A DNA stretch of 20,251 bases. Origin: an uncultured cyanobacterium. GTDB taxonomy: Bacteria > Cyanobacteriota > Cyanobacteriia > Cyanobacteriales > Microcystaceae. The stretch is taken from positions 1 to 20,251 of the forward strand of contig CAWEDJ010000043.1 of NCBI GenBank assembly GCA_963807635.1, in the 5' to 3' direction. Position numbers and translations under genes: made by a program. Shown here piece after piece: positions 1 to 20,251 of this stretch (position 1 is its first letter; the number at the start of each line of letters is the position of its first letter). Below the pieces are notes generated by a model. That model was not told the DNA's origin, searched no databases, and saw only the letters and a list, made by a program, of their open reading frames with translations.

Positions 1-78
1 TCGTGACAGCTTAGTAGTAAATTCTGTTTAGAATGATATTTTGAGCTATCAGATTTTATTGACAGAAAACAGAGAACT

Positions 79-978
79 TCAACCCAAAATAATTTTATCC
101 AATTGATCAAAAATTTCCCTATCAACTTCTAAATTAAACTTACGAGCGAAGTGGGCAGGAGAAGCCAAAAGACGGGGTAAATCTTCTAGTTCCATTGTCT
201 TGGGATGGGCGGCTTTCGTTGACCAATCGACATAGCGATAATTATCATTTTTTAAGTTCAAATGATCGGCATTGGCTAAGATGGTCTGAAAATAGGATTC
301 ATCAGCAAACATTCGATGACGATAATGGGAGGTGATAGCATTATTTTGTTGATGAAATTGGATAATATATTCTGCCGATCGCCGATTTCCATAGAACCAT
401 TGATCCCCGATAAAACAGCTAAATTTATCCGTAAAAGGTACAAAAAATTGAGTAATGAAAGGATTATCAATGCGAATATCTAAATCCCTGCAATAGGGCC
501 GCTTTCCTAAAAAAGGGATGGAGAATAATTTTAAACCACAATATCTTTCGTAGGCTAACTTTTGCCAGATAAAACTAATTTTGGGGTTTTCTTGATAAAC
601 TTTATACCTAATTTTTTCATGATTGATATAGGCATCATATTGATGGGAATTTAATTCGTCTAATATTTCTTGAGCGGTTTTAATAGGGTAATCCGAACCA
701 CTGAGCAAGATAAACCAATCAGGAGAATCGTCCAATTCGTAAAGTAATTTTATCCCCTGTACGGTGGCTTCTACGATAGAAAAATCGCCCCATTTAGTTT
801 TTAGATGGGGACGAACAAATTCAATATTTTTAGATAAATGATCCACCGACAAAGCACATTTATCAAAATCATGGTGACAGACAATGGGCGGGTAATTAAA
901 CATTTTGTTCAATTGAGCCAAAAGTCTATCAATTTGGTGGGGTTGATGATGGGTGAGGAGGACAAATCCAATGGACAT
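79..978 (-). CDS. Core-2/I-branching beta-1,6-N-acetylglucosaminyltransferase family protein (GT14)
   Basis: 299 aa ORF with family motifs WGDFSIVEA, LLSGSDYPIK, GDQW, DESYFQT and FARKF. Confidence 0.85.
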   Translation of the reverse strand: MSIGFVLLTHHQPHQIDRLLAQLNKMFNYPPIVCHHDFDKCALSVDHLSKNIEFVRPHLKTKWGDFSIVEATVQGIKLLYELDDSPDWFILLSGSDYPIKTAQEILDELNSHQYDAYINHEKIRYKVYQENPKISFIWQKLAYERYCGLKLFSIPFLGKRPYCRDLDIRIDNPFITQFFVPFTDKFSCFIGDQWFYGNRRSAEYIIQFHQQNNAITSHYRHRMFADESYFQTILANADHLNLKNDNYRYVDWSTKAAHPKTMELEDLPRLLASPAHFARKFNLEVDREIFDQLDKIILG

Positions 979-1050
979 GATGCCGTTCGCAATGTTTGAT
1001 AGGAATCAGGGATTGAAGAAGCCTATCATTTTTTTTGTCCTCGATGAATC

Positions 1051-2445
1051 CTAAGCAAATTGCTCGGCAGCAACCCAGGCTCCATGAAAACCGTAGGGGA
1101 CTCGTTGGGGCATGATAATTCTGGCGATCGCGGGTTGGGTAAAGTTTTGAGCATCTAAAACAATTAACTCGGATTGCTCAGAGGCTTCGTGATAAACAAA
1201 AGTCAATAACCAACCATGATCTTCGGAATTTGCTTGGGGATGGGGAACAAACACCGCTTCTCCGCCATAACAATGGGGTTCAAAGGAATGAATTTCGGTT
1301 TTGCCCGTTTCTAGGTCATATTTAAGCAACCCATCAAATAAGGGCATTTCTCCCAATTGGGACTTTCCTGCATAGCCGTAACGATTTTTACGTCCTAAAT
1401 ATTTTTCATTAATCCGAGGAAATTCACAGGCCAGATCCCCTAAAGATTTTTCTTGAACGGCTCCTGTTTGTAGATTAAATCGCCACTCATAAAGATAGGG
1501 AATATTACCCGTACTATTAGCGTTTTCTTCAAAAATTCCTAAAGCATTGGTTGATTCCATACGACAGGCAATCAAAATGACCTCGTCTTCCGATTCATAG
1601 GCATTCAGGGTATGGAAACCGTAGCAACTAGGACTCTCGAACCAACGAATATCCGACGATTCACCATGACGGGGCAAAATGCCAAAACGACTGGGGGTTT
1701 CTGCTTCAAATAAAAACATGGGTTGACCCTGAGCCATGCGTTCTGGTCGGAAAGTTAAAGGAAAATCCAGAAAAATGGTGTAGTGTTCCGTAATGGCAAA
1801 ATCGTGCATCATTACGCCGACGGGCAATTCAATGGGAATCAATTTCACCAATTCGCCTTCGGGGGAAACAATACCGTATTGCAAAAAGGGCGGTTGAAAC
1901 AGAGAATAACCAAAAAAGAGCATTTCTCCTGTGACGGGATCAACTTTGGGGTGGGCAGTAAAAGCGGAAGTGAGCTTACCCTCAAAGTTTACGGGGCCTA
2001 CGGTATCTAGGGAGGGTAATTGAATTTGATGGGGTTCTCCTCCTTCCCAAACGGCCAAAAATTTACCACTATGCCAGACCAGCGCGGTATTTGCGGTATT
2101 TTTTCCTAGCCCGTAGGGATTATCTAATTGGGGCGGCTCTAATAAACCCGACCAGATGGCTTTTCCTGCTTCCTGTTCTTTTTCAAAGCCAAAGGTGCGG
2201 ATGTAGCGATTGTGATAACTGGCTTGTCCATTTTCAATACGCACACCATGTAACATTCCATCTCCGTCAAACCAATGGTATTGACCGATAGGGGGAAATT
2301 GGGGATTTGGCCCATTACGGACAAACATTCCGTTTAATTCGGGCGGAATTTCACCGATGATTTTGAGATTCTCTGCTTGAATTTCGGTTTCAACAGGAGC
2401 AAAGTTATCGAGTAAATAGGGATTGGTCGCCGTAATAGTGGTCAT
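1051..2445 (-). CDS. Carotenoid cleavage dioxygenase (RPE65/CCD family)
   Basis: 464 aa; RNGPNP, HWFDGDGM, four iron-binding His motifs (TAHPK, MMHDF, FHTLN, GFHG), EFPRIN, GGEAVFVP. Confidence 0.92.
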   Translation of the reverse strand: MTTITATNPYLLDNFAPVETEIQAENLKIIGEIPPELNGMFVRNGPNPQFPPIGQYHWFDGDGMLHGVRIENGQASYHNRYIRTFGFEKEQEAGKAIWSGLLEPPQLDNPYGLGKNTANTALVWHSGKFLAVWEGGEPHQIQLPSLDTVGPVNFEGKLTSAFTAHPKVDPVTGEMLFFGYSLFQPPFLQYGIVSPEGELVKLIPIELPVGVMMHDFAITEHYTIFLDFPLTFRPERMAQGQPMFLFEAETPSRFGILPRHGESSDIRWFESPSCYGFHTLNAYESEDEVILIACRMESTNALGIFEENANSTGNIPYLYEWRFNLQTGAVQEKSLGDLACEFPRINEKYLGRKNRYGYAGKSQLGEMPLFDGLLKYDLETGKTEIHSFEPHCYGGEAVFVPHPQANSEDHGWLLTFVYHEASEQSELIVLDAQNFTQPAIARIIMPQRVPYGFHGAWVAAEQFA

Positions 2446-2529
2446 ATTGGTTTTTCTCTAGGATTTTTCTTTTAGGATAACAATCAGTCAGACTTATTGC
2501 TAAGTTTCGGCAACGGGAAAGAGTTAGGG

Positions 2530-2570
2530 GCGATCGCGTTTTTTGAATGGGGAGTTAAAAGGGCGATCGC
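2530..2570 (+). repeat. HIP1-bounded 41 bp repeat, copy 1
   Basis: GCGATCGC-GTTTTTTGAATGGGGAGTTAAAAGG-GCGATCGC; near-identical copies at 3234 and 3923. Confidence 0.95.
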
Positions 2571-2621
2571 GGATAATCTCTTAAAATAGAGAAAACCAAA
2601 TATTGCAGAGAGAAAGAAACT

Positions 2622-3200
2622 ATGGCAACCACCGCAGACGACGTATGGCGACTGTTAGCAGAATTAACCACTGCTCAAAAAGAGACCGACCTACGACAAA
2701 AAGAAACTGATCGCCAAATTAAAGAATTAGGCAAACAAACCGATCGCCAACTCAAAGAATTAGGGAAACAAATTGGGGGACTCGGTTCAAAATTTGGTAG
2801 CTTTACCGAGGGTCTAGCCCTTCCTTCAATGGAAACGATTCTAAGAAAACGCTTTGGTATGGAAGTTATCAGCCCCAGTGTGCGAGCCAGTAAAGGAGGG
2901 AACCACATAGAAATTGATGTCCTTGCCTATGCCAATGGTAATTTGAATATTGCCTATGTCGTCGAGGTTAAAAGTCATGCTAGGGAAGATTCTATTACTC
3001 AATTAAAAAGTATTTTGCAACGTTTTCGTACCTTTTTCCCTGAACACAAAGATAAACAACTCTATGGCATTTTAGCCGCCGTTGATATGTCCCCTGAGTT
3101 ACGCCAAAAAACGCTACAAGAAGGATTTTACGTGGCTCGGATTCACGACCAAGTTTTTGAACTCGATACGCCTGAAAACTTTCAACCCCAAAGTTATTGA
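2622..3200 (+). CDS. DUF3782-type protein: N-terminal coiled coil plus PD-(D/E)XK nuclease-like domain
   Basis: 192 aa; KETDRQ coiled-coil repeats, GGLGSKFGSFTEGLALPS, EIDVL...VVEVKS catalytic-like motif. Confidence 0.8.
   Translation: MATTADDVWRLLAELTTAQKETDLRQKETDRQIKELGKQTDRQLKELGKQIGGLGSKFGSFTEGLALPSMETILRKRFGMEVISPSVRASKGGNHIEIDVLAYANGNLNIAYVVEVKSHAREDSITQLKSILQRFRTFFPEHKDKQLYGILAAVDMSPELRQKTLQEGFYVARIHDQVFELDTPENFQPQSY
2706..2771 (+). repeat. Intragenic 33 bp tandem duplication encoding TDRQ(I/L)KELGKQ twice
   Basis: ACTGATCGCCAAATTAAAGAATTAGGCAAACAA followed by ACCGATCGCCAACTCAAAGAATTAGGGAAACAA. Confidence 0.85.
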
Positions 3201-3233
3201 ATTTTTTCAATTTAGTCGATTTACAACTGGGGT

Positions 3234-3274
3234 GCGATCGCGTTTTTTGAATGGGGAGTTAAAAGGGCGATCAC
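3234..3274 (+). repeat. HIP1-bounded 41 bp repeat, copy 2
   Basis: Identical to copy 1 except the second HIP1 reads GCGATCAC. Confidence 0.95.
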
Positions 3275-3276
3275 GT

Positions 3277-3606
3277 CTAAATAGAAACAGTAACCTTATT
3301 CGGTAGATAACCCCATTCTTGAAACTGAGTTTGTAATTCAGGAACGTTACAAAAAGCTAAAAAGTATAAATATTCTGGCGCAAAATCTGCACCATTTTGC
3401 CAACAAACTGTCCCTAATTCCTGATCAAGTTCAAATTGTTGAAACAGTAATAAATCTTGTAAAGGTTCAAAGACTTTACCTGTCAAACTTTCAGATAAAT
3501 CTGCTATGCCCTCAGAACCATTGTTAAATTTTAAGGCAATTTTATAATTGTCAACGTAACTAGCAGAAATAATATGCAAAAACATTAGTTTACTCCAATG
3601 GTTCAA
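3277..3606 (-). CDS. DUF2442 domain protein (putative antitoxin)
   Basis: YKIALKFNNGSEGIADL, FEPLQD, GTVCWQNGADFAPEYLY motifs; directly downstream of and overlapping a DUF4160 gene. True start may be the second Met (MFLHII). Confidence 0.85.
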   Translation of the reverse strand: MNHWSKLMFLHIISASYVDNYKIALKFNNGSEGIADLSESLTGKVFEPLQDLLLFQQFELDQELGTVCWQNGADFAPEYLYFLAFCNVPELQTQFQEWGYLPNKVTVSI

Positions 3607-3847
3607 TCCAATTAAGAATTTCGCGCTGACGACATAGTTTCCAATTAGTCGCTAGTTCAGATTGATGAAGATCGTGCCACTCTAAAACATGACGGAGAGA
3701 TCGCTTGGGAAATGATCCCGTGACGACTGCAGTCTCGATTTCAACAATCACCTCGTATTGTCCATATTTAGCATGGTAATGAGGTGGTAAATGATCATTC
3801 CAGTAGAAGCTAATCGTAATTCCTAAAAATCGACTAACAACAGGCAT
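3590..3847 (-). CDS. DUF4160 domain protein (putative HicA-like/DhiT-like toxin)
   Basis: 85 aa; MPVVSRFLGI, DHLPPHYHAKY, W...H..EL..NW, C-terminal IEPLE are typical of DUF4160. Confidence 0.88.
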   Translation of the reverse strand: MPVVSRFLGITISFYWNDHLPPHYHAKYGQYEVIVEIETAVVTGSFPKRSLRHVLEWHDLHQSELATNWKLCRQREILNWIEPLE

Positions 3848-3883
3848 TTTTAAGTAAAATAGGTAAGTTGTTCAAAGTTTAAC

Positions 3884-3912
3884 ATTCTATCGCCTCTTTG
3901 GACGTGACTCAA
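3884..3912 (-). promoter_or_regulatory. Putative sigma70-type promoter of the DUF4160/DUF2442 operon
   Basis: Minus strand TTGAGT-17 nt-TAGAAT, ending 36 nt upstream of the ATG at 3847. Confidence 0.55.
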
Positions 3913-3922
3913 TAGAAATAAA

Positions 3923-3962
3923 GCGATCGCATTTTTGGAATGGGGAGTTAAAGGGCGATCGC
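3923..3962 (+). repeat. HIP1-bounded 40 bp repeat, copy 3
   Basis: GCGATCGC-ATTTTTGGAATGGGGAGTTAAAGG-GCGATCGC; two substitutions and a 1 nt deletion relative to copy 1. Confidence 0.93.
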
Positions 3963-3992
3963 ATTGAAGAGATTTGAAATAATCTATCCAAA

Positions 3993-4008
3993 TGTCACCT
4001 CAGCTACA
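3993..4008. promoter_or_regulatory. Possible NtcA-like box
   Basis: TGTCACCTCAGCTACA = GTC-N8-TAC (one mismatch to GTA-N8-TAC; fits TGT-N10-ACA), 60 nt upstream of the ATP-grasp start; no canonical -10 at the usual spacing. Confidence 0.3.
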
Positions 4009-4068
4009 AACTTAAACGTCCTTCTCGTTGATCGTGTTACTAGACGCGAGATTTGAGGAGAGCCAAGA

Positions 4069-5508
4069 GTGCCACTAGCAAACTATAACCCCGAATCCTT
4101 TTATGATGAACTATTTTCCGACTTAGGTTCACCCCGTCCCCACGCCGCCTCCTTAATCCAGTGGATGCAAAATCTGCCAACCGAATCTCTACAACAACAC
4201 CACGAAACCGCCCAATTAGCCCTATTCAACCTCGGTGTAACCTTTAGGGTTTACAGCGACCAGCAAGGTGTAGAACGAATCTTTCCCTTTGATATTATTC
4301 CCCGCATTATTGACGCTGACGATTGGCAAGCCCTAGAAAAAGCCCTCAAACAAAGAATTAAAGCCTTAAATTGCTTCTTAACCGATATCTATGGCCCCCA
4401 ACAAATCATTAAAGACGGCAAAATTCCCCTAGAAATCATTGAATCCGCCAGTGGTTTTCTCAAGCCCTGTTTAGGGATTACCCCACCTGCGGGAGTTTGG
4501 TGTCATATTACGGGAACAGATTTAGTCAGAGACAAAGACGGAACCTGGTATGTATTAGAAGATAATTTGCGCGTTCCATCGGGAATATCCTATGTTTTAG
4601 AAAATCGGCGGGTCATGAAAAGCACCTTTCCCGAAATCTTCCAAACCATGAATATCCAGCCCGTTGATGACTATCCCAGTCATTTACTGGAAACCTTGCT
4701 CAACCTAGCCCCGCCCCGTTTACCCAATCCCAGGGTCGTCGTCCTCAGTCCTGGCATTTACAATTCAGCCTATTTTGAACATTCCTTCCTAGCTCAACAA
4801 ATGGGCGTGGAATTAGTCGAAGGTCGCGATTTAATCGTCGTGGATGGTTATCTACAAATGCGGACAACCAAAGGTTTAGAGCGCGTGGATGTGATTTATC
4901 GTCGTTTGGATGATGAATTTTTAGACCCCCAAGTATTTCGTCCTGACTCCTTCTTAGGGGTTCCTGGGTTAATGGAAGTTTATCGTCAAGGTCGAGTTGC
5001 CTTAGCCAATGCGCCTGGTACAGGGGTTGCCGATGATAAGGTCATCTATGCCTATGTGCCTGACATGATTCGTTATTATCTGGATGAAGAACCTCTACTC
5101 GCCAGTGTCCCGACCTATTTATGTTGGCGAGAAAAAGACCGAAACTATGTCTTAGATCATTTATCGGAGTTGGTGGTGAAATCGGCCAATGAAGCGGGGG
5201 GTTATGGAATGCTGATCGGGCCAAGTTCTACCGCCGCAGAACGGGAAGAATTTGCCGATAAAATTAGGACTCATCCCCGCAATTATATTGCTCAACCTGT
5301 GTTAAGTTTATCCCGTGTACCAACTTTAATTGATGGAAATATTGAAGGTCGTCATGTGGATTTACGTCCCTATATTCTCAATCGGGGTGAAGAAATTTAT
5401 GTTCATCCAGGCGGATTAACCCGTGTCGCCTTAAACAAAGGATCATTAGTCGTTAATTCTTCCCAGGGCGGTGGCAGTAAAGATATCTGGGTTTTGAGTA
5501 AGTCCTAA
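4069..5508 (+). CDS. Circularly permuted type 2 ATP-grasp protein
   Basis: 479 aa, GTG start with GAGGAG RBS; FPFDIIPR, LEDNLRVPSGISY, NSAYFEHSFLA, RHVDLRPY, VVNSSQGGGSKD. Confidence 0.93.
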   Translation: MPLANYNPESFYDELFSDLGSPRPHAASLIQWMQNLPTESLQQHHETAQLALFNLGVTFRVYSDQQGVERIFPFDIIPRIIDADDWQALEKALKQRIKALNCFLTDIYGPQQIIKDGKIPLEIIESASGFLKPCLGITPPAGVWCHITGTDLVRDKDGTWYVLEDNLRVPSGISYVLENRRVMKSTFPEIFQTMNIQPVDDYPSHLLETLLNLAPPRLPNPRVVVLSPGIYNSAYFEHSFLAQQMGVELVEGRDLIVVDGYLQMRTTKGLERVDVIYRRLDDEFLDPQVFRPDSFLGVPGLMEVYRQGRVALANAPGTGVADDKVIYAYVPDMIRYYLDEEPLLASVPTYLCWREKDRNYVLDHLSELVVKSANEAGGYGMLIGPSSTAAEREEFADKIRTHPRNYIAQPVLSLSRVPTLIDGNIEGRHVDLRPYILNRGEEIYVHPGGLTRVALNKGSLVVNSSQGGGSKDIWVLSKS

Positions 5509-5562
5509 GATCATCAATAAATTCAGATCCTAATTATTAATTATTTACTATTACCTATCAAA

Positions 5563-6537
5563 ATGCTAAGCAGAGTTGCAGATTCTATTTATTGGTTAAA
5601 TCGCTATATCGAACGGGCCGATAATGTGGCGCGTTTTGTGGATGTTAATCTCAATTTGATGCTGGATTTATCAAATAGTATTAATCAACAATGGGAGCCA
5701 CTGGTTCTCACGACGGGGGATTTAGAATTTTTTCGGGAGCATTACGGGACATTTAGTGCGAATAATGTGATTAATTTTTTAACCTTTGATCAGCAATATT
5801 CCAACTCGATTATGTCTTGTCTTTACATGGCACGGGAAAATGCTCGCTCTATTCGGGAAATTATTTCTTCGGAAATGTGGGAAGAGGTCAATGGTTTTTA
5901 CCTAATGGTCAAGGAAGCGGCAGAAAATCCCCCCGAAAATATTCCTAGTTTTTTTTCTCAGGTTAAATTATCCAGTCACCGTTTTGCTGGGGTAATGGAT
6001 GCCACGATGACCCACAATGAAGGCTGGCATTTTGGACGGGTGGGACGGTTTCAGGAACGGGCGGATAAAACGGCTCGCATCTTGGATGTGAAATATTTTT
6101 ATTTATTGCCCTCGGTGGAATGGGTGGGAACGCCGTTGGATCAGATTGAATGGATTGCTTTATTAAAGTCAGCGAGTGCCTACGAAATGTATCGCAAGTG
6201 TGAAAGGCGCATTACTCCGACGAGTGTGGCGGCATTTTTGATTTTAAATCGGGAGTTTCCCCGCTCGATTCATTTTTGTTTACATGAACTTCAGCGATCG
6301 CTGCATTCAATTACAGGAACCTCCTTGGGAACCTGGAGTAATTCAGCAGAAAGAGATTTAGGAAAACTCTGTGGGGAATTAAGTTATTTGACCATTGAAG
6401 AAATCATTGAAATGGGTTTACATGAATTTCTGGATTCTATGCAAGGAAAAGTTAATAATATCGGCGTAAAAATCGCCCAAACTTTTTTTGTCAATGAACC
6501 AGTCCTCCCCCAATCCCAATTTCAATATCAAAATTAA
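5563..6537 (+). CDS. Alpha-E domain protein (DUF403)
   Basis: 324 aa; MLSRVADSIYWLNRYIERA, ARENAR, ERADKTARILDVKY, FPRSI, Q-rich tail; usual partner of the upstream ATP-grasp. Confidence 0.92.
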   Translation: MLSRVADSIYWLNRYIERADNVARFVDVNLNLMLDLSNSINQQWEPLVLTTGDLEFFREHYGTFSANNVINFLTFDQQYSNSIMSCLYMARENARSIREIISSEMWEEVNGFYLMVKEAAENPPENIPSFFSQVKLSSHRFAGVMDATMTHNEGWHFGRVGRFQERADKTARILDVKYFYLLPSVEWVGTPLDQIEWIALLKSASAYEMYRKCERRITPTSVAAFLILNREFPRSIHFCLHELQRSLHSITGTSLGTWSNSAERDLGKLCGELSYLTIEEIIEMGLHEFLDSMQGKVNNIGVKIAQTFFVNEPVLPQSQFQYQN

Positions 6538-6555
6538 TCGTTTTGGAAAATACCT

Positions 6556-6595
6556 ATTGGTAAACAAGCCTTTGGAACTTACCAATGTCTTTTTT
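6556..6595 (+). terminator. Possible intrinsic terminator after alpha-E gene
   Basis: ATTGGTAA/TTACCAAT 8 bp inverted repeat with 15 nt loop, then GTCTTTTTT. Confidence 0.35.
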
Positions 6596-6655
6596 GTCAG
6601 TTTATCAACTTGAAGATTAAACTAATTGATAGCAATCCATTTGGTAATAAATCCT

Positions 6656-6979
6656 ATGCTTTCTGACAAGACTCCCAACAACAGAAAGAACCCAATCATC
6701 AGAATTTTTCGGAAATATCACCGAGTTTTAGCGATTATTCTTTGTTTGCCCTTAGTTTTAACCATTCTCACAGGAGTCGCCTACACGATCGCCGTAGATT
6801 GGTTTGACCAAACAGACGCGATTGAGCTATTGATGGGACTACACACCCTAAAAATAGTCCATCTGGAAAAATTCTATCCTTTGCTCAATGGAATCGGCTT
6901 GATCGGTTTGCTGGTGACGGGGATGACGATGACAAATTTATTTAAAAAGCCAAAGGGCGTTAATCAAAACCCCGAATAA
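6656..6979 (+). CDS. Small PepSY-TM-like membrane protein
   Basis: FRKYHR..A....LPLVLTILTG and LMGLH...YPLLNGIGL helices; ATG at 6656 preferred over TTG at 6626. Confidence 0.7.
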   Translation: MLSDKTPNNRKNPIIRIFRKYHRVLAIILCLPLVLTILTGVAYTIAVDWFDQTDAIELLMGLHTLKIVHLEKFYPLLNGIGLIGLLVTGMTMTNLFKKPKGVNQNPE

Positions 6980-6988
6980 TTGCGCGTC

Positions 6989-7462
6989 TCAGCCCAATTC
7001 CTTGACCTTACTTAAAACTGATTCAACATGACCTTTGACCTTAACACTGGGCCAGACCTGGGCGAGATTACCCGATGGATCAATCAGAAAAGTTGAACGA
7101 ATAATACCCATATACTCCTTACCCATAAACTTTTTCAAGCCCCAAACCCCATAGGACTCGGCAACTTGATGATCGGGATCACTGAGTAATTGCAGGGCGA
7201 GACTATGTTTTTCGATAAATTTGCAGTGAGATTTGACGGAATCGGGACTCACTCCCAAAACTTTAACATTTAATTTTTCCCATTCTGCTTGTTTTTGACT
7301 GAATTCAATGGCTTCTGTGGTGCAACCAGGCGTATTGTCCTTGGGATAAAAATAAAGAATTAACCAACTCCCTTGAAAATCTAATAAGCTTAGGGTTTTG
7401 TCATCTTGATTGGTTGCGGAAAAAGCGGGGGCGGGTTGCCCGATTGCAGGAAGTTGGGGCAT
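6989..7462 (-). CDS. bcp: Peroxiredoxin Q / bacterioferritin comigratory protein
   Basis: 157 aa; LYFYPKDNTPGCTTEA peroxidatic motif, second Cys in SHCKF, RSTFLID. Confidence 0.93.
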   Translation of the reverse strand: MPQLPAIGQPAPAFSATNQDDKTLSLLDFQGSWLILYFYPKDNTPGCTTEAIEFSQKQAEWEKLNVKVLGVSPDSVKSHCKFIEKHSLALQLLSDPDHQVAESYGVWGLKKFMGKEYMGIIRSTFLIDPSGNLAQVWPSVKVKGHVESVLSKVKELG

Positions 7463-7469
7463 CGTTATG

Positions 7470-8324
7470 TTAGTAATGTAAGGGGATTAAAATCAAAGGA
7501 AGAAAAGCTAAACCCAATAAAACCCAATTTAAAAAATTATTTTCAATTAACAAGGTATCTGGGGGTTCAATTAGATAATTAATACGGCTAATTAAACGAT
7601 TATCTTGATGATTGAATGCCGCACAAATCGCTTCAAAATCGGGAAAAATTGGAATTTCCTGCATATTTTTTGCGACCAACATCAGAGATTCTGCTAATAG
7701 TAATGGATCGACTTGTTGGGCCGCTTTTTTATCTGCCCGAACTTCTCTCATAAATAATAACTCTTGCCAAAGTTGTTCGGTTTGGGGGAGCCAAAAACTC
7801 ATCTGACGCAACCAACCCAAGCAGAAAAACCAAAAGGTATCCCGATAGTAATAATGGGCATTTTCGTGGGCGAGAACGGCTTGTAAATGCTCATCGTCTA
7901 GACTCTCTAATAATCCTTGACTAATCACTAATTCAGGATTCCAGAGACCAATTTGCGCACTGTAGGGGAATGGTGTCTCTAGGATGCGAGTGGGTTGATT
8001 TTGGATAAATCCTTTGGTGTAATACCGAATTTGTTGAATAGCTTTGGTTGCTTGCCAGAGTCGATACAAACCTAATCCCAAGCTCCACAGCAAAAACGCG
8101 ATCGCCAAACTATAACTTAACCAACTTGCCTTTAGACCAAACATCATCCCCTGATAACCCATTGAAACAACAGCCAGGGCAGTCATTAATAGTAAGACAG
8201 GGGGAAAAACAAAGAGAAATAGGGCTTTTTGCCAACAAAATTTTGATTCAGGACTTAAAATAGGGATTAATGCCCGTAATAACCAAGCAATGCCTATCGC
8301 CAAGATTAATATCATTAGGTGCAT
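7470..8324 (-). CDS. petP: M56 family (BlaR1-like) membrane metalloprotease, PetP-like
   Basis: N-terminal TM helices, AVLAHENAH zinc motif, EVRAD; immediately downstream of a BlaI-family gene and upstream of bcp, as recalled for Synechocystis slr0240-slr0242. Confidence 0.8.
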   Translation of the reverse strand: MHLMILILAIGIAWLLRALIPILSPESKFCWQKALFLFVFPPVLLLMTALAVVSMGYQGMMFGLKASWLSYSLAIAFLLWSLGLGLYRLWQATKAIQQIRYYTKGFIQNQPTRILETPFPYSAQIGLWNPELVISQGLLESLDDEHLQAVLAHENAHYYYRDTFWFFCLGWLRQMSFWLPQTEQLWQELLFMREVRADKKAAQQVDPLLLAESLMLVAKNMQEIPIFPDFEAICAAFNHQDNRLISRINYLIEPPDTLLIENNFLNWVLLGLAFLPLILIPLHY

Positions 8325-8331
8325 CTTAAAA

Positions 8332-8748
8332 CTACTCCCCCCGTTGAGAACGAATGGCTTTCAGTCGAGTTGCGATCGCGTCTAGTTGTTCAATGCTCGC
8401 CGTATCTAAACTATCAGCAAAGGAGGCGACCACATCGGGATTACTAATAGACAAAAATTGTTGCAACTGCTCATAGGACTTAATTGCCTTAGCCTGAGAC
8501 CTAGAAACGGTGGCTTTCCAGGAAAACGCCTTACCTTCCCTATGGCAGACTAACCAACCCTTTTGGGTCAGACGATTTAACACCGTTGTGACCGAAGAAT
8601 AGGCGAGTTCTCGGTCTGGATTGGCTAAAATTCGTTCATGAATATCTTTTACCGTCGCAATTTCCAGATCCCAAACAATCTGTAAAATCTCGCTCTCTAA
8701 GGGGCGAAGGGACAGTTGATGGGGACGATGGGGAGGGAGCCAAGACAT
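8332..8748 (-). CDS. petR: BlaI/MecI/CopY family repressor, PetR-like
   Basis: LESEILQIVW, ATVKDIH, ELAYSSVTTVLNRLTQKGWL; ATG at 8748 preferred over TTG at 8754. Confidence 0.82.
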   Translation of the reverse strand: MSWLPPHRPHQLSLRPLESEILQIVWDLEIATVKDIHERILANPDRELAYSSVTTVLNRLTQKGWLVCHREGKAFSWKATVSRSQAKAIKSYEQLQQFLSISNPDVVASFADSLDTASIEQLDAIATRLKAIRSQRGE

Positions 8749-8843
8749 AAGCAATAGAGATCGATAATTCCTAATGGGGTTAGTGTATCTTAGTAAATAA
8801 TACGTTTAATGCACTCATAGAGCAAATATTCCCAACGAAGCCT

Positions 8844-9677
8844 ATGACTCTTTCCCTTGATAAAACGAACCTAGCGATCGATTGGGAACTTCTCCCCGCC
8901 GATTACATTTTACCAGATGATCCTGTGGATAATGATACTCAACCCCTATTAGCCGAAGCCCTCAGAGAAGGCATTACGGAAGCTCAACTCCTTAAATCCA
9001 CTGGATTTATTGCTACCAATTTCGGAATTTGCTTGCGAGTGGCGGGCAAATTTGTTATCAAAGCTCCTGATTGGGTTTGGGTGCAAGAAACAAAAGAACA
9101 ACGCTCTGGCCGTCGTAGTTATACACCCCACCGAGAAGGAGATTTACCCCAGATAGTGATGGAATTTCTCTCAGAAACCGATGGTGGAGAATATTCTGTC
9201 TATCCTAATTTTCCCTACGGTAAATGGTACTACTATGAACAACTACTAAAAGTTCCCTATTACTGTATTTTTGAACCAGAAAGAGGACATCTGGAATGTT
9301 ATGTTTGGAAGCAAGGACATTATCAACCGTTGACTCCTAATGAGCAGGGTCTATTTTGGATAGAAACTCTAAATCTATTTTTAGGAGTTTGGCAAGGAGA
9401 AAGAGCCGCTCGCCAGGGCTATTGGTTGCGGTGGTGGAATGCTTCAGCAGAATTATTATTGTGGGGCAACGAAACAGCCCAGCAAGAACGTTTGAAGGCA
9501 GAACAGTCCCAACAAATTGCAGAACAAGCTCAACAAATTGCAGACCAGGCTCTTCAGGAATTAGAACAGGAGCGTCTGAAGGTTGTGCAAGCTCTTCAGG
9601 AAGCAGAACAACAAAAACAACAGGCTCGACGGTTAGCTGAAAAATTGAGAGAGTTAGGAGTTGATCCTAATAGCTGA
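8844..9677 (+). CDS. Uma2 family (DUF820) endonuclease-like protein with coiled-coil tail
   Basis: LPDDPVDN..QP, KAPDW, VMEFLS, WLRWW, C-terminal RLAEKLRELGVDP. Confidence 0.88.
   Translation: MTLSLDKTNLAIDWELLPADYILPDDPVDNDTQPLLAEALREGITEAQLLKSTGFIATNFGICLRVAGKFVIKAPDWVWVQETKEQRSGRRSYTPHREGDLPQIVMEFLSETDGGEYSVYPNFPYGKWYYYEQLLKVPYYCIFEPERGHLECYVWKQGHYQPLTPNEQGLFWIETLNLFLGVWQGERAARQGYWLRWWNASAELLLWGNETAQQERLKAEQSQQIAEQAQQIADQALQELEQERLKVVQALQEAEQQKQQARRLAEKLRELGVDPNS
9498..9551 (+). repeat. Intragenic 21 bp (heptad) tandem repeat in Uma2 tail
   Basis: GCAGAACAGTCCCAACAAATT / GCAGAACAAGCTCAACAAATT / GCAGACCAGGCT. Confidence 0.7.
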
Positions 9678-9772
9678 TTTAAAATTAGCATCTCTTTAAA
9701 TAAAATACAAAATCTCCCTTAAGTAAATTGCTTATTGATCGGTTATACTGGAGGAAATATTGAGGAAAAATT

Positions 9773-10042
9773 ATGGGACAACGATTAAAGCGATGGGAGT
9801 CACCCCGTCGAGAAGGTCGGAATGACAAGGGCAAAGGGGGTTCGGCACGACAACGACAACTGAAAAAACGACAACAGATGTTACGCCAGAAACTCCAAGA
9901 TAATTCCAATAACTCAGATAAGGGAAGAGATTTTATAAAGAAGTCTCTTCTTTTTTTGTGGAACAGCTACTTGCGTGTTAATCCTTATAGAAACAAGACC
10001 TACAGCATTTTCTTATTCAATCTCAACAGGTTAAAGACATAA
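9773..10042 (+). CDS. Small basic protein, candidate ArfA-like alternative ribosome rescue factor
   Basis: ATG with GAGG RBS (9762-9765) and TATACT -10-like hexamer (9744-9749); Arg/Lys-rich N-terminal ~42 aa with KGKGGS; in-frame terminator at 9924-9957. Function is inferred. Confidence 0.6.
   Translation: MGQRLKRWESPRREGRNDKGKGGSARQRQLKKRQQMLRQKLQDNSNNSDKGRDFIKKSLLFLWNSYLRVNPYRNKTYSIFLFNLNRLKT
9920..9957 (+). terminator. Intrinsic terminator inside the 9773 ORF
   Basis: GAAGAGA (9924-9930) pairs with TCTCTTC (9944-9950), extendable to about 14 bp with G-U pairs, followed by T7 (9951-9957). Confidence 0.7.
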
Positions 10043-10058
10043 TATATTATGTCCCTAC
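10036..10058 (-). repeat. Perfect 18 bp palindrome with adjacent GTAG, REP-like element
   Basis: GACATAATATATTATGTC (10036-10053) then CCTAC; the minus strand reads GTAG-GGACATAATATATTATGTC. Confidence 0.6.
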
Positions 10059-10092
10059 AGGATTTTGTCCATCACCTCAACGGCAAGTTTTG

Positions 10093-11667
10093 ATGATTAA
10101 AAGTTTACATTTTCAGAAAATTATTAATATTAAAAATTATCAAGATAAAGAGTGGTTAATTGTCTTAACTTTATCAGCATTTTTTTTATGGTTTATTGAT
10201 TTGGGAAGCGTCGCTCTCAGGGATTGGGATGAAGGTTATTATGCTACCGTTTCTCAGGATATGTTTAATCGAAATACTTGGCTTTATCCCACCTATCAAG
10301 GCCAGCCTTTTTTATTAAAACCCCCTTTATTGTTGTGGCTCATTCATCTGAGTTATTCCCTCGTGGGTATTAGTGAATGGACATCCCGTTTACCGTCTGC
10401 ATTTTTAGCCGCTTGTGGTGTGCCTCTTCTTTATCTAATGGGTCGAGAATTATTTATTAATCGTTCTGCGGCTATTTTTTCGGCAGGTGTTTATTTAACG
10501 TTATTGCCTGTAGTCAGATTAGGACGACTCGCCATGTTAGATGGCATGATTAACACCTTTCTTTTATTAGCGATTTTAAGTTTATTTAAAAGCAAAAAGT
10601 CATCTATTTGGTTAACAGGAATTGGGATTGGATTGGGGCTAATTACCTTAACAAAAGGAATTTTAGTCTTGGCATTGGGCGCGATTATATTTGTTTTTAT
10701 TGTTCTTGATAGGCGTTGGAAAGTTTTACTAAATCCCTACTTATGGATTGGATTAATTCTCGGATTCACACCCGTTTTTCTCTGGTACGGTTTGCAAATT
10801 GAACATTACGGACAAACCTTTATTCAGGTTCATTTTCAATCCCAAAGCTTTGATCGTCTTTCCACTGCGGTAGAAGGGAATACGGGGCCAATTTGGTTTT
10901 ATTTGATCGATTTATTAAAATATTCCTGTCCTTGGTTATTCTTTTTTTTCCCAGGCTTTTATTTAGCCGTTAAACACCATCAACAAAGTTGGGCAAAATT
11001 AGGATTAATCGGTAGCATTTTATATTTTGGGACGGTTTCCTTGATGACAACTAAACTGCCCTGGTATCTCATGCCTTTCTATATTTTCTTTGCTTTGATT
11101 ACAGGAGCCTATTTAGATCATCTCTATTATTGCCCTAAAAAATATCCTCGTTTAATCTTTTATTTACTCTGTCTTTGTGGAATTGTCACCTTGGGAGGAG
11201 CCATTTATTTTACTTTTTTTGAACCAAAATTCTCGTTAGTTTTAATTACGCTAACAATCTCTATCACTTTTATTTTGACTGCAATTCAATTTTGGAAAAA
11301 CCAGTCTAATTTTATTCCAACTTTAATGATTGGTATTTATTTTACGTTAACTTTTTTGGTAATTTCTCCCCTCTGGCTTTGGGAATTAAATGAAGCTTTT
11401 CCCGTCAAACCTGTCGCCCAACTAATTAAACAATCGACTCCCTTAGATACCATTATTTATACCTCCTTTGCCTATAGCCGTACGAGTTTAGACTTTTATA
11501 GCGATCGCCACATTCTAGCAGTCGATCGCAGTAAGCTAGAAGAATTAAAGCAAAAACCCAATTATTTTTTGTTGGAAGAGGAGACTTTAGACAAATTAGA
11601 CTTAAAGGATTACCAACATCTAGGAAAAGCAGAAGGTTTTGTGTTAATCTGGTCAAATCCTCATTAA
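10093..11667 (+). CDS. ArnT/PMT-like (GT83/GT39) polytopic membrane glycosyltransferase
   Basis: LRDWDEGYYA, KPPL, SEWTSRLPSA, AMLD, LTKG, TKLPWY; many TM helices. Confidence 0.88.
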   Translation: MIKSLHFQKIINIKNYQDKEWLIVLTLSAFFLWFIDLGSVALRDWDEGYYATVSQDMFNRNTWLYPTYQGQPFLLKPPLLLWLIHLSYSLVGISEWTSRLPSAFLAACGVPLLYLMGRELFINRSAAIFSAGVYLTLLPVVRLGRLAMLDGMINTFLLLAILSLFKSKKSSIWLTGIGIGLGLITLTKGILVLALGAIIFVFIVLDRRWKVLLNPYLWIGLILGFTPVFLWYGLQIEHYGQTFIQVHFQSQSFDRLSTAVEGNTGPIWFYLIDLLKYSCPWLFFFFPGFYLAVKHHQQSWAKLGLIGSILYFGTVSLMTTKLPWYLMPFYIFFALITGAYLDHLYYCPKKYPRLIFYLLCLCGIVTLGGAIYFTFFEPKFSLVLITLTISITFILTAIQFWKNQSNFIPTLMIGIYFTLTFLVISPLWLWELNEAFPVKPVAQLIKQSTPLDTIIYTSFAYSRTSLDFYSDRHILAVDRSKLEELKQKPNYFLLEEETLDKLDLKDYQHLGKAEGFVLIWSNPH

Positions 11668-11694
11668 ATATTATCTTAAAATTATTGATTGACT

Positions 11695-13278
11695 ATGACA
11701 ACGAAACGATTAATTTTAGCCGTTTTAACAGTGATTTCTTTGATTCCTTTTTTGCTATCTCTCTTCGGTAGTCTCAATGAAGCCCAAATCCAATCTAATT
11801 TAGAACTTTCTCAGACAAATTTACTGTTGGATGCGACTGAAATTCAAAATGATTTAGGTGAGCTTAGTCAAGAACTTTCGGCGGAACAGATTAAATCTTT
11901 AGAAAAACTGTTACTGGGAAATGAACCCTATAGTATTGCGGAAGATCAATACGAAGAAGCACGGAATTCAATCAAAAAAAATGTCGATCAACTCAATAAT
12001 CAATTAACTAAAGTAGCGAGTCTAACTAATTCAACAGAAGATAATTTTAGTGATTTTAAATTAATTCAAAAAAATACTTCTCAAGAAAAACTCATTGAAA
12101 AAAGTATTGGTAAAGTTAGAACTAATCTTTATGAGACAGATTTAAAAATTGGCTTAATAAAAGCGAGACAGGATAAGCTTTCAGAGGCACAACAAACCTG
12201 GGAAAAATTAATTAATGTAGAATCTGTCGATAATCCATCAGATAAAATCCAGAAAACCGCCAAGATCTTAAAAAATTTGTGGAGTAATCCCGCGATCGCT
12301 GATAAAAATGCAGAATTAATTTTGACCGAAAATCTTCAGGGTTGGTTTCGCTATCAAGCCTTAGAGCGTTTCTATGAAATTACGAATCAAGCAGAGGCAA
12401 AAACCCAATTAGAACAACAGCAAACTGTTATTGCAACCCAAGCCATTTTAAAACTATTGGCGATTAGTACCCTACCCCTATTGGGCGGAATGTTAGGAGT
12501 TGGTCTTTTAGTGTTTTTATTACTACAATTGTTGATCAAAAAAGAAGAAGCAATTCTAGCAAATTTTTATCAAAAGACTTGGGAAACACCCTGGGATTGG
12601 GAAATAATTTGGCAAGTTTTGATTGTTGGTTTCTTTTTTCTGGGACAAATCGCTCTGCCCCTTTTGTTGGGATTTATTCATTTTGACGCATCAGCACTGA
12701 ATTTACGGGGAAAAGCCTATTATGTCTTAGCCAGCTATGGCGCAATGACGGCGGGTGGTCTTTTGGTGCTGTATCTTTCCCTCAAATCTTTTTTTCCCTT
12801 GCCCCAGGATTGGTTTCGGTTTAGTTTAGGCGATCGCTGGTTTTTGTGGGGGAGTGGGGGTTATCTCGTTGCGTTACCCTTGGTGGTGATTGTTTCTTTG
12901 ATTAATCAAACCGTTTGGCAGGGACAAGGAGGCAGTAATCCCCTCTTATTTTTAGCCCTAGAAGCCCAAGATAAAGTCGTTTTAGCCATCTTCTTTTTTA
13001 CGGCATCGATCGCGGCTCCCTTTTTTGAAGAAATGATGTTTCGCGGATTTTTATTACCGTCCTTGACGCGCTACGTTCCCGTGTGGGCGGCCATTGGTTT
13101 AAGTAGTTTGCTATTTGCCCTTGCTCACTTGAATTTATCGGAAGTTTTACCCCTAGCAATGTTAGGAATTATTCTCGGTGTGGTTTATACGCGATCGCGT
13201 AATTTATTGGCTTCGATTTTATTACATAGTTTATGGAATAGTGGCACATTAATCAGTCTATTTATCTTAGGAAGTTGA
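11695..13278 (+). CDS. CPBP (CAAX/Abi) family intramembrane metalloprotease with large N-terminal soluble domain
   Basis: C-terminal APFFEEMMFRG, FALAH and HSLWN motifs; ATG at 11695. Confidence 0.88.
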   Translation: MTTKRLILAVLTVISLIPFLLSLFGSLNEAQIQSNLELSQTNLLLDATEIQNDLGELSQELSAEQIKSLEKLLLGNEPYSIAEDQYEEARNSIKKNVDQLNNQLTKVASLTNSTEDNFSDFKLIQKNTSQEKLIEKSIGKVRTNLYETDLKIGLIKARQDKLSEAQQTWEKLINVESVDNPSDKIQKTAKILKNLWSNPAIADKNAELILTENLQGWFRYQALERFYEITNQAEAKTQLEQQQTVIATQAILKLLAISTLPLLGGMLGVGLLVFLLLQLLIKKEEAILANFYQKTWETPWDWEIIWQVLIVGFFFLGQIALPLLLGFIHFDASALNLRGKAYYVLASYGAMTAGGLLVLYLSLKSFFPLPQDWFRFSLGDRWFLWGSGGYLVALPLVVIVSLINQTVWQGQGGSNPLLFLALEAQDKVVLAIFFFTASIAAPFFEEMMFRGFLLPSLTRYVPVWAAIGLSSLLFALAHLNLSEVLPLAMLGIILGVVYTRSRNLLASILLHSLWNSGTLISLFILGS

Positions 13279-13350
13279 CCGTAATAATGAATAGAATAAG
13301 TACTTTTAAATCTTTAAATTAAGGTAATTAGCGTACTAGAAGAAAAAACG

Positions 13351-14506
13351 ATGACAAATTCTCAAGACGATCCCTACGATTGGATAGATCAATCTCTCTC
13401 AACGATTCATCAGGCTAACTGGTATCGATCGCCGAAATCCCTTACCAGTCCACCAGGCCCCGTGATTGAAATTGACGGTCAATCTCTCATTAATTTTGCC
13501 AGTAATGATTATCTGGGTTTAGCGACTGATCCCCGTCTCAAACAAGCCGCGATCGCCGCCGTCGAGGAATGGGGAACGGGTAGCACAGGCTCACGGCTCC
13601 TCAGTGGCCATCGACCGATTCATCAAGCCCTAGAAAACGCGATCGCCGAATTCAAACAAACCGAAGCGGCCCTCGTTTTTAGTTCGGGTTATTTAGCCAA
13701 CCTGGGAACGATTACGGCATTAGTCTGGCCAACGGGATTTAATCTTAAGCGATCAATATAACCATTCCAGCCTTAAAAACGGAGCCAAGCTGAGTAGTGC
13801 AGTAATTATCGAATATGAACATCAAAATATATTAGATTTAGCTGAAAAATTGGCAAAAAACCGTCATCAATACCGACGTTGCCTCATCTTAAGTGACAGT
13901 ATTTTTAGCATGGATGGCGATGCCTGCCCCTTACCCGACTTGATTAATTTGGCCCAAACCCATCATTCTATGCTCCTCACTGATGAAGCCCATGCAACGG
14001 GAGTGATGGGAAAAACAGGCGCGGGAATTGTCGAGCATTTTGACTGTCAAAGGGAAGGCATTGTCCAAATCGGAACCTTGAGTAAAGCCCTGGGAAGCTT
14101 GGGGGGATACGTCGCAGGGAGTGCCAAATTAATTGACTATTTACGCAATCGTGCCGCCACTTGGATTTATACAACAGGTCTTTCTCCCGCCGATACCGCC
14201 GCCGCCCTAGAAGCCATACAAGTTATTCACCAAGAACCCCAACGTCGCCAAAAATTATGGGAAAATGTCGCTTTTTTTAAACAACACTTGGGACAATTAG
14301 ATTTTTTTCCGACCGATTCCCCGATTCTATGTTTAAAATCAGGTAAAACAGAAGATGCTCTAAAACTTTCTGAAAAACTTCGTCAAGCAGGAATTTTTGT
14401 TCCCGCCATACGCCCCCCAACAGTTCCCAGTAGCCGATTGCGCTTCTCCCTCATGGCAACCCATGACTTAGATCACATCCAAAAGCTCGTAACTGCCTTG
14501 CAATAG
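13351..14506 (+). pseudogene. bioF: 8-amino-7-oxononanoate synthase with one extra base at about 13726 (real frameshift or sequence error)
   Basis: First part [28 protein letters not shown]; removing one base gives [19 protein letters not shown] continuing into [28 protein letters not shown]. Confidence 0.88.
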
Positions 14507-14765
14507 AAGATAGAGGGGTTTGAGTTAAAATGAGATTTCTTGCAAAAACTTATCCTAACTAGACAAGACATCACGAAGAGAAAAAACGTCATAGACTATT
14601 CCGACTAACGGTTTGGCATAACGTCTCCCGAAAATTCGGTCAATGTCTTAGGGCTTGGGTGTAAAAAAACTTAACACTAATCTATTTCATATCAACCATC
14701 AAACAGGCAAAATAGGATCATCTTTCGTTTCTTCAGTCACCAATCTTTCATTTAATCCTTGCTCA

Positions 14766-17551
14766 ATGCGCTGTCTCAATTGCCATCAGGAAGAAATCCC
14801 CTCCACTGCGGAATATTGTCCCCAGTGCAAGATTCACTTTCCCTCTTTATTACGAGATGTTTTAGCGCAAGAAACCTTACTCCGCAACCAAACCTACCGC
14901 CTGGATTATGCCCTGGGAAGGGGAAGCTTTGGCATTACCTATCAAGCTCACCACACCGCTTTAAATGAAGTTTTTGCGATCAAGGAATTCTATCCGATTG
15001 AATTTGCGATGCGCAATCAAGTCAATCAGTCGGTAATTATCCCTGATAATTCTGAAAATGCCTATCGTCGCGGATTACAACGGTTCATGGGAGAGGGGCG
15101 CATTCTGGCGAAATTAAATCACCCCTATGTAGTGCGTGTCCACGATATGTTTGAGGACAATGATACAGCCTATATGGTGATGGATTTGGTCAAGGGCAGA
15201 ACCCTACGCTACATTCTCAAAAAACAGCAGGGCCATCGGTTTTCTTTACCAAAAGTAGAAAGCATCTTGGGACAAATTGTTGAGGCTCTAACGGCAATCC
15301 ATCAATCAGGAATTTATCACCTAGACCTCAAACCTGAAAATGTCATTTTGACTCCAGAGAATAAAATTTGCTTGATTGATTTTGGGGCGGCTAGACAGGT
15401 GATCGATTCTCGGCGCATGGAAACCCGCTTGTTTACGGAAAATTATGCGGCTCCTGAAATTATAACGGGGGGGGAATTGGGCCTGAAAGTGATTTATTTG
15501 AGTTGGGGATGATGCTCCATCAATTACTGACAGGGAAACTTCCTCCCCCTGCGATGAAGCGTTTAAATGAGCAGAACGATTGGCATCCAGAGGGATTAAT
15601 TGCACCTTGGGATAGGCTAGTTATATCTGCTTTACAGTTGAATCGCAGCGATCGCCCTGCTAGTGTTCGAGAGTGGTGGGAAGCGGGTTTCCAGTCATTA
15701 CAGGAAAGAAACGGTAACGGGCATTATACTGTCGCTCCAACCATAGAGACGCTACGGGGTCAATTTCCCCTATCGGATCTTCTTCAGGAGGGAATGCAGA
15801 AGCGTTTTGGGCGGGGTGTCATCCGAAAAGTATTGACCCTTTCTCAAGATTTGGTGGTGGTCATTGCCGCAGGAGGAGCGACACTTTTTCAGTTATCAAC
15901 GGCGAAGGCTCTTTGGGAAGTGGATTGTCCCGTCGATTGTGGAAGCCTGAGTCCCGATCATAAATTGTTGATTTTAGTGTTTCAGCAATGGGTTTATATT
16001 TGGGAAATGTCAACAGGCAGACTCGTTCAACAATTTCAAGGCCATGAACAACCGATTTGTCAGGTGGTCTGTAGTCATCAGGATCAATTATTTTTCTGTG
16101 GACACAAGAGCGAAACTGTTACTGCCTGGGATGCCCGTTCAGGAGAAGCCTTTAAGCAATTTTTTAAACCGATGGGTGCGATCGCGCAACTTGCCGTCAG
16201 TGGAAGCGGAAAATATTTAGCAACGGGTAGCCTGGACGGAAATGTTTATCTTTGGGATGTAGAAAAAGGTCGAGAAATCTGCTCACTCCAAGGACACGAA
16301 CAAAGCATTGAAAGTTTAGCTTTTAGTCCCAATGAACAACTCCTCGCCTCTGGGAGTCGCGACAATACCATTCAACTCTGGTCACTTCCCACCACAAAAC
16401 CTCTAAAAAGATTAAAGGGACACCTGGACTGGGTGAAAAACCTCGTGTTTAGTCAGGATAACCGTTTACTCGCCTCTAGCTCTGGCATTCAGGACAAAAC
16501 CATTCGCCTTTGGCACTTGAGCGAAGGTCAGGAAATTCAACGCTTTCAGGGACACGAAAATACCATTATTTCCCTCGACTTTTGTCCGCAAAATCGCTAT
16601 CTTGTCTCTGGTAGTTATGATCAAACCATTAAAGTGTGGGATGTCGTCCAGGGCAAGGAATATCGTTCCCTAAAACAACATCATAATTGGGTCTATGGCG
16701 TTGCCTGTAGTCCCAATGGCAAAAGAATTGCGACGGCAAATAATGATCGGATGATCCACCTCTGGAAAGTCACAGACGGCTCGGAAGCAGGGTTATTAGA
16801 AGGCCATCGAGATGCAGTAACGAGTGTGACCTTTAGCCCAGATAATCAATATCTTTTGTCGGGGGGTTGGGATCATACCGTCAGATTATGGGATATTTCC
16901 CTCGGTATGGTAGTCAGAACCTTTTCGGAACATACCGATTGGATCAGTGCGGTTGCCATTAGTTCTAATTGTAAATATTTAGCTTCGGCGAGTCTGGATA
17001 AGACGGTCAGAATTTGGGATGTGTCATCGGGATGGTTAGCGTTACTTGGCAATAAATCCCTACGCATTTTGAAGGGACATTTAGACCAAGTTACCAGTCT
17101 CGCCTTTAGTCCTGATAGTCGATTACTGGTGTCGGGCAGTAAGGATCAAACCCTGCGTCTATGGGAAGTGGATTCGGGGCAGGAAATTCATAATTTTAGT
17201 GGTCATCACCACAATGTTAAATGTGTCGCCTTTAGTCCCGATGGCGAATTTCTAGCCTCTGGTAGTTGGGATGAAAGTGTTAGAATTTGGCATATTGCCT
17301 CTCAAAAACAGATTAAACCCTCCTTTATCCATTCCAGCTACGTTAATACCCTGGCTTATACTCCCGATGGTCAATTTTTAGCCGCAGGGGGACGAGATGG
17401 ACTAATTTTTATTTGGGATGTTCTATTGGGTAAGCAAATCCACAAATTACACGGTCACACGAATCGGATTAATTCCTTGGCCTTTCACCCCCAGAGTGGA
17501 GAACTAATTTCGGCGGATCAAGATGGTGTGGTGAGGCTGTGGAGGATATAA
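14766..17551 (+). pseudogene. Zn-ribbon / Ser-Thr kinase / WD40-repeat protein, missing one base at about 15467-15481
   Basis: ORF pieces 14766-15512 and 15503-17551. CxxC..CxxC, GRGSFG, AIKE, HLDLKPEN, DFG, YAAPE in the first frame; GPESDLFELGMMLHQLLTG..P and DRP (subdomains IX-XI) plus about a dozen GH..WD repeats in the second frame. Confidence 0.85.
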
Positions 17552-17600
17552 AGCCTTGTAGAATAGGAAGTCCAAGATCTAGTCTTTCCCTAAATTATTT

Positions 17601-18320
17601 ATGTCTGAAAATTTTGCTTGGTTAACCCCTAGTCATGGCGTGATGCTTGCACTCCTCTTATTTTTTGCGATCGCCCACAGTGGATTGGCGGCGTTACGGA
17701 GTTGGGGAGAAACCAAAATCGGGGCCAGGGCCTATCGAGTGTTGTTTGCTCTAGTCAGTATTCCCTTGGCAGTTATTTTAATTACTTACTTTTTTAATCA
17801 TCGTTACGATGGGTTGCAATTGTGGCAGGTACAGGGTGTGAAAGGAGTTAAACCGTTAGTTTGGAGTTTATCGGCCCTTTCTTTTTTCTTGCTCTATCCT
17901 GCAACTTTTAATCTGCTCGAAATTGCCGCGATCGCCAAACCCGAAATTCATCTTTACGAAACGGGAATCATTCGTATTTGTCGCCATCCCCAAATGGTTG
18001 GTCAGGTGATTTGGTGCATTGCCCACACCCTTTGGCTGGGAACGACCTTTACGCTCCTAACTTCCCTGGGATTAATTGCCCATCACGTTTTCGCTGTCTG
18101 GCATGGCGATCGCCGTTGGTTCCAAAAATATGGTGATGCCTTCCTCAAAGTCAAAGAAAGAACCTCGATTATTCCTTTCAAAGCAGTTCTGGATGGTCGC
18201 CAAACCCTTAGTTGGCAAGAGTTTCTGCGTCCTTCCTATCTGGGGGTAACAGGATTTATTTTCTTACTCTGGTGGGGACATCCCTGGCTCATGCAGGTGA
18301 CCGCTAAAGCTCCTTGGTAG
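17601..18320 (+). CDS. NnrU family protein, probable 15-cis-zeta-carotene isomerase (Z-ISO)
   Basis: FAIAHSGLAALR, YRVLFALVS, HRYDG, YPATFNLLE, TGIIRICRHPQMVGQ, HGDRR, TSIIPF. Confidence 0.88.
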   Translation: MSENFAWLTPSHGVMLALLLFFAIAHSGLAALRSWGETKIGARAYRVLFALVSIPLAVILITYFFNHRYDGLQLWQVQGVKGVKPLVWSLSALSFFLLYPATFNLLEIAAIAKPEIHLYETGIIRICRHPQMVGQVIWCIAHTLWLGTTFTLLTSLGLIAHHVFAVWHGDRRWFQKYGDAFLKVKERTSIIPFKAVLDGRQTLSWQEFLRPSYLGVTGFIFLLWWGHPWLMQVTAKAPW

Positions 18321-18343
18321 ATTTTTCCCCACGCGATCGCCGT

Positions 18344-18679
18344 TTAACTATCCGAACTTCTCTCGTAAAAGATAAGACCAACACGGTTAATGTGATCAAT
18401 TAAATCGAGATTCTCAATATCCTTAAAAATAGATATATCAAAACTATAGGGCAATAACAGATCATCAATTTGTATGTCAATTTTCGACAATTGAGCGTAA
18501 CTAATATTTTCGCCAATTAAAGTTAAATCAATATCGGAACCATTGCGATAATTTCCTTTAGCACGGGAACCATACAATAATACTTTTTGAATATTGGGAT
18601 ACTGGGAAAATACTTCAATAATCTTTTCAATTGTAGCTTCTTTTAAACCAAATCGATTTGTAATATTTTTAGCTTTCAT
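18344..18679 (-). CDS. Minimal nucleotidyltransferase (MNT) antitoxin
   Basis: 111 aa; LYGSRAKGNYRNGSDIDL (GS-x10-DxD); overlaps the HEPN gene. Confidence 0.9.
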   Translation of the reverse strand: MKAKNITNRFGLKEATIEKIIEVFSQYPNIQKVLLYGSRAKGNYRNGSDIDLTLIGENISYAQLSKIDIQIDDLLLPYSFDISIFKDIENLDLIDHINRVGLIFYERSSDS

Positions 18680-19079
18680 TTTCCAAAATCTGCATTTTTT
18701 CTTCTAATTCTTTAAATAAAACAAAAAATCGAGTGGTAATATTTTCCGCGATCGCTTTGGCTGTGACTTTATTATAGGTATGACTCGTTTGATTGCGGTC
18801 TTTAATCATATCCATCCAACTGTCACCATCCTTAATTAAGCCAACACTAAAAGCAATGCGGGTTGCATCCCTAGAACCGTATATATCTTGAGTTCCCTGA
18901 TCACGCAAATAATCTCGTAATAGATTCCAAGCAAGTTCATGAGTGTATTCAAAGGATTGAATTAAACCCTGTTCTTCTAGTTCATTTAATTCTCCTTTTT
19001 CGATGAATTTTGTGAGTTGCGCTAGGGCTTTCTTATAGTTAGAAAATCTTTGTTTCCAACGAATATCGGACTCTCTCAT
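18669..19079 (-). CDS. HEPN-domain toxin (HI0074-like nucleotidyltransferase substrate-binding protein)
   Basis: 136 aa; IRWKQRFSNY, GLIQSFEYTHELAW, RNQTSHTY (R-x4-H); AGGAG RBS at 19089-19093. Confidence 0.9.
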   Translation of the reverse strand: MRESDIRWKQRFSNYKKALAQLTKFIEKGELNELEEQGLIQSFEYTHELAWNLLRDYLRDQGTQDIYGSRDATRIAFSVGLIKDGDSWMDMIKDRNQTSHTYNKVTAKAIAENITTRFFVLFKELEEKMQILENES

Positions 19080-19299
19080 TCGGATAAACTCCTAGATTAT
19101 CGAAAAAAGTCGTCATTATTAACTCATTTAGTGATGATTCTAACTCTGATTTGCCAAACAACAATATAGAATTCTTGGAATAATGCTGTTAGGCGATCGC
19201 GTTTTCGGTAATTTTCTAGACTTGTGGATCGTATTTCTAGAAGGCAGTCAGTCTATTCATTGTGACCTGTCTTCTCCACAGATTCAGGACAGTACCGTA

Positions 19300-19737
19300 T
19301 CAGGAGTTAGACGAGGGACGTTCCCAGCGAAACTTCCGTTCAGATTCCAGAATAGGGACATCGTTAATGCTGGCAAATCGACGCATCATCAGCCCATTTT
19401 CTGCAAATTCCCAGTTTTCATTGCCATAGGCTCGATACCAAGCACCCGAATGGTCGTGCCACTCATATTCAAATCTCACTGCAATGCGATTATCCATAAA
19501 GCACCAGAGTTCTTTTTTTAAGCGATAATCCAGTTCTTTTTCCCATTTACGTTGGAGAAATTCCCGAATCGCCGCCCGTCCACTAAAAAATTCGGAACGA
19601 TTGCGCCATTCTGAATCTTCTGTATAGGCTTTCGCAACACGCTCTGGATCGCGGGTATTCCAAGCATCTTCTGCCGCTTGTACTTTTGCTTTGGCGGTTT
19701 CTAGGGTAAAAGGTGGAAGAGGTGGTTTAGTTTCCAT
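19300..19737 (-). CDS. DUF1348 family (SnoaL/NTF2-like) protein
   Basis: [52 protein letters not shown]; start at Met 19737 preferred. Confidence 0.9.
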
Positions 19738-19785
19738 TTTTGTAAAAGCGATCGCTCCGAATTGAGGGGGCATAGAATCAATTCC

Positions 19786-20176
19786 TTATATCTTAAACAG
19801 ATAGTTGATCAAAAGTCGTAGGGAAGTGGAGATAATGACCATCAGGGTTAAGGCCATTCCAATGAATCGATAGATCAACTTTTCATTAACTTGACTAACT
19901 CCATAGGCATGGCTAATTCTTCCCAAAAGCAGGGCGATACAGGACGAATGAATCCAATTACTGGCCAAACCCTGATTTTCTAGAAAATAAATCAAAATCA
20001 GGGATATGGGTACATATTCAGCAAAGTTTGAATGAACTCGACTGGCTCTTGCTAGAACGGCATGATTTCCATAACCGATCGCCATTCCAAGTTTTTGTCT
20101 CAGCAAAAGTACCCGAACACTCAATCCAACAAACATGAGGTCCGAAGAGCGCGGCATATAAGGGCGTTATGAGCAT
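19786..20176 (-). pseudogene. MAPEG family membrane protein with one extra base at about 20140
   Basis: ATG at 20176 gives MLITPLYAALFG; removing one C joins it to LMFVGLSVRV...RVHSNFAEYVP...GRISHAYG. Confidence 0.8.
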
Positions 20177-20251
20177 TGCTTTCCCCAAGTTTTGATTGAA
20201 TGATCATACCGTGAACCATTGCTAGGCGGCTGAATAGGTTCAACAATTATT

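Follow-up and report, generated by a model that had tools for sequence, protein, structure and literature searches.

What HIP1 does has stayed an open question for three decades, as the available parts of two accounts put it (PMC5861425, PMC13756078). The recombination events that have been linked to it include HIP1-flanked excision of smtB in Synechococcus PCC 6301 (Gupta 1993) and HIP1 plasmid recombination in PCC 7002 (Akiyama 1998), both as cited in the accessible portions of PMC13756078 and PMC4390886, and HIP1 is described as promoting excision and integration in the part of PMC9239245 that was at hand. The accessible text of a preprint gives integration up to 7-fold higher at homologous HIP1 sites and more than 100-fold higher if these are methylated (bioRxiv 10.1101/2024.09.10.611283). 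Periodicity of HIP1 is treated at the scale of tens of kb in the available portion of PMC5861425, which makes no mention of 30-nt pairing. The HIP1-mediated events described in such excerpts share with the locus reported here breakpoints at GCGATCGC, the loss or gain of a gene-sized segment and no element-encoded enzyme. As far as these excerpts go, the earlier cases are single events or engineered constructs, whereas here there are multi-cassette arrays at many loci, in which, unlike the earlier cases, HIP1 sites come in pairs and their locus-specific spacers are duplicated.

Short joints between gene cassettes are also known from other systems. The pdif sites of plasmids have XerC and XerD arms around a short spacer. 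In the pdif/dif modules of Acinetobacter plasmids such short sites flank single-gene or toxin-antitoxin (TA) modules, as they do here, recombination is host-encoded, and rearrangements join sites whose spacers are identical or nearly so (PMC13141974, from the part available). Here, in contrast to pdif, HIP1 forms the arms, the spacer has 12–34 nt of free sequence, the location is chromosomal and the orientation is mostly direct. The attC sites of integrons carry the core motif RYYYAAC ... GTTRRRY and span a size range longer than that of the HIP1 modules. Chromosomal integrons and CALINs, in the portion of PMC4889954 available, resemble our arrays in being TA-rich, in holding one unit per interval, in having similar joints within an array and in varying in order between strains; they differ in that the arrays here have no IntI, attC cores or hairpin covariation, carry cassettes in both orientations and have joints that vary by locus. 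The SDR5 repeats of Nostocaceae are short DNA inserted within HIP1, which makes them similar to a 21-nt insert of the source genome and unlike the repeat at our locus, which has a 33-nt period, sits at a single locus and brackets genes (PMC4390886, PMC5861425 and PMC13756078, each in excerpt). The openly accessible full-text literature that was searched held no description of such HIP1-jointed arrays.

The window is a 20,251-nt stretch of an uncultured, Snowella-like cyanobacterium, taken from an assembly of 4.03 Mb that is 93.7% complete and has 4738 HIP1 sites. Its close relatives are Snowella or Merismopediaceae, and we compared this source genome (G000) with 40 relatives, giving 41 genomes. 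Three direct repeats, none with an assigned strand, start at 2530, 3234 and 3923, with the spacings of 704 and 689 nt that the initial annotation had claimed. R1 (2530..2570), at the left edge of a DUF3782 unit, consists of HIP1, a 25-nt spacer and HIP1. R2 (3234..3274) has the identical 25-nt spacer, and its right end reads GCGATCAC, one mismatch from HIP1. R3 (3923..3962), at the right edge of the array, has three spacer differences and is 40 nt long, so that the reported repeat size of 41 bp is right for R1 and R2 and wrong for R3.

A 21-nt core of the repeat was found in the 4.03-Mb assembly as two exact matches and one with two mismatches, all at the window locus, and the next-best matches have four mismatches. 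Because the core is confined to these three sites, the window repeats are not due to chance. The same search speaks against a dispersed repeat of SDR5 type, to which the initial annotation had pointed, since it returned only the three window copies, at one locus and with a period of 32–33 nt; scattering of the repeat independently of gene boundaries, set beforehand as a test of the proposal, came out negative in the same way. Two further identities were rejected. An Rfam scan of the window gave four weak matches far under threshold, and R1–R3 were therefore dropped as a known RNA family, and they are unlikely to be terminators because all three modules point one way, whether the genes around them diverge or converge, and the terminator scan lists none there. 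A metagenome pattern scan for the HIP1-spacer-HIP1 module gave 0 matches. Four public runs were compared as contigs, two of which (X1 and X2) are apparently the same data. The contigs of three runs diverge from the window exactly before base 2530, and one run has a 719-nt contig that spans exactly 3234–3951, its listed pieces being without close-identity flanking genes. Neither an excised circle nor a skip junction appeared in the contigs of the four runs, a form of data that drops rare forms.

ORFs and Pfam matches bore out the proposal that each interval holds one accessory unit. Unit 1 (2571..3233, plus strand, inner HIP1 to inner HIP1) comprises a leader and an ORF at 2622–3200 whose 192-aa product matches Pfam DUF3782 (PF12644, E 1e-6). 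The Atlas neighbours of this protein are DUF3782/DUF8196, with NERD and Hjc in minor shares, and a search of the PDB with it gave no significant match; a nuclease fold is a putative lead. Microcystis carries the DUF3782 gene in multiple copies, and the gene is present too in Chromatiaceae and Methylococcaceae. Among the 50 of 79 loci examined, HIP1 lies 55–73 nt before the DUF3782 start in 8 of 10 Snowella loci and almost never does so in Microcystis copies.

Unit 2 (3275..3922, minus strand) is a DhiT/DhiA-like TA pair, in which DUF4160 (3590–3847) is followed by DUF2442 (3277–3606, with the ATG at 3585 the likelier start). The DUF2442 stop does lie 2 nt from R2 (3277 vs 3274), as had been noted. 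This gene order, DUF4160 and then DUF2442, is that of the DhiTA type II TA arrangement, and both NCBIfam scores are below their cut-offs (DhiT, 65.7 bits against 100; DhiA, 33.8 bits against 200). Unit 2 has its domain pair and toxin-first order in common with DhiTA of Dickeya dadantii as described in the available part of PMC8198452; it differs in its shorter antitoxin and in those sub-threshold scores. A sigma70-like site with 9/12 consensus matches is present upstream (3912–3884, minus strand). The pair's own promoter, as claimed, is thus present as a consensus match only, because five such sites were found where 3.6 are expected.

The array is flanked, as context only, by a carotenoid oxygenase gene of the RPE65 family (the dioxygenase; 1051..2445, minus strand) on the left and a circularly permuted ATP-grasp gene (4069..5508, plus strand) on the right. 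Both genes are conserved, as the initial annotation held, but they are adjacent only in G000, G003 and G004, and have other neighbours in G001, G002 and G005. No recombinase or transposase was found in the window, where 19 of the 43 listed ORFs were scanned against Pfam, in agreement with the earlier claim. Elsewhere the window contains a TA-like pair of a nucleotidyltransferase and a HEPN-like gene without such repeats (18344–19079), a putative Uma2-family endonuclease with a coiled-coil tail (8844–9677), and two genes that each appear split into two ORFs by a frameshift or an assembly error: one that we take to be bioF-like (13351–14506) and another that is presumably a kinase-WD40 gene (14655–17551).

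Relatives show true cassette behaviour at the window locus. The order in G004 is flank, module, TA unit, module and ATP-grasp gene, and unit 1 is missing exactly, edge to edge. This locus spans two contigs, split upstream by an IS-like insertion whose 8-nt duplication ties them together. The TA unit is identical between G000 and G004 at 642/648 nt (99%) and the ATP-grasp leader at 412/438 (94%); the two spacers in G004 share one sequence, which departs from the window spacer at 5 of 25 positions. The order in G003 is unit 1, a module, an extra 3.3-kb RTX/Calx-beta ORF, a different spacer, the TA unit and a module, and this last module, at the R3 position, equals the R1/R2 spacer of the window. 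The extra ORF (L016:3711-6644, 977 aa) lies at the middle module and is apparently without a start; the cargo ends with a spacer of another type, which has reverse polarity. In G001 and G005 one HIP1 stands alone at the R1 position, upstream of the dioxygenase; next comes either a GGDEF gene or a DUF3782 gene that has no downstream HIP1. Among the 40 relatives we found neither an allele with a single module between the dioxygenase and the ATP-grasp gene nor a fully empty one. The junctions at this locus place the relatives' breakpoints at HIP1, and the other test set beforehand, breakpoints elsewhere in relatives, thus also came out negative. The idea that the repeat is a recombination site for cassette gain and loss thus stands for the unit boundaries, given the empty site in G004 and the extra cargo in G003; the 41-mer, with its locus-specific spacer, is no site for recombination in general, and the shared element is HIP1 itself.

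The cassette design is genome-wide, with spacers specific to each locus. Intergenic perfect HIP1 pairs in G000, with genes called by a crude ORF rule, number 101 at 20–39 nt, 4 at 40–54 nt and 26 at 55–69 nt, and the spacers of such modules are diverse, 12–34 nt long, with an inward T-run next to HIP1. G000 was compared with 60 stretches of G004 (1.13 Mb of ~4.6 Mb, picked by contig number and not by content), with 745 kb aligned at 93.7% identity. When one HIP1 of a pair was allowed to read GTGATCGC or GCGATCAC, 143 intergenic pairs were counted, 26 of them testable. Synteny with G004 breaks at 19 of these 26 (16/23 separate loci), compared with 38/140 lone intergenic HIP1 sites and 83/446 random intergenic sites (Fisher p on the 26 pairs, 2e-5 and 9e-9, respectively).

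Local direct repeats anchored at HIP1 were present at 47/3018 site pairs, where random inter-contig pairs predict 0.8; 41 of the 47 are distinct, and their lengths are 18–131 nt. Since some of the 47 are paralogue ends or REP-like repeats, a search for repeats without a HIP1 anchor is the fairer control. It yielded 72 locus-specific intergenic repeats (90 minus 18 dispersed ones), 26 of which hold HIP1 in both copies, against ~6 expected, and 12 of those 26 have copies 620–760 nt apart. A TA family was present in 13 of 18 bracketed loci, which were picked by hand from the 41.

The abundance of close HIP1 pairs varies between genomes. Pair counts at 27–34 nt versus 88–95 nt were 89/37 in G000, 128/56 in G003, 133/44 in G004 and 355/144 in G014, an excess of 2.3–3.0 fold; G001 (52/35) has an excess of 1.5, and G030 counts were 51/25. 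G002 (20/23) and G005 (18/28) belong to the same genus yet have no excess. The ratio is near 1, or the counts are too few, in most of the 41 genomes, a set that includes kin and hence non-independent genomes.

We traced eight bracketed loci through five congeners. Comparable arrays elsewhere are shuffled, in support of the initial annotation. At C103, G000 has DUF433/DUF5615 followed by a ParE-type pair; G003 has these cassettes (95–97%) at another locus in the opposite order, with HigBA between them and with tandem empty modules. At C98, upstream of a core gene, the arrangement is A-B in G000 and A in G001; in G004, A-B is followed by another A on the far side of a contig break, and in G002 and G005 the repeated DNA is present once, as a resident copy. 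The C98 spacer copies the resident sequence to the right of HIP1, including the start of the downstream core gene (L173), which we take to be glyS-like, and the C93 repeat copies the 3' end of another core gene (L177), presumably tsaD-like and split in the source assembly. Because they are copied from resident core-gene sequence, the C98 and C93 repeats are not dispersed elements. At C10, a different cassette occupies the same HIP1 boundaries in G004, and the cassettes of C73 and C23 are found again, bordered by HIP1, at other loci.

These data show cassettes gained, lost and reordered as one-unit blocks at HIP1 sites, the behaviour by which an integron or CALIN is judged. Spacers match on both sides of many cassettes, and insertions without a match also exist. 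In G004 the C46 cassette lies elsewhere, with a single, spacer-free HIP1 site on either side; the orthologous flank in G003 carries tandem spacers and no cassette. In some cases (e.g., the ParE cassette in G001 and G003, and the C23 cassette) the spacer moves with the cassette and is not target-duplicated. HIP1 borders are missing from the C93 pair and the HigBA copy of C42 in G004, and from older copies (79–82%) in G002, G004 and G005. Bracketed TA pairs also occur in G014, of which 260 kb was sampled. G038 and G032, from two other families of the order (L248–L251), have module-bracketed PIN, MazF and HigB-like pairs, with up to six modules in tandem.

HIP1 accounts for a minority of change, and most indels and most TA operons are without HIP1 bounds. 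Clean indels relative to G004 had HIP1 at both junctions in 2/47 and at one junction in 4/47, and neither of two HIP1 insertions in G004 had its spacer duplicated. TA-like units that had not been used as seeds had HIP1 at both ends in 6/38, against 42/718 controls (p 0.03), and touched a module in 3/38, against 41/718 (p 0.48).

What we observe, then, is boundaries at HIP1, spacers specific to locus and strain, matching spacers round a recently exchanged cassette, and reordering. We infer that the repeat functions in recombination and is not just a scar left by insertion, and R1–R3 are likely the joints at which units are swapped in a gene-cassette system that extends across the genome. The reading that we favour, with a probability of about 0.5, is that the repeats mark unit boundaries and likely arose by host crossover inside HIP1 with duplication of the spacer. 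The moving unit would be any HIP1-to-HIP1 segment, which would probably arrive by natural transformation, and its target would be a resident HIP1 pair ~30 bp apart. Joining would be crosswise, with the left end of the segment going to the right-hand HIP1 of the pair and its right end to the left-hand one, and it may proceed via staggered nicks or by crossed exchange between chromosome copies. The predicted product is module-cargo-module with the resident spacer duplicated, after which the 41-bp homology together with HIP1 would allow cassettes to be lost, duplicated and reordered. The likely reason for the predominance of TA cargo is that such units bring their own promoter and resist being lost. 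The patchiness of the pair excess, which is absent in G002 and G005, counts against this reading and is not obviously explained by plain host machinery.

That patchiness would be accounted for by a dedicated, lineage-restricted HIP1-specific nickase or recombinase that acts in trans and duplicates the spacer as Cas1-Cas2 does the CRISPR repeat, a source that we regard as possible, if rather doubtful. The sharp 20–39 nt size window of the HIP1 pairs and the conserved inward T-run beside HIP1 are consistent with such an enzyme, as is a dispersed insert within HIP1. This insert has a 21-nt period and 19 copies at up to 3 mismatches (e.g., C67:24637, C60:32577 and C27:12408 of the source genome), with the right HIP1 mostly reading GTGATCGC. 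Its exact pattern tracks the pair excess, being present in 5/41 genomes (G000, G001, G003, G004 and G014); it shows no target homology beyond HIP1, and its junction mismatches place the exchange no earlier than the third base of HIP1. The insert fits the description of SDR5, which the available part of PMC5861425 gives as not found outside Nostocaceae.

The search for an enzyme argues the other way. For integron integrase, the best TIGR02249 match in the 93.7%-complete source assembly scored 48.3 bits against a cut-off of 265, and none of the five congeners has IntI (0/5), and a Cas1 profile found no match in G000, G003, G004 or G014. HIP1 was at both ends of 0/857 repeated segments of at least 150 nt, a test for autonomous elements by which a composite transposon or MITE-flanked element was also rejected, as no autonomous multi-copy element has HIP1 ends. 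Because IntI, Cas1 and HIP1-ended autonomous elements were not found, a dedicated enzyme is left without a candidate. The variable repeat lengths (18–131 nt) and the bracketed cassettes of G038, which has no pair excess, also speak against it. The source genome has six PF00589 tyrosine recombinase matches, one of them split and none near modules, and two C5 methyltransferases; by eye, no nuclease was recognisable beside the 443-aa one. Among other observations in this genome, a tyrosine-recombinase-like gene (C93:17120-18979) is convergent with a dprA-like gene and seemingly without the first catalytic Arg, a RIT-like tyrosine recombinase trio lies in a foreign-looking stretch (C28:104000-116000) that may be an island or bin contamination, and C58 and C59 carry the same genes twice with many broken frames, possibly a strain mixture in the assembly.

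The modules could instead be by-products, with spacers that hop locally into HIP1 or are homogenised by gene conversion, repeats that are scars, and genes that move by ordinary homologous or illegitimate recombination. We consider this unlikely, since the C98 and C93 repeats copy resident core-gene sequence and not dispersed elements, and since the order swaps and the A-B-A arrangement fall exactly at the repeats. The tandem empty modules, the spacer-free C46 cassette in G004 and the disregard of HIP1 by most indels would suit by-products, as would the existence of two dispersed spacer families, one being the 19-copy insert and the other having a 23-nt period and 8 copies (C28:40861, C46:52428, C41:66152 and others).

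A decayed integron or CALIN with degenerated attC sites, for which full-length IntI in 6/41 related genomes and a TA-rich, shuffled cargo like that of chromosomal integrons (PMC4889954, in the part available) might speak, is largely refuted and very improbable, in that the genus has no IntI, the modules are shorter than attC, attC core pairs number 0/3 in the window and 0/102 among intergenic modules, no Rfam match came near threshold, and an attC-like hairpin was ruled out by the missing cores and by pairing within modules that equals pairing across modules (mean z -0.13, 94 spacers); the term integron-like, used in the initial annotation, therefore suits the one-unit gain, loss and reordering, and not the IntI and attC features tested.

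The HIP1-jointed cassette architecture is real, genome-wide and apparently undescribed, and, short of a dedicated enzyme being found, it ranks as a variant of HIP1 recombination and of cassette systems that are already known. Tentatively, and against the balance of probability, it might be an undescribed gene-capture system in which a HIP1-directed enzyme makes staggered cuts at two HIP1 sites ~30 bp apart, accepts any HIP1-ended segment and duplicates the spacer. Were this true, integron-like TA and defence arrays would build up, with no integrase, at dozens of places in the chromosome, and HIP1 would have a concrete role in horizontal gene capture. The substrate (HIP1-spacer-HIP1) is defined, the product is predicted, and module-rich and module-poor species contrast within one genus, so that a role of HIP1 in recombination is directly testable. 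The architecture could also suggest homology-arm-free integration for cyanobacterial engineering, and it may explain part of the spread of small TA and nuclease-like genes in bloom-forming cyanobacteria.

Follow-up and report, generated by a model that had tools for sequence, protein, structure and literature searches.

A conserved cyanobacterial family of small basic proteins encoded upstream of an in-frame terminator: candidate ribosome rescue factors, probably gated by trans-translation

Can a bacterial gene be built so that its transcript ends before its reading frame does, and what would the product of such a gene be for? This question is raised by a small open frame in a 20,251-nt stretch of DNA (the window) from an uncultured cyanobacterium of the Microcystaceae. 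The frame (positions 9773 to 10042 of the forward strand, on which all window features lie unless stated otherwise) starts with ATG, 7 nt downstream of a GAGG ribosome-binding site (9762 to 9765), and comprises 89 codons (89 aa) followed by a TAA stop. It begins with a conserved basic domain (codons 1 to 42, 9773 to 9898), delimited by alignments, codon statistics, and an AlphaFold2 model, and continues with a variable polar linker whose length differs among aligned homologues (codons 43 to 50 plus one nucleotide of codon 51, the first; 9899 to 9923). Within the frame there follow a terminator stem-loop with a purine-rich 5' arm and a pyrimidine-rich 3' arm (9924 to 9950), a tract of seven T residues taken as the predicted 3' end of the transcript (9951 to 9957), and a final stretch without any sign of selection, which is probably untranslated as a rule (9958 to 10042). 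A previous inspection of the letters (the sequence-only reading) had proposed that the gene encodes an ArfA-like ribosome rescue factor, and had placed the residues NDKGKGGS at codons 17 to 24. The motif was indeed found there, as N17-D18-K19-G20-K21-G22-G23-S24.

Folding of the RNA from 9900 to 9965 yielded −20.4 kcal/mol (z = −3.88), a value equaled by none of 200 shuffled sequences. The core stem (9924 to 9934 paired with 9940 to 9950) has 11 bp and −11.3 kcal/mol, and the T7 tract follows directly 3' of it. Since no in-frame stop lies upstream of the T run, a transcript ending there would carry about 61 codons and no stop codon. Hairpin and T tract therefore lie within the frame, unpreceded by a stop, as had been described, and at the sequence level the gene appears designed to yield a stop-less mRNA of ∼61 codons. 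A rule-based terminator scan of 9500 to 10300, which was superseded by the folding, returned no site; possible extension of the stem into the T run may, we think, explain this.

Three TAA triplets just 5' of the hairpin (9901, 9910, and 9919) are all in frame +2, none being in frame with the ORF, and the sequence-only reading had cautioned that a single assembly indel might hide one of them. However, four more assemblies of the genus (L002, L003, L060, and L061) retained the same frame with zero indels between codon 39 and the T run, so an assembly indel was dismissed as the origin of the open frame. Apart from these triplets, the transcript length of only ∼240 nt might suggest that the locus is an artefact of this kind or a small noncoding RNA with its own terminator. 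Against both stand the agreement of all five assemblies of the genus, a frame open up to the hairpin in 111 homologous loci, and an Rfam search that gave zero matches across the whole window. The codons themselves were also informative: over the 36 codons from K6 to L41 in the 111 loci, entropy was 0.49 bits at first, 0.23 at second, and 1.29 at third codon positions, and synonymous exceeded nonsynonymous differences by 2.84:1. This excess at third positions and of synonymous changes indicated that the frame is translated and belongs to a real coding gene, and we consider a noncoding RNA or an artefact extremely improbable.

The window protein matched 1751 predicted proteins of 48 to 156 aa (E ≤ 0.01), none of which contains a Pfam domain, and those named by their source are mostly "hypothetical" and cyanobacterial. 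A profile of the first 50 residues retrieved 452 clusters (50% identity) at E ≤ 0.001 and 391 at E ≤ 1e-10 from 1.84 billion proteins. Of 41 related genomes searched in six frames, 32 carry the gene, and so do 114 of the 401 sampled across the phylum; the latter carriers cover most families of the order to which the window belongs and several further families in the class. The same search found it in none of the 29 genomes of one family with small genomes (f33; 1.6 to 3 Mb), and twelve further families contributed 2 carriers among 225 genomes. Named records include Snowella, Merismopediaceae, Chamaesiphon, Coleofasciculus, Nostoc, Anabaena, Dolichospermum, Tolypothrix, Calothrix, Pleurocapsa, Pseudanabaena, Phormidium, Lyngbya, and Stanieria. 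Copies were also seen in metagenome-assembled genomes (MAGs) labelled Chloroflexaceae, Sericytochromatia, Tatlockia, and Alphaproteobacteria (L073, L093, L116, and L120), which are probably binning errors rather than cases of gene transfer. The breadth of these matches (1751 proteins and 114 of 401 genomes), together with the synonymous ratio of 2.84, bears out that the gene is real and conserved.

Conservation is concentrated in the N-terminal part. In 88 aligned sequences, K6, W8, E9, S10, P11, R12, G15, R16, N17, K19, G20, G22, G23, R26, R28, Q29, K32, and L41 were invariant, and the glycine-rich motif took the family form KG[KR]GGS, in which K19, G20, G22, and G23 never varied. With these 18 invariant residues within codons 1 to 42 and a variable linker thereafter, homologues conserve the N terminus and diverge in the remainder, as the sequence-only reading had anticipated, and the alignments point to strong purifying selection on the first ∼42 residues. 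AlphaFold2 modeled residues 1 to 22 as coil and a helix from residue 23 onward (mean pLDDT, 70.7), confidence being highest for residues 31 to 40. A Pfam search with the window protein gave no family at threshold and only the unrelated PF04179 and PF06683 at E ≤ 10, and an NCBIfam search gave nothing meaningful. Pfam searches with 88 members produced only weak matches of coiled-coil type (e.g., Syntaxin in 20 of 88; best E value, 0.01). The sole match in a profile search of the PDB was Nop14 (E = 0.074), which we took to be a chance match. In the ESM Atlas the protein retrieved its own kind alone (unnamed cyanobacterial clusters), collections of phages and plasmids had zero matches, and a literature search covering few subscription journals found no paper describing the family.

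Loci encoding homologues (130 in total: 20 from related genomes, 30 from the phylum sample, and 80 from database records) were reduced to 114 unique ones, 111 of which could be scored. In two of the others the frame runs off the contig (L040 and L072), and the third (L020) has a TAG at codon 8. In this copy (1522 to 1671, reverse strand), the TAG replaces the invariant Trp codon of the family in an otherwise intact domain, and it could be a sequencing error, a codon that is read through, or the mark of a recent pseudogene. For each scored locus, we located the first hairpin beyond codon 38 that has a T-rich tail and compared its start with the position of the first in-frame stop. In all 111 loci, which are the best-scoring ones, the hairpin and T-rich tract preceded that stop, with hairpins of −11 to −24 kcal/mol and 7 to 16 bp. 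Given that the same detector (ΔG ≤ −11) found only 0.27 hairpins per kb on both strands of 393 kb of DNA flanking 57 of the 114 loci, chance was dismissed as an explanation. Moreover, the hairpin occurs in all three reading frames and in 104 distinct sequences among the 111 loci, which indicates that the RNA structure is conserved and not a peptide encoded by it. Beyond the hairpin, ORFs end at widely different points (58 to 159 residues in total). The median distance from the hairpin to the next stop was 46 nt in frame 0, 38.5 nt in frame +1, and 32 nt in frame +2, near-identical proteins of the genus use the other frame of the window past the T run, and one relative carries a 1-nt indel past the terminator. 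The similar stop distances, the switch of frame, and the indel argue that there is no coding selection past the terminator, and the impression that the residues beyond the hairpin are unselected was thereby confirmed.

The hairpins also have an unusual composition. Their 5' arms consisted of at least 90% purines in 96 of 111 loci versus 3 of 107 control terminator-like hairpins of the same loci (mean purine fraction, 0.95 versus 0.51), so that the arms are nearly pure purine on the 5' side and pyrimidine on the 3' side. Homopurine and homopyrimidine arms leave few stop codons in any frame, and at least two frames were free of stops across the hairpin in 110 of 111 loci (controls, 73 of 107). 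We read this arm composition as a probable result of selection for a translated hairpin that is stop-free in any frame, although other causes are possible.

Ordinary stop codons do occur at the margins of the family. Of 15 low-scoring, divergent matches fetched besides the 111 best-scoring loci, nine (L174 to L182) have their stop at or after a hairpin with T tract; in L181 and L182 the stop abuts the T tract. The other six (L170, L171, L172, L173, L183, and L184) have an ordinary stop directly after the domain and encode 42 to 51 residues. In addition, a search for short proteins returned 13 database entries of 40 to 47 residues, for instance from Spirulina subsalsa and a Prochlorotrichaceae MAG; in three of them (P0262, P0271, and P0274), similarity to the family is lost before the end of the domain, suggesting frameshifts. 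Even among the 111 loci, 13 have a stop no more than 9 nt from the hairpin and 20 no more than 12 nt, and a stop so close might fall inside the transcript. The claim that the terminator always comes before the first stop thus held for all 111 scoreable loci and failed for 6 of the 15 divergent loci and the 13 short proteins; likewise, the stop before the hairpin that the sequence-only reading named as contrary evidence is absent from the main clade (0 of 111) and confined to this minority. The predicted stop-less design is the rule in the family, but it is not universal. Since the stop-bearing relatives end at 40 to 51 aa, the N-terminal ∼42 residues are marked as the functional unit and the rest as dispensable. 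Four of the divergent loci (L171 and L172 of genus g3, L183, and L184) form a subfamily with K-S-W-E-S-P-R-K-M ... A-S-A-R-L-R-Q and an ordinary stop at 42 to 50 residues. A conserved ORF begins ∼20 nt 3' of the short gene in L171 and L172, and L183 and L184 show a terminator-like hairpin and T run after the stop.

Relatives with normal stops, and the 13 of 111 loci whose stop is no more than 9 nt from the hairpin, could mean that the gene encodes an ordinary small protein made up to the downstream stop, with a terminator that is leaky or suppressed by ribosomes, or else that the hairpin is an attenuator for the downstream gene. A closely following ribosome could suppress termination, and the RNA 3' end is itself a sequence-based prediction. 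However, a tail with no conserved frame, length, or sequence is difficult to reconcile with a protein made to the downstream stop, as is a terminator preceding the stop in 111 of 111 loci at a background of 0.27 per kb.

RNA data and gene order bear on the same alternative. Five metatranscriptome runs contained 9 to 16% of the sampled words, and four runs (two studies) were compared as contigs, which cover 9693 to 9922. One contig corresponds exactly to 9718 to 9912 and another stops at 9922, contigs attesting presence in RNA libraries but neither ends nor levels of transcripts; a further one (9519 to 9900) also takes in the end of the upstream gene. In the four runs, no RNA contig was found over 9932 to 10012. 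We regard this pattern as a weak hint of a transcript finishing at the hairpin, and it counts weakly against synthesis up to the downstream stop. The contigs differ from the window at 7 sites within 9773 to 9850, all at third codon positions and, by our reading of the codons, synonymous. Two of the contigs start at 9718 and 9693, both 5' of the hexamer TATACT (9744 to 9749) that the sequence-only reading had taken for a −10-like element; its role is doubtful because RNA contigs begin upstream of it. A consensus scan detected a promoter-like site (TTTAAA, a 17-nt spacer, and TAAAAT; 9678 to 9706), a candidate promoter of the small transcript, which may fit the contig starts better; the contig beginning at 9718 is a weak hint in its favor.

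In the window, the gene is preceded by a putative Uma2 endonuclease gene (8844 to 9677) and followed by genes for a PMT_2-type glycosyltransferase (10090 to 11667) and an Rce1-like (CPBP) protease (11689 to 13278), which flank its region. Farther upstream on the reverse strand (7473 to 8754), a membrane metalloprotease (weak Peptidase_M48, BlaR1-type M56) and a Penicillinase_R (BlaI-type) repressor (100 bits) look like a BlaR1/BlaI-like sensor-repressor module. No conserved partner gene was detected across the 114 loci. The commonest neighbor, and the sole recurrent one, was a Peptidase_M48 gene situated directly upstream in the same orientation (27 of 114 loci; e.g., L011, 1826 to 2785, and L013, 1958 to 2836), and the downstream genes differ among loci and often lie on the opposite strand. 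Such varying neighbors and opposite-strand downstream genes make a leader-peptide or attenuator role unlikely, and, taken with the features of the tail and terminator, we judge an ordinary small protein or an attenuator to be improbable.

If the product acts in ribosome rescue, it does so beside a well-equipped machinery. The genome of origin encodes tmRNA (121 bits; tag ANNIVSFKRVAVAA), SmpB, RF1, RF2, ArfB (NF006718; L024, 187 bits), whose gene is separate from the small gene, release factor H (PrfH; L023, 242 to 865, contig C83; TIGR03072 at 253 bits), and an RqcH-like protein, and it gave no match to the ArfA family PF03889 at E ≤ 1. The RF2 frame (L022, 1396 to 2484, reverse strand) lacks a start codon at its N terminus. 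The prfB gene typically uses a programmed +1 frameshift, which would account for this. The small gene and ArfB were found together in 58 genomes, the small gene alone in 56, and ArfB alone in 38, 29 of which belong to family f33; related genomes among those counted are not independent cases. With 58 genomes carrying both, the two genes are not complementary. E. coli, too, carries ArfA and ArfB together, and co-occurrence with ArfB neither helps nor hurts the rescue interpretation much. According to the available part of a survey of 15,259 genomes, its Cyanobacteriota group of 162 genomes has ssrA in 155, arfB in 90, arfA in none, and rqcH in 161 (PMC11633108); in the accessible text of an earlier survey, ArfB is reported for 25 of 55 cyanobacteria (PMC4235212).

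These findings suggest the following model. The gene product would be a basic domain of ∼42 residues, a conserved coil containing W-E-S-P-R and G-R-N-D-K-G-K-G-G-S and then a basic helix. Transcription would end at the intrinsic terminator within the frame, leaving a stop-less mRNA on which ribosomes would reach the 3' end and stall. By analogy with arfA and brfA, working tmRNA-SmpB should lead to tagging and degradation of the peptide, and when trans-translation is saturated or lost, an untagged peptide of ∼61 residues would be released and accumulate. Through its basic segments it might then bind nonstop ribosomes at the decoding site and the vacant mRNA channel and cause hydrolysis of the peptidyl-tRNA; recruitment of a class I release factor, the route taken by ArfA and BrfA, would be the likeliest means. 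That the gene follows a stop-less, tmRNA-gated design seems to us highly probable from what its homologues share. We favor ribosome rescue as its candidate function because arfA and brfA, the only genes of this layout described in the available part of PMC8012679, both encode rescue factors gated by trans-translation. Also counted in its favor were the tmRNA, SmpB, RF1, and RF2 on which such a factor would depend, all encoded in the genome, and the 56 genomes of the class that carry the gene and lack ArfB. The presence of ArfB, PrfH, and RqcH in the genome was counted against it. A complex prediction that paired the 61-residue product (alignment of 88 rows) with RF2 of the genome (27 rows) was run without controls and scored 0.00 against a mark of 0.32, which speaks neither for nor against binding. 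On balance, the analogy makes a rescue function slightly better than an even bet.

The strongest competitor is a protein that shares the nonstop mRNA and the tmRNA gating and has another job, such as a stress factor that binds RNA or ribosomes and, for instance, silences or protects the latter, or a regulator reporting an overload of rescue. The sequence-only reading had likewise allowed for another tmRNA-sensing protein. All evidence for the stop-less design applies equally to such a protein, homology to rescue factors of any kind was not detected (Pfam, PDB profile search, and hhalign), and the backups ArfB, PrfH, and RqcH are present, the gene and ArfB co-occurring in 58 genomes. Small basic cyanobacterial proteins are also known to bind ribosomes for other purposes, e.g., cS24/Ssr3189 as described in the excerpt available (PMC13640635). 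On the other hand, both characterized genes of this layout are rescue factors, as noted above, KGKGGS resembles the channel-binding motif of ArfA, and a factor that accumulates only upon failure of rescue is most simply a substitute for it. We therefore hold a different job to be the less likely alternative, though one to be taken seriously. The most far-reaching version of the rescue reading, a further, independently evolved, cyanobacteria-specific, release factor-dependent rescue family that is switched on only when trans-translation fails and whose hairpin arms evolved against stops, receives a probability of about 0.5. If it is right, the arfA-like column of rescue systems, which is empty for cyanobacteria in the accessible part of the large survey (0 of 162 genomes, PMC11633108), would be filled for the whole phylum. 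The regulatory layout by itself singled out a conserved, unnamed cyanobacterial family, and the purine/pyrimidine hairpin design offers a searchable signature for more such genes. Culturable carriers (Nostoc, Anabaena, Tolypothrix, Chamaesiphon, and Stanieria) make the claim directly testable.

How, then, does the family relate to known systems? In the portion of PMC8012679 available, ArfA is described as restricted to beta- and gammaproteobacteria, with BrfA limited to Bacillus; truncated mRNAs give rise to both, and trans-translation represses them. The same text states that arfA and brfA were found by genetic screens and that more small release factor-recruiting proteins, invisible to homology searches, are expected. 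ArfA (YhdL, PF03889) and the window protein are both small and have a stop-less mRNA layout in common, predicted in the case of the window gene. The available part of 10.1101/465609 describes E. coli arfA mRNA as shortened both by RNase III and by termination, and the KGKGS motif of ArfA as binding the empty mRNA channel. This motif, within a basic stretch, resembles K-G-K-G-G-S, but it lies in ArfA's C-terminal tail and near the N terminus here. hhalign aligned the two proteins over the motif region only, pairing REGRNDKGKGGSAR with RVEKNKKGKGSYMR at a probability of 2%, BLASTP against ArfA returned nothing at E ≤ 100, and PF03889 did not match the window protein at E ≤ 10, nor was it among the 25 of 32 matched families listed for 88 members. 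These three results ruled out membership in the ArfA family and agree with the earlier suggestion that the family is distinct from it.

ArfT of Francisella, too, is a basic peptide of small size, in which K-K-G-G-S lies close to a basic run. Its motif reads KKGGSTNKK in the excerpt of 10.1101/465609, which describes a protein of 40 aa that recruits RF1 or RF2 and is said not to be regulated like ArfA. The string WESPR is absent from the supplement of Burroughs and Aravind (1056 ArfT-like sequences and an ArfT repeat alignment), and their KGG/ArfT-like family was set apart on the basis of this supplement and the Pfam search rather than a direct alignment with ArfT. ArfB, unlike the window gene, ends in an ordinary stop and contains a GGQ hydrolase domain of its own. 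The cyanobacterial protein cS24/Ssr3189 (COG5794) shares a small size and a very basic conserved N terminus, has a disordered C terminus, and binds RNA and the ribosome, as given in the part of PMC13640635 available. That text lists K9, R14, and N15 as invariant, the first 23 residues as conserved, an N-terminal helix, and homologues in Paulinella chromatophora and several algae. The window family has invariant K6, W8 to R12, and G15 to N17, a helix from residue 23, and 0 of 29 carriers in family f33, and identity with cS24, judged by that description, was rejected.

A counterpart in layout is BrfA (YqkK) of B. subtilis, which depends on RF2. The two families differ in distribution, BrfA being found in Bacillus and the window family in cyanobacteria, and the KH motif that the available part of PMC8012679 gives for BrfA and ArfA is absent here, there being no His in the conserved domain. 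The profile search of the PDB at E ≤ 10 matched no ArfA, BrfA, or other rescue-factor chain. We assume that a BrfA chain is among the PDB entries. Both proteins are small and basic, and both genes have a terminator inside the ORF: the accessible text on BrfA places a rho-independent terminator before the stop and puts the active form at ∼62 of 72 codons (PMC8012679), compared with ∼61 of 89 codons predicted for the window gene.
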